From the NCBI GenBank assembly GCA_026710875.1, contig JAPOQE010000113.1, positions 3,144 through 67,143 of the forward strand: a stretch of DNA of 64,000 bases. Direction: 5' to 3'. Numbering within the stretch: the stretch's first letter is position 1; each line of letters begins with the position of its first letter. Positions 1 through 64,000 of the stretch are shown one piece after another. Origin of the DNA: Gammaproteobacteria bacterium. GTDB lineage: Bacteria; Pseudomonadota; Gammaproteobacteria; UBA4575. The translations under genes were made by a program, and so were the position numbers. The notes beneath the pieces were generated by a model. That model was not told the origin of the DNA. It saw only the letters and a program-made list of their open reading frames with translations, and made no database searches.

Positions 1-164
1 TGGGGTTCCCCTCCTGAGCCACGTTGCTTGCCGGAACCGAAAATCCCGCCAAATTTCTTGCCAAGGTTACGGAAAACCTCGTCCAGGTCAGGCGGTCCCT
101 GATTGCTCGACTTCTGGCCCCAGGGGTCATCATCTTTGCCACCTTGTGGGCTGTTCCAAGGCAT
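1..164 (-). CDS. hflK: HflK N-terminal fragment; the gene continues beyond the window edge
   Basis: Minus-strand translation from ATG near 164 gives MPWNSPQGGKDDDPWGQ...QGPPDLDEVFRNLGKKFGG, matching the HflK N-terminus (MAWNQPG..DPWG..QGPPDLDDIFRKL). It lies immediately downstream of hflX as in the canonical hflX-hflK order. Confidence 0.6.
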   Translation of the reverse strand, partial: MPWNSPQGGKDDDPWGQKSSNQGPPDLDEVFRNLGKKFGGIFGSGKQRGSGGEP

Positions 165-257
165 AAGTTATTCTCCAAGAATGATTTCTGAACTAACGCT
201 TAAACACTGAAAGCAGTCAGGTATTGTATCAAGCTACTGTACTGGCAAAAAGCAGCT

Positions 258-1541
258 TCAACCTGCAAGCTGCTCAGTCTGCTCTGCGATTTGGTATTCA
301 GCAAATTGCTTGACGCTTTGCACAGGCACCTCGGCTTCTATCTGCCAATGGCCTTCGTCATCGACAAATTCCTGTACGACATGGTCTTTGGCATACAGCT
401 CGCTGCGTATGTTTCCTGCCGAGGGCGGTAACCGCAGCCAGATACACGTACTCTGAACGTCAAAATACTGCCTCAAGGCCTGCGCCAGCAGCTCCAGACC
501 CTGCCCCTGCAACGCCGATACCCATACCTGCTGTATACGGCCCTGCTGATCCAACTGAATGTTCGGCAGCATATTGATCAGATCGATTTTATTGTAAACC
601 ATTATCTGGGGTATATCCAAAGCGTTGATCTGCCGAAGTACGGCCTCGACCTCGAGAATATTGTGCGTCCGGTTGTCATCCCCCGCATCAACAATATGCA
701 ATAGCAGGTCAGCTTCTCCGGTCTCCTGCAAGGTCGCATGAAAGGCCTCAATGAGGTCATGTGGCAGGTCTTGTATAAAGCCCACCGTATCCGCCAGTAC
801 CACGTGCCTGCTTTTCGAGAGCGGCATGCGCCGCAACGTGGGATCAAGGGTAGCGAACAGTTTGTCTGCCGAGTACACACTGGCATTGGTAAGCCGGTTA
901 AACAGGGTGGACTTTCCGGCATTGGTATAGCCGACCAGGGCCACAGTCGGGGTTGTGGTCTTGCGGCGCGCTGCCCGCCCCTGGTTGCGCTGGATGCGTA
1001 ATTTTTCCAGGCGCTTGGAAATTTGCTTGATGCGCTGCCTCAGCATGCGCCGGTCGGATTCCAGTTGCTTCTCACCCGGGCCACGCAGGCCAATGCCGCC
1101 CTTCTGGCGCTCCAGATGGCTCCATCCACGGACCAGCCGGGTGGAAAGATATTTCAACTGGGCAAGTTCGACTTGCAGCTTTCCTTCATAGGAGCGCGCA
1201 CGCTGGGCAAATATATCCAGGATCAAGCCGGTTCTGTCCAGCACCCGTCTTTTGCAGATTTTCTCCAGGTTGCGTTCCTGGCTGGGGGAAAGGGCATAGT
1301 TGAAAATAACGATGTCGGCATTCAGCAGGCTGGCCAACTGTGCCAACTCGGATGCCTTGCCACTGCCAATCAGCAGTTTCGCATCCGGTGTGTCGCGCTG
1401 TACCGTAATGACGGTGGCGATCTCCGCACCAACTGAGCGTGCGAGCTCTTGAAATTCGTTCAGGTCCTGATTGTTCGACACGCTTCGAAAACGCGTGTGT
1501 ACGAGGATTACTCGCTCGCCTGTATCGGGACGTTCAAACAA
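258..1541 (-). CDS. hflX: GTPase HflX
   Basis: 427 aa with G1 motif GYTNAGKSTLFN and the HflX N-domain. It lies downstream of hfq in the conserved miaA-hfq-hflX arrangement. Confidence 0.95.
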   Translation of the reverse strand: MFERPDTGERVILVHTRFRSVSNNQDLNEFQELARSVGAEIATVITVQRDTPDAKLLIGSGKASELAQLASLLNADIVIFNYALSPSQERNLEKICKRRVLDRTGLILDIFAQRARSYEGKLQVELAQLKYLSTRLVRGWSHLERQKGGIGLRGPGEKQLESDRRMLRQRIKQISKRLEKLRIQRNQGRAARRKTTTPTVALVGYTNAGKSTLFNRLTNASVYSADKLFATLDPTLRRMPLSKSRHVVLADTVGFIQDLPHDLIEAFHATLQETGEADLLLHIVDAGDDNRTHNILEVEAVLRQINALDIPQIMVYNKIDLINMLPNIQLDQQGRIQQVWVSALQGQGLELLAQALRQYFDVQSTCIWLRLPPSAGNIRSELYAKDHVVQEFVDDEGHWQIEAEVPVQSVKQFAEYQIAEQTEQLAG

Positions 1542-1579
1542 ATATTCTCTCCACTCCGGTGCAGTCGGCGAAGGACCAG

Positions 1580-1816
1580 CTAATCGCTTCGCTCATCGTT
1601 ATAAGGGACCTTCACCATGCGCGACGGGACGATCGTCGAAATCGCATGCTTGTAGACCATCTGATTGACACTGTTTTTTAACAAAACCACAAACTGATCG
1701 AAAGAATCCACTTGGCCCTGTAGCTTAATTCCATTTACGAGATAGACTGAAACAGGAACTTTTTCTTTCCGCAAGGCGTTCAGGAAAGGCTCCTGCAGAG
1801 TTTGCCCTTTTGACAT
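1580..1816 (-). CDS. hfq: RNA chaperone Hfq
   Basis: [48 protein letters not shown]...[12 protein letters not shown] is nearly identical to the Hfq Sm core. The ATG at 1816 is preferred over the GTG at 1819. Confidence 0.95.
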
Positions 1817-1878
1817 CACTGTAGTACCCCTAGTTCATTTTGTATTGTTCTTAACTACCTACGAGCGAGTTGTCACCC

Positions 1879-2844
1879 TCATTGGTTCCGTGTACCTGTA
1901 GTGTAACAGGTCGATGTTCCCATATGGGAATGAATTGTGTGATAGATATTATCAATATCACATGGCTCGGTACTGACCCGCGTTAGTCCCGTTTCACTGC
2001 GCAACCAGGTCAGTTGTCTTTTTGCAAGTTGGCGGGTCGCCGCGAGTACTTTCTCGCGCATGGTCTCATAGCTGTACACACCGCCAAGATAGTTCCACGC
2101 CTGCCGATAACCGACGGACCGGATGGACGGCAAACCATCATGCAGGTCCTCCCTGCGCCACAAGGCTTCAACCTCACCCAGAAACCCGCCCTTCAGCATT
2201 TCATCAAAACGCTCGCTGATACGCTGATGCAGCAGGCTCCGGTCCTGCGGTATCAATGCAATCTTCAGTGCACGCAATACCGGTTTCGGCACGCCTGATC
2301 TTACATGCCATACACTGATCGGAATGCCGCTCGCCCGGTAGACCTCGAGTGCGCGCCCAATGCGTTGTGGATCATTCGGATGAATGTGTAAAGCCGCTTT
2401 TGGATCCACTTGTGCAAGCTGTGCATGAACGGCTTTCCAGCCGGTCTTTTTGGCCTGACGGGAGATTTCTTCCCGGATGCGCGAATTGGCCCTGGGCAGG
2501 TTGGACAGACCGCGCAACAGCGCCCTGAAATAGAGCATGGTTCCACCCACCAGCAGGGGAATGCGCCCGCGCCCATGGATTTCCCGGAGGGCGCCCAGGG
2601 CATCCGCCCTGAAATTTGCGACCGAATAGATTTCAACAGGGTCGAGGATGTCGATCAGATGATGAGGGACAGCCTGGCGGATGGCTGCACCGGGTTTGGC
2701 AGAACCGATGTCCATGTGCCGGTAAACCATCACCGAGTCCACACTGATGATCTCGCACGGAAACTCGGCTGCAATCCTCAATGCAAGTTCGGTTTTTCCG
2801 CTGGCCGTCGGGCCCATCAGGCAAACTGCGGGGATCATGTCCAA
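1879..2844 (-). CDS. miaA: tRNA dimethylallyltransferase MiaA
   Basis: P-loop GPTASGKTELAL and the IISVDSVMVYRHMDIGSAKP motif of IPP transferases. Position between mutL and hfq matches the conserved operon. Confidence 0.95.
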   Translation of the reverse strand: MDMIPAVCLMGPTASGKTELALRIAAEFPCEIISVDSVMVYRHMDIGSAKPGAAIRQAVPHHLIDILDPVEIYSVANFRADALGALREIHGRGRIPLLVGGTMLYFRALLRGLSNLPRANSRIREEISRQAKKTGWKAVHAQLAQVDPKAALHIHPNDPQRIGRALEVYRASGIPISVWHVRSGVPKPVLRALKIALIPQDRSLLHQRISERFDEMLKGGFLGEVEALWRREDLHDGLPSIRSVGYRQAWNYLGGVYSYETMREKVLAATRQLAKRQLTWLRSETGLTRVSTEPCDIDNIYHTIHSHMGTSTCYTTGTRNQ

Positions 2845-2888
2845 TCGCTGCGCATCAAGGGATACGAAATCTGCACACGGCCCTCACG

Positions 2889-4730
2889 TTACTGGCCTCG
2901 CTTGAACAGTTTGTCCAGTTGCGCCACGCTCAGCTGCACCCAGGTCGGTCGTCCGTGATTGCATTGCGCACTTCGTTCCGTTGCCTCCATTTCCCGCAAC
3001 AGGGCATTCATCTCGGAAACCATGAGCTTGCGGTTGGCACGCACGGACCCATGACAGGCCATGGTGGACAAAAGCTCATTGCTGGCCTGCTCGAGGCGTC
3101 CTGAGGATTCAAATTCACCAAGGTCCGACAGTACGTCGCGCACCAGGCTCTCGACGTTGATACCAGCCTGCTGCAACAGGGCCGGAATCTCGCGCACGAT
3201 CATGCTCTGCTCCCCGAACCGCTCCACCTTGAATCCGAATTTGGCGAACAGGGGCGCATGCTGCTCTGCCAGGGCCGCTTCCTGTGTGCCAAGCTCAAGG
3301 GTCAGCGGCACCAGCAGTGCCTGCGCCGCAATGTCCTGTTGCTGAAACGATGTCTTGAGCTTCTCATACACAATGCGCTCGTGCGCGGCATGCATGTCGA
3401 CAATGATCAGACCCTCGGCATTTTGCGCAAGGATATAAATGCCTTGCAGCTGGGCCAGGGCATATCCCAGAGGCGGCATCGATCCTGCATCCTCCATCGC
3501 AGCACTGCCTTTTACCTCGTCAGGGACAGGCTCGTGCGATATCAGGGCTCCGTAAAGATCAACGGCCGCCTGCGCCTGCAGTGCATGTTGCGGTCGATTT
3601 GGAAGCCCGTCTGAAAACGGCAGCGGACCGGAGGGGCGCGGCTCGCCGGTGTGCGTGTAATCACTCACGACTTCACGGTATCGGCCCGCAGCCTGCTGCT
3701 CGGATTCAGGCATGGTTTCAGCGATTGCCTTGCCCACCGTATGGCGGACGAACTCGTGCACGTACCGGGCCTGGCGGAAACGGACTTCATGCTTCATGGG
3801 GTGAGCATTGACATCGACCTGTGCAGGATCGACTTCCAGGAACAACACGAAGGCTGGAAAACGGCCGTGGTACAGAACGTCCTGGTAGGCCCGCTTGATC
3901 GCGTGCGCAATCACCTTGTCTCGTATCACGCGGCCATTGACATAGAAATATTGCAGGTCCGCCTGGGCGCGCGAGAAGGTCGGCAGGCTGATCCAGCCGT
4001 GCATGCGCAGGTCCTGTGCAGACTTTTCCAGATAGATGCTCTGTTCGGAAAATTTACTTCCGCAGGCCTGGCGCAGACGCCGGACCATGCCCGTCTGATC
4101 CACTGCAGCATCGAAGTCCAGACAGCTTCGCCCATTGTGTCGAACCGACAGAACCGTATCGAAACGGCTCAGGGCAAGCTTGAGCAGCATGGACTGGCAA
4201 TGCTGCCATTCCGTTTTTTCAGTTCGCAGGAACTTCTTACGTGCGGGTACATTGAAAAACAGGTTCCTTACCTCGACCGCGGTACCCTTTTCCTGGCGCA
4301 CCGGTGCAGTCTCTTCCAGAAATTCCCCTCCTTCGGCCGCGATCTTCCAGCCTTGATTCGTCTCGTCTCCGGGATTGGAGGCCAGGCTGAACCTGGACAC
4401 TGCTGCAATACTGGACAAGGCCTCTCCGCGAAATCCCAGGGTGGTGATGTACTCGAGATCTTCGGCGGAGGATATCTTGCTCGTGGCATGGCGCTGCAGC
4501 GCCAGCATGAGTTCTTCTTTGGGAATTCCGTGACCATTGTCACAGACCCGGATGCGCTCCATGCCTCCACGCTCAATGTCCACCGACACCTGCGTAGCAC
4601 CGGCATCCAGGGCATTTTCAAGAAGCTCCTTCAGGACAGAAGCGGGACGTTCGATGACCTCGCCCGCCGCAATCTGGTTCACGAGTTGCGCAGACAGGTG
4701 CTGGATGGGCGATGCGGGCAGTCTGTTCAT
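2889..4730 (-). CDS. mutL: DNA mismatch repair protein MutL
   Basis: 613 aa with N-terminal GHKL ATPase motifs (LVNQIAAGEVIERPASVLKELLENALDAGAT, DNGHGI) and a C-terminal dimerisation domain. Confidence 0.95.
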   Translation of the reverse strand: MNRLPASPIQHLSAQLVNQIAAGEVIERPASVLKELLENALDAGATQVSVDIERGGMERIRVCDNGHGIPKEELMLALQRHATSKISSAEDLEYITTLGFRGEALSSIAAVSRFSLASNPGDETNQGWKIAAEGGEFLEETAPVRQEKGTAVEVRNLFFNVPARKKFLRTEKTEWQHCQSMLLKLALSRFDTVLSVRHNGRSCLDFDAAVDQTGMVRRLRQACGSKFSEQSIYLEKSAQDLRMHGWISLPTFSRAQADLQYFYVNGRVIRDKVIAHAIKRAYQDVLYHGRFPAFVLFLEVDPAQVDVNAHPMKHEVRFRQARYVHEFVRHTVGKAIAETMPESEQQAAGRYREVVSDYTHTGEPRPSGPLPFSDGLPNRPQHALQAQAAVDLYGALISHEPVPDEVKGSAAMEDAGSMPPLGYALAQLQGIYILAQNAEGLIIVDMHAAHERIVYEKLKTSFQQQDIAAQALLVPLTLELGTQEAALAEQHAPLFAKFGFKVERFGEQSMIVREIPALLQQAGINVESLVRDVLSDLGEFESSGRLEQASNELLSTMACHGSVRANRKLMVSEMNALLREMEATERSAQCNHGRPTWVQLSVAQLDKLFKRGQ

Positions 4731-5092
4731 GTGATCGGAACGGGCTTTTCATCCTGCAGTTGCAGCATTTGCTGAAACCCCGAAAGGGCATAGGATACGA
4801 ATGCGTCCCGGCTGGCCCATTGGCTTGAGCTGTCAACAATGCGACCGGACGCCTCTTCTCCCAGCTGGGTGGCGAACACCCTGACCAGACGATCGTCCGT
4901 GGCAGGCTCCGTCTGCGACTTCTCGCAGGTGATGAATACCTCCGGCTCGTCGCGCCCGTCCTCGATGGCCGCAAGCATGCATTCGTACTCCACCTGATCC
5001 TTGCTCTCGATGCTGTCGAGCACCACGATGGTATAGGCTCCGAGCTTGTAACGCTGCTTCGGTATGGCTCTGGAAATATTCGGTCTTAGCAT
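4727..5092 (-). CDS. hypothetical protein upstream of mutL; start uncertain
   Basis: The 163-aa ORF (4727..5218) overlaps the mutL start by 4 nt (ATGA). Internal Met codons at 5092 and 5110 avoid overlap with the divergent gene at 5154. I recognise no family. Confidence 0.35.
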   Translation of the reverse strand: MLRPNISRAIPKQRYKLGAYTIVVLDSIESKDQVEYECMLAAIEDGRDEPEVFITCEKSQTEPATDDRLVRVFATQLGEEASGRIVDSSSQWASRDAFVSYALSGFQQMLQLQDEKPVPIT

Positions 5093-5153
5093 GGGCCTGG
5101 GTGTTGTCATGCTAGGATAATATAATTCCCGGCACATACCTATAGCTTTGAAA

Positions 5154-5993
5154 ATGAGTACAAAACGGCTGTTGCGGCTCTTCCCCTCGCCTTCGGCAAC
5201 GTGCACGCTGGAGAACATCTACCTTGAGCAGTTTGGCTGGTATGGGAAGGACTCCGAAAAGCCGGTCGTGGCAGCCAACTTCGTAACCAGCCTGGATGGA
5301 AGAATTGCCACTTCCACGCGTGAGAACCCGGAGATTCACCTGCCTGACGGGCTGACCAGCAAGGAGGATTTCCGCCTGTTTCTGGAACTTCATGCGCAAG
5401 CGGACTGTCTGATCACGCACGGCAAGTACATGCGAAGCCTCAGCGAGGCCAAACTCGGAAATATCCTGCAACTTCCGAATGCACCAGAATTTGAAGATCT
5501 GTATGCGTGGCGCCAACGCCAGGGGCTTGCCCGTCATCCGGACGTCGTGATCGCCAGTTCAAGCCTGGATTTCCCATTGCACCCCTCATTAGAGGAAAGC
5601 GGGCAAAAGACCTATATTGCAGCCGGACAAGGCACCGACCCGGCCCTGCGCGAGCGTTGGCAGGCGCAGGGCCTGGAAATCCTGCTTGCGGGGCAGGCCG
5701 GTGCGGTCGAGGGCAAGCCTCTGATCGCAGCACTCGCCCAGCGCGGATACCGGAACGTATACCTGATTGCAGGACCCAAGATGCTGCACGCGATGCTCAA
5801 GGACCGGCAACTGGACAAGATGTATGTCAGCATCTCACATCAAATGCTGGGCGGGCAGGCGTACCGGACCCTGCTGGAAGGAGAGGCATTGAGCCATTGC
5901 GGACTGCGCCTGGATTCACTGCTCTTTGACGAGGTATCCGACAATGGCTGTGGACAAATTTTTGCCAGCTACGCGTGCATGTATGATCAATAA
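5154..5993 (+). CDS. RibD C-terminal-domain / DHFR-like pyrimidine reductase family protein
   Basis: ANFVTSLDGRIA...ADCLITHGKYMRSL...VYLIAGPKMLHAML resembles the dihydrofolate-reductase-like fold of RibD_C / deaminase-reductase proteins. The ORF track calls TTG at 5148, but ATG at 5154 is preferred. Confidence 0.6.
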   Translation: MSTKRLLRLFPSPSATCTLENIYLEQFGWYGKDSEKPVVAANFVTSLDGRIATSTRENPEIHLPDGLTSKEDFRLFLELHAQADCLITHGKYMRSLSEAKLGNILQLPNAPEFEDLYAWRQRQGLARHPDVVIASSSLDFPLHPSLEESGQKTYIAAGQGTDPALRERWQAQGLEILLAGQAGAVEGKPLIAALAQRGYRNVYLIAGPKMLHAMLKDRQLDKMYVSISHQMLGGQAYRTLLEGEALSHCGLRLDSLLFDEVSDNGCGQIFASYACMYDQ

Positions 5994-6013
5994 CCCAACG
6001 AGAGGCCCCCAAC

Positions 6014-7042
6014 ATGCTTGAGTTCATTTCAGACTACGGATTATTCCTAACCAAGGCATTGACTGTTTTGATCGTCGTGTGGATCGTCATCAGCCTGCTG
6101 TTTTCCCTGTCGAGGAAAACACGCGAGGGGGATCATTTTGAAGTCACGCATTTGAACAAGAAATACAAATCCATGGCGGATACCCTGTTTTTATCCCTGT
6201 TGCCCAAGAAGGAATTCAAGAAAATCCGCAAGCAGAGTAACAAGCAGGCGCGCAAGGAACGCAAAAAGCCGTCATCCGAAGCAGGCAAGCGTATTTTCGT
6301 GTTGAACTTTCTTGGCAATATCAAGGCGACTGCCGTACGTCATTTGCGCAAGGAAATCACAGCGATCCTGGCTGTCGCAACGAGCAGGGATGAGGTCGTG
6401 GTCTGCCTTGAAAACACCGGCGGCATGGTGCATGAGCATGGATTTGCCGCGTCCCAGCTGCTGCGCATCAAGCAAAAAAACATTCCCCTCACCGTTGCCA
6501 TAGACAAGGTGGCTGCAAGCGGGGGTTACATGATGGCCTGTGTGGCCGACAAGATCATCGCTGCTCCGTTTGCCGTTGTCGGCTCCATTGGCGTACTTGC
6601 ACAAATACCGAACTTCAACCGCATGCTTGACAAGCATGGCGTCGATTTCGAGCTCATGAAAGCCGGGGAACTCAAACGCACATTGACCATGTTCGGCAAG
6701 AACACGAATGAGGATCGCGAACATTTCAACAAGCAGCTTGAAGACACCCATGCCTTGTTCAAGGAATTCGTACAGGACCAGCGTCCCGGGCTTGATATCG
6801 ACGCGGTGTCGACAGGAGAACACTGGCTGGCAAGCCGTGCACTGGACCTCAAATTGGTGGACACGCTGATCACCAGTGATGACTACCTGTTGCAGGCCAG
6901 TGACAGTGCTGAAATTTACGAGGTCACCTACATGATGCCCAAGACACTCAGTGAACGTATTGCAGCCACCGTTCACGCAAGTACGGAAAAGATATTTTTC
7001 TCCTGGTGGCAAAAAGCCCAGGACTTCAGGTTTCTGGCCTGA
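6014..7042 (+). CDS. sohB: SohB-like S49 family periplasmic/inner-membrane peptidase
   Basis: N-terminal TM segment, then the S49 (SppA/ClpP-like) peptidase core (VAASGGYMMACVADKIIAAPFAVVGSIGV). Confidence 0.8.
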   Translation: MLEFISDYGLFLTKALTVLIVVWIVISLLFSLSRKTREGDHFEVTHLNKKYKSMADTLFLSLLPKKEFKKIRKQSNKQARKERKKPSSEAGKRIFVLNFLGNIKATAVRHLRKEITAILAVATSRDEVVVCLENTGGMVHEHGFAASQLLRIKQKNIPLTVAIDKVAASGGYMMACVADKIIAAPFAVVGSIGVLAQIPNFNRMLDKHGVDFELMKAGELKRTLTMFGKNTNEDREHFNKQLEDTHALFKEFVQDQRPGLDIDAVSTGEHWLASRALDLKLVDTLITSDDYLLQASDSAEIYEVTYMMPKTLSERIAATVHASTEKIFFSWWQKAQDFRFLA

Positions 7043-7103
7043 GCCGGCTGCCTGTCATCTCGCCAGATGTTAGATAACGGCCCCTTACCGGGTGCCGGAG
7101 TGT

Positions 7104-8489
7104 CTAGGTGCCTGTCGAGGCCGGAATCATCAGCACCTGGCCTGCACGAATCTTGTCCGACTTGAGGGCATTGGCCCTGCGCAGTTCACGAACGCCGACC
7201 TGGTAGTAGTTTGCAATCGTTGACAAGGTTTCGCCCCGTCGAATCACATGCCGGCTGTGGCTGCTTCCTGCTGCCGCCAAAAGCATGTCGCTTTGGGCGT
7301 GGTCTGTGAGGTACCTGCGGATTCCCTTCAGCATGGCGACCGCAAGCTTTTGCTGATGTGAGTTGGTGCGCAGCCGTTGCTCCTCCGTCGGGTTGGACAG
7401 GAAGGCGGTTTCTACCAGCACGGAAGGAATATCGGGTGATTTCAGCACGGCGAATCCGGCTTGCTCCACCCGCTTGTGCAACAGATTGCCGATGGCACCC
7501 AGTTCATGAAGTATATCCTCCGCCAGGTCGATACTGGCATCGATGGTGGCAGTCTGCGACAAATCGACCAGTACGGACTTGAGTACCTTGTCCTTGTCAT
7601 CCAGGCTCACCCCGCCGATCCGGTCCACCGCATTTTCACGGCGCGCCAGGATTCGGGCGGCCTCGCTGGTGGCACCCCGCTGTGACAACACAAACACGGA
7701 TGAGCCGCGTGCACTGCGTTTGACGGAAGCGTCTGCATGAATGGAAATGAAAATATCTGCATTCATCCGGCTTGCCTTTTGAATCCGGGTCCGCAAGGGC
7801 ACGTAGGTATCACGATTGCGGATCAACACGGCGCGCATCCCTCTTTCCCTGTCGATCAGTTTTTTCAGTCGCTTTGCGATCGACAGTACAATCACCTTTT
7901 CCTGGGTTCCGCGCCGGCCAATGGCGCCCGGGTCCTTGCCTCCATGCCCGGCATCGATGGCAATGATCGCATCGCGTCGCTTGAGCGTAGCTCCCGGCAT
8001 GACCAGCACGGGCTGCGCACGGGGTTTCGCTGTACTGGAAGACAGGTCGAGCACGAGCCGGTGACCTTTGCCGCCCTCCGGGCGCAACAACCAGCTTTTC
8101 GGGGTAACCGCAGTATGCGTGTCAAATACGACGCGCAGTTTCCCGGGCGACTTCTGTGCATAGCGCAGGCTTTTTAACAAGGCGGTCTTGGGCTGCTTGG
8201 AACCCAGCACCCCGTTCGCCTTGCATCGCTCAATGTCCAGCACCACCCGGTCCGGGTTTGCCAGTACAAAAACCTTGTGTTTTACGGGAGAAGACAGGTC
8301 AAATACGATGCGCGTGCTATCACCACGATCGGCAAAGCGCACATCCTTGATTTTGGATTCCCCGCCCACAGAAAGGCCGGGGATCGTGCACAGAATCAGC
8401 AAGGCCAAAGCGCCTGTCCTGCGAATACCTTCGCCGAACGGGACTGCCCGCAATACCTTACCAGTCTGACGTCGCACTGAGAAAAACAT
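7104..8489 (-). CDS. amiB: N-acetylmuramoyl-L-alanine amidase AmiB (AMIN + Amidase_3 + LysM)
   Basis: Amidase_3 signatures (IAIDAGHGGKDPGA, SIHADA) and a C-terminal LysM (GETLSTIANYYQVGVRELRRANAL). Flanked by tsaE and mutL as in E. coli. Confidence 0.9.
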   Translation of the reverse strand: MFFSVRRQTGKVLRAVPFGEGIRRTGALALLILCTIPGLSVGGESKIKDVRFADRGDSTRIVFDLSSPVKHKVFVLANPDRVVLDIERCKANGVLGSKQPKTALLKSLRYAQKSPGKLRVVFDTHTAVTPKSWLLRPEGGKGHRLVLDLSSSTAKPRAQPVLVMPGATLKRRDAIIAIDAGHGGKDPGAIGRRGTQEKVIVLSIAKRLKKLIDRERGMRAVLIRNRDTYVPLRTRIQKASRMNADIFISIHADASVKRSARGSSVFVLSQRGATSEAARILARRENAVDRIGGVSLDDKDKVLKSVLVDLSQTATIDASIDLAEDILHELGAIGNLLHKRVEQAGFAVLKSPDIPSVLVETAFLSNPTEEQRLRTNSHQQKLAVAMLKGIRRYLTDHAQSDMLLAAAGSSHSRHVIRRGETLSTIANYYQVGVRELRRANALKSDKIRAGQVLMIPASTGT

Positions 8490-8587
8490 CCCTGGTTAAA
8501 AAACCATGCCCGAAGTGTGGCAAAGTTTTTGTACGACTACAAGTAATTTCTATAATGGAATTATTGGTATAGCCACTTAAGTTATAG

Positions 8588-9046
8588 TCACGTCTTACAC
8601 TTGGTGGTGATGGAGTGCCCCTGGGATGACCGGAAATTCGAGTCCACGCGACGTCCAGGACCTGCATGTTCGAACGCAAACTCGATATCGGCTTTTGGAA
8701 TGGCCCCCTCGCCCCGCTCCGGCCATTCAATCAGGCAAATCGTGTCCGCACCATCGGCTACATCGCGAATACCGATGAACTCAAGTTCACGAGGATCGTG
8801 GATACGGTAAAGATCAAAATGAAAAATACGGGCATGCTCTAGAACGTAGCTCTCCTGAAGAGAAAATGTCGGACTCTTGACCTGGCCTGTGTAGCCCAAG
8901 GCACGGATGAAGCCGCGTGCGAATGTCGTCTTGCCCGTACCGAGATCTCCTCTCAGGTGAACGACCAGCGGCGGGTTGCATGAGCGCGCCACCCGGGCAG
9001 CAAACTCGAGTGTCGAGGCATCATTCTCCAGATACAGGCTGCTCAT
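8588..9046 (-). CDS. tsaE: tRNA t6A biosynthesis protein TsaE (YjeE)
   Basis: 152 aa with Walker A GDLGTGKTTFARG, the size expected of TsaE. Conserved position between nnr and amiB. Confidence 0.9.
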   Translation of the reverse strand: MSSLYLENDASTLEFAARVARSCNPPLVVHLRGDLGTGKTTFARGFIRALGYTGQVKSPTFSLQESYVLEHARIFHFDLYRIHDPRELEFIGIRDVADGADTICLIEWPERGEGAIPKADIEFAFEHAGPGRRVDSNFRSSQGHSITTKCKT

Positions 9047-10551
9047 CCGCCTGAAGCGTTGACCAGCGTGCGCAGCGGTTGAAACAGGTCGCTTGCCAAC
9101 AGACCGCGCATCCCCTCACGTGCAGCGATATCTGCACTTTGTGCATGCAACTCCACACCAAAGCGTGCGGCATCATACAAGCCCATGCCCTGCGCAAGCA
9201 GTCCGGCAGTGATTCCTGTCAGTACGTCCCCCATGCCGCCGGAAGCCATGCCAGGATTTCCCGCGGTACACACCGAAACGCGGTCCCCGGAAGCGATCAG
9301 TGTGCCCGAGCCTTTCAACACGCACACTCCGCCGTACTGCTTCTGTACGGCCTGTACATACTCAAGGCGACGCTGCTGGATTTGCGCTACGGAGACCTTC
9401 GACAGGTGAGCGGCCTCCCCCGGATGCGGAGTAAGTATCCAGTTCTCTTTATACACGGGATCAAGGGCAAGCAAATTCAGTGCATCGGCATCGACGACTG
9501 TCGGCAGATCAAGTTCCAGCACCTTGGCGAGCAGGTCCCTGGCCCATTGATCCCTTCCCAGCCCGGGCCCGATGGCCACCACCGACGCACGGCGTATCAG
9601 TGCAGCAAGTTCATCCACCCCATGTATGCCATGCACCATCACCTCGGGGCAGGCGGAAACCATCAGTCCGGCGTGCTGCTCCACCGTTGCAATCGATACC
9701 AACCCACTGCCCGTGCGTGCAGCGGCTTGTGCGGCCAATGCGATGGACCCGGCCATGCCCGAATTGCCGCCGATCAAAAGTACATGCCCGAAACTGCCCT
9801 TGTGGGCATTGAGAGGGCGCTGCCCAATCCGTGCGTGCAAGCCATCCAGGGACAGCCGGTCGCAGCAGGCCGGGACTGACTCAAACACCTCACCGGGAAT
9901 CTGCAGGTCATCGTAAAAGAGTCTGCCGGCGTGATGGCGCCCTGCCCCGGTCAGCAAGCCGAGCTTCATTCCCACGAAGGTAATGGTCGCTTGCGCAGTC
10001 ACCGCCTCTCCCAGGGCCCACCCGTTGTCGGCATCCAGCCCCGAGGGAACATCGATACTCAGAATGGGGACAGGATGCGTGTTCATGGCCTGTATGGCTG
10101 CTGCAAACGTTCCCTCCACGGGCCGGGCAAGCCCGGAACCCAGCAAGGCATCCACCACCAGATCACACCCCGAGAGAACATCATCGGCAAAGTCCGTACA
10201 GCGACCGCCGTTGTCCAGGTAGTCTTTGCGGGCACGCCCGGCATCACCGGTGAGCCCGGAATGATCACCCGACGGTATGACACTCACCTGCCTCCCGGCA
10301 GCAAGGGCCAGTCTGGCAATGACGTATCCATCCCCGCCATTGTTCCCGGGTCCTGCGAGCACCGCGATGTTGCCTGCCTCCGGCCAGGTGGCCTGGATCA
10401 GGTCAAAGGCCGCCTTGCCCGCGCGGCACATCAGGGTGTACCCCGGGATTCCACACTTCTCGATGGCCAAGCGGTCCAACTCACGAACCTGTTTGACGAG
10501 ATATATATTTTCAGGGATCGAAGACATCGGTAAATTATACGTAATTAACAA
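9043..10551 (-). CDS. nnr: bifunctional NAD(P)H-hydrate epimerase / ADP-dependent dehydratase Nnr (YjeF)
   Basis: 502 aa. N-terminal YjeF_N (AGPGNNGGDGYV) and C-terminal carbohydrate-kinase-like dehydratase (GSGDVLTG-like GMGDVLTG). Confidence 0.9.
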   Translation of the reverse strand: MLITYNLPMSSIPENIYLVKQVRELDRLAIEKCGIPGYTLMCRAGKAAFDLIQATWPEAGNIAVLAGPGNNGGDGYVIARLALAAGRQVSVIPSGDHSGLTGDAGRARKDYLDNGGRCTDFADDVLSGCDLVVDALLGSGLARPVEGTFAAAIQAMNTHPVPILSIDVPSGLDADNGWALGEAVTAQATITFVGMKLGLLTGAGRHHAGRLFYDDLQIPGEVFESVPACCDRLSLDGLHARIGQRPLNAHKGSFGHVLLIGGNSGMAGSIALAAQAAARTGSGLVSIATVEQHAGLMVSACPEVMVHGIHGVDELAALIRRASVVAIGPGLGRDQWARDLLAKVLELDLPTVVDADALNLLALDPVYKENWILTPHPGEAAHLSKVSVAQIQQRRLEYVQAVQKQYGGVCVLKGSGTLIASGDRVSVCTAGNPGMASGGMGDVLTGITAGLLAQGMGLYDAARFGVELHAQSADIAAREGMRGLLASDLFQPLRTLVNASGG

Positions 10552-10585
10552 CGGGTACGATCATGGCAATGAATGTGAATCCGGT

Positions 10586-11650
10586 ATGAGCGCGTCCTTC
10601 TCGGACTTCCCCGCGCTGGTCGAGGACATCAGGGCATGGGCGAAGGAGCTGGGATTTGACGGGGTGGGCATCTCCGATACCCGCCTGGACGAATATGAAG
10701 TCCGTTTCATCAACTGGCTGAACGCGGGTTTCCATGGGGAAATGCATTATATGAGCCGGCACGGGCAAACACGATCGCGGCCTGAAGAACTGATTCCCGG
10801 GACTGTCCGCATCATCTCTGTGCGCATGAACTATCAGCCTCCAGATGCCAGAGACGAGGAAGAAGTTCTGGCTGACCGGAATCTGGCGTATATCTCCCGG
10901 TATGCCCTGGGCCGTGACTATCACCGGCTGATCCGCAAGCGACTTCAGAAACTGGCGGAACGCATTACCGCAACAACAGGACCCTTTGGCTACCGCGCCT
11001 TTACAGACAGTGCACCGGTACTCGAGAAGGCCCTCGCAGAAAAAGCTGGATTGGGCTGGATTGGCAAGCATACCAATCTGATCAGTCGCACCTCCGGTTC
11101 CTGGTTTTTCCTGGGAGAACTGTACACCGACCTGCCGCTGCCGGTGGACGCATCTTCCGAAGATCACTGCGGCACCTGCACGACCTGCATGGAAGTCTGT
11201 CCCACCCAGGCCATCGTCGGCCCGTATCAGCTGGATGCGAGACGCTGTATTTCCTATCACACGATCGAGTTAAAAGGGGCCATTCCCGTGGAATTTCGCA
11301 AAGCCATGGGTAATCGCATCTTCGGATGCGATGACTGCCAGCTGTATTGCCCCTGGAACCGGTTCGGGGAAAAAAGCACGCTGGCCGATTTTGCCGTACG
11401 CCATCATCTGGATGCGCCCCATCTGGTGGAGCTTTTCGCATGGAGCGAAGCGGAGTTTCTGGACAAGACCCAGGGTTCTGCAATCCGGCGGATCGGGTAT
11501 GAATGCTGGCTCAGGAACATTGCCGTGGCACTGGGCAATGCCGAATCCGTACCGGAAGTTATAAAGGCGCTGCAGGCAAGGCTGAATCATTCAAGCGCGC
11601 TGGTGCGCGAACATGTCACCTGGGCCCTGCAACAACATGACGCCCTGTAG
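10586..11650 (+). CDS. queG: epoxyqueuosine reductase QueG
   Basis: 4Fe-4S ferredoxin motifs (CGTCTTCMEVCPT, CDDCQLYCPWN) and the QueG C-terminal HEAT-like region. The ORF track starts at 10277; the conserved N-terminus (MSASFSDFPALVEDIRAWAKELGFD) begins at the in-frame ATG at 10586. Confidence 0.9.
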   Translation: MSASFSDFPALVEDIRAWAKELGFDGVGISDTRLDEYEVRFINWLNAGFHGEMHYMSRHGQTRSRPEELIPGTVRIISVRMNYQPPDARDEEEVLADRNLAYISRYALGRDYHRLIRKRLQKLAERITATTGPFGYRAFTDSAPVLEKALAEKAGLGWIGKHTNLISRTSGSWFFLGELYTDLPLPVDASSEDHCGTCTTCMEVCPTQAIVGPYQLDARRCISYHTIELKGAIPVEFRKAMGNRIFGCDDCQLYCPWNRFGEKSTLADFAVRHHLDAPHLVELFAWSEAEFLDKTQGSAIRRIGYECWLRNIAVALGNAESVPEVIKALQARLNHSSALVREHVTWALQQHDAL

Positions 11651-11701
11651 GCTTGCAACTCTTTTCAGGGATGTGTGACGCCGGATCCGGGGTACAGAAG
11701 C

Positions 11702-13279
11702 TCAGGCATGTTTTTTGTAGTAGGCCAGCAGCGCACGCGTGGCAGAATCAAGGTCTGTATCCAGGTCCGCAGTCTGCAGGTCATCCAGCAGGTGCTCCGC
11801 CAGCTTTTTCCCCAACTCAACCCCTGGCTGATCAAATGAATTGATATCCAGGAGTACACCCTGTACAAAAACCTTGTGTTCGTAGAGCGCCATCAACTGG
11901 CCCAGGCTGTACGGAGTCAGTTGCCTGAGCAGGATCGTGTTACTGGTGCGGTTGCCGGGAAAGACCTTGTGCTCGGCGCAGGCCGTATCGCCTTGAGCGC
12001 ACGCCTCCTCCAGTGTCTGGCCGAACATCAGGGCCCGGGTCTGCGCAATCATGTTCGATAGCAGCATTTCATGCTGTGAGCGGTGGCCGCGGCCTGGTCG
12101 CACGACCCCGATGAAATCACAACTCGCAGCGCGTCCCCCCTGATGCAGGAACTGGAAGAAACCATGCTGTGCATTGGTGCCGACTTCCCCGAATACGATG
12201 GCCGCATCCGGTACATCCAGCGCACGCCCTGCCCGGTCCACGCATTTGCCGTTGCTTTCCATTTCCAGCTGCTGCAAATACGCCGGCAGGTAGCGCAAAC
12301 GCATGTCGTACGGCAAGACCACGTGTGCGACGGTGTCGAGAAAATGCTGGTTCCAGATGCCCAGCAAGGCCAGCAATACCGGGAGGTTTTCCCCTGCAGC
12401 TGCGTTCCTGAAATGACGATCCATTTCCCGCGCGCCACGCAACAGCTCCCGGAATGCAGGCATTCCCAGGTAAAGCACGACGCTCAGGCCCGCAGCAGAC
12501 CACACTGAAAAACGTCCGCCGACGGTATTCCACATCGGCAAGACCCGGTGTTCCTGCAGGCCCCATGCCAGCGCCCGTTCAGTCTCGGCGGTAATGCCGA
12601 CAAAATGGCGCTCGCTACTTTCTTTTGCCTTGTCATCCTGCATGAGCCAGTTTCTTGCAATCTCTGCATTACTCAGGGTCTCCGGCGTTGAAAAGCTTTT
12701 CGAGGCGACAATGAAGAGTGTGCGGTGCGGTACTCGCCCATGCAGCACACGCTGGATTTCCGTGGTATCCACATTTGCCACGAAATGCATGTTCAGACCG
12801 GGAGTAGCCTCGTCGCAAAACGCATCACACACCAGCTTTTGTCCAAGATGTGACCCTCCCGCGCCGAGATGGACGACATCGGTAAAGCCCTGCTCGCGAA
12901 TCTGCAAGGCAAGGGCCTCCATGCGTTCAAGAACCCGGTTTTGCGACTCTGCAAGACTGCTGGTTGCATCCTCCAGGTCACGTAGCGCGGCATGCTGTAC
13001 CGGCAGATTTTCTGTCAGGTTGATACATTCCCCGGCAAACATCCTGTCCCGCCAGGTCTCGACCTCGCATTCCCCTGACAAGGCCAGGAGTTTGTCCAGT
13101 GTTTCCTCGCTAATGCGGTTTCTGGAGAAATCAAACAGAAAATGTTCCTGCTCGCGGGAGAACATCGAGAACCGCTTTGGATCCTGTGCAAACCATTCAC
13201 GCAAGGTGTGTTTCCTGATTTTCTGCGCATGTGCATGGAGTGCCCGGTAAGAAGGCAGCTGGGATAGAGGTCTACGCAT
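11702..13279 (-). CDS. pgi: glucose-6-phosphate isomerase
   Basis: PGI family signatures (the sugar-isomerase domain). The conserved N-terminus begins at the in-frame ATG at 13279 (MRRPLSQLPSYRALHAHA). Confidence 0.9.
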   Translation of the reverse strand: MRRPLSQLPSYRALHAHAQKIRKHTLREWFAQDPKRFSMFSREQEHFLFDFSRNRISEETLDKLLALSGECEVETWRDRMFAGECINLTENLPVQHAALRDLEDATSSLAESQNRVLERMEALALQIREQGFTDVVHLGAGGSHLGQKLVCDAFCDEATPGLNMHFVANVDTTEIQRVLHGRVPHRTLFIVASKSFSTPETLSNAEIARNWLMQDDKAKESSERHFVGITAETERALAWGLQEHRVLPMWNTVGGRFSVWSAAGLSVVLYLGMPAFRELLRGAREMDRHFRNAAAGENLPVLLALLGIWNQHFLDTVAHVVLPYDMRLRYLPAYLQQLEMESNGKCVDRAGRALDVPDAAIVFGEVGTNAQHGFFQFLHQGGRAASCDFIGVVRPGRGHRSQHEMLLSNMIAQTRALMFGQTLEEACAQGDTACAEHKVFPGNRTSNTILLRQLTPYSLGQLMALYEHKVFVQGVLLDINSFDQPGVELGKKLAEHLLDDLQTADLDTDLDSATRALLAYYKKHA

Positions 13280-13373
13280 GACCCTTTCCGGACAAAAGCG
13301 CGAGGTGCCTCTGGCAAGGCATCCATCGACGGCTACGGAAGGAGGACTCAAGTGGCAAGGTATGGATGTCCAT

Positions 13374-14225
13374 TCAAGCCATGCTCACCAATACATTGTC
13401 TATCAGTCGGGCCTTGCCGAGCCAGGCAGCCGCGAGAATGGCGATCTGGCGTGTCTCATTTGAGGCGGGCTCGAGAGTTGCAGCATCACGGATTGCCACG
13501 TAATCCGGTCGAAACCCTGCCTGCTGCAGACGTTCGACTGCCTGTGATTCCAGAACGGCAAAGGTGTGCTGAGCCTTCTTGACCTGATGCTCCACGCGAC
13601 GCAGCTCGCCATACAGTTGCGGTGCGATCGCACGCTCTCGCCGGTCCAGATAGCCATTGCGCGAACTGAATGCCAGGCCATCTTTCTCGCGCTCGGTAGA
13701 CACCTGCTCGATTTGTATGGCCATATCCAGGTCTTTCACCAGTTGCTTGATGATGACCAGCTGCTGGTAGTCCTTTTCACCAAACACGGCCACATCAGGA
13801 TCTGTCATGTAAAACAGCCGGGCTACCACTTCAACTACGCCGTCGAAAAATCCCGGCCGATAGGCCCCGCACAACTGCTGGTTCAGCGGATTATCCGGCA
13901 TGCTTTTCTTGATGCGATTCTGCTCGCAATAGACCTCTTCATGGCTTGGCATGAACACCAGGTCGGTCTGTTCGCGCTCCAGCGCCTTCAAATCTTCATC
14001 GGGGGTTCGCGGGTAGGCAGCCAGGTCTTCCTTGCGGTCAAATTGCAGGCTGTTGACAAAAATAGTGCACACGATTTTACTTCCGCAGCTGTGTGCATGC
14101 CTGATCAGGGCGAGGTGCCCGGCATGCAGGTTGCCCATGGTGGGAACCAGCACGATGCGCTCATCCTGTTTCCTCCACAAGTCGATTAGCTTGCGCAAGG
14201 CAGCCACTGTAGCCACGGTTTGCAT
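13374..14225 (-). CDS. panC: pantoate--beta-alanine ligase
   Basis: HIGH-type motif PTMGNLHAGHLAL, size 283 aa, and adjacency to panB. Confidence 0.95.
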   Translation of the reverse strand: MQTVATVAALRKLIDLWRKQDERIVLVPTMGNLHAGHLALIRHAHSCGSKIVCTIFVNSLQFDRKEDLAAYPRTPDEDLKALEREQTDLVFMPSHEEVYCEQNRIKKSMPDNPLNQQLCGAYRPGFFDGVVEVVARLFYMTDPDVAVFGEKDYQQLVIIKQLVKDLDMAIQIEQVSTEREKDGLAFSSRNGYLDRRERAIAPQLYGELRRVEHQVKKAQHTFAVLESQAVERLQQAGFRPDYVAIRDAATLEPASNETRQIAILAAAWLGKARLIDNVLVSMA

Positions 14226-14242
14226 GGAACGGGTCTGGGCAG

Positions 14243-15046
14243 TCAGGACTTCAATGGAAAACTAGAACTTTTCACTGCATCCACGTAGGCCACGATGGCT
14301 GAGCGAATATCGTGTGTATCGGCAAGAAAATTTTTTGCGAATTTGGGTGTCATGCCAGGTGTGATGCCAAGTACGTCTTGCAGTACCAGGATTTGTCCAT
14401 CGCAATCGGATCCTGCCCCTATTCCAATCACCGGTATGGAGCTGTTGTCGGTGATTCGACGGGCCAGGGTATCGGGTATGCATTCAAGCAATAGCATGTC
14501 CGCTCCTGCCGTTTGCAGGTGCTCTGCACTTCTCAACAAGTCCTCGGAACTTTTTTCATCGTTCCCTTGCAGGCTGTCCCCGCCGAGCTTGTGGATGTAC
14601 TGCGGACGCAACCCGAGGTGCGCACATACCGCCACCCCGCATTCACTCAGTTCCTTCACGATACTTACCTGACGGATCGAAGCCTCGAGCTTGACCATCT
14701 GCACACCGCCCAGCTGGATCAGGTCGGTGGCATTGTCCAGGGCCTGCTCGACGCTGGTGTAGGTCATGAAAGGCATATCGGCAATAATAAAGGCGTGGCG
14801 GATGGCCGAGCTGACACACTGGCTGTGATAGATCATGTCGTCCATGGTCACGGATACCGTACTCTCACGGCCCTGTATCACCATCCCCAGGGAATCCCCC
14901 ACCAGCACCACATCGACTCCTGCATCATCAAGCAAAGCGGCAAAACTTGCGTCGTAGGCCGTCAGGCAAGCGATCTTCTCCGCCTGCGATTTCATCGCCT
15001 GCAATCGTTTCAGGGTAATATTTTTTGTGTGGTGATGAACGCTCAT
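14243..15046 (-). CDS. panB: 3-methyl-2-oxobutanoate hydroxymethyltransferase
   Basis: LTAYDASFAALLD...VLVGDSLGMV...IGIGAGSDCDGQILV are classic PanB motifs. The start at 15046 is chosen to align with PanB N-termini. Confidence 0.9.
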   Translation of the reverse strand: MSVHHHTKNITLKRLQAMKSQAEKIACLTAYDASFAALLDDAGVDVVLVGDSLGMVIQGRESTVSVTMDDMIYHSQCVSSAIRHAFIIADMPFMTYTSVEQALDNATDLIQLGGVQMVKLEASIRQVSIVKELSECGVAVCAHLGLRPQYIHKLGGDSLQGNDEKSSEDLLRSAEHLQTAGADMLLLECIPDTLARRITDNSSIPVIGIGAGSDCDGQILVLQDVLGITPGMTPKFAKNFLADTHDIRSAIVAYVDAVKSSSFPLKS

Positions 15047-15068
15047 CGTCGTAGTAAACGCTTGCAGA

Positions 15069-15719
15069 TCAGCTGGCAAACGGCAAGGGGTTGAAGTAGC
15101 GCTTCCCCGCCGTGGTGCTCAGGATCTGTTCCAGCAACTGCTGGTAGTCCTCGTCACTGTTGATGAAATCAATTTCGCTGGCATTTACGATCAGGCAGGG
15201 TGCATCGATGTAGTTGTAGAAGAATTTAGCATACGCGTCATTCAACTGCTCCAGGTAGGCAGACCCGATCAAACGTTCATACCCGCGCTTGCGTTTGCGT
15301 ATACGCTGCAGCAGCACTTCCACCGGCGCCTGCAGGTACACCACCAGGTCCGGCTTGGGGGCATCGATCGTAAGATAGGAGTAGACCTGCTTGTACAGCT
15401 CATATTCACTGGCATTGAGTGTGATCTGTGCAAACAGCTGGTCCTTTTCTATCAGGAAATCGGCAACCCGCACCGGTGAAAATATATCCGCCTGCCTGAA
15501 TTCCTGGATCTGCTTGGTCCGTCGCAGCAGAAAATACAGTTGTGTTGAGAGCGCCGCCTCTTTCGGGTTTTGGTAGAACTGCTCCAGGAAGGGGTTTTCA
15601 TCGGCCTGCTCCAGCAACAGGTAGGAGCCAAACTCATCACCCAGTCGCTGTGCCAAGCTGGTCTTGCCTACACCGATAGAGCCTTCGATGACAATATATT
15701 TAAGATTGTGGTCCGACAT
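15069..15719 (-). CDS. deoxynucleoside kinase
   Basis: P-loop IEGSIGVGKTSLAQRL and the dNK family ERS-like region. 216 aa. Confidence 0.8.
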   Translation of the reverse strand: MSDHNLKYIVIEGSIGVGKTSLAQRLGDEFGSYLLLEQADENPFLEQFYQNPKEAALSTQLYFLLRRTKQIQEFRQADIFSPVRVADFLIEKDQLFAQITLNASEYELYKQVYSYLTIDAPKPDLVVYLQAPVEVLLQRIRKRKRGYERLIGSAYLEQLNDAYAKFFYNYIDAPCLIVNASEIDFINSDEDYQQLLEQILSTTAGKRYFNPLPFAS

Positions 15720-16203
15720 CCGGGCTCGCTAGTCTGGTCAACTGGTACTGGGGAAGCTTTTCGATCAGTCCAAGCAAGCCGCCCTTTCCGGGAATGATGA
15801 GGTTCTCGTCTATCTCTTGTAAAGGAATTAATACAAATTCCCGTTCACTGATGCCCGGATGCGGTATCTGCAGCGCTTTCGTATGCATTTCCAGGTCCCC
15901 GTAAAGCAGGATGTCGAGATCAAGCGTTCTCGGACCCCAGCGTTCTCCTGTACGAACGCGTTGATGTTGACGTTCGATTTCCTGCAGGATGGCTAATAAT
16001 TCCATAGGGTAGAGTTCCGTGGAAATCTTGGCAACTGCATTGACGTAATCGGGCTGCTCGGCAGCTCCCATCGGATGGCTTCGATACAGGCTCGAACTTT
16101 GCTGCAACTGGATATCCGGCGAGGCGTACAAGGACTGCAAGGCAGAACGGATCTGGCCTTCCGGATCCTGCAGGTTACTGCCCAGCCCGATATATGCCAG
16201 CAT
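15700..16203 (-). CDS. folK: 2-amino-4-hydroxy-6-hydroxymethyldihydropteridine pyrophosphokinase
   Basis: YIGLGSNL...RTLDLDILLYG HPPK motifs. Conserved pcnB-folK-panB order. Confidence 0.9.
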   Translation of the reverse strand: MLAYIGLGSNLQDPEGQIRSALQSLYASPDIQLQQSSSLYRSHPMGAAEQPDYVNAVAKISTELYPMELLAILQEIERQHQRVRTGERWGPRTLDLDILLYGDLEMHTKALQIPHPGISEREFVLIPLQEIDENLIIPGKGGLLGLIEKLPQYQLTRLASPDVGPQS

Positions 16204-16242
16204 GATATCGGCCCCTCGATCTGCGCTATCGGCGAGCAACGC

Positions 16243-17532
16243 CTAATGGTAGGTCTTGCGGGAAGGCCTGTGCGGGGTTTTGCCTGCCCGGGTGCGCGAT
16301 GAGCGCGCCATCTTTTTTTGCGTGGCCTCATCGACGTCCTGGAATTCCGTCCACCACTCGCATAGCTTGTCTACCGGGTCACCTGCACCTGCCCGCAGGC
16401 ACAGAAAGTCGTACGCGGCACGGAAACGTGGATGCTGGTACAGGCGATACGCCTGCTTGCCTCGCTTGCGGTAAAACCGGTTCTGGAGTTCCCATACATT
16501 GCGGATCTGAAACCCCAGTCTTTTCGGAATTGCGGTAAAACGCAATTGCGAAAGTATGGTGTCTTTCATTGCTGCATCTTGTGCAACCTTCGAGGATAAA
16601 CCATCCAGCTCCAGCTGGCGTGTGAGTGCTCGCATCGGCCCCCACAGGAACACCGCATACAAAAACGAGGCAATAACCGGTTTGCCGGCGCGAATCCGTT
16701 CATCCGTGTTTTCCAGGGCTCCATGGACCAGTGCCGAAAATGTCTCCTGAGACGCATCCCCGAGTGCCTGTTCTGTCAACGGGAACAGGTGCTCGAACAA
16801 GCCGTAGTTGCGCAGGGCCTGAAAGGTCTGTACCGCATGCCCTCCATGAAACAGCTTGAGCATTTCATCGAACAGCCTGGCGGGCGGCACTTCGCCCAGC
16901 AGATAGCCTAAACGGCAAATGGTCGCTTGCGCCTGGTCTTCGATCCTGAATCCCAGCTTCGTGGCCAAACGCACGGCGCGCAGCATACGAACAGGATCTT
17001 CTCGAAAACGCAATTCAGGATCCCCGATGACGCGCAAGAGCTTGGCGTCCAGATCCTGCTGACCGGACACCAGGTCCAGCACCTGTCCAGCCTCGGGATC
17101 GTAATACAGGGCATTGATCGTGAAATCCCTGCGAAATGCGTCCTCCTCGATCGTTCCATACGTATTATCGGCAAGGATACGGCCCTGCTTGTTGACATGC
17201 GCACGACCGGCTGCCCGAAATGTCGCGACCTCCACGTAGCCCTGCGAGAAATACACGTGCACGATTCGAAACCGCCGGCCGATCACGCGGCTGTTATCAA
17301 ACTGCCTGCGCACGTCTTCCGGGTGGGCATCGGTTGCAATGTCAAAGTCCTTGGGAGAAAGCCCAAGCAGCAGGTCACGTACGCCACCGCCAACAAGGTA
17401 TGCCTGAAATCCCGCACGGTGCAGTCCGGTGATCACGCGCAGGGCATCCCGGTTGATATGGGCGACATCAATATCGACCCGTACACCGGGCCTTGGACTC
17501 GCCAAGCGTCGGTCAGTCGCAGATGGTTTCAT
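16243..17532 (-). CDS. pcnB: poly(A) polymerase I
   Basis: Nucleotidyltransferase head GGGVRDLLLG..KDFDIAT and the PcnB C-terminal RNA-binding region. Start chosen at the in-frame ATG at 17532. Confidence 0.9.
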   Translation of the reverse strand: MKPSATDRRLASPRPGVRVDIDVAHINRDALRVITGLHRAGFQAYLVGGGVRDLLLGLSPKDFDIATDAHPEDVRRQFDNSRVIGRRFRIVHVYFSQGYVEVATFRAAGRAHVNKQGRILADNTYGTIEEDAFRRDFTINALYYDPEAGQVLDLVSGQQDLDAKLLRVIGDPELRFREDPVRMLRAVRLATKLGFRIEDQAQATICRLGYLLGEVPPARLFDEMLKLFHGGHAVQTFQALRNYGLFEHLFPLTEQALGDASQETFSALVHGALENTDERIRAGKPVIASFLYAVFLWGPMRALTRQLELDGLSSKVAQDAAMKDTILSQLRFTAIPKRLGFQIRNVWELQNRFYRKRGKQAYRLYQHPRFRAAYDFLCLRAGAGDPVDKLCEWWTEFQDVDEATQKKMARSSRTRAGKTPHRPSRKTYH

Positions 17533-18001
17533 GAAACAAATTGATCTTCTGGGGCGTAGGCTGCGCCCAATATACCACCGGTTCAGGCCCTGGCACACTC
17601 TAAAACAGGCAACAACGGCCCTTACACCCCTTCACCAAGCCATTGAACCCCGGACTTGATTGGCACGACAGTCCTGCAGACCCATGGCAAAAGCGCCGAT
17701 TCAGCATGGCCTTCCAAGGGCATACAGATCGTTTGGAAGGATCAGGAAGCGCAGCCTGGAACACCCCCATGATGGGCTCTGCTGTATACCAACTGTCCCT
17801 GGCAGGCTGATCACGAACGGGGCCGTATAATCTACCTGTCTGGCAAACTTATTCTCTTAAGTCGTTATAATCTATGGGATTAATTCCAATATCCCGATTG
17901 ATTGGGAAAATCGATCATTATATTGAGTAAAATGAATTAGCAACTTTCATTCAAGTACAATATAAATGCAGCATACGTTAGAAATAATAAAGACCTGATA
18001 A

Positions 18002-20218
<2,217 letters not shown>

Positions 20219-20233
20219 CCCCCGGGAACAAGA

Positions 20234-20261
20234 GAGGCGTTTCGGACAAACGGGACGCCTC
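20234..20261 (+). terminator. candidate katG terminator hairpin (GAGGCGT...ACGCCTC)
   Basis: 7-bp inverted repeat starting 16 nt after the katG stop. The downstream tract is pyrimidine-rich but not a clean U-run. Confidence 0.3.
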
Positions 20262-20524
20262 CCTCTTACCTCCTCGAACACGACATTCCCTGTCATCCAG
20301 CACAGGCCTCGAGGCTTGCTCGACTAACCATCACCCGTCTCACCAAGACCGATATTCGCCGCAGGTTTCTGCAGGGGTTGTTTGTGCATGCTCGTGATGC
20401 CTCGGCGCCATCAAAGGCTGCTGCCAACCGCTACCCGACAAGGCGAAGGCCCGACGCCATCCGGTTTCTATTTCGTCTTCAGGAAGTATAATGGCCCATT
20501 TTCTGAACTTCATGCCGGGGCATT

Positions 20525-21181
20525 ATGGATCTGGAACTTGTCAGCTTTAACGTGTGTCCATTCGTACAGCGCAGTGTGATTACCCTGAATCATAAAAATT
20601 GCGAGTACAGAATCACCTTCATCGATTTGAGCAATCCGCCGGACTGGTTCTTGCAGATTTCACCGCTTGGCAAAGTGCCGGTACTTAAAGTCGACAGCCA
20701 TGAGGTGCTGTTCGAGTCTGCCGTAATCAACGAATTTGTTGACGATGTAACCCCGGGTACACTCAAGCCTTCGGACGCACTGGTGCTGGCCAAAAATCGG
20801 GCATGGATCGAATATGGCAGCACGTGCTTGTCCGACCTGTACATGATGGCGGATGTCGAAACCGAAGAGGAGATGCAGCAACAGATTACAGTATGTGTGG
20901 AACGGCTGCAGTATGTGGAAAATATCCTGACTGACTCGACATTTTTCAATGGCGACAGCTTCGCCCTGGTCGATGCAGCCTATGCACCCCTGTTGTTCCG
21001 CCTGGACTTCATACACGAAAAGATCGGCTTCCTGGACTGGGGCCGATTACCAAAACTGAACCAATGGAAAGAGAATCTGCTGGCTTTGGAATCCGTACAA
21101 CAGTCGATAATCGAAGATTTTGAAGGGCACTATACGAACAAAATCAGGGCACAAAACGGATACCTGGGAAGCCTCCTGTAA
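20525..21181 (+). CDS. glutathione S-transferase family protein (Cys-type active site)
   Basis: Thioredoxin-like N-domain with CPF and VPVL motifs, then a helical GST_C domain. 218 aa. Confidence 0.8.
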   Translation: MDLELVSFNVCPFVQRSVITLNHKNCEYRITFIDLSNPPDWFLQISPLGKVPVLKVDSHEVLFESAVINEFVDDVTPGTLKPSDALVLAKNRAWIEYGSTCLSDLYMMADVETEEEMQQQITVCVERLQYVENILTDSTFFNGDSFALVDAAYAPLLFRLDFIHEKIGFLDWGRLPKLNQWKENLLALESVQQSIIEDFEGHYTNKIRAQNGYLGSLL

Positions 21182-21256
21182 CACCACCTTTTGTTCGCTA
21201 TCCTCCCGATGCCGTCCCCGCCTGGCAACCAACACCCGGGGAATTGACCGCTACCG

Positions 21257-23161
21257 CTAGGCTTCGGAGTTGTTCGTGATCTCGATGATCATCCGGTTCA
21301 GTCGATGAACGAAAGCCGCCGGGTCTTCGAGTTGGCCGCCCTCGGCAAGAATTGCCTGATCAAGCAGGATCATTGCCCAGTCTTCAAACCGGTCTTCAGC
21401 TTGTTCATCCTCCATTCTCCTGACCAGGGTATGAGCAGGGTTGATTTCCAACACAGGCTTGGTCGTCGGTAATTCATGCCCGGCCTGCCTCATCAGGTGC
21501 TGCATGTAGAGCGCCATGTCGTGCTCGTTCAGCACGATGCATGCAGGTGAAGTGGTCAAGCGCAGAGAAACCCGCACTGCCTCCACCTTGTCCTGCAATA
21601 CCTTGCCGATGCGCTCGACCAGCTTTTCTGCTTCTTTTTCCTTTTTCTTTTGTGCTTCCTTGTCTTCTTCTCCACTGATCTCGCCCAGATCGAGTTCACC
21701 TTTGGCGATGGAAGCGAAGGATTTTTCCTGGTACTCATTCAGATGGCTCATCAGCCATTCGTCGACCCGGTCTGAAAGCAATAACACTTCAATGCCCTTG
21801 TCACGAAAAATCTCCAGGTGCGGACTGCTCTTGGCCGCTGCATGGCTGTCCGCGGTGATGTAGTAGATTTTGTCCTGCTCCGGTTTCATACGGGCAATGT
21901 ATTCGTCCAGTGAGACGTGCTGAACCTCGCTGTCATTATTCGTGGTAGCAAATCTCAACAGCCCGGCAATTTTTTCCCGGTTGGCAAAATCTTCACCCGG
22001 ACCCTCTTTCAGAACCTTGCCAAACACCGACCAGAACTCCTGGTATTTGTCTGTCTCGTTGGCAGCCATGTTCTCAAGCAAGCCCAGGATCTTCTTGACC
22101 GAGCCCGAGCGGATGTTGTCGATGATCTTGTTGCTTTGCAGGATTTCACGCGAAATATTCAGTGGCAAATCATTTGAATCGATAATGCCCCGGATGAAAC
22201 GTAAATACCGTGGCAACAGTTTTTCGGCATCATCCATGATGAATACCCTTTGCACATAGAGTTTTACGCCGTGTGCGGGGTTGGGTTCAAACAGGTCGAA
22301 AGGTGCCTGCTTCGGGATATATAAAAGTGAAATATATTCTGTTTTGCCCTCAACGCGATTGTGGGACCACACCAGGGGCTCTGCAAAATCATGGCTGACG
22401 TGTTTGTAGAATTCCGTGTATTCCTCGTCACTGATTTCGCTTTTTGGCCGCGCCCATAGTGCAGATGCCTTGTTCACCGTTTCCCACTTTGCCGTAACCT
22501 CGCCCTTATCGTTCAGTTCTCTCATTTCAATGGGCAGGGGAACGTGATCCGAGTACTTTGTAATGATGGAGCGAAGGCCCCAGCTGTTGAGCAACTCCTC
22601 CTCATCCTTTTTCAGATGCAGGACAACTTCAGTTCCGCGCTTGGCCTTTTTTGCCTGCTCCAGGGTGTATGAGCCGGCACCCTCGGACTCCCAGCAAACC
22701 GCCTGATCGTCCGGCAGACCGGCCTTGAGGGTCGTCAGGGTGACTTTATCTGCAACAATGAAGGCAGAATAAAAGCCGACTCCAAACTGGCCGATCAGGT
22801 GTGAATCCTTGCTTTGATCCCCGGTGAGCTGGTCAAGAAACTCGCGGGTCCCTGATCGGGCAATGGTGCCGATATTGCCAACCACTTCATCACGGCTCAT
22901 GCCGATGCCGTTGTCACGTACCGTGACCGTGTGCGCATCCGTGTCAAACTCGATCTGGATCTTGAGATCCGGATCCTTGCTCAGCAAGGTATCGTCAGAC
23001 ACGCCCTCAAAGCGCAGCCTGTCGCATGCATCGGAAGCATTGGAAACCAGCTCTCGCAAAAATATCTCCTTGTTTGAATAAAGAGAATGAATCATTAAAT
23101 GCAAAAGTTGCGTGACTTCGGTTTCGAACTGCAGGGTCTCTTTTTTGGTTTTTGTGCTCAT
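21257..23161 (-). CDS. htpG: molecular chaperone HtpG (Hsp90)
   Basis: 634 aa. GHKL ATPase motifs (LYSNKEIFLRELVSNASDA, DNGIGM) and Hsp90 middle and C-terminal domains. Confidence 0.97.
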   Translation of the reverse strand: MSTKTKKETLQFETEVTQLLHLMIHSLYSNKEIFLRELVSNASDACDRLRFEGVSDDTLLSKDPDLKIQIEFDTDAHTVTVRDNGIGMSRDEVVGNIGTIARSGTREFLDQLTGDQSKDSHLIGQFGVGFYSAFIVADKVTLTTLKAGLPDDQAVCWESEGAGSYTLEQAKKAKRGTEVVLHLKKDEEELLNSWGLRSIITKYSDHVPLPIEMRELNDKGEVTAKWETVNKASALWARPKSEISDEEYTEFYKHVSHDFAEPLVWSHNRVEGKTEYISLLYIPKQAPFDLFEPNPAHGVKLYVQRVFIMDDAEKLLPRYLRFIRGIIDSNDLPLNISREILQSNKIIDNIRSGSVKKILGLLENMAANETDKYQEFWSVFGKVLKEGPGEDFANREKIAGLLRFATTNNDSEVQHVSLDEYIARMKPEQDKIYYITADSHAAAKSSPHLEIFRDKGIEVLLLSDRVDEWLMSHLNEYQEKSFASIAKGELDLGEISGEEDKEAQKKKEKEAEKLVERIGKVLQDKVEAVRVSLRLTTSPACIVLNEHDMALYMQHLMRQAGHELPTTKPVLEINPAHTLVRRMEDEQAEDRFEDWAMILLDQAILAEGGQLEDPAAFVHRLNRMIIEITNNSEA

Positions 23162-23191
23162 CTTGTCTCTTGGGTTTTCAGAATCAAAGGG

Positions 23192-23398
23192 TTACCGGTT
23201 GATATCGCCATCCACTTCCAGGGACAACGTTGTATCCGGAGCGTGATCGCCATAGTCGGTCAGGTCATGCAGGCACACTTTCAGGCGCAGCTTGCTGACG
23301 TCAGGGTTTCTTGCCAGATGTCCGACAATCGCCTCATCAGCGCGGACTCCAAATGTCTTGAGCAGTGCACGAATGTCTTTTCTGCTGTTGTCTTCCAT
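23192..23398 (-). CDS. small hypothetical protein (68 aa) upstream of htpG
   Basis: Clean ORF in the htpG leader region. No recognisable family. Confidence 0.35.
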   Translation of the reverse strand: MEDNSRKDIRALLKTFGVRADEAIVGHLARNPDVSKLRLKVCLHDLTDYGDHAPDTTLSLEVDGDINR

Positions 23399-23430
23399 TG
23401 CTTCCCTCCGTTAACGGTGCATAAAGTAGT

Positions 23431-24129
23431 TTATAGGGTCATTTTCCGAGAAATAAAGGCCATCAGAAAATCTTTCAGTATCTTTTGAGCCTGACGGAAT
23501 CTTTCACAATCCGCCAGCATATCCTCCAGCCCCTGAATATACGGACCCGATTTGCCGGGATCGCCACATGCCTGGTAGATGGCCTGCACGTGGCTGGGCA
23601 GCATCTCAAGATGGAACTGCAGGGCGATTGCATGGTTTTCATAGACAAAAGCCTGGTTTTCACAGCCCTCGCTGGAGATAAAATGACTGGCACCTGCGGG
23701 AATCGAGAAGGTATCTCCATGCCAGTGCAGGGCCTCGAAGCTTTCTGGGAAACCCTGTGCACAGCTACCGGGTTCCCGCGTGCACTGTACCGGATACCAG
23801 CCAATTTCCTCGTGTGCGTTTTTACTGACGCTGGCCCCCAGGACCTCGGCAAGCAGTTGCGCCCCGAGACATACACCCAGCACAGGGATCTGTCGGCGCA
23901 GGGCGGCTTCAATGAATTCCTTCTCCTGCGCCAACCATGGGTAACGGTCGACGTCATGCACGCCCATCGGTCCGCCCATGATGACCAATGCATCGATGTC
24001 GTGCACCAGGGGCATTGGCTGGTCGTGATACAGGCACGTGTTTGAAAGACGATGCCCCTCGGCGACAAAAACATGCTCCATGCTTCCCAGGCCCTCGAAA
24101 GGCACGTGTTTCAGGTAATGGATGTGCAT
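23431..24129 (-). CDS. class I glutamine amidotransferase-like protein
   Basis: GATase1 fold with nucleophile elbow GVCLGAQLL and HGD-type His near the C-terminus. Confidence 0.75.
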   Translation of the reverse strand: MHIHYLKHVPFEGLGSMEHVFVAEGHRLSNTCLYHDQPMPLVHDIDALVIMGGPMGVHDVDRYPWLAQEKEFIEAALRRQIPVLGVCLGAQLLAEVLGASVSKNAHEEIGWYPVQCTREPGSCAQGFPESFEALHWHGDTFSIPAGASHFISSEGCENQAFVYENHAIALQFHLEMLPSHVQAIYQACGDPGKSGPYIQGLEDMLADCERFRQAQKILKDFLMAFISRKMTL

Positions 24130-24161
24130 GGCCTGAGTGCTGCTGTAGGCAGTGGTCCCTT

Positions 24162-24638
24162 TCAGTGTCCGTGCAGGATCTTTTGTTCGTGATCAAGCAG
24201 CCATTGTTTGCGGCGCACCAGGCTGCCGTCCTCGTCGCCCATGAACCCGCCCAGACCGTTTGCAGCCACCACACGATGACAGGGAACAATCAGCAGCAGG
24301 TTGTTGCGCCGGCAGGCATTTCCTACTGCGCGGGGGCCGGATTTTATCTTTCGGGCAATCTCTCCATAGGTCTGCGTTGCACCAAACGGTATTTTTGTGA
24401 TCTGGTCCCAGACACGCACCTGATAGTCCGTCGCACCCGGAAACAAAAACGGGAGATCAAACTGCTGCAGACGGCCGCCAAACCAGGCCTTGAGCTGTTT
24501 TTGCACGTCCCGGGCAAAGGGTTCTTTTCCTGCTGAAGCCCGTGCTTTGGTAGCCCGCACGGCCACCACGTAACCGCCTTCATATTCAACAGCGAGGTTC
24601 CCGATCGGCGAACTTGTGACGAATTTGTTCATTGGCAT
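24162..24638 (-). CDS. ogt: methylated-DNA--protein-cysteine methyltransferase
   Basis: Active-site IVPCHRVV motif and helix-turn-helix YGEIA. 158 aa. Confidence 0.9.
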   Translation of the reverse strand: MPMNKFVTSSPIGNLAVEYEGGYVVAVRATKARASAGKEPFARDVQKQLKAWFGGRLQQFDLPFLFPGATDYQVRVWDQITKIPFGATQTYGEIARKIKSGPRAVGNACRRNNLLLIVPCHRVVAANGLGGFMGDEDGSLVRRKQWLLDHEQKILHGH

Positions 24639-25049
24639 GACTGATTTTACCCGTGTCTTGGACAGGCAGCGTCATTATTTCAGGAATACGAAAGCGAGAA
24701 GCCGCAAACCTCGATGGCGTGGATGCAGGAATCGGTCAGGTGAATTCGCGTGATGGCACACCTGTGCATTGTTCCGGCAGGGGGGCAAGACGGAGGTCCT
24801 TCCCGGAGCAATGTTATGAGTGCTAGTAAGATTGGTAACTCTTTGATTATCTTTAAATAGGTAATGCTCGGCACACTCAGTGTAAATCTTTTTAGTTCAA
24901 TGAGTTAAGCCAGTATAGTGCAAGTAGTGAAAGCTAAGCGGTGTACCTAGTGTGCACCTAAAACATAGGTTTTCCCAGATCGATTATCGTCATTTTGTCG
25001 CAAGGAGGGTATATGAAAATACCCTAAAATTGTTGGACGTTATTATGGC

Positions 25050-26441
25050 CTAAAGAAAATAATCGGCACGGTCAAAACTGGAATCAAGCCGATCCAGTTT
25101 TTCCGGATGGTTGATCAAATCCTCGATAAACCAGTTGGCATGGTTGTACAGACAGGTGACGTCCTTGCACTCCTCGGTGGCATCGAACGTTTCAATCAGC
25201 CGCAAGGTATTTTTCTGTGCGGCAAGTAGGCTGTCCTGCGTTGCATAGGCATGTTTGCCTCCTATCAGCGCCTGGGGAACATGGCGGTATACCGGGCAGT
25301 TGAAGATGCCGAGTGGGCTGACTACCTGCCTGAAATACTGCATGTGACAATTGTGCGGCTGTCGGCTGTAGTTCATGTACGTGCCATTTTCCAGCACTCT
25401 CAGGTTGGTGCTTTCCACGACTGTAAAGTTTTCATCTTCCAGTTTTTGAGCCTCGTGGATGGCATTGCGAATTTTGGTCATCGTCAAGTCTACGTGCTCT
25501 CGCCCCTTTTCTATGCCGACAACTTCGGCATTGTTCAGTTCGGAACGGGTAAGGAACGGCTTGTAGGAGATGTAGTCGAACTGGTGCTGCCTGGCCAGTT
25601 GTGCCGCAATCACCATTTCATCGATATTTTCAATGATCCCTGTGTCGTTGGTTTCACAGTCTTTCCACACGATGATGTAGCTGAACCCGATCATGAGTTC
25701 AGGGTTTAGTTGCTTGATGGGTGGAATTTGTTCGCAAATCCAATCCAGTGTGCATTTCTTGCTGCCGGGCTTGTGCATGGCACGGAAGGTTTCATTGGTG
25801 CCGGAATCCAGAGAAAGCCGAACCCAGTCACGCTTTCCCAGCACGTCGGCCACCGCATGAATCTTTCTCATCATGCTGCCATTGGTGACCACACCTATCT
25901 GCACGTCCATTGCCTTCAAGTGGCGCACAACATCCTCAAAACCCTTGTAGGCCGTGGGTTCACCGCCGCCAATGATGATCACGGATCGCAATCCATGTTT
26001 CACCAGTTGTGTCAAAGAATTCTTGAGCAACTCATGTTCGTAGTTGATGTTCTTGTTCAGAATATCCATGTCCACACAATGATCGCAGCGGTAGTTGCAG
26101 GCAGTGGTCACGTCCAGATTGATGGAAACCGGTGCATGCCGAGGTGCGTTTTCCAATGCCTGCTCAAAGGTTATGGCATCGGCCGCATAGCCCTCCCGCC
26201 ACTCTACCTGCCAGCGCACATATTCTTTCAGGTTTTTCAGTACCCCAGGTTGGCGGAGCTTGCCCATAAAGTCATGCAGGGGGGATAGCTCTGTCTGCTT
26301 CTCAACCCGGTTTTCCGTGGCTTTTACGTGCAGGGGAAGATGGTTGGTTTGCAGGTTCGATCTTAAGTCGAACTTGCTAAAGTTGATCAGCGGTGAAACC
26401 TCGATCAGCACCTCACCGCTTTCAGAGTGAATTTTTTGCAT
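25050..26441 (-). CDS. radical SAM domain protein of unknown function
   Basis: CNYRCDHC (CxxxCxxC) plus GGGEP motif. About 110-aa N-terminal extension. C-terminal Cys cluster (NCH...NCP...ECKDVTC). AT-rich gene inside a low-GC island. Confidence 0.8.
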   Translation of the reverse strand: MQKIHSESGEVLIEVSPLINFSKFDLRSNLQTNHLPLHVKATENRVEKQTELSPLHDFMGKLRQPGVLKNLKEYVRWQVEWREGYAADAITFEQALENAPRHAPVSINLDVTTACNYRCDHCVDMDILNKNINYEHELLKNSLTQLVKHGLRSVIIIGGGEPTAYKGFEDVVRHLKAMDVQIGVVTNGSMMRKIHAVADVLGKRDWVRLSLDSGTNETFRAMHKPGSKKCTLDWICEQIPPIKQLNPELMIGFSYIIVWKDCETNDTGIIENIDEMVIAAQLARQHQFDYISYKPFLTRSELNNAEVVGIEKGREHVDLTMTKIRNAIHEAQKLEDENFTVVESTNLRVLENGTYMNYSRQPHNCHMQYFRQVVSPLGIFNCPVYRHVPQALIGGKHAYATQDSLLAAQKNTLRLIETFDATEECKDVTCLYNHANWFIEDLINHPEKLDRLDSSFDRADYFL

Positions 26442-26580
26442 GGAATTAATTTGTGTCTATCGCTTGGTAGATTTGCAATAAATGCGCCATCCCGTCAATC
26501 AGTGCAGTTTCGCCTAAGCTAGGGTTGAATGAAAATAAACCACAAGATACCTGATCAAGCTGGGCCTTATTAGCTAATTG

Positions 26581-27492
26581 TCAAACTCTGTATACTGCCT
26601 GATTTTGAAGTAATACAAATTGCTCTTGTTTCTCTTGTTCGCAAGTTGTACGAGTCAATGCATCAAAGTTTGTAACAATAGCTTCAATCATTGGGTTACG
26701 GTTTTTTTCACTTCCTCCAACATGGTAGAAGTGTTCCCGCGTATAAATATTAAATTTACTCCACATTGATTCAATGTATTCATTTTTCCGAAAATCATTG
26801 TGATGCCAGGTGGATAGGATGAATCTACACTTTTTCTTATTTAATACATGAAATAATGCCTGTTCATGTTCGCTATCCCAACCACTGTAGTAGTCAACAT
26901 GTCGGTCAATGTAAGGTGGGTCACAATAGACAATATCGTCTTCCTCTGCCAATTTAACAGTTTTCTCAAATTGTTGACATTTGAAAGTGAAATCTTTGAG
27001 TTTCAGAAGCTGCCTTACATAATGAACTTGGTTAACAATTTTCGTTACGTAAGCTTGAGAAAATCTTTTAGATTTTTTACAAAATGGTATGTTGAAGCTA
27101 CCTTTCCGATTAAACCTAATCATCCCATTGAATCCGGCACGATTTATGAAAAGGAAGTCTAATGGCTCATGTTTTTCATTAAACCTTTCACGGATTTCAT
27201 AGTAGTGAATATCCCCCTTTTCTTGCAGTAATGAGCCTTCTTCATTTAAATAATTTCTTACAATCTCAGGGGTGATCTTTCCGTCCTTTACCGCACTGTA
27301 GAAATTGATTATGTGTGGGTTCGTATCACACATCAACGCATGTTCCGGAGCAATATTGAACCCGACAACTCCCGTCCCTGAAAATGGCTCAATCCACTTA
27401 CCATTAAATTCGTCTGGAACAATGCTTTTGATCCAAGGCACGAGTTTAGTTTTAATGCCTTGAGATTTAATTGGAGGTACACGTACTTTCAA
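26581..27492 (-). CDS. M.EcoRV-like N6-adenine DNA methyltransferase (Dam/D12 class)
   Basis: Strong similarity to M.EcoRV ([23 protein letters not shown] FxGxG motif, catalytic DPPY, WHHND). The stop overlaps the REase gene by 4 nt. Confidence 0.9.
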
Positions 27493-28334
27493 TATCTCAC
27501 CTTGCTCGGATCACTATTGTTTTTAGGAACTATTAGCGAACTGTCACCATTCCTATATGCAACAAACTCTTTTAAGTTGTTAATCTTTTTCGTTCCACCT
27601 TTATTGTCAGGAATCGTAATCTTGTTGAAGTTAATCCAGTATTCGTCAAACCAGTCCTCACCTAGCTGTGAAAACATGCCATCTCCGTTAATAATGTCCA
27701 TAATACGGTTTATACTGCCAATGTTGGCAGTATTTCCGCTTCCTCTTTTATCACTCGCAATCTTCCATTTCTCAGCAACAAAGAATTGAAAGTTACCTAC
27801 AACTGATTTAATAGCTTGCAATTCTTCAAGCTTGTGAGGTCTCGTTTCATCAATTGCAGTGTTTTCTATGCGGTCATAAATTATTCCTAAGCAGAAATGG
27901 CCAGCATATGACTTATACGGAAATCTAATATTTTTAGTGCTATCTCGGTTTTGAAAATACTCGCCATGTGAGCCGAGGGTGAATCCATTGCATAAGTATG
28001 CCTTATCAGGATTGCGGTAAGTTGTTTTAAAGTCCACCGCAAACTTCACAGATTCATCATCAGACTTAACAAACGAGATGTCGGGGTAGTGATTCTGGTG
28101 TTCAGGCAAAACGATTCTATAACCATGCCTTTGAGAGAATTCCAGAATTTTCGGAAACAAATGAATCTCAAGGATTTTCGACACGATCTTAGTGTCAGAA
28201 GAAATAGTGTATACATTACGGAAAACATCGATAAATCCTTTGACAGCCCATTGCCCATCTTCTGAACTGATATGCTGCTGCAAGACCTCCACATGGTCTT
28301 TTAATTGTATTTCAAATTCTTCTTTTGCTGTCAT
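27489..28334 (-). CDS. EcoRV-family type II restriction endonuclease
   Basis: Collinear similarity to R.EcoRV: QNHYPD (PD), AVDFKTTY ((D/E)xK), [17 protein letters not shown]. Translationally coupled to the methyltransferase. Confidence 0.85.
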
Positions 28335-28372
28335 TTAATTCCTGTGCCTTCTGTACGCATAATGCACACAAC

Positions 28373-28654
28373 TCACAACATGGGCAAATTTAGTATTTTT
28401 GCGAGGAATCGTCCATAGTGAATACGGACCTCAGGCAGTATGGAGAGCGCATTCAGATAGATTCTCTGACGAGCAGGTGCTGTCGGGTCAGATTTGCCTG
28501 ACACCAATGCCGTGAAGTACCTCAGTCGATCAACGACATGCTCTTGAGGAAGAAGAGTTTTCGCCAGACGAACAGGGTCCAGCCATTTATACGGAGTACC
28601 TTTTAGAGCTCCATAGTACAAATTGAAACCATCAACATAGATCCAGGTTTTCAT
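28373..28654 (-). pseudogene. truncated NYN-domain (LabA/DUF88-like) gene remnant
   Basis: IYVDGFNLYYGA N-terminal NYN signature, but only about 94 aa. Full-length homologues are about 2-3x longer. It ends at the REase start. Confidence 0.55.
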
Positions 28655-28660
28655 CGGCTC

Positions 28661-28698
28661 CAAAACGAAGCAAGGGCAACCCCTAGGGGGCTGCCCTT
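28661..28698 (-). terminator. rplS operon intrinsic terminator
   Basis: CAAGGGCA-(13-nt loop)-TGCCCTTG GC-rich hairpin followed on the minus strand by CUUCGUUUUGG. Confidence 0.5.
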
Positions 28699-28914
28699 GA
28701 GCTGACAGCATGCTGCCAGCGGGTAATTAGTTGCATTCTAGGACAGACGAATGGTACGCGCTGCCAAGCGTAAAGGTGGTTGTGTGTCCGTTTGAAATTT
28801 GAGGCCGGTATCAAGCAGCTGTGTGCTTGATAGCCTTTACAATGAGGTCATTGAGTATTCTTACGCTGACATCAGCCATTCTGCAGTCATGCTAGTCTAC
28901 TATAGACAGGTATT

Positions 28915-29259
28915 CTAAATCTTTTCCTTTATTCGTGCAGCCTTACCGGTTCTTCCACGCAGGTAGTACAGCTTGGCACGCCTCACCTTGCCCTTGCGTT
29001 TCACCTTGATGCTGGCAATCAGGGGGCTGTGTGTCTGAAAGGTACGCTCAACGCCTTCACCGTGAGAGAGTTTCCTGACCGTGAAAGCCGAGTTGATTCC
29101 ACGGTTGCGTTTGGCAATCACGACCCCTTCAAAGGCCTGCAAACGCTCCCGGTTACCTTCCCTTACCTTGACCTGTATCACGACGGTATCTCCGGGATTG
29201 AATTCCGGAATGTCTGTTTTAAGCTGTTGCTGGTCCAGCTCTTCGATGATGTTGGTCAT
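28915..29259 (-). CDS. rplS: 50S ribosomal protein L19
   Basis: 114 aa, a typical L19 sequence. It ends the rpsP-rimM-trmD-rplS operon. Confidence 0.97.
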
Positions 29260-29282
29260 GGCTATCTCTCACCTTGAATTCA

Positions 29283-30026
29283 CTAATTCTTCTGCTCTTG
29301 CAGGTACTCCTCAAGCAGGTCATCTTGCTCCTCGCTGAGTTCCAGCTTGGCAAACAAGTCGGGTCTGCGCAGGTAGGTCCGTCCCAGCGCCTGCTTTTTC
29401 CGCCAGCGCTCTATGGCCTGATGATCCCCTTGAAGCAGCACTTCCGGGACTTCACGGCTATCAACGATCCCCGGGCGCGTATAATGCGGGCAATCGAGCA
29501 TCCCGTCAACAAAGGAATCCTGTCGGGCCGATTCCTCGTGTCCGAGTGCCCCGGGAACATGCCGGATCAGGGCATCGATTAGCAGCATGGCAGGCAGCTC
29601 CCCTCCACTGACAACAAAATTGCCAACGGCAAGCTCTTCATCGGTCTCCGCCTCAATGAGCCTTTCATCAATGCCCTCATAGCGGCCTGCCACCAGCACA
29701 AGATTATTATAGTCACGCAAGCGGGAGACATCTTCGTGCCCGAATAGCTTGCCTTGTGCGGACAAGCACACCACGCGGCTGTTCGGCTCGTGACCACGCG
29801 CCTTGCGGATCGCTTTCTGCAGCGGCTCATAGCACATCACCATGCCAGGACCGCCTCCGTAAGGCCGGTCATCGACATGGCCGTGGAGGTCCGTTGAGAA
29901 TTCTCTCGGGTTCAAGGTATGCAGTTCGACCAGGCCGCTCTCGAGCGCTCGGCCGATGACACCATAACGAGCCAGGTTCAGCACCATTTCCGGAAACAGC
30001 GTGATAATCTGAATACGCATGATCAC
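29283..30026 (-). CDS. trmD: tRNA (guanine37-N1)-methyltransferase
   Basis: SPOUT/TrmD motifs and operon position. Confidence 0.95.
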   Translation of the reverse strand: MIMRIQIITLFPEMVLNLARYGVIGRALESGLVELHTLNPREFSTDLHGHVDDRPYGGGPGMVMCYEPLQKAIRKARGHEPNSRVVCLSAQGKLFGHEDVSRLRDYNNLVLVAGRYEGIDERLIEAETDEELAVGNFVVSGGELPAMLLIDALIRHVPGALGHEESARQDSFVDGMLDCPHYTRPGIVDSREVPEVLLQGDHQAIERWRKKQALGRTYLRRPDLFAKLELSEEQDDLLEEYLQEQKN

Positions 30027-30031
30027 TGCGA

Positions 30032-30550
30032 TCAGCTGAAGTCGAGTTGCCAGTCTACCGTCATCAGCTTGCTCTCAAGGTCTACTTCTCTCACAACCTC
30101 TCCAGGAAGGTAAGGGATCAGAACCTCGGCCTCGTCTGCACTGCCCTTGACGACAAGCACGTCGTTCGCACCGGTTTCCACGAGGCGTTCGATTTTTCCC
30201 AGCGCTTGTCCCGTCACGGTCTTCACATCCAGCCCGACAAGCTGGTACCAGTAATATTCACCTGCAGGCAATTCCGGTAGTTGCGTACTCGATACCCAGA
30301 TCTCGGCGTGCTTGAGGGCTTCTGCATCCGTGCGCGTGTCAATCCCTGCCAGATGCACAACCACTCCTCGACCGTGCACTTTGCCCTGGTCCACCTGATG
30401 TGAGCTTTCGCTATGGCCCTGGCGCAGATCCCACGCGGCATATTCCAGAATTTGCTCTTTGGGGCGACAGAAAGAATGGATCTTGAGCCAGCCTTTTATC
30501 CCGAAGGCTTCCTGCACATAGCCGACATGGATGCCTGGATGCTGACCCAA
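30032..30550 (-). CDS. rimM: ribosome maturation factor RimM
   Basis: RimM N-terminal domain and PRC barrel. 172 aa, between rpsP and trmD. Confidence 0.9.
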   Translation of the reverse strand: MGQHPGIHVGYVQEAFGIKGWLKIHSFCRPKEQILEYAAWDLRQGHSESSHQVDQGKVHGRGVVVHLAGIDTRTDAEALKHAEIWVSSTQLPELPAGEYYWYQLVGLDVKTVTGQALGKIERLVETGANDVLVVKGSADEAEVLIPYLPGEVVREVDLESKLMTVDWQLDFS

Positions 30551-30574
30551 ATTCCCGAAGGGATGCGATTTTTG

Positions 30575-30826
30575 CTACGCCGCCTGTTTGCGGTGTTGCT
30601 TGACCAGACTGGCAACGCGTTCCGACGGCTGTGCTCCATGCCCCAGCCAGTGTTCATAGCGTTCGTCCTCAATGTGAAAATTGACCTCCTGGCCTTTGGC
30701 AACCGGATTGAAATAGCCGATACGTTCGATATACCCGCTGTCCCTGCGCTTGCGGGAATCCGTTACCACAATGTTGTAAAAAGGGCGTTTTTTAGCTCCG
30801 CCCCGGGACAGTCGAATCGTTACCAT
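30575..30826 (-). CDS. rpsP: 30S ribosomal protein S16
   Basis: [21 protein letters not shown] is a canonical S16 N-terminus. Confidence 0.97.
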
Positions 30827-31077
30827 AAAATTTTCCAGCCAGTGTCTGAATCACGCATAATCATGTCGGACCGTGCATTGTACGCAATTTAGCCTGAAAT
30901 AAAAGCCAAAAAGGGCGCAGCACAACAGAATTTGCAGCAGAAATGAAACGCTCCGGGCCGGGTTGGCATACCCGACTCGACGGATTTGCAGGTAACCGAT
31001 ACCCATCCACGGTGCGTGACAGCCAATGCAGGCAGATAAAACGGCTCGACACACCTCAACATGAATGCGCGAACGGC

Positions 31078-32433
31078 CTAATGAGGAGGGGGCATCTTGC
31101 CCTGCATGGACTGCATCATCCTTTGCATCCCTCCCTTCCTGGACGCTTTTTTCATCATTTTCTTCATCTGCAAATGCTGTTTCAGCAAGCGGTTCACATC
31201 CTGTACCTGCGTGCCTGAACCTGCTGCTATCCTTCGCTTTCGAGCATTCTTGATCACATCGGGAAAGCGCCGCTCATGCGGAGTCATCGAAGAAATGATT
31301 GCAATCATTCGCGGCAACATGCGCTCATCCCCCAGTGCGTTGGCATTCTTGGGCAAGCCTGCAGTGCCGGGAATCTTGTCCACCAGGCCCGCCAGGCCCC
31401 CCATGTTCATCATTTGCTCAAGCTGATTTTTCAAGTCGACCAGATCAAAGCCCCTGCCCTTTTTGATTTTCCGGGCCAGTTTTTGTGCCTGTGCCTTGTC
31501 GACTTCCTGCTCAACCTTTTCCACCAGGCTGACAACATCACCCATGCCGAGGATACGCGAGGCGATGCGCTCCGGGTGAAACGGCTCCAGTGCCGTCACT
31601 TTCTCCCCGGTACCGATGAACTTGATCGGCTTGCCCGTGATTTCACGAACGGACAAGGCGGCACCTCCGCGTGCATCACCATCGGCCTTTGTGAGAACAA
31701 CGCCGGTGAGGGGCAGGGTGTCATTGAAGGCCTGGGCCGAGACCGCGGCATCCTGACCACTCATGCTGTCGACCACGAACAGGGTTTCCGCGGGTTGTGC
31801 AGCCGCATGCAGGGCACTGATTTCCTGCATCATGTCCTCGTCGACATGCAAGCGGCCCGCCGTATCGATCAGCAAGACATCCTTGAATTGCTTGCGGGCG
31901 TGGTCCACGGCCCGCTTTGCGATGTCGACCGGGTTTTCCGAGGACTCGCTCTGGATGAACTCGGCACCGACCTGCTGGGCCAGTGTCCTTAGCTGATCAA
32001 TTGCTGCCGGGCGGTATACGTCACAACTGGTGACCGCCACACTCTTTTTCTGCTGTTCACTCAGCCAGCGTGAAAGTTTTGCCACGCTGGTGGTCTTGCC
32101 AGAACCCTGCAGGCCGGCCACCAGGATCACTACTGGAGGCTGTGCCGCAAGCGTCAGTCCCTCGTTGGCATCACCCATGAGATGCACCAGTTCATCATGG
32201 ACGATCTTGATAAAAGACTGGCCCGGTGAAAGACTTTGCAAAACCTCTTCTCCAAGCGCCTTTTGCTTGACCCGGTCTACAAATTCCCGTACCACGGGCA
32301 AGGCTACATCTGCTTCGAGCAGGGCCATACGCACTTCGCGCAAGGTGCTCTCGATATTCTCCTCGGTAAGGCGCGCCTGTCCGCGCAGTTTTTTTACCGT
32401 CCCGGAAAGTCTGCCGGTTAAATTCTCAAACAT
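31078..32433 (-). CDS. ffh: signal recognition particle protein Ffh
   Basis: NG domain GTPase motifs (GLQGSGKTT, DTAGR) and a Met-rich M domain. Confidence 0.97.
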   Translation of the reverse strand: MFENLTGRLSGTVKKLRGQARLTEENIESTLREVRMALLEADVALPVVREFVDRVKQKALGEEVLQSLSPGQSFIKIVHDELVHLMGDANEGLTLAAQPPVVILVAGLQGSGKTTSVAKLSRWLSEQQKKSVAVTSCDVYRPAAIDQLRTLAQQVGAEFIQSESSENPVDIAKRAVDHARKQFKDVLLIDTAGRLHVDEDMMQEISALHAAAQPAETLFVVDSMSGQDAAVSAQAFNDTLPLTGVVLTKADGDARGGAALSVREITGKPIKFIGTGEKVTALEPFHPERIASRILGMGDVVSLVEKVEQEVDKAQAQKLARKIKKGRGFDLVDLKNQLEQMMNMGGLAGLVDKIPGTAGLPKNANALGDERMLPRMIAIISSMTPHERRFPDVIKNARKRRIAAGSGTQVQDVNRLLKQHLQMKKMMKKASRKGGMQRMMQSMQGKMPPPH

Positions 32434-32701
32434 GAGCGTCTATGTACACTGGGTTATGTGGGAAATCTGCCGTATCCGTGGGCCTGCACACAGTATAGTG
32501 GAAACCGGTGCACGGACATGCCCCGGAAGGGCCCGCACGCAAAGGCATTGGTGGATTGGTGCTATCATGCCTGTAAATCTTATTAAAATCTGGCCTGACC
32601 TGCTGCACTTTGTATACTTGTCCATGGAATGATCATCAAGACTTTTATTCTGGAAGGTATATGAAAAGAATATCCCAGACCCGCCCGTACCTTTCACGGC
32701 C

Positions 32702-33529
32702 ATGCCAGGCGTACTGAAATTCGCGGCCATTGCACTCTACGCCCTGGCTTTCGTGGTGATCCTGTGGCGTACGCACAACCTGGATGAAAACAGGCGAGAC
32801 AGCAACCGCAGCCTGATGCTGGCGGCCTGGGGGGCAGCATGCCTTGCACATGCCACGTACCTCTATCCGCACACCTTTACAGCCCAGGGTCTCAACCTCA
32901 CGTTCTATAATGTCGTATCCATTTTGTTTTTTATTGTGGCCGCCCTGATTCTGGTACTGGCCACGGCCCGCAAGGGAGAGCTCCTCGGTCTGCTCGTATT
33001 GCCCCTTGTGATGGTCAGCATTGCATTGACGATCTACAAGCCGGAAGTTGCCGCCTCTACTGTCAATCTGCACGGTCTGCAGCTGCACATTGTCACCTCG
33101 CTTTTCGCCTTCAGCGTTTTGGTCATTTCCGCATTGCAGTCCATACTTTTGTTCTCTCAGGATCGTCACCTGCGCCGACATCAGCTGAGTGGAATGACGC
33201 GTGCCCTGCCGCCCCTGCACGATACAGAGAAGTTCCTGTTCCAGACCATCGCTGTCGGATTCATCCTGTTGAGCGCAGCGCTGATCACCGGATTTCTTTT
33301 CCTCGAAGACATGTTTGAGCAACATGTCGCACACAAGACCATATTATCGGTTCTGGCATGGCTGATCTTCGCCATGCTGCTTTTGGGCCGCTGGCAGTTT
33401 GGATGGCGCGGGTCCATTGCCATGCGCTGGACCTTGGGTGGCTTCGGGTTCTTGCTCCTCGCCTACCTGGGCAGCAAGTTTGTGCAGGAATTGATCCTGC
33501 ACCGGGGGATTTTTGTCCCGGTTACTTGA
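32702..33529 (+). CDS. ypjD: cytochrome c assembly (CcsA-like) inner membrane protein YpjD
   Basis: Polytopic membrane protein divergent from ffh, as in the E. coli ffh/ypjD/yfjD arrangement. Confidence 0.8.
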   Translation: MPGVLKFAAIALYALAFVVILWRTHNLDENRRDSNRSLMLAAWGAACLAHATYLYPHTFTAQGLNLTFYNVVSILFFIVAALILVLATARKGELLGLLVLPLVMVSIALTIYKPEVAASTVNLHGLQLHIVTSLFAFSVLVISALQSILLFSQDRHLRRHQLSGMTRALPPLHDTEKFLFQTIAVGFILLSAALITGFLFLEDMFEQHVAHKTILSVLAWLIFAMLLLGRWQFGWRGSIAMRWTLGGFGFLLLAYLGSKFVQELILHRGIFVPVT

Positions 33530-33589
33530 CAATACCAGCAGTACAGCCGTTAATGTAAGCATCAGTATCAGTGGAGGGTCGCGTAGACC

Positions 33590-34867
33590 TTGGACGACTA
33601 TTCGATAGGCACACTGTCTTTAGTGTTGTTTATTTTATTTATCCTCTCGGCATTTTTCTCAGGCTCGGAAACCGCACTGATGGCGCTGGATCGCTATCGC
33701 CTGCGTCACATGGCCCGCACTGGAAAGCGGGGTGCAAAACAGGCGCAAAAACTGCTTGAAAACCCGGATCGCCTCATTGGCCTGATCCTGCTAGGTAACA
33801 ATGTGGTCAACATCCTGATCGCACAGCTGTCTGCCTACATCGGCTACCGCCTGCATGGGGACATTGGAATTGCGGTAGCAACGTTTATCCTGATTTTCGT
33901 CATTCTGATATTTGCTGAACTCACTCCGAAAACCGTTGCAGCACTGCATGCGGAAAAAGTCGCACTGCCTGCTGCCATGGTGTACGTGCCATTGCTTGCC
34001 ATGACCTACCCCTTTGTCTGGACAGTGAACCTGTTTGCCAATTCCTTGCTGCGACTGTTCGGGATAGATGTCAAAAACAGTCCCCTCAACTCACTGAGCC
34101 ATGAAGAATTGCGCACCGTGGTGGATGATGAACACACCTCCCTGTCCAGCGAACACCAGCAGATGCTGTTAGGGGTTCTTGATCTTGAAAAGATCACGGT
34201 TGAGGACATCATGATCCCCAAAAACGAGATTGTCGCACTCGATCTGGAAGATGACTGGGAAGATGTCGTCTCGCAGCTGAAAAATATCTCCTACACACGA
34301 ATCCCTGTTTGCCGCGGTAACATCGACAATGTCGTCGGCTTTTTGCATGTGCGCAAATTGCTGATCAAAATCATCCACAAGGAGATCGAACTCGAAGATC
34401 TGAGCCAGGCACTGCGCGAGCCCTACTTCATCCCGGAAGGGACCAACCTGAAAAAACTCCTGTTCGAATTGCAGGACAAGAAAAGGCGCTTCAGCCTCGT
34501 CGTGGATGAATTCGGCGACATCCAGGGGCTGGTCACCCTGGAAGACCTGCTTGAGGAAATTGTCGGAGAGTTCACCAATGACCCGGCTACCTATGACGTC
34601 GAGATTCACCCCCAGCAGGATGGCACCTTTTTCGTGGACGGCGGCACACACATACGCGATGTCAACAAGGCACTCAATGTAAAACTGCATGATCATGGCC
34701 CGAAAACCATCAATGGCCTGATTCTGGAGCAGATGGAATCCATACCGGAACCGGGTACCACAGTACTGATCGACGGCTATCCGATCGAAGTCGTGCGCAT
34801 TCACAAGAACGCCGTTCGCACTGCCAGGATCAGTCCGCAACTGCGCAAGCATCAAGAGGCCGTCTAG
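33590..34867 (+). CDS. HlyC/CorC (CNNM) family transporter, DUF21-CBS-CorC
   Basis: N-terminal DUF21 TM domain, CBS pair and CorC_HlyC C-terminal domain. Confidence 0.85.
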   Translation: MDDYSIGTLSLVLFILFILSAFFSGSETALMALDRYRLRHMARTGKRGAKQAQKLLENPDRLIGLILLGNNVVNILIAQLSAYIGYRLHGDIGIAVATFILIFVILIFAELTPKTVAALHAEKVALPAAMVYVPLLAMTYPFVWTVNLFANSLLRLFGIDVKNSPLNSLSHEELRTVVDDEHTSLSSEHQQMLLGVLDLEKITVEDIMIPKNEIVALDLEDDWEDVVSQLKNISYTRIPVCRGNIDNVVGFLHVRKLLIKIIHKEIELEDLSQALREPYFIPEGTNLKKLLFELQDKKRRFSLVVDEFGDIQGLVTLEDLLEEIVGEFTNDPATYDVEIHPQQDGTFFVDGGTHIRDVNKALNVKLHDHGPKTINGLILEQMESIPEPGTTVLIDGYPIEVVRIHKNAVRTARISPQLRKHQEAV

Positions 34868-34925
34868 CCCAGGATTCCTGTTGTACAGCCCAAAGATGCA
34901 CCCGCCTCTCGGGTACAATACTCAA

Positions 34926-36278
34926 ATGGCCAAAGAATTAAGCTTTGCATGTACTGAATGCTCGGGTCTTTTCACCAAGTGGACCGGCCAGTGTCCGAAC
35001 TGCGGCGCCTGGAACACGATTGAGAAGCAGTCGGCTGTGCTGCGCCAAAACAAGGCGGTTTCGCTGCTGCATGCAGGGGACGTTTCCGAAATCCAGGCCG
35101 TCAGCGAAATTTCCTTCGAATCACAGGACCGCACGCACACCACCCTTGCAGAACTCGACCGGGTACTGGGTGGCGGGATCGTCACGGGTTCCGTGGTGCT
35201 GGTCGGAGGAAATCCGGGTATCGGTAAATCGACCCTGTTGCTGCAGGTCCTGTGCGCCCTCGAACACCAGCGGGCGCTGTACGTGACCGGTGAAGAGTCC
35301 CTGCAGCAAGTCGCGCTTCGGGCTGAACGGCTCGGCTTCAAGAATGCGCCATTGCGCGTATTGGCCTCGACCCGGCTCGAGGAAATCCTGGCCTGTGCCA
35401 TGCGGGAGCGCCCGAGCATCATGGTGATCGACTCGATCCAGTCGCTGGCTTCCGAGAATTCACCTTCGGCCGCAGGCTCGATTTCCCAGGTGCGCGAATG
35501 CGCCAACAGGATTACCCAATTCGCCAAACAAACCGACACCACGGTCTTCGTGATTGGGCATGTCACTAAGGAAGGCTCGATTGCAGGCCCCCGAGTGCTG
35601 GAGCATGTAGTCGACACGGTGCTGTATTTCGAGGGAGACGAAGGCGGTCGTTACCGGGTGTTGCGGGCTGCCAAAAACCGCTTTGGGGCAGTGAACGAGT
35701 TGGGCGTCTTCGTCATGCAGGATACGGGCCTGAAAGGGGTCAAGAATCCGTCGGCCATATTTTTGTCGCGCCGCGCCAACATCGCACCGGGCAGCGTGAT
35801 CACCGTGACCTGCGAGGCGACACGTCCCTTGCTGCTGGAAGTGCAGACCCTGGTGGAGGACACCCCGGCTTCGCATCCGAAGCGGGTTGCCCTCGGGATC
35901 GACCAGAACCGGTTGACCATGCTGCTGGCGATATTACACCGCCATGGCGGTGTGGATATCTATGACAAGGACGTATTTGTGAACATCGTCGGAGGCGTCC
36001 AGCTGAAGGAAACCGGAGCCGACCTGGCGGTATTGCTGGCCACCTACTCCAGCTTCAAAAATCTCACGCTGGACCGCGGGCTTGCCGCCTTCGGTGAAAT
36101 CGGGCTTACCGGCGAGGTTCGCCCGGTCTATAACGGGCTGGCCCGGTTGAAGGAAGCGCGGGAACACGGGGTCACCAAAGTCATCATACCCGAGGCCAAC
36201 CAGCCCAAGACCCGGCTTCCCGGACTGGAAATCATTGCCATCAACCAACTCGCCGAAGCGGTGGGGCACATTGCCTAG
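34926..36278 (+). CDS. radA: DNA repair protein RadA/Sms
   Basis: Zn ribbon CxxC..CxxC (CTECSGLF..CPNCGAW), RecA-like Walker A GNPGIGKST, KNRFG motif and Lon-like C-terminus. Start at MAKEL (34926). Confidence 0.95.
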   Translation: MAKELSFACTECSGLFTKWTGQCPNCGAWNTIEKQSAVLRQNKAVSLLHAGDVSEIQAVSEISFESQDRTHTTLAELDRVLGGGIVTGSVVLVGGNPGIGKSTLLLQVLCALEHQRALYVTGEESLQQVALRAERLGFKNAPLRVLASTRLEEILACAMRERPSIMVIDSIQSLASENSPSAAGSISQVRECANRITQFAKQTDTTVFVIGHVTKEGSIAGPRVLEHVVDTVLYFEGDEGGRYRVLRAAKNRFGAVNELGVFVMQDTGLKGVKNPSAIFLSRRANIAPGSVITVTCEATRPLLLEVQTLVEDTPASHPKRVALGIDQNRLTMLLAILHRHGGVDIYDKDVFVNIVGGVQLKETGADLAVLLATYSSFKNLTLDRGLAAFGEIGLTGEVRPVYNGLARLKEAREHGVTKVIIPEANQPKTRLPGLEIIAINQLAEAVGHIA

Positions 36279-36282
36279 TACC

Positions 36283-37152
36283 ATGGACCAGCCGTACCGA
36301 CCCAAGATGTCTCAACAGGGGCTCGCGCCTACCCATGCCGTGACGGTCACCAACCAGTTCCACAAGCAGCAGGAAGTGCATGTGGCAGGTGAATCTCCCC
36401 TGACCCTGAAGGTCAACGGGCGCGAGCTTGTCACCCTGATGACGCTGGGCACCCATCCGGAAGAACTCGCTCTCGGCTATCTGCGCAACCAGCGCCTGCT
36501 GGAAAATATATCGGACATTGCCACCGTGGACGTGAACTGGGAGAAGGAAACCGTCGAGATCATGACCCATGAGGGCCGGGAAATCACTGACTGGGAAGAA
36601 AAGCTGAGCAACCGTACGGTGACTTCGGGTTGCGGACAGGGCACGGTCTTCAGTTGCACTCTGGACAAGCTGTACGATGCACGGCTGCCTCAGGTGTCCC
36701 TGAAGCAGTCGAAAATCTATGATCTGCTGACCGCCATCACACGATTCAATGACATTTACAAACGTGCAGGCGCTGTGCATGGTTGTGCACTTTGCCTCGG
36801 AACTGAAATCCTGAAATTTGTCGAGGACGTCGGCCGGCACAATGCCGCGGATGCCATCTCGGGATGGATGTGGCTGGAACGGGTTACCGGCGCCGACAAG
36901 ATTTTCTATACCACTGGCCGCCTGACCTCGGAGATGGTCATGAAATCGGCACACATGGGCATCCCGGTATTGCTGTCACGATCGGGGGTCACCCACATGG
37001 GGCTGGAGCTTGCGCGTGATCTGGGCATCGTCATGATTGCACGCGCTAAGGGGCGCGCATTTCTCGTCTACCATGGTGCAGCGCAGATAGAATTCGATGC
37101 CCGTCCAAAGCCCCCTCCCCCTTCGCCCAAGGGCATGCCAAAACGCCAGTGA
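36283..37152 (+). CDS. fdhD: formate dehydrogenase accessory sulfurtransferase FdhD
   Basis: SGCGQG (catalytic Cys) and VGRHNA motifs of FdhD. Start at MDQPYRP, right after radA. Confidence 0.85.
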   Translation: MDQPYRPKMSQQGLAPTHAVTVTNQFHKQQEVHVAGESPLTLKVNGRELVTLMTLGTHPEELALGYLRNQRLLENISDIATVDVNWEKETVEIMTHEGREITDWEEKLSNRTVTSGCGQGTVFSCTLDKLYDARLPQVSLKQSKIYDLLTAITRFNDIYKRAGAVHGCALCLGTEILKFVEDVGRHNAADAISGWMWLERVTGADKIFYTTGRLTSEMVMKSAHMGIPVLLSRSGVTHMGLELARDLGIVMIARAKGRAFLVYHGAAQIEFDARPKPPPPSPKGMPKRQ

Positions 37153-37185
37153 CTCCAGCCAGGTGTGCGGGCTGTAAACCGGAAA

Positions 37186-37998
37186 CTACTGGACGGATTC
37201 CAGTACTCTCGAGAGCGGTCGAATCACGAGGCTGACCAGAAAAAGGATCAGCGCCATGACGACAATCGTAGGACCGGAAGGCGTATCCAGCACCAAAGAG
37301 CCGTACATGCCCCCACTTGAGGCCAGCATGCCGATCACGGCTGCAAGTACCGCCATTTGCTCGGGTGTGCGGGACAGGGACTGTGCTGCCGCAGCCGGGA
37401 TGATCAGCAAGGCCACAATCAAAAGTACACCCACCACTTTCATGCCGGCGGCCACGGCACCGGCGATGAGGATCATGTAGATGATCTGGCTACGTTCAAC
37501 CGGGCTGTCTTCTGCACGCGCCAGGTCTTCATGCACGGTAAGTGCGACAAGCGGGCGCCATATATAGGCCAGTACCGCCAGGCAAACAAGACCGCCAGCC
37601 CAAACGACGATGAGATCACCTCGGGTCACGGCAAGCACATCGCCGAATAGATAGCTCAACAGCCCATGCCCGAGTGTTGAACCGGAAAGCGCCAGGATCA
37701 CCACCCCCAGGGCCAGGGCACTGTGAGACAGCAACCCAAGCAGGGTATCACTCGCCAGATGAACGACTTTTTGCAGAAACAACAGCGACAGGGCAGCAAT
37801 AAATACGATGGCAAAGACGCTCACAATCGGTGAGGTGCCAAGGATGATTCCAAGCGCGACACCAAGCAAGGCCGAGTGCGCCATGGTATCCCCAAAATAC
37901 GCCATCCTGCGCCACAGCAGGAAACAGCCCAGCGGGCCGGCAACAGCGCCTATACCGACTGAAACCAGAAGTGCTCGAACAAAAAAATCATCCAGCAT
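37186..37998 (-). CDS. znuB: zinc ABC transporter permease ZnuB
   Basis: ABC-3 permease. Start at the in-frame MLDDFF, overlapping the znuC stop. Confidence 0.9.
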   Translation of the reverse strand: MLDDFFVRALLVSVGIGAVAGPLGCFLLWRRMAYFGDTMAHSALLGVALGIILGTSPIVSVFAIVFIAALSLLFLQKVVHLASDTLLGLLSHSALALGVVILALSGSTLGHGLLSYLFGDVLAVTRGDLIVVWAGGLVCLAVLAYIWRPLVALTVHEDLARAEDSPVERSQIIYMILIAGAVAAGMKVVGVLLIVALLIIPAAAAQSLSRTPEQMAVLAAVIGMLASSGGMYGSLVLDTPSGPTIVVMALILFLVSLVIRPLSRVLESVQ

Positions 37999-38833
37999 CC
38001 CGTTGCCCCCCTGGGTGGGGCATGCGGCGATACGTATTTTCGCCCGTAGCCGCAACGACTTCTCCGGATACAGGAACCACCGCCTCCGGAACCGGTACAA
38101 CGTCGGCGGATTCGTGTACATGATCGTGGCTGTGCTGATAAAGTGCAGTCACGGCCCCTGCACGCGTACCGAACAGCCGCTGAAACTCGTCATGCCCGAC
38201 AACCTCCTGTGGCACTCCGGTGCAGCAGATGTGATGGTTCAGACACACGACCCGATCCGTTGCAGCCATCACGATATGAAGGTCGTGGCTTACCATCAGC
38301 ACACCGCAGCCATGGCGCCCGACGATTTCTGCAATTAGCGCATACAGGTCCGCTTCACCAATATAATCCACTCCCTGTACCGGCTCATCCAGAATCAGCA
38401 AGTCGGGATGGCGCAGCAGTGCACGTGACAATAAAACCCTTCGCAACTCACCGCCCGAAAGATCCGACATGCGGGCCTCGATCAGCTTCTCGGCTCCGGT
38501 TTCTTCCAGCGCGGCCTTGATGGCATTCAGTGAGGGTCGACCCGTCAACCCCATCATGCGCTTTACCGAGATTGGCATGGTCGAGTTCAGATGCAAATGC
38601 TGGGGCACATACCCCACCCGGACAGAAGTGTCCCGCTGCACACGACCGGAATCCGGTTGCAGCAAGCCGAGCAACACCCGGACCAGTGTGGTTTTTCCAG
38701 CGCCATTCGGGCCGATCAGGGTCACGACCTCACCTCGGTCCACGCTGATATCGATAGCGTGAAGAAGCTGGCGCCCTTTCCTGCGAATGCTGACTCCGCG
38801 GGCCTCGATCAATCGGGTACTTTCAGTATTCAA
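37988..38833 (-). CDS. znuC: zinc ABC transporter ATP-binding protein ZnuC
   Basis: Walker A GPNGAGKTT, signature LSGGELRR, Walker B LLILDEP and His-rich C-terminus. Confidence 0.9.
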   Translation of the reverse strand: MNTESTRLIEARGVSIRRKGRQLLHAIDISVDRGEVVTLIGPNGAGKTTLVRVLLGLLQPDSGRVQRDTSVRVGYVPQHLHLNSTMPISVKRMMGLTGRPSLNAIKAALEETGAEKLIEARMSDLSGGELRRVLLSRALLRHPDLLILDEPVQGVDYIGEADLYALIAEIVGRHGCGVLMVSHDLHIVMAATDRVVCLNHHICCTGVPQEVVGHDEFQRLFGTRAGAVTALYQHSHDHVHESADVVPVPEAVVPVSGEVVAATGENTYRRMPHPGGQRDAG

Positions 38834-39339
38834 TGGCCTGCCTCATCGGGTGTTGGTGCATGGGTGCATTCCGGGCAAAGGCCACGGGCCTCAATCACCT
38901 GGGAGTGAAGTTCAAAACCGGAATGTTTGGCCAGATCGGTGATGACATCCTGCATCTGTCCAGCCTCGACTTCAGCGGCCTTTTTGCACAACTCACACAC
39001 CAGGAATAGTGTGCAGCGGTGGCGTCCAGGCCGATTGCACGCGAGATAAGCATTGGAACTTTCAATACGGTGCACGAGGCCGATGGATTCCAGAAACTCA
39101 AGCGCACGGTATATCTGGGAGGGCGCGGGTCTTCTCCCTTTCCAGTCGAATTGCTCCATGATCTCGTAGACCCCCAACGGGCGATGATCGGCAAGCAACA
39201 GTTCCAGAACAGAACGGCGATTCTCTGTAAAGCGTACATTGCGACTTTCGCATTCCGCTTCCGCATGCTCCATGCCCGCAAGAATGCAGGCCTCATGGTC
39301 ATGCTGGCGTTCCGGGAAATAGGTCTTCTTCATCGGCAT
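38830..39339 (-). CDS. zur: zinc uptake regulator Zur (Fur family)
   Basis: Fur-family wHTH and C-terminal CxxC...CPEC metal sites. It heads the zur-znuC-znuB operon. Confidence 0.85.
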   Translation of the reverse strand: MPMKKTYFPERQHDHEACILAGMEHAEAECESRNVRFTENRRSVLELLLADHRPLGVYEIMEQFDWKGRRPAPSQIYRALEFLESIGLVHRIESSNAYLACNRPGRHRCTLFLVCELCKKAAEVEAGQMQDVITDLAKHSGFELHSQVIEARGLCPECTHAPTPDEAGH

Positions 39340-39396
39340 GGCTTGTCCAAAAGAAAAATGGCTGGATGGAACGCGCGTGTTGTCTGCGCTACATCG

Positions 39397-39429
39397 TTGA
39401 TAATACTATAGTATAACATATTGATTATC
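39397..39429. promoter_or_regulatory. putative Zur box / operator upstream of zur-znuCB
   Basis: AT-rich inverted repeat TTGATAATACTATAGTATAACATATTGATTATC (GATAAT...ATTATC arms, inner TAATACTATAGTATA palindrome). It resembles gammaproteobacterial Zur boxes (core ...GTTATAWTATAAC...) and sits about 60-90 nt upstream of zur. Confidence 0.45.
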
Positions 39430-39656
39430 TTCGATCGGGCAGGTTGGGCCACGGGACCCCTTGGAGTGGCGCCGTAGGTCTGGGTCTGCTAAACCGGCGT
39501 GCTATTATATGCATGACAACAGGCTGGGTGATACGCTGTATTCAGGGTGTTGTGTGTCGATCTGCACGGATCGCCTATCCACATCCCTTGAATGCTCTGC
39601 AAGTGGCCCGGCTGTTCTTCCTGCCATAATCACTACAAAAAGCTACAACACGAATC

Positions 39657-39887
39657 ATGGATTTTGAAAAATCATTGAAACAGCTTGAAGAACTGGTCGA
39701 CAAGCTGGAAAAAGGGGGCTTGTCCCTGGAAGAGTCGCTCAAATGCTTCGAGCAGGGCGTCAAGCTCACGCGCCAGTGCCGGGAGGCATTGCAGAAAGCA
39801 GAGCAGAAGATTTCAGTTTTGAGCAAGGAAAACGGGGACTGGACGGAAAAGAATTTCGATGACGGAGAAGGGCTTGAAAAAGATTGA
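39657..39887 (+). CDS. xseB: exodeoxyribonuclease VII small subunit
   Basis: 76 aa with the [26 protein letters not shown] coiled-coil. It precedes ispA-dxs. Confidence 0.9.
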
Positions 39888-40761
39888 TGAGATCCTCGAT
39901 CTGTATGCTGGGCGTGTCAATCAACAACTGGAAAGCAGGCTTCCTTTAGCATCGGAGCCCCCTTCGGTACTGCATGATGCCATGCGGTATGCTGTACTGG
40001 GACACGGCAAGCGCATCCGCCCGGTGTTGTTGTATGCGACAGGCGAAGCGCTGAATGTCCCCCTGGATAAGCTGGACTGCGCGGCTTGCGCTGTCGAGTT
40101 GATCCATGGCTACTCCCTGATTCATGACGACCTGCCGGCCATGGACGACGATGATCTGCGGCGCGGCCAACCCACGTGCCACAAAGCCTTCGGAGAAGCA
40201 AATGCAATCCTGGCAGGTGATGCCCTCCAGGGCCTTGCCTTTTCCGTGCTGGCCAACGATCCGGCAAATCCCCCGGACAGGCGCATGAAGATGGTCAGCC
40301 TTCTAAGCCATCATGCAGGTTCACGGGGCATGGTAGGAGGCCAGGCCATCGATCTTGCTGCCGTCAACAAAACCCTCGATGAAGCCGAACTGGATAACAT
40401 GCACCGCCTCAAAACCGGTGCCATGATCAAAACCAGTGTGTTGATGGCAGTAATTGCAAGCGAGTTGAACACCCCCGACGTATACGAGCGGTTTTCACGC
40501 TTCGCCGATTGCATAGGCCTGCTGTTCCAGATTCGTGATGACATCCTGGACATTCAGAGTGACACAGAGATTCTGGGCAAACCCCAGGGATCCGATGCGG
40601 CCCAGAACAAACCGACCTACCCGAGCACCGTGGGGATGGAGCATGCCGAACACAAGGTCGAGCAGCTGTTCAGGCAGGCTTGCGATGAAATCGACCATCT
40701 GGATTTCCAATGGAATTCTCTGTACGCTGTAATCGAATACATAATAAAACGTATCTCGTAG
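39859..40761 (+). CDS. ispA: (2E,6E)-farnesyl diphosphate synthase
   Basis: FARM and SARM motifs ([26 protein letters not shown]). Confidence 0.9.
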
Positions 40762-40812
40762 TGCCATGCATATGGCCTGCTGACTGCCATTGACCTGATT
40801 GTATCGATTATT

Positions 40813-42744
40813 ATGGACGAGACTCGCTACCCCCTGTTGGCCAAGATTGACTGCCCTGCCGATCTACGGTCCCTGAGGCCAGACCAGCTTAGGTCAGTCG
40901 CGGACGAGCTGCGGGGTTTCCTGCTGGACTCTATTGCAAGTTGTGGAGGGCATTTCGGTGGCGGCCTCGGCGCTGTTGAAATTACCACTGCGTTGCATTA
41001 CGTCTTCAACACCCCGCATGACCGAATCGTGTGGGACGTAGGCCACCAGTGCTACCCCCATAAAATCCTCACCGGCCGGAAAGACCGCATCACAACGATC
41101 CGGACACAGGGCGGACTAGCTCCGTTTCCAAAACGATGCGAAAGCGAGCACGACCATTTCGGCACAGGCCATTCGAGCACATCCATCGGCGCTGCCCTCG
41201 GGATGGCAATTGCCAGTGCCAAGCAAAACACGGGGCGTCATGTCATTGCCGTGATTGGAGATGGAGGGATTACCGGAGGAATGGCCTACGAAGCCCTGAA
41301 CCATTTGGGCGCCAGCGATGCCAACCTTCTGGTGATACTCAATGACAACGAGATGTCAATTTCGCCCAATATCGGTGCCATGACAAATTACCTGACCCGG
41401 ATACTTTCAGGACAAATGTCGGCGACGATCAGCAAGAGCAGTGAAAAGCTGCTGCAGCCCATTCCCTTTGCCAATGAGTTTGTCGAGCGCATTACGGAAC
41501 ATGTAAAGGGCGTTGTGACACCTCCCGGCACACTGTTTGAGGAGCTCGGTGTGAGTTATTACGGGCCTGCAAACGGTCACGACATCAACAGTCTGACAAA
41601 AATTCTGCAGAATCTGAAACGCCTGAAGGGTCCTCGCCTGCTCCATATCTGCACCGTCAAGGGGAAAGGCTACGCAAAAGCCGAATCCGATCCTGTCGGC
41701 TACCATGCCGTGCCCACATTCGAGCCGGAAGTCGGGGTGGTCAAGTCAGGTGCACAGCCCAAGGTGACCTACACGAAGGTCTTCAGTGACTGGCTGTGCG
41801 ACATTGCCAAGCAGGATGACCGGGTGATGGCAATCACGCCTGCCATGCGAGAAGGATCGGGCCTCGTCCAGTTCTCCAAGGAGTTCCCTGACCGCTACTT
41901 CGATGTCGCAATTGCAGAACAGCATTCCGTCACACTGGCCGCAGGCATGGCCTGTGAGAATGCCAAACCGGTTGTCGCCATCTATTCGACCTTTTTACAG
42001 CGTGCTTATGATCAGCTGATCCATGATGTGGCGGTACAGAACCTCCCTGTCATGTTTGCAATTGACCGGGCCGGGGTGGTTGGCGGGGATGGCCAGACCC
42101 ATGCCGGCAGCTTTGACCTCACCTATCTGCGCTGCGTGCCCAACATGGTGGTCATGACACCCGGCGATGAGAACGAAACACGGCGTATGCTATACACGGC
42201 CTATTTGCAGGAGTGTCCCGCTGCCGTGCGTTACCCGAGAGGCAGTGGTCCTGGCATTCCAGTGGAACCTGAAATGAAAGCCGTTGAAGTCGGCAAGGCA
42301 AAAGTCATACGCCAGGGCAAGCGCATTGCGATCCTGGCCTTCGGCAGCCCTGTGTACGATGCCCTCGAGGTCGGAGAACAGCTGGATGCCACCGTGGTCA
42401 ATATGAGGTTCGTCAAGCCGATCGATCAGGCACTGATCATTGATATAGCCAAGGCACACGACTGTATCGTCACGGTTGAAGACAATGCCGTGATGGGAGG
42501 TGCAGGCTCTGCGGTCAATGAAGTTCTCGCAGTCAGTAGGATTCCTGTCTGCATCAAGAATCTGGGCTTACCGGATCATTACCTGGATCATGCTACACGC
42601 GAAGAACAGTTATCTGATGCGGGACTGGATACAGTCTGCATACTGAAGTCCATCCAGCAGTTTGTAGAAGAGATTCAGGAGAAAAAGGAGAAAAAGCCGG
42701 CTGCCAAGCAAGTCAGGAAACGAAAACCCAAAACCGCTTCATAA
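40813..42744 (+). CDS. dxs: 1-deoxy-D-xylulose-5-phosphate synthase
   Basis: 643 aa. TPP-binding GDG(X)n-N motif ([19 protein letters not shown]...NDN) and transketolase-like domains. Confidence 0.97.
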
Positions 42745-42802
42745 GAGTCCTATATATTCAAGGCCCTCAGCCAAGAATAAGAAAGCCCCAACCTATTACA
42801 GT

Positions 42803-43246
42803 CTAGGCTTCTCTTTTGTTTTCATTGCCAAGCTTTTCATTTATCAGTACAGCGATTTCAATCAGTTCATCTACTAGCTGGTTGCCTACATCAAAATAGC
42901 CTTCATATTCCATGCCGTTGCATTTGGTATGCGCGTAATTGACTACCCGGCATTTAGAACGACCCAATTGAATCGTATGCTCCAACGTTGAAATAACAGT
43001 GCTGCGATGCCCTTGTGCATTTTTGTTCGCACGAAATCCGCTTCTTCGCAAAGCTGCGTAGGCAAGTGAAAAACAAGCATCATACGCAAGAACAAATCGG
43101 CTGTTTATGGAGAGTCCCGTATTTTGCGCGTCTGCTAACCGTTGTGAGCCAATAGTAATGAAGCTTTGCACTTCATCCTGCGTGCTTTCCTCGTTAATCA
43201 AGCGTGGGGGTTGTGTGCGCGTAAGATTCTCTAGGTTGTTTACCAC
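42803..43246 (-). CDS. putative HEPN-domain toxin partner of the upstream nucleotidyltransferase
   Basis: 147 aa. Translationally coupled (1-nt overlap) to the MNT gene. Candidate R-x5-H motif (RVVNYAH). AT-rich insertion. The family assignment is tentative. Confidence 0.45.
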   Translation of the reverse strand: MVNNLENLTRTQPPRLINEESTQDEVQSFITIGSQRLADAQNTGLSINSRFVLAYDACFSLAYAALRRSGFRANKNAQGHRSTVISTLEHTIQLGRSKCRVVNYAHTKCNGMEYEGYFDVGNQLVDELIEIAVLINEKLGNENKREA

Positions 43247-43806
43247 TAGACCAGCTCAATTCGTGGTCTATCCATTACTTTTCTAATGAAGTAATGATCA
43301 CTACTCAATCTTTCACTGAATTCAGTCGTAGTGTAAAGGGTGGGATTAATCGATCTCATTAATTCCCCACTTAAGTGATCAACATGATCAATTATTTCTT
43401 CCCATTTAAGCTCGTCGGTCACAACCATTAAATCAACATCGCTTTCAGCGTTTTCAGTACCGCTTGCAAATGAACCGTATATGAATGCACGTTCAATTTT
43501 GTCTTTTATCGGCAGCAAAGCTTCTTTAAACGGTTCAGAGATACCGAATGTTTTGCGAATCAGGCTATATAATTCTTTGTAGATTGGGCTATTTTGATTC
43601 GCCTGATAATGAACCTGGTTGCCTCTTTTTTCGGCAGTGAGAATCCCAGATTGTTTGAATCGCTTAAGCTCTTTGCTGACGGCATTCGAGCCTGTATCAA
43701 CCATTCGGATCAATTCATTTGTGTAAAATGATTCACCGGGATTGTTGAATATCAGAGTCAGAATACGCCTTTGCGTCTTATTGAATACGTGATCCAGCGT
43801 GGCCAT
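43246..43806 (-). CDS. wHTH-fused minimal nucleotidyltransferase (MNT / AbiEii-like)
   Basis: N-terminal winged-helix (RILTLIFNNPGESFYTNELIRMV) fused to NTase motif GSFASGTENAESDVDLMVV. Start at MATLDH (43806). Confidence 0.8.
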   Translation of the reverse strand: MATLDHVFNKTQRRILTLIFNNPGESFYTNELIRMVDTGSNAVSKELKRFKQSGILTAEKRGNQVHYQANQNSPIYKELYSLIRKTFGISEPFKEALLPIKDKIERAFIYGSFASGTENAESDVDLMVVTDELKWEEIIDHVDHLSGELMRSINPTLYTTTEFSERLSSDHYFIRKVMDRPRIELV

Positions 43807-43816
43807 ACCCTCACCT

Positions 43817-43862
43817 ATCATTCATCTAATATGGAACGATCATGCCCTATTTAATGAATGAT
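43817..43862. promoter_or_regulatory. inverted repeat operator candidate upstream of the wHTH-MNT gene
   Basis: 9-bp arms ATCATTCAT ... ATGAATGAT separated by about 28 nt, immediately 5' of the MNT RBS. Confidence 0.35.
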
Positions 43863-43983
43863 TACAAATGATATAGCTTACGTGATGATTGGAAAAGCTG
43901 ACTCCTTGCTTATTACAATCAATACGTTATGAAGGATTCAGGCTCTCCTAATTGGAGTCTTGCCTGAAAATGCGGTTCTACTG

Positions 43984-45060
43984 CTACGCGCGCGGGTAGT
44001 TCCCTGGGTAAGCCGCCAGGATCCTGCGCAGCAGCGTCCTGGCCTTGTCTGCGGATATGACGGTCTGCTGCCCAGCCCCATGAGCTGTAATCAGCGTCTG
44101 CTTGCCCTGACTTAGCAGATGCACCTGATAGTGCTTTGCAACAGCTTCTGTCTCTTGCAAACCCGCCTCTGCGGAAACCGGGTCAGGCAATATGGAAACA
44201 AAGTAGATTCCCTGGTCGCGATTGTGATCTTCAACCACCAGACCCGAGCGATCCAGGGCTATACCGGTTCTGCGCCAGACCCTCGAGAACACATCACCCA
44301 CCAGTAATACCGGGATCCCTTCTACCTCCCTGACATCCAGATAAAGGGCACGGGAGTCCGGACTTGCAAACTTCAATTCAGCATCATCCTTTGATGCACC
44401 CAGGAATCCCATGAGGCGAATGGTCATCTCCGCCTCGCGGTCAACATTGGGAGACTGTGGTTTCCACAGGATCTGGTCGTTCGCGTTCACTGCCGCGACT
44501 TCAAGACCACGCTGTGTCAGATAGATATTGGTCACTGCATTGGGCTGGCGCTCCAGGCGCGTTCGAAACTTCTCCGTCACCACGTCAACTCCCTCTTGGT
44601 CGGATGAAGTACCTTGAAGGCGGCTCATATCCTGTGTCCAGTGTGTTTCCATGTACCCAAGTGCAGGTTCATCCTCGGCAATGGTGAAACCTTCCTCCTG
44701 CCAGAACTTGCGCAGAATCGGCCACAGCGTTACCGGATCAGTATCGACTTCCAGCCAGCGGGTCGGGCCTTCCTGGCGCACACGCATTTCAAGATATTCG
44801 GGTAGTACCCCTGCCCCCAGTGCAGGCGCCTGCGTCTCCAGCGCGCTGACCCGGTCGCCTGCGATCTTCGGAATCTTCAAGCTGTTATCCCAGTCCGGTG
44901 TCACCATGTCGGGCGGGGCTTCAAGTGGCTTCGTGGAGACACTGTCCGAGTAGTCCTTGTCTCCTATTTTCAGAAAACTGCAGCTGCCCAATGCCAGAGA
45001 CAACAAGGCCAGGAGGGCCGCAGACTGCATCAATAAATTTCGATTACGCATAGGAGTCAC
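43984..45060 (-). CDS. bamC: outer membrane protein assembly factor BamC (NlpB) lipoprotein
   Basis: Lipobox LALGSC. Downstream of dapA as in E. coli dapA-nlpB. LWPILRKFWQEEGFTIAEDE...THW resembles the BamC LWPQVVSVLQAKNYTI...TDW region. Confidence 0.7.
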   Translation of the reverse strand: MTPMRNRNLLMQSAALLALLSLALGSCSFLKIGDKDYSDSVSTKPLEAPPDMVTPDWDNSLKIPKIAGDRVSALETQAPALGAGVLPEYLEMRVRQEGPTRWLEVDTDPVTLWPILRKFWQEEGFTIAEDEPALGYMETHWTQDMSRLQGTSSDQEGVDVVTEKFRTRLERQPNAVTNIYLTQRGLEVAAVNANDQILWKPQSPNVDREAEMTIRLMGFLGASKDDAELKFASPDSRALYLDVREVEGIPVLLVGDVFSRVWRRTGIALDRSGLVVEDHNRDQGIYFVSILPDPVSAEAGLQETEAVAKHYQVHLLSQGKQTLITAHGAGQQTVISADKARTLLRRILAAYPGNYPRA

Positions 45061-45070
45061 TCAGTTGTAT

Positions 45071-45958
45071 TTATATACTGCCCGCCGCCTGCAAGGCTTC
45101 ACGCATTGTTTCATGGTAAGCGCTAGACAGGGGGGTCATGGGCAGACGTATGCCAGATGGAAACAAACCCATTTCGGTCAGGCACCACTTTACCGGAATC
45201 GGGTTGGACTCTACAAACAGGTCCCTGTTCAGGCTTTCAAGGCGCATGTTGGCTTGCTGTGCCTTGTACCGGTCTCCCTCCAGGCAGGCCATGCACATGG
45301 CATGAAACAGCTTGGGGGCAACGTTTCCTGTCACGGTAATTACACCTTTTCCACCGGCAAGCATGAATTCCATGGCGGTGGCATCATCGCCGCTGATCAA
45401 CAAAAATCCTTCCCTGCAATCCGCCAGGATCTCCTGGCAGCGACGGATATCGCCAGTCGCTTCCTTGATCCCTATGATGTGGTCTACCTTGGAAAGCCGG
45501 ATTGCCGTGGATGCCAACATGTCACAGGCGGTACGCCCGGGGACATTATACAAAATCTGCGGGATCGAAACGGCTTTGGCGACTGCTTCATAATGCTGTA
45601 CCAGCCCTTCCTGGGTGGGCTTGTTGTAATACGGGGTGACCAGCAGGCAGGCATCGGCACCCGCATCCTTGGCACACTGGGTCAGCTCGATCGTCTCATG
45701 TGTTGCGTTGGACCCGGTACCGGCGATGACCGGAACCCGCCCCTTTACCTGATCGACGACAAATCGAATGACCTCGCAATGCTCCGCGTGATTAAGGGTT
45801 GCCGACTCCCCCGTGGTACCCGCTGGCACCAGCGCATCCGTGTCATTCTCGATATGGAATTCGACATAGTCTGCCAATACACCATAGTCGACTGAGCCGT
45901 CTTCTCGCATCGGCGTAGCCATTGCGACCATGCTGCCTTTAAACACCGGAATCCCCAA
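45071..45958 (-). CDS. dapA: 4-hydroxy-tetrahydrodipicolinate synthase
   Basis: DapA TIM-barrel motifs (GTTGESATL, active-site K in GIKEATG). Confidence 0.95.
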   Translation of the reverse strand: MGIPVFKGSMVAMATPMREDGSVDYGVLADYVEFHIENDTDALVPAGTTGESATLNHAEHCEVIRFVVDQVKGRVPVIAGTGSNATHETIELTQCAKDAGADACLLVTPYYNKPTQEGLVQHYEAVAKAVSIPQILYNVPGRTACDMLASTAIRLSKVDHIIGIKEATGDIRRCQEILADCREGFLLISGDDATAMEFMLAGGKGVITVTGNVAPKLFHAMCMACLEGDRYKAQQANMRLESLNRDLFVESNPIPVKWCLTEMGLFPSGIRLPMTPLSSAYHETMREALQAAGSI

Positions 45959-46068
45959 CGAATTTCAATTCAGAAAGGTCTCGGATAGTACTCACCGAAC
46001 CCTGCCATTACAAGAAAATAACGGGCCGTACGTGGCCTCGACCGACTGGACCTGCGGTCCTGTGATCC

Positions 46069-47166
46069 CTATGCATCGGGAAGGGCTTGCTGTTTCTGCC
46101 AGGAACCCTTGTTGATCGAGGTCCAGGCCCGGATCACCGCATGAAACAGCGTTGCCAGGGGAATAGCGAAAAACACGCCCCACACACCCCAGATTCCACC
46201 AAAGATCAGTACCGCAGCGATGATTGCAACGGGGTGAAGATTCACGATCTCGGAAAATAGCACAGGCACCAGGACGTTGCCGTCGAGTATCTGGATCGCG
46301 GCATAGGCCAACAGCACATACACAAACTGCGTGCTTGGCCCCCACTGAAAATAGGCTACAAACATCACCGGTATGGTCACAACGGCCGCACCGACGTAAG
46401 GAATGATGACGGAGATGCCGACCAGGAACGAAAGCAGCATTGCGTACTTGAGGCCGAAGAACATAAACGTGACGTAGGTGGCAATCCAAACCACCAGGAT
46501 TTCAATCACCTTGCCACGGATATAGCTGGCAATTTTCTTGTTGACCTCGATCCAGACTTCATTGGTCAGCTCCCGGTTGGAAGGCAGAAAGCCTTCCGCC
46601 CATACCAGGATCTTGCGCTTGTCCTTGAGAAAAAAGAACACAAGCAACGGGACGATGATGAGGTAGACCGTGATTGTGAGCAGGCCAACCACGGATTCCA
46701 GCGGCTGGCTGAGAAAATTTTGACCTACCGCGATCAATTGGGCACGCAAGGAGTCGATCAACTCCATGACCTGTTCTTCGGTAATGATCTGGGCAAGGGT
46801 CGGGTATTTATCCGGCAATTGCATCAACAGGTTTTGGCCCTGCGTGATCATGCCGGGGAGTTCACGGAAAAACTGCGTGAGCTGCTGTGACAGTTTCGGG
46901 ATCAGGCCAAACAGGATCAGGATCAGCAAAGCGATAAAGCCAAGAAATACCAGCAGCAATGCCAGCAACCTGGGGATCCTGCCATGCTGCAGCAGCCCGA
47001 CAACTCCATCCAGCACGTAGGCGATCACGATGCTGGCAATCAGAGGGGCCAGAAGATCGCCAAACAACAATACACTTGTAAATCCGACAATCAGGCAGAG
47101 TGCAAGGATGACAATCTGCGGATTCGAGAAGTTCTGCTGGTACCAGTTTTTGATGTATTCGATCAT
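46069..47166 (-). CDS. AI-2E family transporter (UPF0118, PerM/YdiK-like)
   Basis: 8-TM protein with the conserved AI-2E core (VVGLLTITVYLIIVPLLVFFFLKD...). Confidence 0.85.
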   Translation of the reverse strand: MIEYIKNWYQQNFSNPQIVILALCLIVGFTSVLLFGDLLAPLIASIVIAYVLDGVVGLLQHGRIPRLLALLLVFLGFIALLILILFGLIPKLSQQLTQFFRELPGMITQGQNLLMQLPDKYPTLAQIITEEQVMELIDSLRAQLIAVGQNFLSQPLESVVGLLTITVYLIIVPLLVFFFLKDKRKILVWAEGFLPSNRELTNEVWIEVNKKIASYIRGKVIEILVVWIATYVTFMFFGLKYAMLLSFLVGISVIIPYVGAAVVTIPVMFVAYFQWGPSTQFVYVLLAYAAIQILDGNVLVPVLFSEIVNLHPVAIIAAVLIFGGIWGVWGVFFAIPLATLFHAVIRAWTSINKGSWQKQQALPDA

Positions 47167-47304
47167 CTATCGATGGGATACCTTGAATGGAGAAACTGAA
47201 TCAGGCGTATACCGGGGCTTGGGCTGGGTTCCTCAGGCAGTCCGACTGAGAAGCGGCCAGACTGCTCATTGTCATCTCAGGCAGACAGAACACTGTACGG
47301 AGGT

Positions 47305-48213
47305 TCATACAGCCTGTTTTTTCGGACCACAGTAACCGCGCGCATAGTCCAGCAATTCATCCATGGCACGCAGGCGAAACTTCTGTCGCTGGCGGACAAA
47401 GGAAAAATTCCGCTCAAGCTGAGGCTCGAGGTTCAGCTTGTTCAACACATTGAGCTTCAGTTCTTTTTCTATCGTTGCAGTGGAGACAATGGATACCCCC
47501 ATGCCGGCCTCGACCGCCCCCTTGATGGATTCCGGGCTACCCAGTTCCAGGCAAATATTCAGACTGTTCCGGTCCAGTCCCATCTTGGTCATGTAGCCGA
47601 TGATGACATCCCGCGTACCCGAACCTTCCTCGCGGCTGATGAACGGGAAGTGCATGAGTTCATCCATGGTGATGGAAGACCGCTTTGCGATTTCATGTCC
47701 GGGGGGCACGATCACTACCAGGTGATCGATACGGCAGACTTCTACCAGCAGGTTCTTGTTGGTGACCGGCCCCTCCACGATCCCCAGATCGATCATGCTG
47801 TTTTCAATCATGGACACGATGCCTTCTGTATTGGAAACCTTCAGGCGCAACTGGATTTCGGGGAATTTCTTTGTAAAGCCGCTCAGCAGGCTCGGCAGCA
47901 TGTATTCGGCAATGGTGGTACTGGCCCCCAGGGTCAGGGTGCCGCTCAGATCACTGGTCAGCTCCTTGACGAAATTTTCCATCTCCGCATACAGCTCGAA
48001 GATCTGTTCAGCATACTCGTAGGACCTGCGCCCGGCTTCTGTCAGCGTAACGCGATTGTGGGTGCGATCGAACAGCCGGGTATTGAAGTGCTCCTCGAGC
48101 TGGCGTACCTGAAACGTCACCGCCGGTTGCGTCATGTGCAGCGTCTCCGCTGCCTTGGTGAAGCTCAGCAATTTCGCAACGGTATAGAAAACTTGCAGCC
48201 GACGATCTGCCAT
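47305..48213 (-). CDS. LysR family transcriptional regulator
   Basis: N-terminal LysR HTH (LQVFYTVAKLLSFTKAAETLHMTQPAVTFQVRQLE) and substrate-binding domain. Confidence 0.9.
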   Translation of the reverse strand: MADRRLQVFYTVAKLLSFTKAAETLHMTQPAVTFQVRQLEEHFNTRLFDRTHNRVTLTEAGRRSYEYAEQIFELYAEMENFVKELTSDLSGTLTLGASTTIAEYMLPSLLSGFTKKFPEIQLRLKVSNTEGIVSMIENSMIDLGIVEGPVTNKNLLVEVCRIDHLVVIVPPGHEIAKRSSITMDELMHFPFISREEGSGTRDVIIGYMTKMGLDRNSLNICLELGSPESIKGAVEAGMGVSIVSTATIEKELKLNVLNKLNLEPQLERNFSFVRQRQKFRLRAMDELLDYARGYCGPKKQAV

Positions 48214-48504
48214 CTAGACTCCCCTGGAGCTTGTTTTGGTGCCAGATTAACGTAGTATACACGCATGCAATGAACCCAGTCGTATGAATTTTATAGCCTA
48301 TAAAATAAAATATATGACACATTCTGACAGGCCTCATTGCTCCAAGCTGACACGCCTCCCCCGCCAACGCCACCGCAGGTACATCGCCAGCATTCTACAG
48401 GCTGCAATCGTCCCAGCCATCTGTGATTCAACCCTCCGATCCTTCATGATCACGGGCCGTAGTCTGCAATTTTTCCGCAACGAGTACACAGGAATTCAGT
48501 CACT

Positions 48505-50232
48505 ATGCGCGTAAGCCGGTTTCCATTATTTACGCTCAAGGAATCTCCGGCGGATGCTGAGCTGGTCAGTCACCAGCTGATGCTGCGTGCCGGCATGATT
48601 CGCCGCCTGGCCTCGGGACTGTATACGTGGTTGCCTTTGGGCGTGCGCATCTTGCGCAAAGTGGAGAACGTGATACGCGAGGAGATGGACAAGTCGGGGG
48701 CCGTTGAAGTGCTCATGCCGTCCATACAGCCGGCTGAACTCTGGCAGGAATCAGGGCGCTGGGTTCAGTACGGACCTGAATTGCTGCGCCTGCAGGACCG
48801 CCATTCCAGGGACTTCTGTTACGGGCCGACGCATGAAGAAGTGATCACCGACCTGGTCCGTCGTGAAATACGCAGCTATCGGCAATTGCCGGTAAATTAT
48901 TACCAGATCCAGACCAAGTTCCGGGACGAGATTCGACCACGCTTCGGAGTCATGCGTGCACGCGAGTTCATCATGAAGGATGCCTACTCCTTTCATCTCA
49001 GCAAGGAGTGCCTCGAATCCACATACAACACGATGTACGCCGCTTATGTCAGCATCTTTACGCGGCTCGGACTGGACTTTAAAACCGTGGAGGCGGACAC
49101 CGGCAGTATTGGAGGGAGTGTGTCACACGAATTCCATGTGCTGGCAGATTCCGGAGAAGATGCGATCGCATTCTCAACAGAAAGTGACTATGCGGCCAAT
49201 GTCGAACTTGCACCGGTGGCCCCAATACGAAATGCGGATACTGCACCTGCCCAGGCGCTCGAGAAAATTGGAACGCCTGACTGCGGCAGCATCGAGGAAG
49301 TGTGCAAGCTATTGGAGGTGACTCCCAATCAGGTGGCAAAAACCCTGATCGTGAAAGGCCCATCGGACTCACTGGTCGCGCTTGTGTTGCGCGGAGACCA
49401 TGAGCTGAATGCCGTGAAAGCACAGAAACTTGAAGGCGTGGCAGAGCCGCTGGAATTTGCCAGCGAACAGGAAATAGAAACCAAGCTCGGTTGCAGGATC
49501 GGCTCACTCGGACCCCTGCAGTTGAATTGCCCGATCATCATGGACCATTCTGCTCACTTGCTGAGGAACTTCGTCTGCGGAGCCAACGAGGAAGGCTTCC
49601 ACTACATGGGAGCCAACTGGGAGCGTGACTTGCAAGGTTTCGACCAGTACGAGAGCCAGGACCTGCGCAAGATTACAACCGGAGATGCCAGTCCGGATGG
49701 GAAGGGTTCAGTCACCGTCAAGCGAGGGATTGAAGTTGGCCACATCTTCCAATTGGGCAACAAGTACAGCACCGCACTCAAGGCCAGTGTATTGGATCAG
49801 AATGGGAGCGAGCAGGTCGTGACGATGGGTTGTTATGGTATCGGTGTCACGCGCGTGATAGCTGCCGCCATTGAACAGAACTTTGACGAGCAGGGCATAT
49901 GCTGGCCCCAGTCACTTGCTCCCTTCAGTGTCTCCATCATCCCCATCAATGCAAAGAAATCCAGGCAGGTCCAGGAAGTCAGCGAGCAGCTGCACCACAA
50001 GCTTGAAGCTGCGGGGCTGGAGGTGTTGCTGGATGACCGTGACTTGCGTGCCGGCTTGTTATTCGCCGACCATGAACTGATCGGTATCCCTCACCGTATC
50101 GTGGTAAGTGAACGGGGCCTGCAACAAAACGAGGTCGAGTATAAAAATCGAAGCGGGCAAGAGACTCAACAAGTGCCTGTGGAAAATGCCCTTGAGTTTC
50201 TGAAGAATAGTATCTTGGCATCCCAGACCTGA
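48505..50232 (+). CDS. proS: proline--tRNA ligase
   Basis: 575 aa class II aaRS with the bacterial-type editing insertion domain and anticodon-binding domain. Confidence 0.97.
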
Positions 50233-50458
50233 TGCGCTAAATGTGCGGGTGCATACACCCTGCCTCCTGACCCAGACGCCGATGCGTCCAGCTTGGATAG
50301 ACCATTTAGAATCTTATTCTGCTGATCTCCTGCAACTCTTCAATTTGTCTCATCGGGCCATCTGCTTTGAGGACTAATGAAAACCGAACAGATTGCGTGT
50401 TCACTATAAATAGGAATTTAACCTTGTAAATATGAGGTTATACTTCTAGAATACAAGA

Positions 50459-51667
50459 ATGTTAGCCCGCGAAGCATTTGAGTTAGTCAATACACGTTTG
50501 ATGCACTTTGATAGCGTGGCGCTCATTGGCCCACGGCAAGTAGGGAAGACAACGCTCGCGCGGCAGATTGCTGGCGAGTGGAGCAGTGGTGCAAAATATC
50601 TGGATCTCGAGAATCCTGCAGACCGTCGTCTGCTGGACGACCCAGCAGCCTACCTCTCAACCTATGCCAGTCAGCTGATCGTTCTGGATGAGATCCACCG
50701 CGCGCCCGAGATATTTCAGGTTCTCAGGGGGCAAATCGACGAACGTCGCCGTATGCCAGGAGAGACCGGTAGGTTCCTGATTCTGGGATCAGCATCCATA
50801 GACCTGTTACGTCAGTCGTCAGAAAACCTGGCGGGTCGGATAAGCTATGTTGAATTGGCGCCGTTTACGACACGAGAGGTTTCGCGCCAAAGCTCACCCT
50901 CCGAGGACAGTTCGGCAAATGGACTTGACCGCCTCTGGGTGCAGGGCGGCTTTCCTCCAAGTTATCTCCGCGACGATGAAAGTGTGAGTTTGCGCTGGCG
51001 CACTGATTTCATTCAGACGTATTTAGAGCGGGATCTTCCGCAATTCGGTTTGCAAGTTTCCACTGATCGCATGGATCTGTTCTGGCGCATGATTTCCAAC
51101 GATCAAGGCGAATTATTCAATGCACAGCGTTATGCACGATCCTTGGGAGTGAGCGGACATACCGTTAGCCATTATCTTGATGTTCTCCACAAATTGCTCA
51201 TGCTTCGTGTGTTGCGACCTTGGTATGCCAACACAGGCAAGCGTCTCGTCAAGTCACCGCGGCCATATGTACGTGATAGCGGTATCCTGCACGCACTTCT
51301 GGGTCTGCGCACCATGGACGATCTCCTGTCTCACCCGGTAGCCGGAAAGAGTTGGGAGGGCTTTGTCATCGAAAATCTCATTAGTTCCACCACAGGGCGA
51401 GCAAACCCTTACTTTTATCGCACAGGTGCAGGTGCCGAGATTGATCTAGTTCTCGAGTTTGCGCCAGGCAAATGCTGGGCAATCGAAATCAAGCTGTCAA
51501 GCGCACCCACTGTCGACCGAGGTTTTTACAACGCAACAGATGATATCGGTGCAGAACGGCGGATTTTGGTTCACAAGGGAAAGGACTTGTTCCCCATGCG
51601 TCATGGCGTTGAGGCAATGCCGTTGCATGAAGCCATGAATGAAGTCAGTGCAGCGTTAAACGAATGA
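50459..51667 (+). CDS. AAA family ATPase (AAA_14 + DUF4143)
   Basis: Walker A GPRQVGKTT. DUF4143 C-terminal region. AT-rich flanks on both sides. Confidence 0.8.
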   Translation: MLAREAFELVNTRLMHFDSVALIGPRQVGKTTLARQIAGEWSSGAKYLDLENPADRRLLDDPAAYLSTYASQLIVLDEIHRAPEIFQVLRGQIDERRRMPGETGRFLILGSASIDLLRQSSENLAGRISYVELAPFTTREVSRQSSPSEDSSANGLDRLWVQGGFPPSYLRDDESVSLRWRTDFIQTYLERDLPQFGLQVSTDRMDLFWRMISNDQGELFNAQRYARSLGVSGHTVSHYLDVLHKLLMLRVLRPWYANTGKRLVKSPRPYVRDSGILHALLGLRTMDDLLSHPVAGKSWEGFVIENLISSTTGRANPYFYRTGAGAEIDLVLEFAPGKCWAIEIKLSSAPTVDRGFYNATDDIGAERRILVHKGKDLFPMRHGVEAMPLHEAMNEVSAALNE

Positions 51668-51920
51668 GTCCTGAAACCCGTTACATCCTACGAAAGCTGT
51701 CCTGGATTGATAAGGAACCAAAGGCCCTCTACATCGATGAAGATGTCCTATAGGTAAATTGAAAAACAGCAAGCGATTATTCTGGGACACGCAATTTTGC
51801 GTTCGTGATGAGGAGCCGCTACTCGGCAGTTATGTATTTTTGTTACGTATTCCTGTACCATTTGCTACGTAAATTAGTACAGATCTTCGATACATCCAAC
51901 CTCACTCAAACTAATTTGGC

Positions 51921-52250
51921 ATGAAATCCAAACTGCGTATTACAGCCCTGATCGTAGCAAGCCTTCTTGCCCTGTCCTCCTGTGAAACCATCGAGTTGAC
52001 GCATGAGGGGGAAAAGGCACGTGTCCTTAGCCCTGATGACGTGAAAAACTGCCAGAAGAACGGTGCAGCGACAGTCAGTATCAGCGAGGAATACCTGGGT
52101 CTTGTACCGAAACGGGCATCAACGATTGCCAACCAGCTGCAACGCCTGGCGCGCAACAGCGCGATTCACATGGGTGGTGACACAGTCGTGCCCATGTCAA
52201 AAATGGACCGCGGGCAACAGACGTTTGCCGTCTTTCGCTGTATCCCCTGA
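51921..52250 (+). CDS. small lipoprotein (lipobox LLALSSC), DUF4156-like
   Basis: Signal peptide plus lipobox. 109 aa. Convergent with the DUF2063 gene. Confidence 0.55.
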   Translation: MKSKLRITALIVASLLALSSCETIELTHEGEKARVLSPDDVKNCQKNGAATVSISEEYLGLVPKRASTIANQLQRLARNSAIHMGGDTVVPMSKMDRGQQTFAVFRCIP

Positions 52251-52365
52251 TACGGCAGAACTTTATCAGCCCTGATTCTCTCGGGCGTTACCTTATCAGT
52301 CCGGTGTAGTCCGGCGAAGCAAAGCTGCCGCGGCTAAATGCCGAAAGGCTCGACCAAACAAGTCG

Positions 52366-53217
52366 TCAGGATCCGGTCTTGAGACCGCAGAAGAATTCTT
52401 GGGCAGTCCATTGCTGAAACCATTCGCCCAGATTCGTCGTAATCTTGTCCATATCGACACCCTCTTGCAGGGCACAGTTCTCCAAGGCTTCCCCTAGGCT
52501 CTTGCCTTCCTTGAGCTGCGCCAGCAGGAGATAGCTTTCATATTCCAGGTCATCGCGCCATACCCGGTAATTGCAGCGATACACCACTACAAAGGACTTC
52601 TGGGCTTTTGGGGCGTCCATATGCCTGTCTTCATTCACCGCAGTCATGTAGGCATTGACCGGGTAATCCAGCTCCAGCAGATACAGGGCCGGATTAAACT
52701 CAAGACAAATTTCGGGCCATTGCTCACCCGGGACATTTTGTATCGCCTCCGTAGAAATCTTTTCCTTGTGCGGTGCATCGAAGACATCCTCCATCAGACG
52801 TTCGACGGTAGCCACCGCAACTACAAAAGGCTGGTGCGGAATCTCGTCGGCCTCGTTGCGCAGGTACTGCGGGAATTTGACACTCAGGCGGTTCAGGTTG
52901 TAGTACGTGGAGGGATGGCGTGTGATGTAGTCACGGACCACCTGTGCGAAACGCTCGACTCCCAACAGGTGCTCCACTGTCGGATACTCCTCTGACATGA
53001 TGTCTATAAATCGCCAGAAATACATGTCGGCGTACACCGAGATGCGCTCCAACGGTGTCAGTTTTTCAGAAGGAAGTACGGTTTGTTCAAGATCGTATGC
53101 GGCTTCGCTTCCAGGCTTGGAATTCGCCTCGACTCCAGCCTCGGCACCCTGCGGGTGACTGATAACCGAATACATCCACTGTTCGAGGCTTTCCAGCCCC
53201 GAATCATCACGAGGCAT
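52366..53217 (-). CDS. DUF2063 (MbnC/BufC-like, putative DNA-binding-domain) protein
   Basis: 283 aa overlapping the DUF692 gene by 11 nt. Typical DUF2063 partner of DUF692 enzymes (LERISVYADMYFWRFIDIMSEEYP...). Confidence 0.8.
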   Translation of the reverse strand: MPRDDSGLESLEQWMYSVISHPQGAEAGVEANSKPGSEAAYDLEQTVLPSEKLTPLERISVYADMYFWRFIDIMSEEYPTVEHLLGVERFAQVVRDYITRHPSTYYNLNRLSVKFPQYLRNEADEIPHQPFVVAVATVERLMEDVFDAPHKEKISTEAIQNVPGEQWPEICLEFNPALYLLELDYPVNAYMTAVNEDRHMDAPKAQKSFVVVYRCNYRVWRDDLEYESYLLLAQLKEGKSLGEALENCALQEGVDMDKITTNLGEWFQQWTAQEFFCGLKTGS

Positions 53218-54058
53218 GACGTAACTCGGTCATGTCGCGGAATTTTGCCGCCTTCATGACCTCGGCATGGACCTCATCGAACGACGGAATATTAGCATCC
53301 CACTCAAGCAGCGTTGCACGGTTTCCTGCACGGCGGTGTACCTCGGCATAGAGGTCCCATACAGGGTCAATAACCCGACCGTCATGCGTATCAATGCAAT
53401 GTGTACCCCTGTCTGTATGTCCGGCCAAATGAATCTGCACCACCCGGTCGTAAGGCATCGCCTCCAGATAGGCCTGGGCATCCAGCCCGTGATTGCGACA
53501 CGTGACGTAGACGTTGTTGACATCCAGCAGCAAGCCGCAGTCGGATTCCTCGGCCATGCGGGCCAGGAATTCCTCCTCGGCCATGGTGGAGTTTGCAAAG
53601 GTCAGGTAAGTCGATGGGTTTTCCAGTATCAGCGGACGCTCCATGAAATCCTGAACGGTACGGATCCGATCTACCAGGAACTTCAGGCTCTCTTCATTAT
53701 ATGGCAAGGGGTAGAGGTCGTGACCGTTTCGTCCATGTACCCCGGTCCAGCAGACATGGTCTCCCAGCCAGTGAGCATTCACCCGTTTGGCCAGGGTTTT
53801 CAGTTTTGACAGGTAGTCAAAGTCAATGGGGTCCGTACTGCCAATCGACATGGACACCCCATGCATGACAATCGGATAGCGCTCGGCAATCTGGTCCAGC
53901 ACACGTACGGGATTCCCATCAGTCTCCATGAAGTTCTCGGACATGATCTCGAACCAGTCGATTTGCGGCCACTGTTCAAGAATGTGGTTGAAATGGACTG
54001 TACGCAGCCCGATTCCGAGTCCAAGGTCAGGAAAGCCCCAGCGGTTTTCTACAGACAT
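53207..54058 (-). CDS. DUF692 (MbnB/TglH/BufB-like) TIM-barrel non-haem iron enzyme
   Basis: GLGIGLR N-terminal motif and xylose-isomerase-like TIM barrel (WFEIMSENFM...HLAGHTDRGTHCIDTHD) characteristic of DUF692/UPF0276. Confidence 0.85.
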   Translation of the reverse strand: MSVENRWGFPDLGLGIGLRTVHFNHILEQWPQIDWFEIMSENFMETDGNPVRVLDQIAERYPIVMHGVSMSIGSTDPIDFDYLSKLKTLAKRVNAHWLGDHVCWTGVHGRNGHDLYPLPYNEESLKFLVDRIRTVQDFMERPLILENPSTYLTFANSTMAEEEFLARMAEESDCGLLLDVNNVYVTCRNHGLDAQAYLEAMPYDRVVQIHLAGHTDRGTHCIDTHDGRVIDPVWDLYAEVHRRAGNRATLLEWDANIPSFDEVHAEVMKAAKFRDMTELRHAS

Positions 54059-54218
54059 AGAAACTACCTAGTGAATGAGAGTTGTCTGGTAAACATGGTA
54101 CCAGTATAGAAAGTATTCAAGCAATCGACGAGGGCATGCTGAATCCAGCAGCCCTGTCGATGCTCAAATCGTTTTAGGTTAAGTCAGAACTTTACAACGA
54201 ACGTGTATTAAGTACTGC

Positions 54219-54596
54219 TTATCCTTCCATGTGGCTGGGGTCTACCGGTAGTTGGCAACCGCCCTTGCCTTTACATGAGTTCTTGCCGGCACAGCCGTGA
54301 TCACCTGACTTGCAGCCACCCTGGCATTTACAGGCATTCTGGCCCTTACAGGCATGCTTTTCATACGTGTGGGCTGGGTCACAACCACCTTTACCCTTGC
54401 ATGAGTTCTTGCCGGCGCAACCGTGGTCACTCGATTTACAACCACCTTTGCCTTTACATTCATTCTGACCTTTGCAGCTATGCTTAGGGCAACCTGCATC
54501 TGGGTCACCAGCCAAGGCAACCGTCTGGCTTCCTGCCACCATTCCAGCTGCTGCAGCTACCATCAGTTTATTAAAATCACGACGCTTCATGTCCAT
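54219..54596 (-). CDS. secreted (Tat-type RRDF signal) 14-Cys repeat peptide; candidate RiPP metallophore precursor
   Basis: MDMKRRDFNKLMVAAAAGMVAGSQTVALA signal (AxA cleavage), then two approximately 40-aa repeats: C-x-KGQN-x-CKG-KGG-CKS-x-DHGCAGKNSCKGKGGC. GGAGG SD 9 nt upstream. Immediately 5' of the DUF692-DUF2063 pair. Confidence 0.7.
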   Translation of the reverse strand: MDMKRRDFNKLMVAAAAGMVAGSQTVALAGDPDAGCPKHSCKGQNECKGKGGCKSSDHGCAGKNSCKGKGGCDPAHTYEKHACKGQNACKCQGGCKSGDHGCAGKNSCKGKGGCQLPVDPSHMEG

Positions 54597-54627
54597 CGTT
54601 TATAACCTCCAACAATTATTATGTGTG

Positions 54628-54690
54628 TCTTGCGGTGCAAGGTGCAATTTCTGTCTACAGAAACGATTTATTGAACCTAGGGATTATACA
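54628..54690 (-). promoter_or_regulatory. candidate promoter (-10 TATAAT) and palindromic operators upstream of the Cys-rich peptide gene
   Basis: On the minus strand: TATAAT, then the perfect 16-bp palindrome TTTCTGTAGACAGAAA and a second IR CTTGCACCGCAAG, located between the promoter and the RBS. Confidence 0.4.
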
Positions 54691-54899
54691 GAATTGAAAC
54701 AAGAGGTGGCGAAAAATACCTGATATGAGCTATCTATAGTTGGATTTGAAATACCAATCTCTTGAATCTAACTAAACCTCAGTTTGGTCCTATATCGTCA
54801 TTCAGGCTGAGTAACCCCAGGTTGTAATCAGAGTTCCTTGCTAGATAATGAAGTTCACATTCAGTAAAGGATATGAAATTTCCCAGTTCATAGTCTTTC

Positions 54900-56726
54900 T
54901 CAGTAGCAGAGATCAATTACAATCTCTGTAGGGTATTCACGATGCTTGTCTGTGATTGAATCTACAATTCCAAGATCAAGAATTAGCGCGCCTGCATAGA
55001 ATTTTCCTTGTAGCCTGCTTGCAACAGCCTCCTGATACTCATTCCCATCTTGGTCCTCACATTCAATATTGAGCACATCATCCGAGCGTCTGATCATTGC
55101 TGTTCCAGGCACATCAACATGCCAAAGCCCTCGTTTATTCGAGACAGTGCAAACTGCCCCTTTCCCTTTACATCCTGGCGCCTTGAATTTGATTTGCTGG
55201 TGGGCATCGTTCATGACTGTAGCGCAGCCAGTTATTACCACCATGCAAAAGGCAGCAGTGGTTGTTGATGTACCATGAAGTGGATCTAAATTAGCATCCC
55301 CTCGAGTTTGTATAGGACCACCACTGTAATGATTACGCTCCTTGAACTGCACACCCACGTGACCATCGATGTTTAGGAATGGGGCCAGAAAGCCCATATA
55401 CCCTACACCCAGTGTGGCACGATGACGGTAGATCACCTCAGTTTGTGAGGCCTGCAGATACTCAAGTACAGACTGTCCAAGATTAACAATACCAGGCTCA
55501 TCACCATTCGCACCACCTATTGGAATGGCATTACAGGTTGTAGCCGATGAACAGACATAGGGGAGACCCTTAATTTGATCAGCATCGCGGTCTGTAGGAT
55601 CATCCGCATAACCATATCCACCACGGAAGCGCCAGTTGCCCATCTTCATCTCGGCACCGATGCTGTAGACCATCTGGTCTTCATACACATCGCCCCAGAA
55701 GTCGGCCTCTTCCCAGTTCTTCCACATGATGTCTGCGGCTATCAGCAAGTTCCCATCCATAAATGTTTCATTGGATATACCAATTCCAATAGTACGTGGC
55801 TCCTCAATAGGGATAGATGCATAGCGTACCTTTCCGGTGTCCCCATATCCGTCAAATACAACATCGTTATCCACCTCAAATGCAGGCACCGCAACAATGT
55901 CGTCAAACACATGCTGCAGTTCCGTCATATAGAACAAGCCCAACCGAGTACCCGGCACAATATCCTCATAGGTCAAGCCAATCGTGCCACGCATCCCCGT
56001 GTCATGGGTTACGCCAGAAGTGGCTGCAAGTCCCAAGTCCAGGTAGGCGTACGTTACAGTAGCGGCACCACCTATGGATACCTGTTCATTCAGCTCCCAG
56101 CCAAGTGCGAAGTTCGCACCCAGTACAATGAATTCTGCACCGAGTCCCAGAGTCTCCTCTACATGGCGGAATTCCACGCCAATCCCTGACACAGCTGTCA
56201 GGCCAGCACCGAGTACAGCTGGCAAACCCAGTGGTCTCAGATCCTGAGTGACACCCACCTGGGGCACAATGTAGCCTTCGTTTCCATTGACTGCATCATC
56301 AAATGTGGCATTGCTGATACAGAAGCCAGCCCCACATCCTGCTAATGTACCTGGTCCTAAGGCTGTACCACCATGTCTAGGATTCGGCGCATTCGGAGCA
56401 TATATATCAAGAACTTCTTGAGGGACAGCACCTGCATATGTGGGAAGCGCAAGAGCACCCGAGTGATCCAGGCGCACTTCAGGCTTGTAGTAGGTGGCAC
56501 CAAACGTGAATTCAGTACCCGTCCAGTCCGTTAATGCTGCAGGGTTACCAAAGATCGCGGACACATTATCCAGAGGCTTGGCGATACTCGTACCCGCCAT
56601 ACCTGCTGAACGTGGCGCCAGCACGTTGTGCAGGTCGTAGCCATACGGACCCGCATAGGCAGTTCCCGATATCGCAAGCGAGGCCAACAGCCCCATTGCT
56701 AACCACCGATTAAAAACTTTCCTCAT
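54900..56726 (-). CDS. FadL/TodX (Toluene_X) family outer-membrane transporter with a C-proximal Cys-rich insert
   Basis: Signal peptide (AISGTAYA). FadL-type N-terminal hatch motif (SAGMAGTSIAKPLDNVSAIFGNPAAL). Terminal aromatic (..IDLCY). 608 aa versus about 430 for typical FadL. 6 Cys cluster near the C-terminus, including the KAPGCKGKGAVC element. Confidence 0.75.
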   Translation of the reverse strand: MRKVFNRWLAMGLLASLAISGTAYAGPYGYDLHNVLAPRSAGMAGTSIAKPLDNVSAIFGNPAALTDWTGTEFTFGATYYKPEVRLDHSGALALPTYAGAVPQEVLDIYAPNAPNPRHGGTALGPGTLAGCGAGFCISNATFDDAVNGNEGYIVPQVGVTQDLRPLGLPAVLGAGLTAVSGIGVEFRHVEETLGLGAEFIVLGANFALGWELNEQVSIGGAATVTYAYLDLGLAATSGVTHDTGMRGTIGLTYEDIVPGTRLGLFYMTELQHVFDDIVAVPAFEVDNDVVFDGYGDTGKVRYASIPIEEPRTIGIGISNETFMDGNLLIAADIMWKNWEEADFWGDVYEDQMVYSIGAEMKMGNWRFRGGYGYADDPTDRDADQIKGLPYVCSSATTCNAIPIGGANGDEPGIVNLGQSVLEYLQASQTEVIYRHRATLGVGYMGFLAPFLNIDGHVGVQFKERNHYSGGPIQTRGDANLDPLHGTSTTTAAFCMVVITGCATVMNDAHQQIKFKAPGCKGKGAVCTVSNKRGLWHVDVPGTAMIRRSDDVLNIECEDQDGNEYQEAVASRLQGKFYAGALILDLGIVDSITDKHREYPTEIVIDLCY

Positions 56727-57294
56727 TGGTTACCCTCCCAGTTTTAGTAGTCTTGTTTGATTGGTGACTAATGAAAATTACCAACAAATTTTTACTTAAT
56801 TACTCACGCAATTATGAAGCCCTTACCTATGAAGGTAAAAGCATCACGGTTGTTTTGTATTGACAGATGTGCCACAGAGATCGAATTGGAACTGGACTTT
56901 TGTAAGCAGTATCAATTCAAACTCTCCCTTAATCCTCTCTTGTTCAGCTTTTGCAGCCTGATTATTTTGTTCCAACAGCACCAAGTTCTTAGGCTTCTTC
57001 GTATCAGACCTGCCTGTGTGTAACACATTCTGAACTGATCCTACCAAGGCCTGTTCACTGCATTACCTATAGGCGCTGCATTTGATTAACATAAGTGTAA
57101 TGAATATTACAGTGAAATCAAGGCAAATGGTAGCCCGCAGCCTGAATCAAATCCCAAGGAAACCTTCGTGCCTTCGTATCTCTTGAGCCCTGGAAATGTG
57201 AATTCCAGTTGTAATCCCCAAAACGTGATCAATTAATAATCAAATACGTGAACGAGAAGGGTCAGAATCCATGGTACGCAGTATCGGAATTTAC

Positions 57295-57449
57295 CAGACA
57301 AGCCCTGTCTGATTATTAAAGCGAGGACTCCGAGACGGGCGGCACACGCCCTGAAAGTCAAATCAGCAAGGCTGCCGATTTGACTTTCCAAGGACTACAT
57401 TTCAAGCCTGTACACACCCAGGTGTGCAGCCAAGGGGCCATACGGCCCC
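57295..57449 (-). ncRNA. hairpin-dense structured region (possible cis-regulatory leader, attenuator or sRNA)
   Basis: Five perfect stem-loops within about 155 nt: CAGACA/TGTCTG; GGGCG/CGCCC; 12-bp GAAAGTCAAATC/GATTTGACTTTC; CACAC/GTGTG; GGGGCC/GGCCCC. They lie in the roughly 0.7-kb untranslated gap upstream of the FadL-like gene. Confidence 0.3.
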
Positions 57450-57458
57450 AATCGATCA

Positions 57459-57566
57459 CTAGAAGCTTATTAAACCTGCAAGATATAGCGTAAGCACGAT
57501 CACTCCGATTCCGAAGACCATCGCAGTTACGAAAACCATTACGTCATTTCCTCCATCTCCGGCCAT
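57459..57566 (-). CDS. 35-aa single-TM small protein (MAGDGGNDVMVFVTAMVFGIGVIVLTLYLAGLISF)
   Basis: Below the 60-aa ORF-track cutoff. Strong SD AAAGGAGG 7 nt upstream of ATG. Hydrophobic helix. Immediately followed by the GGGGCC hairpin. Confidence 0.45.
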   Translation of the reverse strand: MAGDGGNDVMVFVTAMVFGIGVIVLTLYLAGLISF

Positions 57567-57656
57567 TATGTGCCTCCTTTGTAATTGTTGTTACCCAGTG
57601 TCATTTATAGTTATGTCCAGGCATTATTGATGATAACGCCTGCAACTGCAAAATTC

Positions 57657-58106
57657 TCAATTCTTTTCACCCTCCGGTTCACTGTCCACAGCACAGACAT
57701 CCGGATTGTCCAGCAACTCCTTCAGGTAAGCCGCAGTGCTTACCCTCTCCCCGGTGGTGATCCACAACCGCAATGCGCTGGCTCCCTCAATCATGAACGC
57801 GGTTTCCTTCGCACCATCCGCATGGTCTTTGGTCACCGGCAGCTTTTCAATTTCAGGTGAACCGACATCCATGTGTTCGCCCAGAATATCTTCAACCAGT
57901 GTCTGCTTGGTGTCCTTGGGCAGACCATCATACTCTGCCAAGTATAAAACGGCACCGTACAGATAGTAAATCGCATACCGGCGCTTGCGCGTGGCCTCCT
58001 GAAGGTCTCCGTCCTCCAGCTTGGCCAGGGTATCCGTCACAAAAGGGGTCAGCGCTGCCGTTATCCCCTTGATTTCACTACCCTCTTTTTTCGATGTCCA
58101 CCACAT
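57657..58106 (-). CDS. hypothetical acidic protein (149 aa)
   Basis: Clean ORF co-directional with, and 35 nt downstream of, the GST-like gene. No family recognised. Confidence 0.5.
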   Translation of the reverse strand: MWWTSKKEGSEIKGITAALTPFVTDTLAKLEDGDLQEATRKRRYAIYYLYGAVLYLAEYDGLPKDTKQTLVEDILGEHMDVGSPEIEKLPVTKDHADGAKETAFMIEGASALRLWITTGERVSTAAYLKELLDNPDVCAVDSEPEGEKN

Positions 58107-58141
58107 GGCCAGTCATTTATTCCCGTATATACGTGATCTAT

Positions 58142-58924
58142 CTAGTAGTCTGACACTTCTACCGAACTAAGTCGCTTGTTTTTTATGTCCTCCCGCGTAG
58201 GAAGCAGGTCATAGGCGATAATATTCTGCCCGGAATAGCTCTTGTGTGCACGAATACGGTCCAGCCAGGCCTTGATATTGGGGCGCTGGTCAACGACTGC
58301 GCCTTCCCCAGCCTCGCATAGAAGATGAATATAGGCCGTCCAGTGGATATCTGCGAATGAGTAACTGCCGATGATAAATTCGTTGTTCGCGAGCTGCTCA
58401 TCGAGGGCATCCAGGGCCGCTTCCAGCCCTTCACGGGCACGATCCACTGCCGTATGGTCCGGATCCTTGCCCAGAATCGGTGCGTAGACCCGCTGCTTCA
58501 CGATTTCCTCAACATGGAGGCCAACCTCACTGCAGGCCACATCGGACCAGTAGTTTTGAGCTGCCAGCAGTGCCGCATTTTGCGGCGGCAGGCGCCGGCC
58601 AAGGCCCCGCGCCTCGATATAGCTCATGATGCCCTGCTCTCCAGCCACGATGTAATCGGCTTCCTTCAAGGCGGGTATAGTGCCATAGGGCGAGACCTCA
58701 AGATAAGCACTCGAGTGCTGTTCGTTCACCGAGATATCCAGAATCCCGCAATCGGTTTCCATGCCCATTTCCACTGCAGTGATCAGGCACTTCAGGGTGC
58801 CGGCATCTCCAGGTGAGCCCAGCAACTGCAACACGTACTGGGTTTTCTTCATGTCACCAGTGGCCCCGTACCCGCTACTCGCGTCAGGGTCTGCAGCTCG
58901 GCCAAATTCAAACAGATCACTCAT
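58142..58924 (-). CDS. GST-like protein, paralogue 1 (Cys-type N-domain, FADIHW C-domain motif)
   Basis: Thioredoxin-like N-domain with a conserved Cys (TLKCLITAVEMG) and C-terminal GST helical domain. One of three paralogues sharing (S/A)F(S/A)(F/Y)AD(I/V)HW. Confidence 0.7.
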   Translation of the reverse strand: MSDLFEFGRAADPDASSGYGATGDMKKTQYVLQLLGSPGDAGTLKCLITAVEMGMETDCGILDISVNEQHSSAYLEVSPYGTIPALKEADYIVAGEQGIMSYIEARGLGRRLPPQNAALLAAQNYWSDVACSEVGLHVEEIVKQRVYAPILGKDPDHTAVDRAREGLEAALDALDEQLANNEFIIGSYSFADIHWTAYIHLLCEAGEGAVVDQRPNIKAWLDRIRAHKSYSGQNIIAYDLLPTREDIKNKRLSSVEVSDY

Positions 58925-58993
58925 TGCACGAATTGCTCCAGGTGCTTTACTTCAAAATCAGCCACTCGCATTGCGGCCCATCGCGCAGGGTGG

Positions 58994-59695
58994 TCAGGCC
59001 ACATTCCTGAATTCCCTGCCCTGGATCTCAGATGCTGACGACAAGGCCTCATAGGGAGATCCGTGCCCACCTTTGCGGGATTTCATACGCTCGAACCAGG
59101 ATTTCAGATTTGCTCGGGAATCAATCAGGCTGTCCCGGCCACAGACATGACAAAGATGCAGGTAGGCAATCCAGTGAATGTCTGCATAGGAAAATGCCCC
59201 GACGATATACTCCTTGTCGGACAAGGTAGCATTCATACCATCGAAGATCTTCTGCAGGTCCTCTTCGGCCGCAGCCGTTCCCTGCCCGCCGGTGTCGGCG
59301 CCCGGATTGAACACGGCATCCTGCAACAAGACATTGATCTGCGGCATGACCCGGAACTGTCCAATCTCGATCCAGTAGTTCTGTTGCCCCAGGTGTGCAG
59401 CCTTGCGAGGTGTAAGGGGCTGTCCGCCACCGCGAACGCCCAGATAGGGTAGAACCGCTGCAATTCCGGAGGTTACAAAATCGCCATTGATCAGGCACGG
59501 GAGCTTGCCGAAGGGAGACAGGGACTTGAGGGTTGCATCAGGATACTGATCATCCAGGATATCAACCAGCTCGACTTTCAGTTTGACGCCTTTTTCAGCA
59601 GCAAGGTACAGGCATTTACAGGTATCGGCATGCCCGGGGTGGCCGAGCAGTCGAAGTTCTTCGCCAGATTTCTTTTTTCGTCCGAACAGTCCCAT
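58994..59695 (-). CDS. GST-like protein, paralogue 2
   Basis: CKCLYLAAEKG N-domain Cys. FSYADIHWIAYLHL motif. 69-nt spacing to paralogue 1. Confidence 0.7.
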   Translation of the reverse strand: MGLFGRKKKSGEELRLLGHPGHADTCKCLYLAAEKGVKLKVELVDILDDQYPDATLKSLSPFGKLPCLINGDFVTSGIAAVLPYLGVRGGGQPLTPRKAAHLGQQNYWIEIGQFRVMPQINVLLQDAVFNPGADTGGQGTAAAEEDLQKIFDGMNATLSDKEYIVGAFSYADIHWIAYLHLCHVCGRDSLIDSRANLKSWFERMKSRKGGHGSPYEALSSASEIQGREFRNVA

Positions 59696-59884
59696 TGTCA
59701 GTTGAACGCCAGCATTAAAGGTAGACGTGTGCCGAGGGTACTTTGATTGATGGAAGGTACAGCTTTTATGTGCAGTCCAACCGGGGCTGGAAGCAAACTC
59801 CTGTTTGCTTCACGCCCAGTTGATCGCGTCTCGTTTAGGAATAGCGCCCGGCGCTATCGAACGATCGCTTCTGTTAAGGGGTTG

Positions 59885-60091
59885 CTACTCCTTAAACCAT
59901 TTGAACGGATGTTCACCTGCGAGCTTGAGATAGATCCATACGTTAATGACCAGGGCCACCAGCAGTACCACTGCTCCGGCAAGGGCCATCAAGGGATCGG
60001 TATGGGCTGCTGAAAGGCCAAGCATGTTCATGCCGTAAAACACAGCCGCGGAAAAGATTAGCATCACAACGATAGCTCTGAATGAATACAT
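59885..60091 (-). CDS. small two-TM membrane protein (68 aa)
   Basis: AGGAGG SD 9 nt upstream. Two hydrophobic helices. It sits between GST paralogues 2 and 3. Confidence 0.5.
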   Translation of the reverse strand: MYSFRAIVVMLIFSAAVFYGMNMLGLSAAHTDPLMALAGAVVLLVALVINVWIYLKLAGEHPFKWFKE

Positions 60092-60379
60092 TAGTCACAC
60101 CTCCTGACTCAGATTCTATAAACGGGTATATGTTTATTCAGTACAGGGACACCAAGAGAACTGTAAACACCATGACTCTCGGCATCCTCGGCACACCTGC
60201 ACCCCTGACCCTCTATGGAGTCGTTAAAGCACGTCTTGTACCGCACCCAACCCGAGTCCTGGGACCGAGTTCAATGCATACGACCTGCTTCAGTACTCCA
60301 GTGGACCAGGGCATTACTTTGCAGGCAAGCCCACTTCAAATATACAAATTAATGTGAAAAAAGAAATCCCGTTTTTCTT

Positions 60380-61063
60380 TTAGACATTGATCTGCACATC
60401 ACGCAGGCTGTTGCCACTGATGTCTGTTTTAGTCGGAAGCACATCGTAGGCCCTGATGTTCTCTTTGCTGGTGCTAGGATGCGACTTGACCAGTCCCCAC
60501 CATTTCGCAACGGCCGGACGTGATTCCACAATATCACTGCTGTCAGCCAGCATGCACCCTTGTGCCATGGCCGCCCAGTGGACATCAGCAAAGCTGAATC
60601 CTCCGCAGATGAAATCTCCACGCAACGCCGGATTGGACTTCGATGCCAAGTGCGAGTTCAGGAGATCAAAGCAAGCCGAAGCTGCTGCTGCATCGCCCCC
60701 GCCAGCCATGATTCCCGAGACCGCAGGCATCGCATTATTGGTTGCCAGTTGGTTCCACTGATACATGATGGCACGTACAACACCATTACGTGGACTCAAG
60801 GATGGGCCAAAGCCTTTGTCGTTCAGATAGGACATGATGCCCTCCTGGCCGCAGACCACAAAATCCACGTCTTTCAGTGCCGGCAGCAAGCCGTGCGGTG
60901 CAAGCGCCTGAACTTCAGCTGAGCCCGCTCCGCCGTTGGGATCAACATAATGTGAGTCGAGATCCACACCTTTTTCGGCAGCGGTGAACAGGCACATCGC
61001 ACTGCGCAGGCAAGAGGGGTTCCCATAAAATTTCATTTTGTCCTGCAAATGATCACCTAACAT
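60380..61063 (-). CDS. GST-like protein, paralogue 3
   Basis: CLFTAAEKG N-domain Cys. FSFADVHWAAMAQG motif. Confidence 0.7.
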   Translation of the reverse strand: MLGDHLQDKMKFYGNPSCLRSAMCLFTAAEKGVDLDSHYVDPNGGAGSAEVQALAPHGLLPALKDVDFVVCGQEGIMSYLNDKGFGPSLSPRNGVVRAIMYQWNQLATNNAMPAVSGIMAGGGDAAAASACFDLLNSHLASKSNPALRGDFICGGFSFADVHWAAMAQGCMLADSSDIVESRPAVAKWWGLVKSHPSTSKENIRAYDVLPTKTDISGNSLRDVQINV

Positions 61064-61455
61064 TTTTTATACCTCTTTATGTTTGGAGTTATTGGTTTAT
61101 GTCTGGGGTTACCACTACTGGCCCCTGGTATCAAAATAGTCAGGATAGGATACGCTGCCATTGCAGCGTCACGCATCATCACGTTCAGTATCCTCCTGAT
61201 ATCCGTAAATGCTAGGGCATTTGCCCTTAGCTCCTCTCTTTCAATAATGCTCATTTCGAGCAGTCATGAAATCTGTCGTCAGTATCCAAGCGTGTGCACA
61301 GATATGACACCAGCCTTAATTCTTATCCTTTATCCTGTCAGGTTCTATGGTGTTTGCCACAGACACCTGGCAAGAGTTCAATACAATTTCCTTATTCTTA
61401 TTGTCTCCTGGGTTTTCGGTACATGCCCCGACTCCCCTTTCCGTCTTGTTCCCTT

Positions 61456-61486
61456 CTTTAGCGCACGTGCCCGGAAAACCCGGGCA
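61456..61486 (-). terminator. strong GC-rich hairpin downstream of the alkB-like gene
   Basis: Perfect 11-bp inverted repeat CACGTGCCCGG-aaaac-CCGGGCACGTG about 25 nt after the stop. No clean U-tract, so it may be a processing/stability element or a factor-binding site rather than an intrinsic terminator. Confidence 0.35.
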
Positions 61487-61511
61487 CGTGACAACTAAAA
61501 GTTACGTTTAC

Positions 61512-62666
61512 TTAAGCGTAACCGATTTGACGGTTCAGACGATCCGCAATTGCGCGTTCGCCTTCCGAAGCACGCTCTCTGTCCCACTTTGCCAATTCCT
61601 TCTTAAAGTACATATGGTGAAGTGGTGGAATGAGTGCTATGGCAAACAAGGTGAAGTAACCCCATCCGGTGTTGGGCGCACCTACGTCGTCCAGCTCCCA
61701 GAAGTGTGTTTCACCACGGTCATGGTGATCAGCCTGACGGCCAATCTCAATGAAGAACCAACTGGTGAACGCGGTTGAGTTATCCCACGAATGTCTGTAG
61801 TCGATCGGCTGGCCTTTCTCCCGAATCAAGCCATAGTGCTCCATATAGTTGAGCGCTTCCAACTCGAAGTTCGAGATCAGCCAAATCGTTGCCAAGCTGG
61901 CAAGACCGATCCAGCCCCCTGCAAACCAGAACAGGAACAGGGTTGGCAGGCTCATGGCATAGCCACGCAGCCAGCGGTTTTCCCAAGTGAACCAGGACTT
62001 GCCCAGTCGCTCGAGACGCTGCTTCTCCATTCTGTAGAGGAAGCGAGACTGTCCGATTCCAGCCAATGGGTAGTGTCGGTAAATGGTTCTTCCACGAGGA
62101 GACGTGGCAGGATCGTCTTCATGTGCCAGTTCCAGATGGTGGTTATAGACATGCGCATAGCTGAAGTGAGCCTTGCCACTCAACGCCATCATTGTGCGTG
62201 AAATGACGAAAGCAAATCCCTTCGTATGGCTTAACTCATGCCCATAAATGATACCAATGCCGGCAAAGATACCTGTTGAGAGCGTTGCACCAATCAGGTC
62301 AAGGCCGGTGATTCCATTCTGGAAGGGCAGGATTCCGAACATCATATGATCGAATCCGGCGCTTACTGGAACACCACTGACATATTGATAGACGCGCCAG
62401 GCCATGGCCAGCTGCAGGAGTACAAATATTCCCAGCATGCCATACATTATGCTGTTCTGTAGCCAGGGCACACCCATCGTTTCACCGTTGTTGTCGTATC
62501 CCGCACCTGCAGGACGAAACTTCAACAGTGTGTCAATCACGATACCTACGCCCAGCAGCAGTAATCCTATCCAGGAAAACATGCCGCCCATCAGCACACC
62601 GAACATCGTAACGATGATCAGGAACGGGGCGAACCAGTACCTTGCGTTAATCAAAATTTTCTTCAT
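61512..62666 (-). CDS. AlkB/XylM-family integral-membrane non-haem diiron hydroxylase (alkane 1-monooxygenase-like)
   Basis: All four His boxes of the AlkB family are present: HELSHTK, HVYNHH..EDDPATS, NYMEHYGL, RQADHHD. Multiple TM helices. 384 aa. Confidence 0.85.
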   Translation of the reverse strand: MKKILINARYWFAPFLIIVTMFGVLMGGMFSWIGLLLLGVGIVIDTLLKFRPAGAGYDNNGETMGVPWLQNSIMYGMLGIFVLLQLAMAWRVYQYVSGVPVSAGFDHMMFGILPFQNGITGLDLIGATLSTGIFAGIGIIYGHELSHTKGFAFVISRTMMALSGKAHFSYAHVYNHHLELAHEDDPATSPRGRTIYRHYPLAGIGQSRFLYRMEKQRLERLGKSWFTWENRWLRGYAMSLPTLFLFWFAGGWIGLASLATIWLISNFELEALNYMEHYGLIREKGQPIDYRHSWDNSTAFTSWFFIEIGRQADHHDRGETHFWELDDVGAPNTGWGYFTLFAIALIPPLHHMYFKKELAKWDRERASEGERAIADRLNRQIGYA

Positions 62667-62686
62667 GTATATGCACCTCCAGCATT

Positions 62687-62699
62687 AACTCAGTTAACA
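62687..62699. promoter_or_regulatory. palindrome TTAACTCAGTTAA just upstream of the alkB-like RBS
   Basis: Perfect 6-bp arms around a single base, about 20 nt 5' of the start codon. Candidate repressor site. Confidence 0.25.
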
Positions 62700-63158
62700 C
62701 AAATTTAATAATTTTTAGCATATCTTTGTCTTTTGCTCTCCCTTTTGGCCTATATACCGCATGTACATCTACCCTTCCAGGGAGCATTAGATACGCCCGA
62801 TTATACAAGTATGAATCGGTAACTGCAAATACCCTGACGATCGCAAAACGGGTATCGGTATATTCGTCATAAACGTAATTAATTCAATCACTTATGCGGT
62901 TCATGAGGGTCCCTGACGTGGTGGGTCAGTGTATCGGAAGTTTCCGCATATATCCAGGCTGCACCATCACCACATTCATGGGATTTTCCAGCTCTTGAAG
63001 GCCTCGGGTTGGAGGAAGGATTTCCGGCACATACAGCACGCAAAATGACCCTGTGATCTTCCCTCGCCGACGGGATGCAGGAATACCGGACCCTCGGGTC
63101 GAATGGCAGCACTGCCTGCTGCTGTCATCCAACGCGTGTATGAAATCCTTCCTGCGGA

Positions 63159-64000
63159 TCAGGCAGCAATGGGATTTTCACCGGTAAAACTCAGTCCGTC
63201 ACCAAGCAAATCGACTCGCACCTTTTGTCCAGGCTCGATCTCACCAGCGAGTAGCGCCTGGGCCAGGGGGTTCCCCACCATTTCCTGTACGGCCCGCTTC
63301 AGGGGCCGCGCTCCGTACACGGGATCGAACCCGACCTCGGCAAGCCTGTGCAGGGCAGCCTCGGAATAATTCAGGGTGATATCACGATCTGCAAGGCGGG
63401 CTTGCAAGTGGTCCAGCTGGATTTGTGCAATCTCACGAATGTGCTCTTTGCCGAGGGAATGGAACACGATGCAATCATCGATGCGGTTGATGAGCTCCGG
63501 CTTCAAACGGGCAGTCACCATGGCCATGACAGCAGCCTTCATTTCCTCGTAATTGTCTGCCGCCCCGTTTTCTGCACCGGCGAACCCCTGTATGACATCG
63601 CTGCCCAGGTTGGATGTCATGATGATGACCGTGTTCTTGAAATCCACGGTATTGCCGTGCCCGTCGGTCAGGCGCCCGTCATCGAGCACCTGCAGCAGGA
63701 CGTTGAACACCTCCGCATGCGCCTTTTCAATTTCATCCAGCAGCACCACGCTGTAGGGCTTGCGGCGCACGGCTTCCGTCAGGTAGCCGCCCTCTTCATA
63801 ACCCACGTACCCCGGTGGCGCACCGATGAGTCGAGCCACGGAATGCTTCTCCATGAACTCGGACATATCCACCCGGATCAGTGCATCCTCATTATCGAAC
63901 AGGAACTCGGTCAGTGCCTTGGTCGGTTCGGGCTTGCCCTCCCCGGTCGGGCCGAGGAACAGGAAAGAGCCATTGGGACGCCTCGGGTCGGCAATTCCGG
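63159..64000 (-). CDS. clpB: chaperone ClpB, C-terminal part; gene continues beyond the window
   Basis: AAA+ D2 and C-terminal domain motifs ([34 protein letters not shown]). Confidence 0.95.

Follow-up and report, generated by a model that had tools for sequence, protein, structure and literature searches.

An intact EcoRV-family restriction-modification gene pair of predicted Type IIP, probably horizontally acquired, downstream of rplS in a gammaproteobacterial genome

Within the 64,000-nucleotide stretch of gammaproteobacterial DNA analysed here (the window), two adjacent genes of the minus strand most probably form an intact, horizontally acquired Type IIP restriction-modification (R-M) operon of the EcoRV family, a reading to which we give a probability of about 0.8. 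According to this reading, the first gene, R, would encode an endonuclease acting as a homodimer on unmethylated GATATC sites, with a blunt cut at GAT^ATC predicted by analogy, and the second gene, M, would encode a methyltransferase that modifies each strand of GATATC at N6 of its first adenine. R and then M would be expressed as one transcription unit, the translation of M being presumably coupled to that of R through a TTGA overlap and an internal Shine-Dalgarno sequence. The pair came within a 4.1-kb mosaic insert that begins 2 nt past the rplS stop codon. A preliminary description of this DNA had already proposed an EcoRV-type R-M pair, and this identification is borne out by the profile score of R, by the gapless alignment of M with M.EcoRV, and by the presence of the PD...DxK and DPPY motifs. 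The features discussed below are collected in Table 1.

Table 1. Features of the inserted segment and of its R-M pair, in window positions.
Feature	Positions	Strand	Details
Whole inserted segment, 4,097 bp	24816-28912		Missing from sister contigs L096, L098, L100
Radical-SAM gene, 463 aa	25050-26441	(-)	MCY4420839.1, inside the insert
M gene, Dam-family (D12 class, alpha-type) N6-adenine DNA methyltransferase, 303 aa	26581-27492	(-)	GenBank MCY4420840.1
R/M junction	27489-27503	(-)	AAGGTGA Shine-Dalgarno at 27503-27497, 4-nt spacer, then TTGA at 27492-27489
R gene, EcoRV-family Type II restriction endonuclease, 281 aa	27489-28334	(-)	GenBank MCY4420841.1
R ribosome-binding site	28335-28343	(-)	AGGA at 28343-28340
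Truncated NYN-domain / HEC-09-like gene, 93 codons of about 200	28373-28654	(-)	PADLOC PDLC04163
Hairpin, 13-bp, GC-rich, followed by a T-rich run	28671-28699	(-)	Predicted fold energy -26.2 kcal/mol

The assignment of R arises in the first place from its match to the Pfam profile PF09233 (Endonuc-EcoRV), which reaches 395.8 bits (E=8.6e-119) for a cut-off of 25 bits and extends over profile positions 2-243 of 244. In addition, the EcoRV chains of the PDB, i.e. the sequences of the crystal structures, match residues 24-257 of R at E=1e-40, and the identity to R.EcoRV of plasmid pLG13 amounts to 34-35%. The roles of D74, D90, K92, K38, and the R-loop in EcoRV have been described (PMC4081073). 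In the window protein, E56, D85, D101, and K103 are the counterparts of the catalytic E45, D74, D90, and K92 of EcoRV, K49 is the counterpart of the minor-groove lysine K38, and these five positions are invariant in an alignment of the window R with EcoRV and twelve relatives. Inactivating substitutions at D74, D90, or K92, which the preliminary description had named as evidence that would speak against its proposal, are thus not found, all three residues being conserved in this alignment. The R-loop reads GSGNTAN in the window protein (residues 198-204) and GSGNTTN in EcoRV (G182-N188); its G, S, G, N, T, and N are invariant across the aligned proteins, and the position equivalent to T187 of EcoRV is occupied by Ala throughout the clade. 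As for the Q-loop, it reads HQN in the window protein as against QQN in EcoRV, with Q80 invariant and N81 nearly so. When compared with 82 relatives, R departs from them at a single one of the 124 columns that are conserved at 95% or more, and the deviating residue, P77, is the one found at this position in EcoRV itself. R is therefore provided with each hallmark of the EcoRV endonuclease family that a sequence is able to display, and is predicted to be a PD-(D/E)xK enzyme of the EcoRV fold.

The similarity of M to its EcoRV counterpart is higher, with 61% identity to M.EcoRV of pLG13 over 274 residues and zero gaps (373 bits, E=3e-135). M also scores 172.1 bits against PF02086 (cut-off 22), 200 bits against the dam family TIGR00571 (cut-off 114.85), and 439.8 bits against the PADLOC profile MTase_II (PDLC03264). 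Its motif I, FSGTG, lies at residues 37-41 and its DPPY motif at residues 191-194, this succession of FxGxG and DPPY being the motif order of the alpha class. The similarity to the enzymes methylating GATC is in contrast limited to 73-81 bits for EcoDam and DpnM, and is no higher than 81 bits for T4 Dam. Besides, the score of M against the NCBIfam Dam equivalog NF008152 (90.8) is far under the cut-off of 441, which indicates that M is not a GATC Dam. On these grounds, M is an ortholog of M.EcoRV, itself a member of the Dam lineage, rather than of the GATC Dam enzymes, and it carries all the traits of the M.EcoRV family that can be sought at the level of the sequence. The residues K9, L122, R124, and P134 of EcoDam, which we take to be DNA-contact residues, align with residues of both M and M.EcoRV and are retained in the window protein. 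The start codon of M is TTG; since the next methionine is residue 54, which lies past motif I, a functional M could only be produced from this TTG.

Relative to the annotated EcoRV-family pairs, the window copy shows three unusual residues in M. Among 82 relatives, 81 differ from it at S38, the x of FxGxG, and at S141, which stands in place of the Pro of CKKPxRF, a residue found in 99% of the relatives. Both deviations weigh against the preferred reading. That S141 would be the counterpart of EcoDam P134 was considered and rejected on the basis of the EcoDam alignment, where this Pro is kept as P136 of the window protein, in FNIPF. M.EcoRV itself is presented as recognising an expanded EcoDam site by the title of a paper (Jurkowski et al. 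2007) that PMC4417163 and PMC3526282 cite.

The prediction of GATATC as the target of the pair relies on the 61% gapless identity between M and M.EcoRV together with the catalytic residues and the K38 lysine that R has in common with EcoRV and its nearly identical R-loop. It could alternatively be supposed that this EcoRV-family pair is active in restriction and modification but has a changed or relaxed specificity, for instance for a related hexamer or a degenerate site. Several features that weigh against the preferred reading point in this direction: R and EcoRV share only about 35% of their residues, Ala replaces T187 in the recognition loop throughout the clade, M carries S141 instead of an almost universal Pro, and the literature provided no clade member with a published specificity. 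Nevertheless, the alignment of M with M.EcoRV is free of indels over its whole length, methyltransferases at about 61% identity normally share their specificity, the six other residues of the R-loop do not vary, and the QN of the Q-loop is retained. A shift in specificity consequently seems improbable to us, and recognition of GATATC remains the favoured prediction. Regarding the modified base, the mark left by M.EcoRV is on the first adenine, G(m6A)TATC; the GAT(m6A)TC mark put forward in the preliminary description therefore probably designates the wrong base. A literature search on the adenine methylated by M.EcoRV returned nothing usable.

The preliminary description had also pointed out that GATATC sites are still present in the window. 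The count gives 21 of them, none being located between 23207 and 35954. Dinucleotide shuffles yield 11.05 sites on average, which would suggest an over-representation, but this apparent excess vanishes with a maximal-order Markov model, for which 19.4 sites are expected (observed/expected 1.08), so that the sequence displays neither avoidance nor real enrichment of GATATC. Such an undepleted site frequency fits a recent arrival of the pair and fits equally well a silent system; a recent arrival is also suggested by the presence/absence polymorphism of the locus described hereafter. If R is active, these 21 sites must be methylated by M.

The horizontal acquisition that had been proposed from the foreign base composition is directly proven by the occurrence of an empty site. 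The GC content is 0.366 for M and 0.381 for R (0.37 for the pair), compared to 0.54 in the rest of the window. In three sister contigs (L096, L098, and L100), retrieved by an exact look-up of the RplS protein and 97-98% identical to the window at the nucleotide level, rplS immediately precedes ogt, the GATase gene, and htpG; this is the order of the window minus the island. The alignment with these three empty-site contigs places the breakpoints at 24815|24816 and 28912|28913, both clean to the base. The low-GC island reported earlier is thereby real, except that the foreign DNA extends beyond the two genes to which it had been restricted. Following the direction of transcription, this segment is made of a 258-nt leader including the hairpin, the fragment of an NYN gene, R and M, the radical-SAM gene, and a 231-nt tail, and it is a mosaic put together elsewhere.

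Since this sequence comes from a metagenome-assembled genome, the island might in principle be an assembly or binning artefact, in which foreign reads would have been joined into the contig. A second, partial copy of the radical-SAM gene, 88.6% identical, is listed under a nearby accession number for a gammaproteobacterial metagenome-assembled genome that seems to be the assembly of the window itself, and such repeats can cause mis-joins; moreover, the left junction 24815/24816 is seen in the window contig only. Against this, a contig from an independent sample (L099), 99.97% identical to 26368-29416, carries the same insertion and runs from rplS across the right junction, the NYN fragment, and both R-M genes into the beginning of the radical-SAM region. 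This second occurrence, to which the base-clean character of both junctions with respect to the three empty sites can be added, argues against an assembly artefact, which we regard as very unlikely indeed.

The mechanism of insertion was searched for at several levels. Neither target-site duplications nor terminal repeats were detected at the ends of the insert beyond short matches at chance level, such as an inverted repeat of 17 nt that contains 2 mismatches and the 7-nt ACTAGCA, present close to either end. In the same line, no tRNA gene is located within 18000-36000, and no integrase or transposase was seen among the open reading frames of 22000-33000.

As far as the other genes of the insert are concerned, the NYN fragment consists of the first 93 codons of its gene and covers positions 5-87 of the 203 positions of the HEC-09 profile; its homologs carry the NYN domain PF01936, and the missing C-terminal part is found nowhere in the window. 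This truncated remnant beside the cassette indicates that the insert has undergone decay. The genomic contexts of the NYN homologs were examined as another way to reach the empty site, and this approach was dropped as the matches correspond to unrelated mobile contexts. The radical-SAM segment is 84-85% identical at the nucleotide level to L091-L095, over 25047-26512 only, and brings along 70 nt of its own upstream region. Its counterpart in the sister genomes is located in a cluster of LPS-core glycosyltransferase genes, and the insert gene is a diverged paralog of this counterpart. The hypothesis that the encoded protein is a prokaryotic viperin was discarded, since it scores 65.8 bits for a cut-off of 180 and matches a generic radical-SAM core only. 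Neither this gene nor the NYN fragment can be considered as a member of the R-M cassette: neither of them accompanies the R-M genes in 86 relatives, and positions 26578 and 28343 bound the DNA that is similar to other R-M loci.

These two limits enclose essentially both coding regions and nothing more, as determined from the extents of the blastn matches. As the similarity stops at the ribosome-binding site of R, no conserved promoter moves with the cassette, and as the relatives share only the two coding regions, the mobile unit is essentially a bare gene pair. The R-M pair thus behaves as a compact two-gene unit that is often transferred.

At the level of the operon, the letters were read directly. 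R begins with an ATG preceded, 5 nt upstream, by an AGGA Shine-Dalgarno sequence, and its start codon is separated from the NYN fragment by 38 nt. At the other end of the gene, the junction reads ...AAGGTGAgataTTGAaa..., where the TTG start of M and the TGA stop of R share the letters TTGA, and where the Shine-Dalgarno sequence of M is placed within the 3' end of R. The tandem, R-first arrangement with a 4-nt overlap announced in the preliminary description is thereby recovered, with both reading frames on the minus strand. Such a configuration has the geometry of translational coupling, as judged from its letters. No gene for a controller (C) protein was detected near R, either as a small open reading frame or as a tblastn match with C.EcoRV, the Geobacillus C protein, or the RHH proteins of L006 and L007 as queries. 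The divergent M gene and the HTH gene upstream of R, which together define the C-controlled EcoRV architecture, are thus both lacking at the window pair.

Between rplS and R, a crude scan with a sigma-70 consensus revealed no sigma-70-like promoter on the coding strand. The search for an internal promoter of M or an antisense promoter inside R was likewise negative, with 7 consensus sites for 6.2 expected in shuffled sequence. Furthermore, the hairpin of Table 1, which comes after rplS and ahead of the NYN fragment and R, resembles an intrinsic terminator and would attenuate read-through from the rplS operon. Given the missing promoter-like site and this strong hairpin, expression of the pair is only putative.

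These observations, to which the lack of GATATC avoidance and the adjoining gene remnant can be added, would also agree with a pair that is non-functional for restriction, either because R is silent or inactive or because the operon is unexpressed and only M matters, if anything. Among the relatives, at least one may carry a damaged R (L061) and another one a split M (L043). Nonetheless, the reading frame of R is complete, 123 of its 124 highly conserved positions are kept, with all the catalytic residues among them, both genes possess a good Shine-Dalgarno sequence, the same insertion persists at 99.97% identity in a second sample, and the promoter scan is a crude consensus search. We consequently see only a slim chance for the loss of restriction, and the interpretation as an intact R-M operon is preferred.

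Comparison at the scale of the clade shows how ordinary this organization is. The R protein has 7,128 relatives in the databases, hundreds of them at 68-79% identity, in hosts belonging to the Gammaproteobacteria, Betaproteobacteria, Nitrospira, Anaerolineae, Acidobacteria, and others. In all the 86 clade loci examined (80 species genomes, two plasmids, and four metagenome contigs), R is followed by M in tandem, and an EcoRV-type C gene was encountered in none of these 86 relatives. The R-first tandem order, which had been presented as a distinguishing feature of the window, is in fact the invariant layout of its clade; given these 86 loci, the tandem, C-less operon is the norm of the family, from which the textbook EcoRV layout departs as the exception. 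The junction is formed by an xTGA overlap of 4 nt in 56 of 84 loci, M starts with TTG in 8 of 84, the closest relatives among them, and R is full length (274-290 aa) in 83 of 84, the window being counted. Of 53 relatives, 49 have a cassette whose GC content is below that of the flanking DNA, the median difference being 0.12. In a few relatives, an RHH (CopG/RepB-like) regulator abuts R.

These data raise the question of how pairs of this C-less clade escape self-restriction when they reach a new host. It is conceivable, though rather unlikely in our opinion, that restriction is delayed after transfer in another way than through a C protein, or that the clade differs subtly in specificity owing to T187A. 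In the first case, the delay may come from a strict translational coupling with a weak TTG/ATG restart, or it may come from the RHH (CopG/RepB-like) regulator. Both readings, delay mechanism and specificity shift, concern the whole clade and not the window specifically, as does the question itself.

It should be stressed that the pair is an ordinary member of a very common and known family. Both proteins are already in the public record, as 'restriction endonuclease' for R and as 'Dam family site-specific DNA-(adenine-N6)-methyltransferase' for M, and NCBI gives close relatives of the former the name 'EcoRV family type II restriction endonuclease'. The significance beyond annotation is small. 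The locus offers a base-resolved case of a compact Type II R-M pair that moved into a housekeeping locus as a unit of just two genes, the empty site being kept in sister genomes, and it illustrates that the textbook EcoRV layout, with its divergent M and its C gene, is a minority arrangement within its own family. If cloned, the enzyme would most likely turn out to be one more EcoRV isoschizomer. In methylation-aware metagenomics, the predicted m6A at GATATC could help binning or the linking of mobile elements to their hosts.

Among the known systems, the EcoRV system of the E. coli plasmid pLG13 (NC_005019.1), composed of R.EcoRV, M.EcoRV, and C.EcoRV, belongs to the same enzyme families as the window pair. 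It shares with it the PF09233 domain, identical catalytic residues, the K38 lysine, and a nearly identical R-loop. The two systems nevertheless differ in several respects. The window R counts 281 aa compared to 245 aa for R.EcoRV, with extensions at both the N- and C-termini; on pLG13, the M gene and a C (HTH) gene are divergent and the latter overlaps the R start, whereas the window pair is tandem and C-less; and the latter is a chromosomal insert, whereas EcoRV is borne by a small mobilizable plasmid. The preliminary description was hence right in stating that the gene order departs from that of the enterobacterial plasmid, but pLG13 is characterized by a C gene that precedes R in addition to the divergent M, and not simply by a divergent pair. 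C.EcoRV is a documented controller protein (PMC2632904). The same combination of a divergent M and a C gene is encountered on the Geobacillus plasmid pEF60063-2.

More distant systems resemble the window pair in either layout or fold. EcoRI and Eco29kI are R-first Type II operons without a C protein, whose genes overlap or are adjacent, and they are controlled by promoters and antisense RNAs inside the R gene. Their R-first, C-less layout is similar to that of the window pair, but the enzyme families are unrelated. EcoDam, DpnM, and T4 Dam belong to the same fold family as the window M and have the same motif order, with a similarity much weaker than that to M.EcoRV.

Finally, the closest parallels are the pairs annotated as 'EcoRV family type II restriction endonuclease' and 'Dam family methyltransferase', which belong to the same clade and possess the same architecture. 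Examples include Rhodothermus marinus DSM 4252 (plasmid pRMAR01), Antarctobacter heliothermus (plasmid pSMS3-1), Methylobacter, Methylomonas, Chromatium, Thiothrix, and many metagenome-assembled genomes. Their R proteins are 55-79% identical to that of the window, their genes overlap or nearly abut, they are C-less, and their GC content is usually under that of their host; in terms of structure, nothing distinguishes them from the pair described here.

The methyltransferase gene M of the window (26581-27492, minus strand) departs at two positions from what is otherwise almost invariable: codon 38, in the FxGxG motif, and codon 141, in the CKKPxRF loop, both specify Ser, while 81 of the 82 relatives, together with M.EcoRV, carry Met and Pro, respectively. 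Possibly damaged copies are encountered among the 84 loci, window included: in one EcoRV-family endonuclease gene R (L061, 4001-4828), the reading frame apparently meets a premature in-frame stop, and one M gene (L043, 4822-5866) falls into two tblastn pieces separated by about 140 nt. Both cases may reflect occasional decay of the cassette.

The truncated NYN-domain gene, similar to PADLOC HEC-09, breaks off right where the R-M cassette borders it. Its homologs in other loci, found in mobile or defence surroundings, are also often fragmentary, being split in L089 and interrupted by an IS element in L090. Since the listed 112-aa ORF runs through the neighboring hairpin, and since a comparable extension (MLSAQG...) is present at the N terminus of homolog P0130, this hairpin segment probably moves together with the NYN gene and does not seem to be the original terminator of rplS.

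Features in the window and in relatives of the R-M pair
Feature	Location	Strand	Remarks
Truncated NYN-domain / HEC-09-like gene	28373-28654	-	breaks off after about 93 codons
GC-rich hairpin with T-rich run	28671-28699	-	13 bp; -26.2 kcal/mol; upstream of NYN fragment
Radical-SAM gene	25050-26441; upstream part 26442-26512	-	463 aa; within insert
Ribbon-helix-helix gene abutting R	L006 3722-3922		
Ribbon-helix-helix gene abutting R	L007 5788-6000		
Ribbon-helix-helix gene abutting R	L008 173-382		

The radical-SAM gene of the insert has a diverged paralog in the LPS-core cluster of the sister genomes, 84-85% identical at the nucleotide level and about 89% at the amino-acid level, which is flanked there by a GFO_IDH_MocA oxidoreductase gene and a heptosyltransferase gene. 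Similarity of its product to viperin is limited to the generic radical-SAM core. A second, partial radical-SAM copy (MCY4420516.1) appears to be present in the same MAG.

Finally, no ribbon-helix-helix gene lies next to R in the window or in the 80 genome loci. In three close relatives, a gene of this type (66-70 aa; Pfam RepB-RCR_reg, CopG-like) adjoins the R start, at the position where the HTH controller gene (C) of the EcoRV system would be expected. Its product may control an EcoRV-family system without being an HTH protein.

Follow-up and report, generated by a model that had tools for sequence, protein, structure and literature searches.

A probable tandem 12-Cys Buf2 bufferin operon next to a disrupted FadL-like gene in an uncultured gammaproteobacterium

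In a 64,000-nucleotide stretch of DNA (the window) from an uncultured, small-genome gammaproteobacterium, adjoining genes for a Cys-rich peptide, a DUF692 protein and a DUF2063 protein very probably make up an operon, bufA2-bufB-bufC, that falls into an already described bufferin family, Buf2 (BUF_6/12Cys), in its tandem 12-Cys form. The FadL/TodX-like gene on the 5' side is a broken bystander, not a partner of the buf genes; it goes with the FA_desaturase/GST genes further upstream. A sequence-only reading of the locus had proposed a bufferin-like RiPP cassette of an undescribed subfamily; the MNIO (DUF692)/DUF2063 pair and the signal-bearing, Cys-rich precursor of that proposal stand, but the undescribed subfamily does not. 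The ORF list confirms the four ORFs of that reading, with their coordinates and sizes, all on the minus strand, and the bufB and bufC ORFs overlap by 11 nt. The features are as follows.

52366-53217, minus strand: bufC, DUF2063 partner, 283 aa, with an N-terminal DUF2063 and a C-terminal RRE-like NGO1945_C domain
53207-54058, minus strand: bufB, MNIO (DUF692) bufferin maturase, 283 aa (NF050167 and PF05114)
54115-54169, minus strand: 24-bp RNA hairpin in the bufA2-bufB spacer (fold energy and covariation)
54219-54596, minus strand: bufA2, 125-aa precursor of a Buf2-type tandem bufferin with 12+2 Cys (ORF and BufA2 match)
54255-54350, minus strand: 6-Cys module 2, Cys83-Cys114, with the extra Cys91 (matches BufA2 alone, E = 6.3e-5)
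54381-54476, minus strand: 6-Cys module 1, Cys41-Cys72 (BufA2 model positions ~29-62)
54510-54596, minus strand: twin-arginine (Tat-type) signal peptide, residues 1-29, MDMKRRDFNKLMVAAAAGMVAGSQTVALA (RR-x-F-x-K and hydrophobic region)
54648-54663, no strand assigned: 16-bp palindrome TTTCTGTAGACAGAAA, candidate operator, ~20 bp 3' of the -10 box
54683-54712, minus strand: putative sigma-70-like bufA2 promoter, TCGCCA, 18-nt spacer, TATAAT preceded by TG (10/12 consensus matches)
54900-55250, minus strand: small lipoprotein gene, 5'-truncated and fused in frame to FadL (homologue alignment)
55251-56726, minus strand: FadL/TodX-family outer-membrane gene, 3'-truncated, outside the buf operon (PF03349)

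The product of bufB passed the curated NCBIfam model MNIO_BufB (NF050167; 358.8 bits, cutoff 310) and matched PF05114 (MbnB_TglH_ChrH) with 358 bits (E = 3.5e-107), while the HvfB, ApyH, ChrH and MbnB models each scored below their own NCBIfam cutoffs. Its relatives in the PDB are 3bww, 8hci and MbnB. The product of bufC matched PF09836 with 62.6 bits (cutoff 27.2) and PF22106 with 21.3 bits, under the cutoff. The NCBIfam search returned no BufC-specific model for this protein, and its sole match was HvfC (61.2 bits, far under the cutoff of 142). Thus, both 283-aa ORFs are assigned to the families first suggested for them. A bufC homologue lies 3' of bufB in 78 of 80 related loci, and the linkage of the peptide gene to the pair also holds up: the peptide-MNIO-DUF2063 trio recurs across several phyla, in Acidobacteriota, Planctomycetota, Steroidobacteraceae, Woeseiaceae and other loci.

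Translation of bufA2 gives a peptide with the N-terminus MDMKRRDFNK and, as counted before, 14 Cys. These do not form the two 7-Cys repeats that had been described. Instead, there are two 6-Cys modules plus two extra Cys, the first of which stands five residues ahead of module 1; the second, Cys91, lies within module 2, where KCQGG replaces the KGQGG of the family. The Cys spacing of module 1 (6,6,7,6,6) is the commonest pattern in the family, and module 2 has the same spacing if Cys91 is left out. The repeat is visible in the DNA as well. Homologues of the peptide number 5409 (E <= 1e-3), and an alignment of its relatives is conserved over the full length, including the RR pair, both KHxCKGxNxCKGxGGCxxGDxGCAGKNSCKGKGGC modules and the VPVDPSHM tail. 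The NCBIfam BufA2 model (NF050166) matched two stretches of the precursor, with E = 1.5e-13 but with 50.7 bits against a trusted cutoff of 60 bits, so that by the strict criterion the peptide is not automatically named BufA2. Each half matched the model independently, signal peptide plus module 1 with 39.1 bits and module 2 alone with 23.1 bits, and close 12-Cys relatives straddle the cutoff (61.6, 59.6 and 55.6 bits). The AlphaFold model of the precursor is of low confidence (pLDDT 51.5), and the claim of a duplicated fold therefore rests on sequence and literature.

The closest known systems are the Buf2 bufferins, founded on buf2ABC of Caulobacter vibrioides (CCNA_02999-03001), which has the same order of precursor, MNIO (BufB) and DUF2063 (BufC) genes. 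Their precursors likewise bear a signal peptide and the motif CKGxNxCKGxGGC...GCAGKNSCKGKGGC. In this family 90% of members have 6 Cys and the remaining ~10% have 12 Cys through duplicated domains, as in WP_077285100 of Cognaticolwellia aestuarii (PMC12452194); the duplicated module of the window peptide matches the latter group. The bufferin literature searched describes no experiments on 12-Cys members. The window peptide differs in its two additional Cys, in an inter-module linker of 11 residues rather than the usual 8-9, in its BufA2 score and in a twin-arginine rather than a Sec signal; its gene has a sigma-70-like putative promoter, in a neighbourhood that showed no SigF/NrsF genes. The locus had been held to mismatch both the 6/12-Cys bufferins and, for want of DoxX, the canonical gene context. 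Neither point survives, since the precursor matches BufA2 in both halves with a canonical 12-Cys skeleton, and the founding Caulobacter operon, which is copper-induced and copper-protective, also has no DoxX (PMC11626156). Buf1 bufferins (DUF2282; bufABCD, the gig operons of Caulobacter and Cupriavidus) share the MNIO and DUF2063 pair, the thiooxazole logic and a product acting as a periplasmic copper chelator, as the product of the window would. Their precursor, however, belongs to DUF2282 and has 4 Cys, and their clusters usually carry DoxX and often sigma/anti-sigma genes, hallmarks that Pfam and NCBIfam searches did not find at the window locus.

The Tat-like signal that had been noticed is genuine and subgroup-wide: of the 120 closest homologues, 111 carry the RR-x-F-x-K motif together with a hydrophobic region, and among these 111 the F is kept in 106 and the K in 91. 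Cleavage is predicted after ALA (AxA rule, judged by eye). Because the motif is conserved in the subgroup, Tat and not Sec is most likely the export route of the peptide. The bufferin literature searched mentions Sec signals only, and the Tat signal in this subgroup is the one mildly new point of the locus.

By its consensus match, the sigma-70-like site may serve as a promoter of bufA2. It is also found in L001, L091 and L092, genomes of the window's clade, while a fourth, L007, has the version CTAACA-18-TATAAT; TTCTGTATAAT is invariant across a three-genome alignment. The palindrome occurs once in the window and is kept in three genomes, with a perfect form, TTTCTGTATACAGAAA, in L007. The bufA2-bufB spacer (160 nt) folds with -48.9 kcal/mol (z = -4.4). 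Across five genomes, 98.7% of the cells of the hairpin are paired and three pairs show compensatory changes; sliding the partners reduced pairing to 28-38%. As an attenuator, or by stabilising the mRNA, the hairpin may raise the precursor-to-enzyme ratio.

The fused ORF at 54900-56726 codes for 608 aa. Residues 41-379 match Toluene_X/FadL (PF03349; 34.3 bits, cutoff 29.7), and the N-terminal ~490 residues belong to the FadL/TodX/OmpP1 channels for hydrophobic substrates. Thus, the family given earlier for this outer-membrane protein is correct, but 608 aa is not its natural full length. Orthologues have 490-526 aa, end in ...DVWSWHAGFALTWNFQY and are 79-87% identical to the window protein up to residue ~492, after which the latter diverges, lacks the terminal beta-strand DVWSWHAGFALTWNFQY with its aromatic terminus and continues into a lipoprotein-derived tail. 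No Pfam family matched this tail. It has 594 homologues, stand-alone lipoproteins of ~120-200 aa, with its residues 4-113 aligning to their residues ~11-121. In L092, the lipoprotein gene (86% DNA identity to the window copy) is separate from an intact FadL gene and its terminator. A deletion has thus fused FadL to the lipoprotein gene and probably inactivated both.

It had been proposed that the FadL/TodX-like protein is a co-transcribed partner of an undescribed metallophore; its task would then be to carry the peptide, free or metal-bound, through the outer membrane. A same-strand FadL gene does lie directly 5' of bufA2 in five genomes (the window, L001/L011, L007, L091 and L092), and the deletion in the window took out the FadL terminator, so that read-through into bufA2 is possible there. 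The five genomes, however, belong to one clade of ~1.8-Mb Gammaproteobacteria MAGs with full synteny; their BufB proteins are 89-99% and their FadL proteins 79-87% identical and all share the ClpB-to-ProRS neighbourhood, and the adjacency is thus explained by synteny among close relatives. When FadL homologues were sought within 8 kb of 80 BufB loci from species-representative genomes, the only positive locus was from the window's own clade and the other 79 had none. FadL is also missing from the loci of precursor relatives at 63-64% identity. Conversely, FadL orthologues lie 3' of a block with FA_desaturase (AlkB-like) and GST genes, a typical hydrophobic-substrate context: those at 49% identity have FA_desaturase, ferredoxin, GST and reductase genes upstream, a globin gene next and no buf genes, and one at 61% identity is followed by DUF3015. 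Co-transcription is also disfavoured, as intrinsic terminators follow FadL in relatives (strong in L001 and L091, by eye in L092) and bufA2 has a separate, conserved putative promoter. Moreover, bufA2BC is intact in the window, unlike FadL, a survey of bufferin clusters found no further conserved genes (PMC12452194), and locus comparisons gave no evidence of a link between FadL and bufferin function. We consider a role of FadL as outer-membrane partner extremely improbable.

Two other readings concern the product itself. It is very improbable that the cassette is of the oxazolin/HvfABC or methanobactin type, which would make an oxazolone-thioamide rather than a thiooxazole. The MNIO also matches HvfB (258.7 bits) and BufC matches HvfC, and published abstracts call the two products hard to tell apart experimentally; the HvfB (cutoff 360), HvfC and MbnB (52 against 325 bits) scores nonetheless fall below cutoff, and BufB falls above. 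The HvfABC system of Haemophilus influenzae (Buf_EGKCG) likewise pairs an MNIO with a DUF2063-type partner, and its secreted peptide also binds copper and has Cys repeats, but these are of the EGKCG kind and the reported chemistry is oxazolone-thioamide, whereas the window precursor has the Buf2 motif. Methanobactin systems, MbnABC(TM), also rely on an MNIO-family enzyme that turns Cys residues of a ribosomally made peptide into a copper ligand; they differ in a precursor with a leader and core instead of a signal peptide, in a partner, MbnC, that is not DUF2063, and in a secreted chalkophore whose uptake depends on MbnT, a TonB-dependent receptor, and MbnC, MbnT and MbnM are absent from the neighbourhood. 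Only slightly less doubtful is an unmodified, metallothionein-like periplasmic protein, or one binding another metal such as Hg, Au, Zn or Cd, that is no copper buffer. Pfam and NCBIfam searches found no copper-homeostasis gene and no regulator, copper-responsive or other, next to the operon; the promoter is sigma-70-like, whereas a SigF type controls the Caulobacter operons; and MerC-Buf2 fusions are known from mercury clusters (PMC12452194), which makes other metals plausible for some Buf2 members. Against this, the precursor is tightly coupled to intact BufB and BufC, with overlapping genes and conservation across phyla, and the characterised homologue is modified, with copper-specific induction and phenotype.

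For the preferred Buf2 assignment, we infer a mechanism modelled on the characterised Caulobacter peptide, in which the modification (-4.03 Da) falls on the four central Cys and spares CysI and CysVI (PMC11626156). The 125-aa precursor would be synthesised in the cytoplasm, where BufB and BufC would oxidise the four central Cys of each module to 5-thiooxazoles, giving eight heterocycles, each with a mass change of about -4 Da. The modified peptide would then reach the periplasm, most likely via Tat, with removal of the signal peptide. Within each module the two outer Cys would be joined by a disulfide, and a third such bond may link the two extra Cys. The operon has its own putative promoter with an operator-like palindrome, and the hairpin probably tips expression towards precursor over enzyme. 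The mature product, of ~96 residues, would chelate excess periplasmic copper, a specificity extrapolated from one 6-Cys homologue.

A sequence-only reading of this DNA had taken four consecutive minus-strand ORFs as possibly an undescribed metallophore subfamily with its own FadL-like outer-membrane partner. The four ORFs are present, at exactly the coordinates proposed:

54900-56726, minus strand: ORF of 608 aa, Toluene_X/FadL (PF03349) over residues 41-379, 34.3 bits against a cutoff of 29.7 (Pfam)
54219-54596, minus strand: bufA2, peptide ORF of 125 aa with 14 Cys and the N-terminus MDMKRRDFNK
53207-54058, minus strand: bufB, ORF of 283 aa, MbnB_TglH_ChrH (DUF692), 358 bits (Pfam)
52366-53217, minus strand: bufC, ORF of 283 aa, DUF2063 (PF09836), 62.6 bits against a cutoff of 27.2 (Pfam)

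The assignment of the two 283-aa ORFs to DUF692 and DUF2063 was borne out by these Pfam scores. The DUF692 protein also passed the NCBIfam model for BufB, the 'MNIO family bufferin maturase' (NF050167; 358.8 bits, cutoff 310), and the NCBIfam models for HvfB, ApyH, ChrH and MbnB all scored under their own cutoffs on it. Its gene overlaps by 11 nt the adjacent DUF2063 gene, which is the partner (BufC, PME type 1) of the Buf2 BGC and whose product has a weak match to NGO1945_C at its C-terminus (21.3 bits, Pfam). The cassette is neither a methanobactin nor an oxazolin cluster, because the models for those systems scored under their cutoffs: the window MNIO reached 52.2 bits against 325 for MbnB (TIGR04159), and the oxazolin models gave 258.7 against 360 bits (HvfB) and 61.2 against 142 (HvfC). 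Methanobactin clusters have an MbnC partner and a leader-type MbnA, whereas the window has a DUF2063 partner and a precursor with a signal peptide; they commonly also carry MbnT and MbnM, whereas the window neighbourhood holds no TonB-dependent receptor or MATE gene. The EGKCG repeats of the oxazolin (HvfABC) precursor are absent from the window peptide.

The only NCBIfam match of the peptide was to the BufA2 family of periplasmic bufferin-type metallophores (NF050166), over two stretches (E = 1.5e-13, 50.7 bits). This score misses the strict cutoff of 60 bits, but the homology is nonetheless clear. Close 12-Cys relatives straddle the same cutoff (61.6, 59.6 and 55.6 bits). When the two 6-Cys units of the precursor were scanned apart, each aligned to the 6-Cys core of the model, with 39.1 bits for the signal peptide plus module 1 and 23.1 bits (E = 6.3e-5) for module 2 by itself. 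Read from the N- to the C-terminus, the Cys spacing is 5, then 6,6,7,6,6 in module 1, 11 between the modules and 6,(2+4),7,6,6 in module 2; the commonest spacing among 12-Cys homologues is 6,6,7,6,6, then 8-9, then 6,6,7,6,6. One of the two extra Cys lies before module 1 and the other within module 2 (KCQGG, where the family has KGQGG), and both are kept in the sister genomes. A family search returned 5409 homologues of the precursor at E <= 1e-3; along the full-length alignment 24 columns are invariant, 10 of them Cys, and the other two Cys of the skeleton are found in at least 90% of the sequences. The precursor structure predicted from a 54-sequence alignment (mean pLDDT 51.5, pTM 0.19) was too poor for fold comparison, and a PDB sequence search gave no match for the precursor or BufC.

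By spacing, by alignment and by the BufA2 match of each half, the precursor has the motif of 6 or 12 conserved Cys that characterizes Buf2. The sequence-only reading had held that neither the peptide nor its context resembled the 6/12-Cys bufferins. This was incorrect, because exactly such a family has been described: among members of Buf2, earlier called BUF_6/12Cys, 90% have 6 conserved Cys and the rest have 12, in duplicated domains (PMC12452194), and the founding operon, Caulobacter buf2ABC, is without DoxX (PMC11626156). We conclude that the locus belongs to the Buf2 bufferins and is of their tandem 12-Cys type. The oddities of the precursor are minor: it carries two extra Cys, its modules are joined by a longer linker, and it narrowly misses the BufA2 cutoff. 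A variant precursor with 9-10 Cys was also seen upstream of BufB at nine loci, mainly from Planctomycetota and Verrucomicrobiota (L019, L025, L030, L031, L054, L070, L073, L081 and L087). It has an RR signal, the form HVCRGLNTCKG...CAGQGxCAT...HxCxGxNxCKGQGGCGxxPGxNxCKGxGxCAVPL and then a Lys-rich helical tail, AWKKARKNFEAAMKKAGKKFG, and may represent a further Buf2-like subgroup.

The 608-aa ORF has the Toluene_X domain of FadL/TodX/OmpP1 proteins, and its PF03349-annotated orthologues are 79-87% identical. A BufB alignment, scanned against species-representative genomes, picked up 80 loci spread over many phyla, each with up to 8 kb of flanking sequence. When these were searched by tblastn with the FadL portion of the ORF, a homologue near BufB turned up at one of the 80, L011. 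This locus and L001 come from a single 1.87-Mb Gammaproteobacteria MAG chromosome, of the window's own clade; no FadL was found at the loci whose precursors are 63-64% identical. The order ClpB, FA_desaturase, GST-like, a 68-aa gene, GST, GST, a 149-aa gene, FadL, bufA2BC and, on the opposite strand, DUF4156 is shared by the window and the loci L001/L011, L007, L091 and L092, all from one small-genome clade in which FadL is 79-87% identical and the whole neighbourhood is syntenic. An orthologue at 61% identity has a DUF3015 gene next downstream, and one at 49% identity has FA_desaturase, ferredoxin, GST and reductase genes upstream, a globin gene downstream and no buf genes. FadL thus travels with its upstream AlkB-like desaturase and GST genes and not with buf.

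Co-transcription of the FadL-like gene with the precursor had also been proposed, and it is not supported. Downstream of the FadL stop codon, L001 and L091 have a GC-rich hairpin of 14-15 bp followed by a T-run, and in L092 GGGTGGCGTAATGCCACCC runs into eight T, a terminator read by eye and unlisted by the terminator scanner; the scan found none downstream of FadL in L007. The approximately 190 bp upstream of bufA2 are nearly identical between genomes, and a match to the promoter consensus (TCGCCA, an 18-nt spacer and TATAAT preceded by TG) recurs there in every relative. Taken together, these terminators and the promoter, as matches to consensus, indicate that FadL and bufA2 would belong to separate transcription units. 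The idea of a dedicated outer-membrane partner was refuted by each test run, including that of the recurrence expected of one across gene neighbourhoods; the gene stands beside bufA2 through synteny, as a bystander. Position next to a gene in one genome was here a misleading guide to function.

The block upstream of FadL (57657-62666, minus strand) comprises an FA_desaturase/AlkB-like membrane di-iron enzyme (61512-62666), three GST-like proteins (60380-61063, 58994-59695 and 58142-58924), a 68-aa membrane peptide (59885-60091) and a 149-aa protein without family (57657-58106). L008, a more distant relative, has ferredoxin and ferredoxin reductase genes in the block as well. Its content suggests that the block forms, with FadL, a module for the oxidation and uptake of hydrophobic substrates. 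The approximately 930 bp upstream of FadL (56727-57656) contain no convincing ORF, only an ORF of 35-37 aa in the relatives, and no Rfam match; their conservation is patchy in L007.

The FadL-like gene is, moreover, not intact in the window. FadL orthologues are 490-526 aa long. Seven of seven aligned homologues end in the strand ...SWHAGFALTW(N/H)F(Q/E/N), to which the close orthologues add a final Y. The window protein diverges past about residue 492, before this terminal strand, and continues for 116 further residues; it lacks the aromatic-ended C-terminal strand of a complete β-barrel. At the DNA level, homology to L001 and L007 is lost at ~55305/55250 and ~54765. An exhaustive search with the tail of the 608-aa ORF returned 594 homologues, which are stand-alone lipoproteins of ~120-200 aa (for example MKPHVVLLTIAALSGCATLTNDP...). 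Residues 4-113 of the tail align to lipoprotein residues ~11-121, and the family shares the motif ...SGCAT-x-NDP...RRSDD...LD(F/L)GIVD(A/S)ITDKHR(E/D)YP; neither Pfam nor NCBIfam has a family for the tail or its best homologues. The corresponding gene is found twice in the clade:

54900-55250, minus strand, window: small lipoprotein gene of the 594-homologue family, fused to FadL
7590-7970 of L092: small lipoprotein gene of the same family, separate from FadL

L092 has an intact FadL and its terminator, then the separate lipoprotein gene (MRSVIFAVCCMAVITSC...), which is frameshifted and 86% identical in DNA to the window segment. The window ORF therefore arose by a deletion of ~200 bp that removed the last 17 FadL codons, the terminator and the first ~9 lipoprotein codons, and joined the remainder in frame. 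Foreign or mobile DNA as the source of the 3' end of the gene was set aside for this deletion, as L092 carries both genes in order. An assembly artefact at the FadL-lipoprotein junction, which is known from a single sequence, is possible. We nevertheless read the window gene as a fusion pseudogene generated by deletion. A barrel without its closing strand is unlikely to function, and so is the fused lipoprotein, in which a 6-residue remnant precedes the lipobox Cys. The small lipoprotein gene is absent from the FadL-bufA2 spacer in L001, L007 and L091; frameshifted, fused or absent across the clade, it marks this spacer as a hotspot of gene decay. The bufA2BC genes themselves are intact in the window and 94% identical to those of L001.

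A conserved 16-bp palindrome, TTTCTGTAGACAGAAA (54648-54663), with half-sites TTTCTGTA-N0-2-TACAGAAA, follows the -10 box of bufA2 at a distance of about 20 bp; in L007 it is perfect, TTTCTGTATACAGAAA. It occurs in a single copy in the window, and a chance match at two mismatches was obtained in 14 of 100 shuffles. The palindrome is not known to match the CueR, CopY, CsoR or LexA boxes, and by its position it is operator-like, a candidate operator. No RNA family was found in the whole window at the Rfam gathering threshold, and thus there is no known riboswitch upstream of FadL or bufA2. The 160-nt spacer between bufA2 and bufB contains a 24-bp RNA hairpin (54115-54169, minus strand; -48.9 kcal/mol, z = -4.4). 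Across five genomes 98.7% of its positions are paired, with three compensatory pairs, against 28-38% when the partners were slid; as the five sequences are related, this covariation support is modest. Possibly, the hairpin sets the ratio of precursor to enzymes, which would fit the way in which RiPP operons commonly favour the precursor over the enzymes. More distant loci lack the hairpin, and in L003 the bufA2-bufB spacer is only 22 nt.

On the other side of the operon, a DUF4156 lipoprotein gene (51921-52250, plus strand) converges on bufC in all five clade genomes. It does not adjoin buf operons elsewhere and is therefore probably only a syntenic neighbour. An AAA_14/DUF4143 ATPase gene (50459-51667, plus strand) lies between ProRS and DUF4156; it is absent from that position in L007 and L092, and in L001 FitA-like, DUF3775 and AbiEi genes occur alongside it. 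The site is a variable islet, probably mobile or defence-related.

The bufferin operon itself adds little to what is known: publications of 2024-2025 cover the family, its enzymes, duplicated 12-Cys variants and DoxX-less buf2, and both BufA2 and BufB already have NCBI models. The signal peptide is another matter. Of the 120 closest homologues of the precursor, 111 begin with M-[DNK]-R-R-[DEN]-F-x-K and continue into a hydrophobic stretch rich in Ala and Gly (F in 106 and K in 91 of the 111); the remainder have Sec or lipoprotein-type signals. The RR motif was also seen in many loci from Acidobacteriota, Planctomycetota and Gammaproteobacteria among the ORFs upstream of BufB, for which the Cys and RR tallies are illustrative and inexact, as the automatic choice of ORF sometimes took spurious Cys-containing ones. 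The consensus for Tat signals is (S/T)-R-R-x-F-L-K. The RR-x-F-x-K of this group of precursors matches it, and on this motif the signals are putatively of the Tat class. The alignment to the BufA2 model begins at residue 12 of the window peptide, past the RR motif, which suggests that the seed sequences had short n-regions, probably of the Sec type.

The bufferin papers give signals of the Sec-dependent or lipoprotein type only (PMC11626156, PMC12452194), and in place of the Sec-dependent signal of the Buf2 BGC the window precursor carries the conserved RR-x-F-x-K. Within the searchable bufferin and MNIO literature and its text supplements, we found no mention of twin-arginine or Tat export of bufferins or MNIO products. 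Neither 'FadL' nor 'outer membrane' occurs in the two main bufferin papers or their text supplements. The Tat-type signal is the one feature of the window precursor absent from that literature, and it is common to most of its closest homologues.

Modification by 5-thiooxazoles, copper binding and copper induction are established only for Caulobacter Buf1 and Buf2 (PMC11626156). In Caulobacter Buf2, CysI and CysVI are unmodified and each of the four central Cys loses 4.03 Da, and buf2ABC is induced by copper and protects against it (PMC11626156). By extension from Caulobacter Buf2, BufB and BufC would act in the cytoplasm, where they would turn the four central Cys in each module into 5-thiooxazoles. 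Export of the precursor, probably through the Tat system, would follow, with cleavage probably after ALA29; on the same precedent, the outer Cys of each module would pair as disulfides and the product of ~96 residues would chelate copper in the periplasm.

The tandem 12-Cys Buf2 peptides comprise thousands of metagenomic sequences from Gammaproteobacteria, Acidobacteriota, Planctomycetota and others. We rate as evenly balanced the proposal that they are a Tat-exported subclass, crossing the membrane after heterocyclisation in the cytoplasm, folded and possibly loaded with metal. This export route is the only lead worth pursuing here. If true, it would contradict the current general view of bufferins as Sec-exported peptides. 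The twin-arginine motif bears on where, and in which state, these peptides meet metal; with a Tat-exported subclass, some bufferins would possibly remove copper from the cytoplasm rather than merely buffer the periplasm.

Follow-up and report, generated by a model that had tools for sequence, protein, structure and literature searches.

The co-directional genes between 62.7 and 52.4 kb of the window (the 64,000-nucleotide stretch of a gammaproteobacterial contig analyzed here) are probably two evolutionarily separable units that came to be adjacent by descent in one clade, and not one pathway. Unit 1 (62.8-54.9 kb) is an AlkB-type oxygenase/GST/porin cluster that is conserved although uncharacterised. 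Unit 2 (54.7-52.4 kb) is, as judged from its sequence, a Buf2-type bufferin cassette (BufA2, BufB, BufC), which is an already known kind. The original prediction offered two readings of the array, a unified module in which copper handling is coupled to hydrocarbon oxidation and a set of independent operons that merely share an orientation. The first is not supported in view of a bufferin rather than a methanobactin identity, a diiron enzyme, an adjacency to the buf genes that is found in one clade only, and, in the closest relatives, a terminator and a promoter-like site between the units. The second is supported for the buf cassette, which has its own promoter-like site and whose nearest homologues elsewhere are found in unrelated contexts. 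The features are listed in Table 1.

Table 1. Features of the array, with window coordinates, strand and main supporting evidence.
Feature	Coordinates	Strand	Evidence
Promoter-like site TTTGCA-18-TATAAT, upstream of the AlkB-like gene	62800..62829	-	10/12 matches
AlkB-like membrane diiron hydroxylase, 384 aa	61512..62666	-	Pfam FA_desaturase 88.9 bits
Structured non-coding spacer	61064..61511	-	hairpins
GST227, core GST of the cluster	60380..61063	-	PDB matches to Phi-class GSTs and SspA
tm68, 68-aa membrane protein, two predicted helices	59885..60091	-	conserved core
GST233, GST paralogue	58994..59695	-	Pfam GST_N and GST_C
GST260, GST paralogue	58142..58924	-	Pfam GST_C
p149, 149-aa all-helical protein	57657..58106	-	retained alongside the cluster in 14 loci
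p35, 35-aa single-helix membrane peptide	57459..57566	-	conserved motif
732-nt non-coding gap before the porin	56727..57458	-	nine clade-A sequences aligned
FadL/TodX-family outer-membrane channel	55252..56726	-	Pfam Toluene_X 34.3 bits (cutoff 29.7)
Lipoprotein gene fragment, ITGC lipobox retained	54900..55251	-	fused in frame to the porin
Spacer with bufA2 control region	54597..54899	-	conservation in L010 and L016
BufA2-type bufferin precursor, 125 aa	54219..54596	-	NCBIfam BufA2 50.7 bits
BufB, MNIO (DUF692) bufferin maturase	53207..54058	-	NCBIfam MNIO_BufB equivalog 358.8 bits (cutoff 310)
BufC, DUF2063/HvfC-type partner	52366..53217	-	Pfam DUF2063 62.6 bits (cutoff 27.2)

Organization of the array

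Eleven conserved protein-coding genes lie between 52366 and 62666 and every one is on the minus strand, so the predicted co-directional run is real. Fourteen consecutive features had been counted; the shared strand stands but the number of genuine genes is eleven, and a 65-aa ORF (61057-61254) was rejected as a gene because it is not conserved and is non-coding. The gene identities were broadly right, as Pfam and NCBIfam back the classes (FA_desaturase/AlkB-like, three GST-fold proteins, Toluene_X/FadL, MNIO BufB, DUF2063, and a BufA2-like Cys-rich precursor). The expectation of short gaps with two exceptions does not fit the intergenic distances, which are in order 448, 288, 189, 69, 35, 90, 732, 303, 160, and -11 nt. 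All of the genes are under purifying selection (dN/dS 0.04-0.29 at dS 0.4-2.2, mostly 0.7-1.4). Both units would be neighbours on the leading strand. Co-directionality alone is weak evidence for a functional link because the minus strand carries ~71% of the window's long ORFs, the GC skew is negative across the entire window, and a second ten-gene minus-strand run occurs at 7.1-17.6 kb. The same-strand run also extends upstream into clpB.

Conservation of unit 1

Orthologues of the AlkB-like protein were found in 80 loci (67-99% identity), and the core of AlkB, GST227, and tm68 is co-directional in 37 of these. The genomes that carry this core include sponge symbionts, Thiotrichales, and Methylophaga, and the cluster is kept in symbiont genomes of roughly 1.9 Mb. 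Among the 37 core loci, clustering picked up a reductase in 29, a ferredoxin in at least 18, the porin in 17, p149 in 14, and a globin in 13. The redox genes encode a 4Fe-4S ferredoxin, a Fer2-FNR (XylA-like) reductase, and a truncated globin, and the window carries orthologues of the cluster set except these three. The proposed link between hydroxylase, GST, micro-membrane-protein, and porin is upheld as a conserved cluster across distant genomes, with the extra GST paralogues, p149, and p35 as additions in closer relatives only. Acyl-CoA dehydrogenase genes follow the AlkB cluster in two loci (L007 and L008), and the conserved core includes neither alcohol nor aldehyde dehydrogenase genes.

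In other lineages a DUF1326 and PpoB2/DUF2182 pair, putatively involved in metal handling, lies beside or inside the AlkB cluster, so a recurrent metal link retains some scope. In Marinomonas, PpoB2 acts in copper transfer (PMC2855505), and the DUF1326/DUF2182 pair has been tied to oxidative-stress protection in Roseobacters (PMC12992908).

The AlkB-like hydroxylase and its redox partners

The AlkB-like protein contains the His boxes HELSH, HVYNHH, NYMEHYGL, and QADHH, and its best solved relatives are AlkB structures (8sbb and 8f6t, E=3e-28). Residue Q311 is invariant across the family and the gene has a dN/dS of 0.08. Read from these boxes, the enzyme is a diiron His-box enzyme and not a copper enzyme. 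No electron-donor gene is linked to it. The globin, ferredoxin, and reductase genes are missing from all eight loci of the window's own clade (clade A, defined by AlkB proteins at least 90% identical to that of the window), and tblastn detected no remnant of them anywhere in the 64 kb. Redox partners in this lineage, if any, must therefore be encoded elsewhere. A search of the window for rubredoxin with approximate query sequences, a weak test, also gave no match. Unlinked partners are plausible since in L052 and L085 ferredoxin or reductase genes lie ~9 kb from the AlkB cluster.

In unit 1, the FadL/TodX-type channel may admit a small hydrophobic substrate that the diiron hydroxylase, probably together with tm68, would oxidise. 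The Fer2-FNR reductase and the small 4Fe-4S ferredoxin, often with the truncated globin, would supply the electrons in relatives, and GST227 may use its invariant Cys for thiol chemistry with either the oxidised product or a redox intermediate.

GST-fold and small membrane proteins

The fold assignment of GST227 rests mainly on its PDB matches as the Pfam GST_N_2 score (24.0 bits) is under the cutoff of 25. Its orthologues adjoin AlkB in 37 loci and have a G.P.C motif conserved to at least 95%, and an invariant Cys occupies the catalytic-residue position. This position is His or Asp in the paralogues; it was read as His in GST233 from the sequence against alignments. GST233 orthologues are restricted to loci with an AlkB at least 81% identical to that of the window and GST260, which among PDB entries is closest to a poplar Phi-class GST (E=2e-23), has the same distribution. 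All three proteins lack the canonical Glu-Ser glutathione-binding motif and may therefore not use glutathione. They also weakly match SspA and FzlA models.

Both of the predicted micro-membrane-proteins proved to be genuine genes that are kept in relatives (dN/dS 0.05 for tm68 and 0.08 for p35). The tm68 gene has a strong Shine-Dalgarno sequence and encodes two hydrophobic segments, it comes immediately after the GST and reductase genes in 37 loci, and the protein matches no Pfam family. The p35 gene has the ribosome-binding site AGGAGG, and the motif GGNn.MVF...G..iI..tLylsG is kept in clades A and B. p149 has no family in Pfam or NCBIfam and only 18 matches among 1.84 billion representative proteins, and its AlphaFold2 model (pLDDT 82.6) has no significant fold match in the PDB.

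Non-coding regions and the junction between the units

The promoter-like site ahead of the AlkB-like gene is at the same position in L010 and L016 (a consensus match only). Two structured untranslated regions had been predicted and both were borne out, as their hairpins are kept in relatives, some with compensatory changes; neither region matches an Rfam family. The spacer between alkB and the GST227 gene, the site of the globin and ferredoxin genes in relatives, contains a perfect hairpin just past the alkB stop (61464-61490, unique in the window) and two more conserved hairpins, and the three keep their pairing via compensatory changes in clade A. In the gap before the porin, hairpins follow the p35 stop and there is also a block that is nearly invariant (~57066-57149). 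This gap has no sigma-70 consensus on the minus strand and may serve to control the porin. U-tracts are missing from the hairpins after alkB and p35, which are thus not canonical terminators.

Porins of relatives are 502-510 aa long and end in ...WSWHAGFALTWNFQY. The porin of the window lacks the last beta-strand and the stop codon owing to a ~165 bp deletion relative to L016 that joins it to the lipoprotein gene. An apparent 608-aa porin was accordingly rejected as a single gene and is an in-frame fusion. The fused protein has no record elsewhere and is private to the window's assembly; the porin is normal in L010, a locus of the same species. In L016 the lipoprotein, which has no Pfam family, is a separate 124-aa gene after a terminator. 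A strong terminator is located 3' of the porin in both L010 and L016; it has been deleted in the window so that read-through into buf is possible there. The junction is variable, with a TIR-domain gene in L012, the lipoprotein gene in L016 and the window, and no buf genes within 3.6 kb in L013. A second promoter-like site (TCGCCA-18-TATAAT, 54683-54712, 10/12 matches) precedes bufA2 and is also present in L010 and L016. In these loci the ~190 nt ahead of bufA2 are conserved and the sequence further upstream varies.

The bufferin cassette

The precursor has a signal peptide with an RRDFNK motif followed by two 6-Cys repeats (14 Cys in total). It matches the NCBIfam BufA2 model in two stretches at a score under the cutoff of 60, it fits the published BUF_6/12Cys description (PMC11626156), and its repeat and Cys pattern is common to the precursors in L090-L093. 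BufB also matches Pfam MbnB_TglH_ChrH (358 bits), and BufC, which overlaps BufB by 11 nt, matches NGO1945_C below the cutoff (21.3 bits). A methanobactin identity was rejected since the MbnB model gives only 52 bits where its cutoff is 325, and both MbnA and a TonB receptor are lacking. The role of bufferins is to buffer copper stress in the periplasm and not to acquire copper (PMC11626156). Unit 2 would be self-contained: by homology to the characterised Caulobacter system, BufB and BufC may turn the Cys residues of exported BufA2 into copper-binding heterocycles that buffer periplasmic copper.

It had been proposed to check whether the GST/alkB and DUF692 blocks co-occur in other genomes. 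The buf cassette follows the AlkB cluster and porin in seven of the eight clade-A loci and in none of the remaining 29 core-cluster loci. Outside the clade, the most similar BufB homologues (76-82% identity) belong to three-gene cassettes in unrelated neighbourhoods, and AlkB is near none of the four closest. In clade A, the adjacency is explained by a generally collinear region since the whole ClpB-to-ProS stretch, including ClpB, a DUF4156 lipoprotein gene, and ProS, is collinear. The synteny of the two units outlasted near-saturated synonymous divergence in seven of eight species, and selection could also give this pattern.

Alternative explanations

A single functional module, in which RiPP copper handling is coupled to AlkB/GST oxidation and the array is co-transcribed and co-regulated as in the methanobactin/pMMO analogy, is very improbable. 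Its appeal lies in the shared strand, the adjacency in seven of eight clade-A species despite a dS of ~1, the deleted porin terminator, and the DUF1326 and PpoB2-like genes at the same cluster end in other lineages with the copper-transfer role noted above. However, the metal site of AlkB-type enzymes is a His-coordinated diiron centre and this enzyme has the His boxes, the RiPP is a bufferin that would buffer copper stress and not acquire copper, the two units do not keep company outside the clade, and the closest relatives have a terminator and a separate promoter-like site between them. It is also unlikely that unit 1 is a decaying relic in a reduced-genome symbiont lineage with a hydroxylase that is no longer active. 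The loss of three redox genes from every clade-A locus, the negative outcome of the weak rubredoxin test, and the truncated and fused porin could be read in this way, but AlkB, GST227, tm68, p35, and the porin have dN/dS values of 0.04-0.10 within clade A (dS about 0.7-1.4), the reading frames are intact in eight species, distant redox genes in other loci make unlinked partners plausible, and the porin fusion is confined to one assembly.

Unit 1 could instead be an envelope or redox-stress system in which the AlkB-like enzyme acts on an endogenous lipid or quinone and the GSTs have SspA-like redox or regulatory roles with no conjugation, which we regard as rather unlikely. The third His box is QADHH where AlkB has HSDHH, and boxes of the QADHH type are seen in front-end lipid desaturases. 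The missing Glu-Ser motif and the SspA/FzlA matches of the GSTs, a core free of alcohol or aldehyde dehydrogenase genes, frequent globin and DUF1326/DUF2182 neighbours (the latter with the oxidative-stress link), and retention in small symbiont genomes agree with such a role. Against it stand a FadL/TodX channel for exogenous hydrophobic compounds in 17 loci, the NYxEHYGL signature and AlkB as the best structural relative, a XylA-like reductase arrangement that recalls xylene and cymene monooxygenase systems, and the acyl-CoA dehydrogenase genes that follow two of the clusters. Two separable units, adjacent by descent, remain the preferred reading.

Comparison with known systems

AlkB alkane 1-monooxygenases (Pseudomonas putida GPo1 AlkBGT and the Fontimonas thermophila structures 8sbb and 8f6t) belong to the same membrane FA_desaturase superfamily as the window's enzyme and share the HELxH, HxxxHH, and NYxEHYGL motifs and a C-terminal xDHH box. 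The window's enzyme differs in that it scores only ~100 bits to solved AlkBs and has an invariant Gln in place of the first His of box 3. The rubredoxin and rubredoxin reductase of AlkBGT are replaced in relatives' clusters by the 4Fe-4S ferredoxin and Fer2-FNR reductase, none of which is linked to the window's enzyme. The unit 1 cluster has a Cys-type GST and a 68-aa membrane protein as integral parts, and alkS, alkH, or alkJ-type genes are absent from it.

XylMA and CymAaAb are two-component membrane monooxygenases with a FadL-type channel (XylN and CymD, respectively). They resemble unit 1 in combining an AlkB-family hydroxylase, a reductase with an N-terminal plant-type 2Fe-2S domain and FNR (in relatives of the window), and a FadL/TodX channel in the cluster. 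The unit 1 family adds the mini-ferredoxin, the truncated globin, GST-fold proteins, and micro-membrane proteins; it lacks downstream aromatic alcohol and aldehyde dehydrogenases, and the reductase is absent from the window. Alkene monooxygenase pathways that include GSTs (isoprene IsoABCDEF with IsoI/J, and the styrene oxide GST) likewise place an oxygenase gene beside GST-fold genes. By analogy, this adjacency suggests that an electrophilic product of the oxidation is captured by a thiol. The isoprene and styrene oxygenases are soluble diiron or flavin enzymes and their GSTs have canonical glutathione sites, whereas the unit 1 GSTs have a catalytic Cys (GST227) or His/Asp (paralogues) and no Glu-Ser motif, and there is no dehydrogenase for a conjugate at unit 1.

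Methanobactin operons resemble unit 2 in that an MNIO and a partner make copper ligands out of Cys residues in a ribosomal peptide, a chemistry that is predicted here by homology. The window lacks an MbnA-like short precursor, an MbnT/TonB receptor, and a MATE exporter; methanobactin is a secreted chalkophore whereas the bufferin would be a periplasmic buffer, and the neighbouring oxygenase is an iron enzyme in contrast to the copper enzyme of the Mbn/pMMO pairing. The Buf2 (BUF_6/12Cys) bufferin biosynthetic gene cluster bufA2-bufB2-bufC2 of Caulobacter vibrioides (PMC11626156; PMC12452194) has the same order of precursor, MNIO, and DUF2063 with no DoxX gene. The window's precursor has 14 Cys and scores just below the BufA2 cutoff, the conserved RRDFNK motif of its signal is twin-arginine-like where the papers describe Sec signals (PMC11626156; PMC12452194), and no SigF/NrsF genes lie near the cassette. 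An N-terminal export signal, two 6-Cys repeats, and a BufB above the equivalog cutoff are common to both.

Organisation of the array

The original prediction described a co-directional array between 62666 and 52366, and every real gene in this region does lie on the minus strand. Pfam and NCBIfam identify most of the gene classes, and the coordinates are collected in the table together with those of related loci. The intergenic gaps from alkB to bufC are, in order, 448, 288, 189, 69, 35, 90, 732, 303, 160, and -11 nt, and the ClpB gene upstream of the array is on the same strand. Orientation alone says little, since the minus strand holds ~71% of the long ORFs in the window, the GC skew is negative across the entire window, and a second run of ten minus-strand genes is found at 7-17.6 kb. 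A long co-directional run on a leading strand should not be annotated as an operon.

Features of the array and of related loci (L numbers are relatives from the genome collection)
Feature	Locus	Position	Strand	Remarks
AlkB-like hydroxylase, 384 aa	window	61512-62666	minus	FA_desaturase, 88.9 bits
Hairpin, perfect	window	61464-61490		448-nt spacer
Two further hairpins	window	within 61064-61300		448-nt spacer
139-aa ORF	window	61079-61498	plus	rejected
65-aa ORF	window	61057-61254		rejected
GST227	window	60380-61063	minus	GST-fold
tm68, 68 aa	window	59885-60091	minus	two predicted helices
GST233	window	58994-59695	minus	GST-fold
GST260	window	58142-58924	minus	GST-fold
p149	window	57657-58106	minus	no family
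p35, 35 aa	window	57459-57566	minus	one predicted helix; AGGAGG ribosome-binding site
Conserved block, ~85 nt	window	~57066-57149		732-nt gap
Porin ORF, 608 aa	window	54900-56726	minus	FadL/TodX; Toluene_X (PF03349) 34.3 bits, cutoff 29.7
BufA2-like Cys-rich precursor, 125 aa	window	54219-54596	minus	Tat-like motif
MNIO enzyme (BufB)	window	53207-54058	minus	NF050167 (MNIO_BufB equivalog) 358.8 bits, cutoff 310; PF05114 (DUF692) 358 bits
DUF2063 protein (BufC)	window	52366-53217	minus	DUF2063 62.6 bits, cutoff 27.2; 11-nt overlap with bufB
TIR-domain gene	L012	17672-18616		between porin and bufA2
Unrelated sequence	L013	17500-21152		no buf within 3.6 kb
Lipoprotein gene, 124 aa	L016	17487-17861		between porin and bufA2
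DUF1326 + PpoB2/DUF2182 pair	L006/L020	17053-18770
DUF1326 + PpoB2/DUF2182 pair	L007	13934-16012
BufA2-type precursor	L090	9610-9831		Tat-like motif
BufA2-type precursor	L091	9543-9926		Tat-like motif
BufA2-type precursor	L092	9538-9906		Tat-like motif
BufA2-type precursor	L093	9459-9833		Tat-like motif

A conserved AlkB/GST/porin cluster

The AlkB-like protein of the window is 99% identical to its homologue in OZ243969.1, a 1.87-Mb chromosome of an uncultured gammaproteobacterium of the same species (locus L010), and 90% identical to proteins of seven further metagenome-assembled genomes, several apparently from sponges. These eight loci are referred to as clade A. An exact-match look-up found the window protein only on contigs of ~1.3 kb. 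A common gene order is found around orthologues with 82%, 78%, and 71% identity, the last in Methylophaga sulfidovorans: AlkB, (truncated globin), Fer4_19 ferredoxin, GST, Fer2-FAD-NAD reductase, and a 68-71 aa protein, followed by (GST, GST, a 135-aa protein, a 37-aa peptide) and then a FadL/TodX porin.

The best 80 of 313 AlkB-relative loci in the genome collection were mapped by tblastn. AlkB, GST227, and the small membrane protein tm68 occur together in 37 of these 80 and are always co-directional. ORF clustering of the 37 core loci recovered the Fer2-FNR reductase in 29, the ferredoxin in at least 18, the porin in 17, p149 in 14, and the globin in 13. The remaining AlkB copies among the best 80 stand alone, and some genomes have two or three copies. 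The association of the hydroxylase with GSTs, micro-proteins, and a porin noted in the original prediction is real and reflects a conserved cluster. Within clade A every gene is under purifying selection (dN/dS 0.04-0.29 at dS 0.4-2.2, mostly 0.7-1.4), with values of 0.05 and 0.08 for the two micro-proteins. The set is marked out as an uncharacterised variant of AlkB/XylM-type oxygenase clusters, and a literature search found no paper that places a GST, ferredoxin reductase, truncated globin, or FadL channel in an AlkB cluster.

The window has an orthologue of each cluster component except the globin, ferredoxin, and reductase. These three are absent from all eight clade A loci, and tblastn found no trace of remnants in the spacers or elsewhere in the 64-kb window; neither the alkB-GST227 spacer nor the pre-porin spacer can be recognised as a pseudogene. 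Redox partners need not be linked, as L052 and L085 (Ca. Oxydemutatoraceae, Ca. Porisulfidus) have the reductase gene ~9 kb upstream of alkB, outside the cluster, and in L085 the ferredoxin gene is likewise ~9 kb upstream. Additionally, some uncultured gammaproteobacteria of ~2-2.7 Mb have three AlkB-like copies (L029/L031/L087 in OZ245760.1 and L043/L050/L055 in OX044353.1), and in each of these two genomes only one copy is accompanied by the complete ferredoxin/GST/reductase/tm68 cluster.

Proteins of the cluster

The AlkB-like hydroxylase aligns to the solved AlkB structures 8sbb and 8f6t (E=3e-28) and has five predicted hydrophobic segments. The FA_desaturase-fold boxes H143ELSH147, H172VYNHH177, and N273YMEHYGL280 align to 8sbb and are invariant in 15 orthologues. 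The third His box departs from the canonical enzyme, as R310-Q311-A-D-H314-H315 is found in place of the RHSDHH of 8sbb, and the Gln that replaces the first His (Q311) is also invariant in the 15 orthologues. In this respect the QADHH box is like the QxxHH box that front-end lipid desaturases have. A tblastn search of the window for rubredoxin-like ORFs, which is a weak test, found none.

GST233 and GST260 have Pfam GST_N/GST_C matches above the cutoffs, in keeping with a thioredoxin-like N domain and a helical C domain. GST227 is borderline in Pfam (24.0 vs 25) and has PDB matches among the Phi-class GSTs (E=2e-8); plant Phi-class GSTs are the solved structures nearest to the paralogues. In pairwise HMMER alignments, which are not structural, the position of the Phi-class catalytic Ser is occupied by Cys in GST227, His in GST233, and Asp in GST260, and G-Q, S-G, and G-E stand in place of the Glu-Ser motif that binds the gamma-glutamyl group of glutathione. 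The Cys of GST227 is invariant, and the G.P.C motif is at least 95% conserved among 37 orthologues. The p149 family is tiny, with 18 matches among 1.84 billion representative proteins, and its confident all-helical predicted model had no fold match in the PDB.

The porin ORF has the N-terminal hatch of the FadL/TodX family, with the NPA motif present as FGNPAAL near the N-terminus. The porins of relatives are 502-510 aa long and end in ...WSWHAGFALTWNFQY; the window ORF lacks this complete barrel with its C-terminal aromatic beta-signal (...ALTWNFQY in relatives). It is an in-frame fusion of the porin with a lipoprotein gene, and the two frames join at ~55251/55252. L016 has a distinct lipoprotein gene 3' of the porin terminator, and relative to L016 the window is missing ~165 bp. 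The loss runs from the last porin strand and its stop codon through the terminator into the beginning of the lipoprotein gene, and GCTG(C/T)CT forms a short microhomology at the junction. In L010 the porin is intact and there is no lipoprotein gene. An exact-match look-up of the 608-aa protein found no record elsewhere, so the fusion is seen in this assembly alone and may reflect either a genuine deletion or an artefact of assembly.

Spacers

The 448-nt spacer between alkB and GST227 sits where relatives carry the globin and ferredoxin genes. When the window and L010 are compared with the remaining seven sequences, compensatory changes keep the pairing in its three hairpins, which suggests conserved structure with modest support because effectively two lineages are compared. 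A reading of the perfect hairpin as a REP-like repeat was rejected, as it occurs once in the window. In the 732-nt gap before the porin, hairpins follow p35, and a block of ~85 nt is nearly invariant in nine clade A sequences despite near-saturated synonymous sites. This block lacks a sigma-70 consensus on the strand of the genes and may be a porin control region. No U-tract follows the hairpins of either spacer, and neither matches an Rfam family (E up to 1, searched over 50-64 kb). alkB, the genes from GST227 to p35, and the porin may form one, two, or three transcripts.

The ORFs within the spacers were rejected. The 65-aa ORF, which the original prediction probably counted as a gene, lies inside non-coding sequence, and neither it nor the overlapping 139-aa ORF is conserved beyond the same species; the many indels in the clade A alignment of this spacer further disfavour both. 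Two ORFs of 52 and 67 aa in the 732-nt gap were rejected on the same grounds.

The bufferin cassette

Judged by its sequence, the metallophore cassette is a Buf2 bufferin cluster. The BufB-type maturase is followed by its BufC partner, for which the match is at the family level only (HvfC equivalog model 61 vs cutoff 142). The precursor has a hydrophobic signal and then two repeats of six Cys, KH.CKG.N.CKG.GGCK.GD.GCAGKNSCKG.GGC, a pattern shared with the precursors of L090-L093 and with the published BUF_6/12Cys definition (PMC11626156). Its score against the BufA2 model falls below the cutoff (NF050166, 50.7 bits in two stretches vs 60), a minor shortfall given that the model is 79 positions long and the precursor is a tandem duplicate. 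All five BufA2-type precursors open with (K/N)RR(D/N)(F/L)N(K/R), which resembles a twin-arginine export signal. Bufferins buffer periplasmic copper via Cys-derived thiooxazoles (PMC11626156). The cassette adds an unremarkable member to a family that was described in 2024.

Are the two units linked?

The original prediction offered two readings, a module coupling copper handling to hydrocarbon oxidation as in the methanobactin/pMMO pairing, or independent operons that share orientation. A methanobactin system is ruled out by the score against the MbnB model (TIGR04159, 52.2 bits vs cutoff 325), and no MbnA-like ORF or TonB-dependent MbnT receptor gene was found in 50-64 kb. The suggested comparison of co-occurrence across genomes also left the unifying module unsupported: buf lies 3' of the porin in seven of the eight clade A loci, and none of the 29 core-cluster loci outside clade A (from the best 80 of 313) has it there. 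Clade A is collinear, with ClpB upstream and a DUF4156 lipoprotein gene and ProS downstream, so the AlkB-buf adjacency is part of general synteny. The closest BufB homologues outside clade A (76-82% identity) belong to three-gene cassettes that are never beside AlkB, their neighbours being transposases, cytochrome bd genes, PQQ enzymes, or molybdoenzymes. In L010 and L016 a terminator with a 13-14 bp stem and a T-run directly follows the porin, and ~190 nt upstream of bufA2, including a TCGCCA-18-TATAAT site, are conserved. The interval is otherwise variable among close relatives, with a lipoprotein gene in the window and L016 and other sequence in L012 and L013. A scan of the window's minus strand for intrinsic terminators gave only two weak matches, both within bufC. 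The clade-restricted adjacency, the synteny, the contexts of buf elsewhere, and the junction signals together support the AlkB cluster and the buf cassette as separate units, and the independent-operon alternative holds for buf.

In L007, L018, L020, L021, and L023 the AlkB cluster has a DUF1326 + PpoB2/DUF2182 pair either within it or at the end that buf occupies in clade A; in L007 and L023 the pair and a p149-like gene are interleaved on one strand. In Marinomonas, PpoB2 passes copper to a tyrosinase (PMC2855505), and DmdE and DmdF, which are homologous to the pair, are required for DMSP demethylation and are tied to oxidative stress (PMC12992908). There is a small probability that the pair is a recurrent metal- or oxidant-handling partner of the AlkB cluster, and it is not evidence for the methanobactin/pMMO analogy. 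A broader proposal makes the buf adjacency functional. In it, marine Gammaproteobacteria that oxidise sulfur or are methylotrophic, sponge symbionts among them, would have an undescribed oxygenase pathway with lineage-specific 3' metal/oxidant partners. Such a pathway may comprise the AlkB-like hydroxylase, Cys-GST, mini-ferredoxin, Fer2-FNR reductase, 68-aa membrane protein, and FadL channel, and may act on a small hydrophobic substrate, e.g. a methylated sulfur compound or an alkene, that yields an oxidation product requiring capture by a thiol; the partners may be DUF1326 + PpoB2/DUF2182 in some lineages and the bufferin cassette in clade A. We regard this proposal as quite improbable.

Possible role of the AlkB cluster

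For the AlkB cluster itself, a hydrophobic substrate would enter through the FadL-type channel and be oxidised by the membrane diiron enzyme. Electrons would pass from NAD(P)H to the reductase and ferredoxin in relatives and would come from unlinked partners in the window lineage, and the Cys-type GST-fold protein may work on the oxidation product or on a redox intermediate. A serious rival to such an exogenous-substrate pathway is an endogenous lipid or stress role, given that the cluster lacks dehydrogenases, the hydroxylase has a QxxHH box, and the sites of the GSTs are atypical.

The more interesting by-product of this analysis is a divergent AlkB-family hydroxylase, ~70% identical across several orders. 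Its consistent partners are the Cys-type GST-fold protein, the 68-aa tm68, a truncated globin, a FadL channel, and a pair formed by a ferredoxin and a reductase. The cluster is kept in sponge-symbiont genomes of ~2 Mb, sometimes with two or three AlkB copies. Identification of the substrate would reveal what abundant sponge symbionts and Methylophaga oxidise and would give the AlkB enzyme family a new partner set.

Comparison with known systems

The AlkB alkane 1-monooxygenase receives electrons from rubredoxin and rubredoxin reductase, whereas the relatives of the window carry genes for a Fer4_19 ferredoxin and a Fer2-FNR reductase. In XylMA/CymA-type systems the hydroxylase is encoded with a Fer2-FAD-NAD reductase, which is true of 29 of the 37 related clusters but not of the window or the eight clade A loci. 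The bufferin papers describe Sec signal peptides, whereas the precursors of the window and of L090-L093 have a twin-arginine-like motif.

What the first reader, a model, noticed from the sequence alone, without database searches (positions are those of the whole stretch)
54219..54596. Unusual precursor architecture: twin-arginine signal and two tandem 7-Cys modules with His-Gly-Cys cores
The mature region is about 90 aa, Lys/Gly-rich, with 14 Cys arranged as two near-identical repeats (CxKGQNxCKGKGGCKSxDHGCAGKNSCKGKGGC). The repeats look like the modular cores of multi-site RiPP precursors. The RRDFNKL motif suggests Tat export, which would be odd for a peptide supposedly modified in the cytoplasm then exported unfolded, so either the RR is incidental (Sec) or export of a folded or modified metallopeptide is intended. 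The abundance of Cys, His and Lys strongly suggests soft-metal (Cu/Zn) binding.
Basis: seen in the sequence. Interest (0 to 1): 0.75.

Follow-up and report, generated by a model that had tools for sequence, protein, structure and literature searches.

The report
Twelve-cysteine bufferin copper-binding peptide precursor
This small cysteine-rich gene is a new member of the already described "bufferin" family of enzyme-modified, copper-chelating periplasmic peptides, and its only unusual aspect is a conserved twin-arginine export signal, whereas the literature read here describes the family as Sec-exported.

Summary
The ORF is real: 54219..54596, minus strand, 125 aa, 14 Cys, two 34-aa modules that are 85% identical. 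It is intact and under purifying selection in three related gammaproteobacterial MAGs. It is the precursor (bufA) of a Buf2 / BUF_6/12Cys bufferin, also called the "Cys-Lys" captophorin group. It matches NCBIfam BufA2 at E 1.5e-13 but scores below the curated cut-off. It is followed directly by an MNIO maturase (BufB, above cut-off) and a DUF2063 partner (BufC). That gene order recurs in 65-71 of 80 related loci. The 12-Cys duplicated form is already published.

Twelve Cys are invariant. The two extra Cys are specific to this small clade, and the "His-Gly-Cys" cores are not conserved, so "7-Cys modules with HGC cores" is not the defining architecture. Module number varies across homologues (1x, 2x, 3x).

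RRxFxK occurs in about 64% of 261 homologues. Their N-termini hit Tat-signal models, while those of non-RR relatives hit none. The bufferin papers I read never mention Tat.

Verdict: a new member of a known kind with a plausibly under-described export route. Interest is low to moderate.

The parts
54219..54596 (-). bufA: 125-aa precursor of a 12-Cys Buf2-type bufferin (14 Cys in this clade)
   Evidence: ORF. NCBIfam NF050166 BufA2 at E 1.5e-13, 50.7 bits, below the 60-bit cut-off. Alignment with 12 invariant Cys. Intact and under purifying selection in L001-L003.
54510..54596 (-). Signal peptide, residues 1-29: n-region MDMKRRDFNK, Gly/Ala-rich h-region LMVAAAAGMVAGSQTV, and an A-L-A | G cleavage site. 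The cleavage site is read from the sequence and was not predicted with a tool.
   Evidence: Sequence. The h-region core AGxxAG is conserved in both RR and non-RR relatives. AF2 models residues 5-28 as a helix with pLDDT about 80.
54567..54587 (-). Twin-arginine motif K-R-R-D-F-N-K (residues 4-10). It matches the Tat consensus S/T-R-R-x-F-L-K except for N in place of L.
   Evidence: RR and F are at least 90% conserved. 168 of 261 homologues carry RRx[hydrophobic]. RR-class N-termini hit TIGR01409, TIGR02811 and TIGR04401, and non-RR N-termini hit no Tat model. The window's own N-terminus gives only TIGR02811 at E 0.05-0.065.
54381..54482 (-). 6-Cys module 1 (residues 39-72): HSCKGQNECKGKGGCKSSDHGCAGKNSCKGKGGC, made of two CxGxNxCKGxGGC units
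   Evidence: C41, C47, C53, C60, C66, C72 and N45, N64 are invariant.
54255..54356 (-). 6-Cys module 2 (residues 81-114): HACKGQNACKCQGGCKSGDHGCAGKNSCKGKGGC. The extra C91 is clade-specific.
   Evidence: C83, C89, C95, C102, C108, C114 and N87, N106 are invariant.
53207..54058 (-). bufB: MNIO (DUF692) maturase with no signal peptide, so cytoplasmic
   Evidence: NF050167 MNIO_BufB at 358.8 bits, above the 310 cut-off. PF05114 at 358 bits. Present directly downstream of bufA in 71 of 80 related loci.
52366..53217 (-). bufC: DUF2063 plus NGO1945_C/RRE-type partner protein. It overlaps bufB by 11 nt.
   Evidence: PF09836 at 62.6 bits (cut-off 27.2). PF22106 weak. NF050145 HvfC at 61 bits, below the 142 cut-off. 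Present in 65 of 80 loci.
54115..54169 (-). Strong stem-loop in the 160-nt bufA-bufB spacer. It is a candidate attenuator or transcript-stabilising element that would raise the precursor-to-enzyme ratio (inferred).
   Evidence: RNA fold of the spacer: -53.9 kcal/mol, z = -4.68, 0 of 200 shuffles fold as well. The sequence is conserved in L001-L003. It has no canonical U-tract and was not called by the terminator scan.
54683..54712 (-). Sigma-70-like promoter candidate (TCGCCA-18-TATAAT), about 87 nt upstream of the bufA start
   Evidence: 10 of 12 matches; the number of such sites in the region is not above the shuffle expectation. The -10 region is conserved in L001 and L002.
54648..54663 (.). 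Perfect palindrome TTTCTGT-CT-ACAGAAA between the -10-like element and the Shine-Dalgarno. It is a candidate operator or 5'-UTR hairpin.
   Evidence: Unique in the window, with 0.15 expected by chance at up to 2 mismatches. Conserved with 1 change in L001 and L002. Function not tested.

Best explanation
The ORF is bufA of a three-gene bufABC cluster. This cluster makes a Buf2-type bufferin (BUF_6/12Cys family, the 'Cys-Lys' captophorins) of the duplicated 12-Cys form.

Shown here: the gene is real and conserved, it carries a signal peptide and two 6-Cys modules, and it is followed by the MNIO maturase BufB and its DUF2063/RRE partner BufC.

Inferred from characterised family members: in the cytoplasm, BufB and BufC use O2 and iron to oxidise four Cys per module to 5-thiooxazoles (-4 Da each, so up to eight here). 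The first and last Cys of each module remain thiols and form a disulfide after export. The signal peptide is cleaved after A-L-A (residue 29). The roughly 96-aa Lys/Gly-rich product stays in the periplasm, where the thiooxazole N/S donors chelate excess copper.

Inferred from sequence conservation: export of this protein and of its RR-class relatives goes through the Tat pathway rather than Sec (my estimate is about 0.6). Tat would give the maturase time to finish in the cytoplasm and can pass a modified, rigidified or folded substrate. The two clade-specific extra Cys (C36, C91) may form an extra disulfide or add ligands; this is speculative.
For: Family assignment:
- BufA2 model NF050166 hits at E 1.5e-13 in two stretches. 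BufB model NF050167 scores 358.8 bits against a 310 cut-off. PF05114 and PF09836 are both above their cut-offs.
- The bufA-bufB-bufC order is conserved in 65-71 of 80 loci from Gammaproteobacteria, Acidobacteriota and Planctomycetota.
- 12 Cys, 4 Asn and 2 His are invariant or nearly so.
- The published description of Buf2 fits: six or 12 conserved Cys, a duplicated domain, a signal peptide, no bufD, four central Cys carrying -4.03 Da, a CysI-CysVI disulfide, and induction by Cu.
- BufA2 is placed in the 'Cys-Lys' group of captophorins. There are eight Cys-Lys dipeptides here.

Real gene: synonymous changes outnumber non-synonymous ones (8:1 and 21:12) and the ORF is intact in L001-L003.

Tat:
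- RRxF is present in 112 of 121 close homologues and 168 of 261 overall.
- RR is invariant in A3, and F is at least 90% conserved.
- RR is encoded by 15 different codon pairs.
- Of 46 RR-class N-termini, 11 hit TIGR01409 and 13 hit TIGR02811. Others hit the models of other Tat substrates, including the Cys-rich copper storage protein Csp1. Of 28 non-RR N-termini, none hit a Tat model.
- A basic residue in the c-region occurs in 63% of the RR class against 26% of the non-RR class.
- BufB and BufC have no signal peptides, so modification must precede export.
Against: - The precursor scores below the curated BufA2 cut-off (50.7 against 60 bits). So did all 10 relatives tested, so this clade lies outside the strict equivalog.
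- The span from CysI to CysVI is 31 residues here, against 26 in C. vibrioides BufA2. Which Cys are modified is therefore extrapolated.
- No modification, metal binding or regulation was or could be tested.
- AF2 gave no confident fold for the mature part (pLDDT below 50).
- For Tat specifically: the window's own N-terminus gives only a weak Tat-model hit (E 0.05-0.065). The residue after F is polar (N, G, T or S) rather than the consensus Leu. The window's c-region has no basic residue. No tat genes lie in the window.
- The published work calls bufferin signals Sec-type, and Sec export was shown for BufA1.
- Signal class follows the BufB phylogeny (6 changes against 22 in shuffles). The motif could therefore co-evolve with the maturase or partner rather than with the export route.
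Confidence: 0.8

Rival explanations
1. It is the same Buf2 bufferin but is exported by Sec, as published for the family. On this reading the conserved RRxFxK plus AGxxAG segment is not an export determinant. It would be a leader-like recognition element for BufC's RRE domain or for BufB, or simply a lineage-specific n-region.
For: Both bufferin papers describe Sec signal peptides, and BufA1's signal drives Sec-type export of beta-lactamase. The h-region core (AAVAGxxxG) is conserved in both RR and non-RR relatives, which is unusual for a pure export signal and suggests a second role. Signal class is clade-specific on the BufB tree. The position after F is polar rather than Leu. The window's own N-terminus does not reach TIGR01409 or PF10518.
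Against: A BufC-specific leader would not be expected to match generic Tat-signal HMMs built from unrelated Tat substrates, yet RR-class N-termini do and non-RR ones never do. In Sec n-regions K and R are interchangeable, but RR is invariant across 46 diverse sequences and is encoded by many codon pairs. The signal peptide was dispensable for modification of BufA1. The two roles are not mutually exclusive.
Confidence: 0.3
2. It is an unmodified, secreted metallothionein-like Cys/Lys/Gly-rich protein that binds metal through plain thiolates and His. On this reading the adjacent MNIO and DUF2063 genes act on something else.
For: 14 Cys and 6 His in 96 residues could bind soft metals without modification. 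A sizeable share of Buf1/Buf2 precursor genes are reported to lie away from MNIO genes.
Against: bufB and bufC follow the precursor gene directly in 65-71 of 80 loci across phyla. BufB passes the bufferin-maturase equivalog cut-off. In C. vibrioides Buf2, four Cys are modified, and metal binding in the family requires the heterocycles.
Confidence: 0.04
3. It is a multi-core precursor. On this reading the two modules are separate cores, each cut out by a protease and released as a small peptide of about 34 aa.
For: There are two near-identical modules separated by a 9-residue linker (DPAHTYEK). Module number varies among homologues (1x to 3x).
Against: No protease or dedicated exporter gene lies in or next to the cluster here or in related loci. 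Characterised bufferins are the whole signal-less protein. The published AF2 model of a 12-Cys Buf2 is a two-domain protein. The linker carries no conserved cleavage motif.
Confidence: 0.04

Closest known systems
Buf2 / BUF_6/12Cys bufferins (C. vibrioides BufA2B2C2; the 12-Cys form exemplified by Cognaticolwellia aestuarii WP_077285100), PMC11626156 and PMC12452194. Same as the 'Cys-Lys' captophorins of bioRxiv 10.1101/2025.11.18.689057.
   Same: Small signal-peptide-bearing precursor with 6 or 12 conserved Cys. Many Cys-Lys dipeptides. bufA-bufB(MNIO)-bufC(DUF2063/RRE) gene order with no bufD and no sigma/anti-sigma genes. The duplicated two-domain form is already described.
   Different: It scores below the curated BufA2 model cut-off. 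The CysI-CysVI span is 31 residues against 26. Two extra clade-specific Cys are present. The signal has a conserved twin-arginine motif, whereas the papers speak only of Sec (and lipoprotein) signals. Neither 'Tat' nor 'twin-arginine' occurs in their main text, and 'Tat' does not occur in the held supplements of PMC12452194.
Buf1 bufferins (DUF2282, C. vibrioides BufA1; gig operon of Cupriavidus metallidurans)
   Same: Same enzyme pair, the same thiooxazole chemistry, and the same role as a periplasmic copper chelator.
   Different: Buf1 has four Cys and a DUF2282 fold. Its clusters usually carry a DoxX gene (bufD) and SigF/NrsF regulation. There is no DUF2282 match here.
Oxazolin/HvfA, fontiphorin and bulbicupramide (EGKCG 'Lys-Cys' repeat captophorins)
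   Same: Repetitive Cys-containing units modified by an MNIO/DUF2063 pair, with variable repeat number and copper binding.
   Different: The repeat is the 5-mer EGKCG, not the 13-mer CxGxNxCKGxGGC. The window's BufB scores 258.7 bits against the 360 cut-off of the HvfB model.
Csp1 (TIGR04401 'TAT_Cys_rich', four-helix-bundle copper storage protein) and CueO. These are Tat-exported copper proteins. That CueO is a Tat substrate with an MQRRDFLK n-region is from my own knowledge.
   Same: Cys-rich or copper-handling periplasmic proteins that carry RR signals. Four RR-class bufferin N-termini hit the Csp1 model's signal region.
   Different: These are unmodified folded proteins with no RiPP chemistry. 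The resemblance is limited to the signal peptide and the metal.
Methanobactin (MbnA/MbnB/MbnC)
   Same: An MNIO with a partner protein acting on Cys of a ribosomal peptide to make a copper chelator.
   Different: Methanobactin has a leader peptide rather than a signal peptide, oxazolone-thioamide chemistry, and is secreted as a small chalkophore. The MbnB model scores 52 bits against a 325 cut-off.

Membership tests
Buf2 / BUF_6/12Cys bufferin precursor | Six or twelve conserved Cys in a small protein | tested here: met
   12 Cys are invariant in a 33-sequence alignment. There are two 6-Cys modules. The definition comes from PMC11626156 and PMC12452194.
Buf2 / BUF_6/12Cys bufferin precursor | Gene directly precedes an MNIO gene and a DUF2063/RRE partner gene (order bufABC), without bufD/DoxX | tested here: met
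   The order is conserved in 65-71 of 80 loci. The next gene after bufC is a convergent DUF4156 lipoprotein gene.
Buf2 / BUF_6/12Cys bufferin precursor | N-terminal signal peptide in place of a classical RiPP leader | tested here: met
   n-, h- and c-regions and an AxA-type cleavage site are visible in the sequence. The type of signal (Sec or Tat) is a separate question. No dedicated signal-peptide predictor was available.
Buf2 / BUF_6/12Cys bufferin precursor | Score at or above the curated cut-off of NCBIfam NF050166 (BufA2 equivalog) | tested here: not met
   50.7 bits against a 60-bit cut-off, E 1.5e-13. 10 of 10 relatives are also below it, at 34-58 bits. The model is narrower than the literature family, and relatives are named 'hypothetical protein'.
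Buf2 / BUF_6/12Cys bufferin precursor | Central Cys converted to 5-thiooxazoles, outer Cys forming a disulfide, and Cu binding | not testable with these tools
   Needs MS, UV, NMR and metal titration. Extrapolated from C. vibrioides Buf2.
MNIO bufferin maturase (BufB) | Score at or above the cut-off of NF050167 and a PF05114 domain | tested here: met
   358.8 bits against a 310 cut-off. PF05114 at 358 bits. The E-W-D motif is invariant in 67 BufB sequences.
Tat (twin-arginine) substrates | S/T-R-R-x-F-L-K consensus in the n-region, followed by a weakly hydrophobic h-region | tested here: met
   K-R-R-D-F-N-K: RR, F and K match, with N in place of L. The h-region is Gly/Ala-rich; the RR-class mean best-12-residue Kyte-Doolittle hydrophobicity is 1.97. 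The motif is conserved in 168 of 261 homologues.
Tat (twin-arginine) substrates | Match to Tat-signal profile models (TIGR01409, PF10518) | tested here: inconclusive
   The window's own N-terminus hits only TIGR02811 (a Tat target region) at E 0.05-0.065 and hits no Pfam model. Of 46 RR-class relatives, 11 hit TIGR01409 (best 2.4e-4) and 13 hit TIGR02811. Of 28 non-RR relatives, none hit a Tat model.
Tat (twin-arginine) substrates | tatABC present in the genome, and export that depends on Tat and on the RR pair | not testable with these tools
   There is no TatA-like motif in the 64-kb window. The rest of the genome could not be searched. An experiment is needed.
Oxazolin / EGKCG (HvfA) family | EGKCG repeats and an HvfB-type MNIO | tested here: not met
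   There is no EGKCG motif in the sequence. HvfB model NF003818 scores 258.7 bits against a 360 cut-off.
Buf1 (DUF2282) | DUF2282 domain with four Cys | tested here: not met
   No PF10048 hit at E<=10.

The most novel reading that the evidence does not exclude
A large clade of Buf2 bufferins, including this one, may be genuine Tat substrates. They would then be the first natural RiPP class I could find described as routed through the twin-arginine pathway. They would be exported only after cytoplasmic heterocyclisation, in a rigid or folded state that might already carry metal. That would make them a vehicle that can carry copper out of the cytoplasm as well as a periplasmic buffer. Sister clades with ordinary Sec or lipoprotein signals would provide a natural comparison.
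Probability: 0.5. Interest if true: 0.6.

Novelty: new member of a known kind. Interest (0 to 1): 0.3.

Why it matters
Taken as a bufferin, the locus adds little. It is one more of more than 20,000 MNIO/DUF2063 'captophorin' clusters, in an uncultured gammaproteobacterium with a small genome. Two points are still useful.

First, the curated BufA2 model misses this whole clade, so these genes remain 'hypothetical protein' in public records. A broader model would correct many annotations.

Second, bufferins are presented as rare Sec-dependent RiPPs. If most relatives of this gene instead carry working twin-arginine signals, the timing problem has a simple answer: Tat would let a cytoplasmic iron enzyme finish eight oxidations before export. 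It would also open the question of whether the product leaves the cytoplasm already loaded with copper. Both points can be tested directly with standard genetics.

Tried and rejected
- Exact-sequence look-up of the protein in the contig index found no record.
- AlphaFold2 with a 33-sequence alignment gave mean pLDDT 54 and a core below 50. The model is unusable, so I ran no fold search.
- Scanning the window's own signal segment against Pfam and NCBIfam Tat models gave only a weak TIGR02811 hit. I therefore compared classes of homologues instead.
- I tested whether signal type switches freely relative to the maturase, using an NJ tree of 67 BufB sequences. It does not: 6 Fitch changes against about 22 in shuffles, and at least two of the six are mis-called starts. 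This test cannot separate 'export signal' from 'leader that co-evolves with BufB/BufC'.
- The FadL-like outer-membrane protein upstream might have belonged to the cluster. I rejected this: it is present only in L001-L003 and is inverted in L003.
- Rfam found nothing in the flanking untranslated regions.
- tblastn against plasmids found nothing, probably because of low-complexity masking.
- Cluster-member names were uninformative, all 'hypothetical protein'.
- I tried to locate the 'Asp in place of FonB-Phe250' marker of Cys-Lys MNIOs. I could not place it without the reference sequences.
- The supplements of the PNAS paper are not held, so I could not inspect the signal of C. vibrioides BufA2.
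Full report
**1. What is in the sequence**

The finding's coordinates are exact, but the gene is on the minus strand. The ORF 54596..54219 encodes 125 aa. A GGAGG lies 9 nt upstream of the ATG.

The product begins with MDMKRRDFNK, followed by LMVAAAAGMVAGSQTVALA and then GD. That is a positively charged n-region, a Gly/Ala-rich h-region and an A-L-A cleavage site. The remaining 96 residues contain 14 Cys, 21 Gly, 15 Lys and 6 His.

Residues 39-72 and 81-114 are two modules, identical at 29 of 34 amino acids and 78 of 102 nucleotides. Each module is itself two copies of a 13-residue unit, CxGxNxCKGxGGC.

It is the only ORF of 60 aa or more in any frame of the 64-kb window with an N-terminal RRxFxK.

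**2. It is a real, conserved gene**

A scan of one genome per species found it at 99, 90 and 94% identity in three uncultured Gammaproteobacteria. L001 is OZ243969.1, a 1.87-Mb chromosome. L002 and L003 are the other two. The ORF is intact in all three, and both extra Cys are retained.

Codon differences are 8 synonymous to 1 non-synonymous against L001 and 21 to 12 against L002. They are concentrated at third positions.

The word-indexed protein search scored 5409 homologues at E<=1e-3 among the 8000 candidates examined. The exhaustive search of 50%-identity representatives found 1380.

**3. What it is**

The NCBIfam model 'BufA2 family periplasmic bufferin-type metallophore' (NF050166) matches at E 1.5e-13 in two stretches, one per module. 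The score is 50.7 bits, below the curated 60-bit cut-off.

The next gene on the same strand (53207..54058) matches the 'MNIO family bufferin maturase' model NF050167 at 358.8 bits, above its 310-bit cut-off. It also matches PF05114. The following gene (52366..53217) overlaps it by 11 nt and carries DUF2063 plus the NGO1945 C-terminal (RRE-type) domain. Neither enzyme has a signal peptide.

In 80 related loci from Gammaproteobacteria (Steroidobacteraceae, Woeseiaceae), Acidobacteriota and Planctomycetota, a BufB homologue follows the precursor in 71 and a BufC homologue in 65. The shortfall is mostly due to contig ends. This is the bufABC organisation of bufferins.

**4. What the literature already says**

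Leprevost et al. (PMC11626156) defined bufferins as periplasmic RiPP metallophores. Their Cys are turned into 5-thiooxazoles by an MNIO together with a DUF2063 partner. The second-largest precursor family was named BUF_6/12Cys because it has 'six or 12 conserved Cys'. In C. vibrioides Buf2, CysI and CysVI stay unmodified and probably form a disulfide. The four central Cys each lose 4.03 Da. The genes are induced by Cu and not by Fe, Zn or Mn.

The follow-up survey (PMC12452194) states that 90% of Buf2 precursors have 6 Cys and the rest have 12, as a duplicated domain. It reports that the bufABC order is strictly conserved and that Buf2 clusters lack sigma/anti-sigma genes. About 16% of Buf2 precursors have lipoprotein signals, and some clusters have tandem precursor genes.

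A 2025 preprint (10.1101/2025.11.18.689057) groups these under 'captophorins', with BufA2 in the 'Cys-Lys' group. It counts more than 20,000 such clusters in RefSeq.

The two-module, 12-Cys architecture is therefore a documented form of a known family.

**5.

In a 33-sequence alignment the invariant residues are twelve Cys (41, 47, 53, 60, 66, 72, 83, 89, 95, 102, 108, 114) and four Asn. H39 is at least 90% conserved and H81 is invariant; both precede the first Cys of a module.

C36 and C91 are found only in the window and L001-L003. They sit at non-equivalent positions, so the modules are 6-Cys modules, not 7-Cys modules.

The His of 'DHGC' is usually N, A, G or K elsewhere. Even L002 and L003 have N in module 1.

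- Many relatives of about 75-90 aa have one module.
- Two modules are the most common form among the close hits.
- Three modules occur in L027, P0007 and P0166.
- Some loci carry a second precursor gene in tandem (L023, L028, L070).

**6. The twin-arginine question**

This is the one part of the finding that goes beyond the published description.

*Conservation.* Among the 120 best hits plus the query, 112 have RR followed by x and a hydrophobic residue. Where upstream residues allow scoring, RR is 61 of 61, F at +2 is 59 of 61, and K or R at +4 is 58 of 61. The flanking positions vary. Over 261 sequences, 168 have the motif, 24 of them together with a lipobox. The other 92 have ordinary variable K-rich n-regions such as MKK... 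or MNSK..., often with lipoboxes. In 39 loci the RR pair is written with 15 different codon pairs, so selection acts on the amino acids.

*Class comparison against Tat models.* I scanned 38-residue N-termini against NCBIfam. Of 46 RR-class sequences, 11 hit TIGR01409 (twin-arginine signal, best E 2.4e-4) and 13 hit TIGR02811 (formate dehydrogenase Tat target). Four hit the Tat-exported Cys-rich copper storage protein Csp1. Others hit the HmcB, NiFeSe hydrogenase small subunit and Rieske models. Of 28 non-RR sequences, none hit any Tat model; their hits were to lipoprotein and other signals.

*c-region.* A basic residue just after the h-region is a feature associated with Sec avoidance in Tat signals (this association is from my own knowledge). 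It occurs in 63% of 135 RR-class sequences against 26% of 38 non-RR sequences.

*Literature.* Neither 'Tat' nor 'twin-arginine' occurs in the main text of the two bufferin papers or the captophorin preprint, and 'Tat' does not occur in the held supplements of PMC12452194. No paper in the library combines MNIO or DUF692 with these terms. A search combining RiPP, precursor peptide and twin-arginine translocation found only an engineering discussion. That discussion speculated that Tat could prolong the contact of a precursor with its cytoplasmic enzymes (PMC5686179).

*Caveats:*
- The window's own N-terminus reaches only E 0.05-0.065 against one Tat model.
- The residue after F is polar rather than Leu.
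- The window's c-region has no basic residue.
- No tat genes lie in the window.
- No dedicated predictor was available.
- Signal class follows the BufB phylogeny closely: 6 parsimony changes against about 22 in shuffles. A role of the conserved N-terminus in recognition by BufB or BufC cannot be excluded. The h-region core AGxxAG is conserved in both classes, which itself hints at a second function.

I put Tat export at about 0.6.

**7. Most likely mechanism**

bufA is probably transcribed from a promoter within the conserved ~170 nt upstream. A -35/-10 candidate lies at 54712..54683. A conserved perfect palindrome, TTTCTGT-CT-ACAGAAA, lies at 54648..54663 between it and the ribosome-binding site.

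A very stable, conserved stem-loop at 54115..54169 in the 160-nt bufA-bufB spacer (z = -4.7) may attenuate read-through or stabilise the bufA message. Either would give more precursor than enzyme. This is inferred.

In the cytoplasm BufB and BufC would oxidise four Cys per module to thiooxazoles, up to eight in total. The exact sites are uncertain. Homology to C. vibrioides points to C47/C53/C60/C66 and their module-2 equivalents, whereas the Cys-Lys rule points to C41/C47/C53/C66.

The modified protein would then be exported, probably by Tat, and cleaved after residue 29. The outer Cys of each module would form disulfides, and the product would chelate copper in the periplasm. None of the chemistry or metal binding was testable here.

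**8. Surroundings**

The 608-aa FadL/Toluene_X-type outer-membrane protein upstream (54900..56726) is present only in the three closest genomes and is inverted in L003, so it is not part of the cluster.

The convergent DUF4156 lipoprotein gene (51921..52250) and proS are syntenic only in those genomes. An AAA-type ATPase gene (50459..51667) is present in the window and L001 but not in L002 or L003.

Rfam finds nothing around bufA.

**9. Verdict**

The interpretation as a metal-binding RiPP precursor is right. The 'unusual architecture' is the known 12-Cys Buf2 bufferin.

The gene is a new, unannotated member of a known kind. The curated BufA2 model misses this clade, since 10 of 10 tested relatives fall below its cut-off, and public names are 'hypothetical protein'.

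The conserved twin-arginine signal is a credible and apparently unreported variation in export route, and it merits a direct test. Interest is 0.3.

Noticed in passing
window 54115..54169 (-): A very stable conserved stem-loop sits in the 160-nt bufA-bufB spacer. The spacer folds at -53.9 kcal/mol, z = -4.68, and no shuffle folds as well. It has no clear U-tract. It may be an attenuator or stabiliser that sets the precursor-to-enzyme ratio.
   Followed up: partly
window 54648..54663: A perfect palindrome, TTTCTGT-CT-ACAGAAA, lies between the -10-like TATAAT and the bufA ribosome-binding site. It is unique in the window and conserved in L001 and L002. It is a candidate operator of an unidentified, possibly metal-responsive, regulator.
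   Followed up: partly
window 54900..56726 (-): A 608-aa FadL/Toluene_X-type outer-membrane protein, whose Pfam match covers only residues 41-379. The ~190-aa C-terminal region has no Pfam match. It contains several Cys, including a bufferin-like 'GCKGKG' stretch. The C-terminus differs among L001-L003 (tblastn coverage q1-492, q1-608 and q1-470).
   Followed up: partly
NCBIfam NF050166 against P0006, P0060, P0145, P0156, P0160, P0167, P0180, P0216, P0238, P0249: All ten relatives tested, from both the RR and non-RR classes and with 6 or 12 Cys, score 34-58 bits, below the 60-bit cut-off of the BufA2 equivalog. This large clade is therefore left as 'hypothetical protein' in public annotation.
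   Followed up: yes
L027 10001-10510; P0007; P0166: Three-module (18-Cys or more) versions of the same precursor exist. P0166 and about a dozen others have extra Cys-Cys pairs flanking each module (17-25 Cys) together with lipoprotein signals.
   Followed up: no
L023 ~9949 and ~10405; L028 ~9529 and ~9985; L070 ~1595 and ~3550: These loci carry two precursor genes. In L023 and L028 they lie in tandem upstream of one bufBC pair, for example a 12-Cys gene followed by a 6-Cys gene in L023. This agrees with the published note that some MNIOs may have more than one substrate.
   Followed up: no
window 50459..51667 (+): A 402-aa AAA-type ATPase gene lies between the proS and bufC sides. It is present in the window and L001 but absent at that position in L002 and L003, which suggests a recent insertion or deletion.
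   Followed up: no
window 58142..58924, 58994..59695, 60380..61063 (all -): Three consecutive paralogous ORFs of 227-260 aa share motifs such as F/YADIHW. I judged the similarity by eye and did not scan them against any family library.
   Followed up: no
alignments A3 and A4 (signal peptides of Buf2 relatives): The h-region core (A-A-V-A-G-x-x-x-G) is conserved in both RR-class and non-RR-class signal peptides across phyla. This is unusual for export signals and may mean the signal peptide doubles as a recognition element for BufB or BufC.
   Followed up: partly
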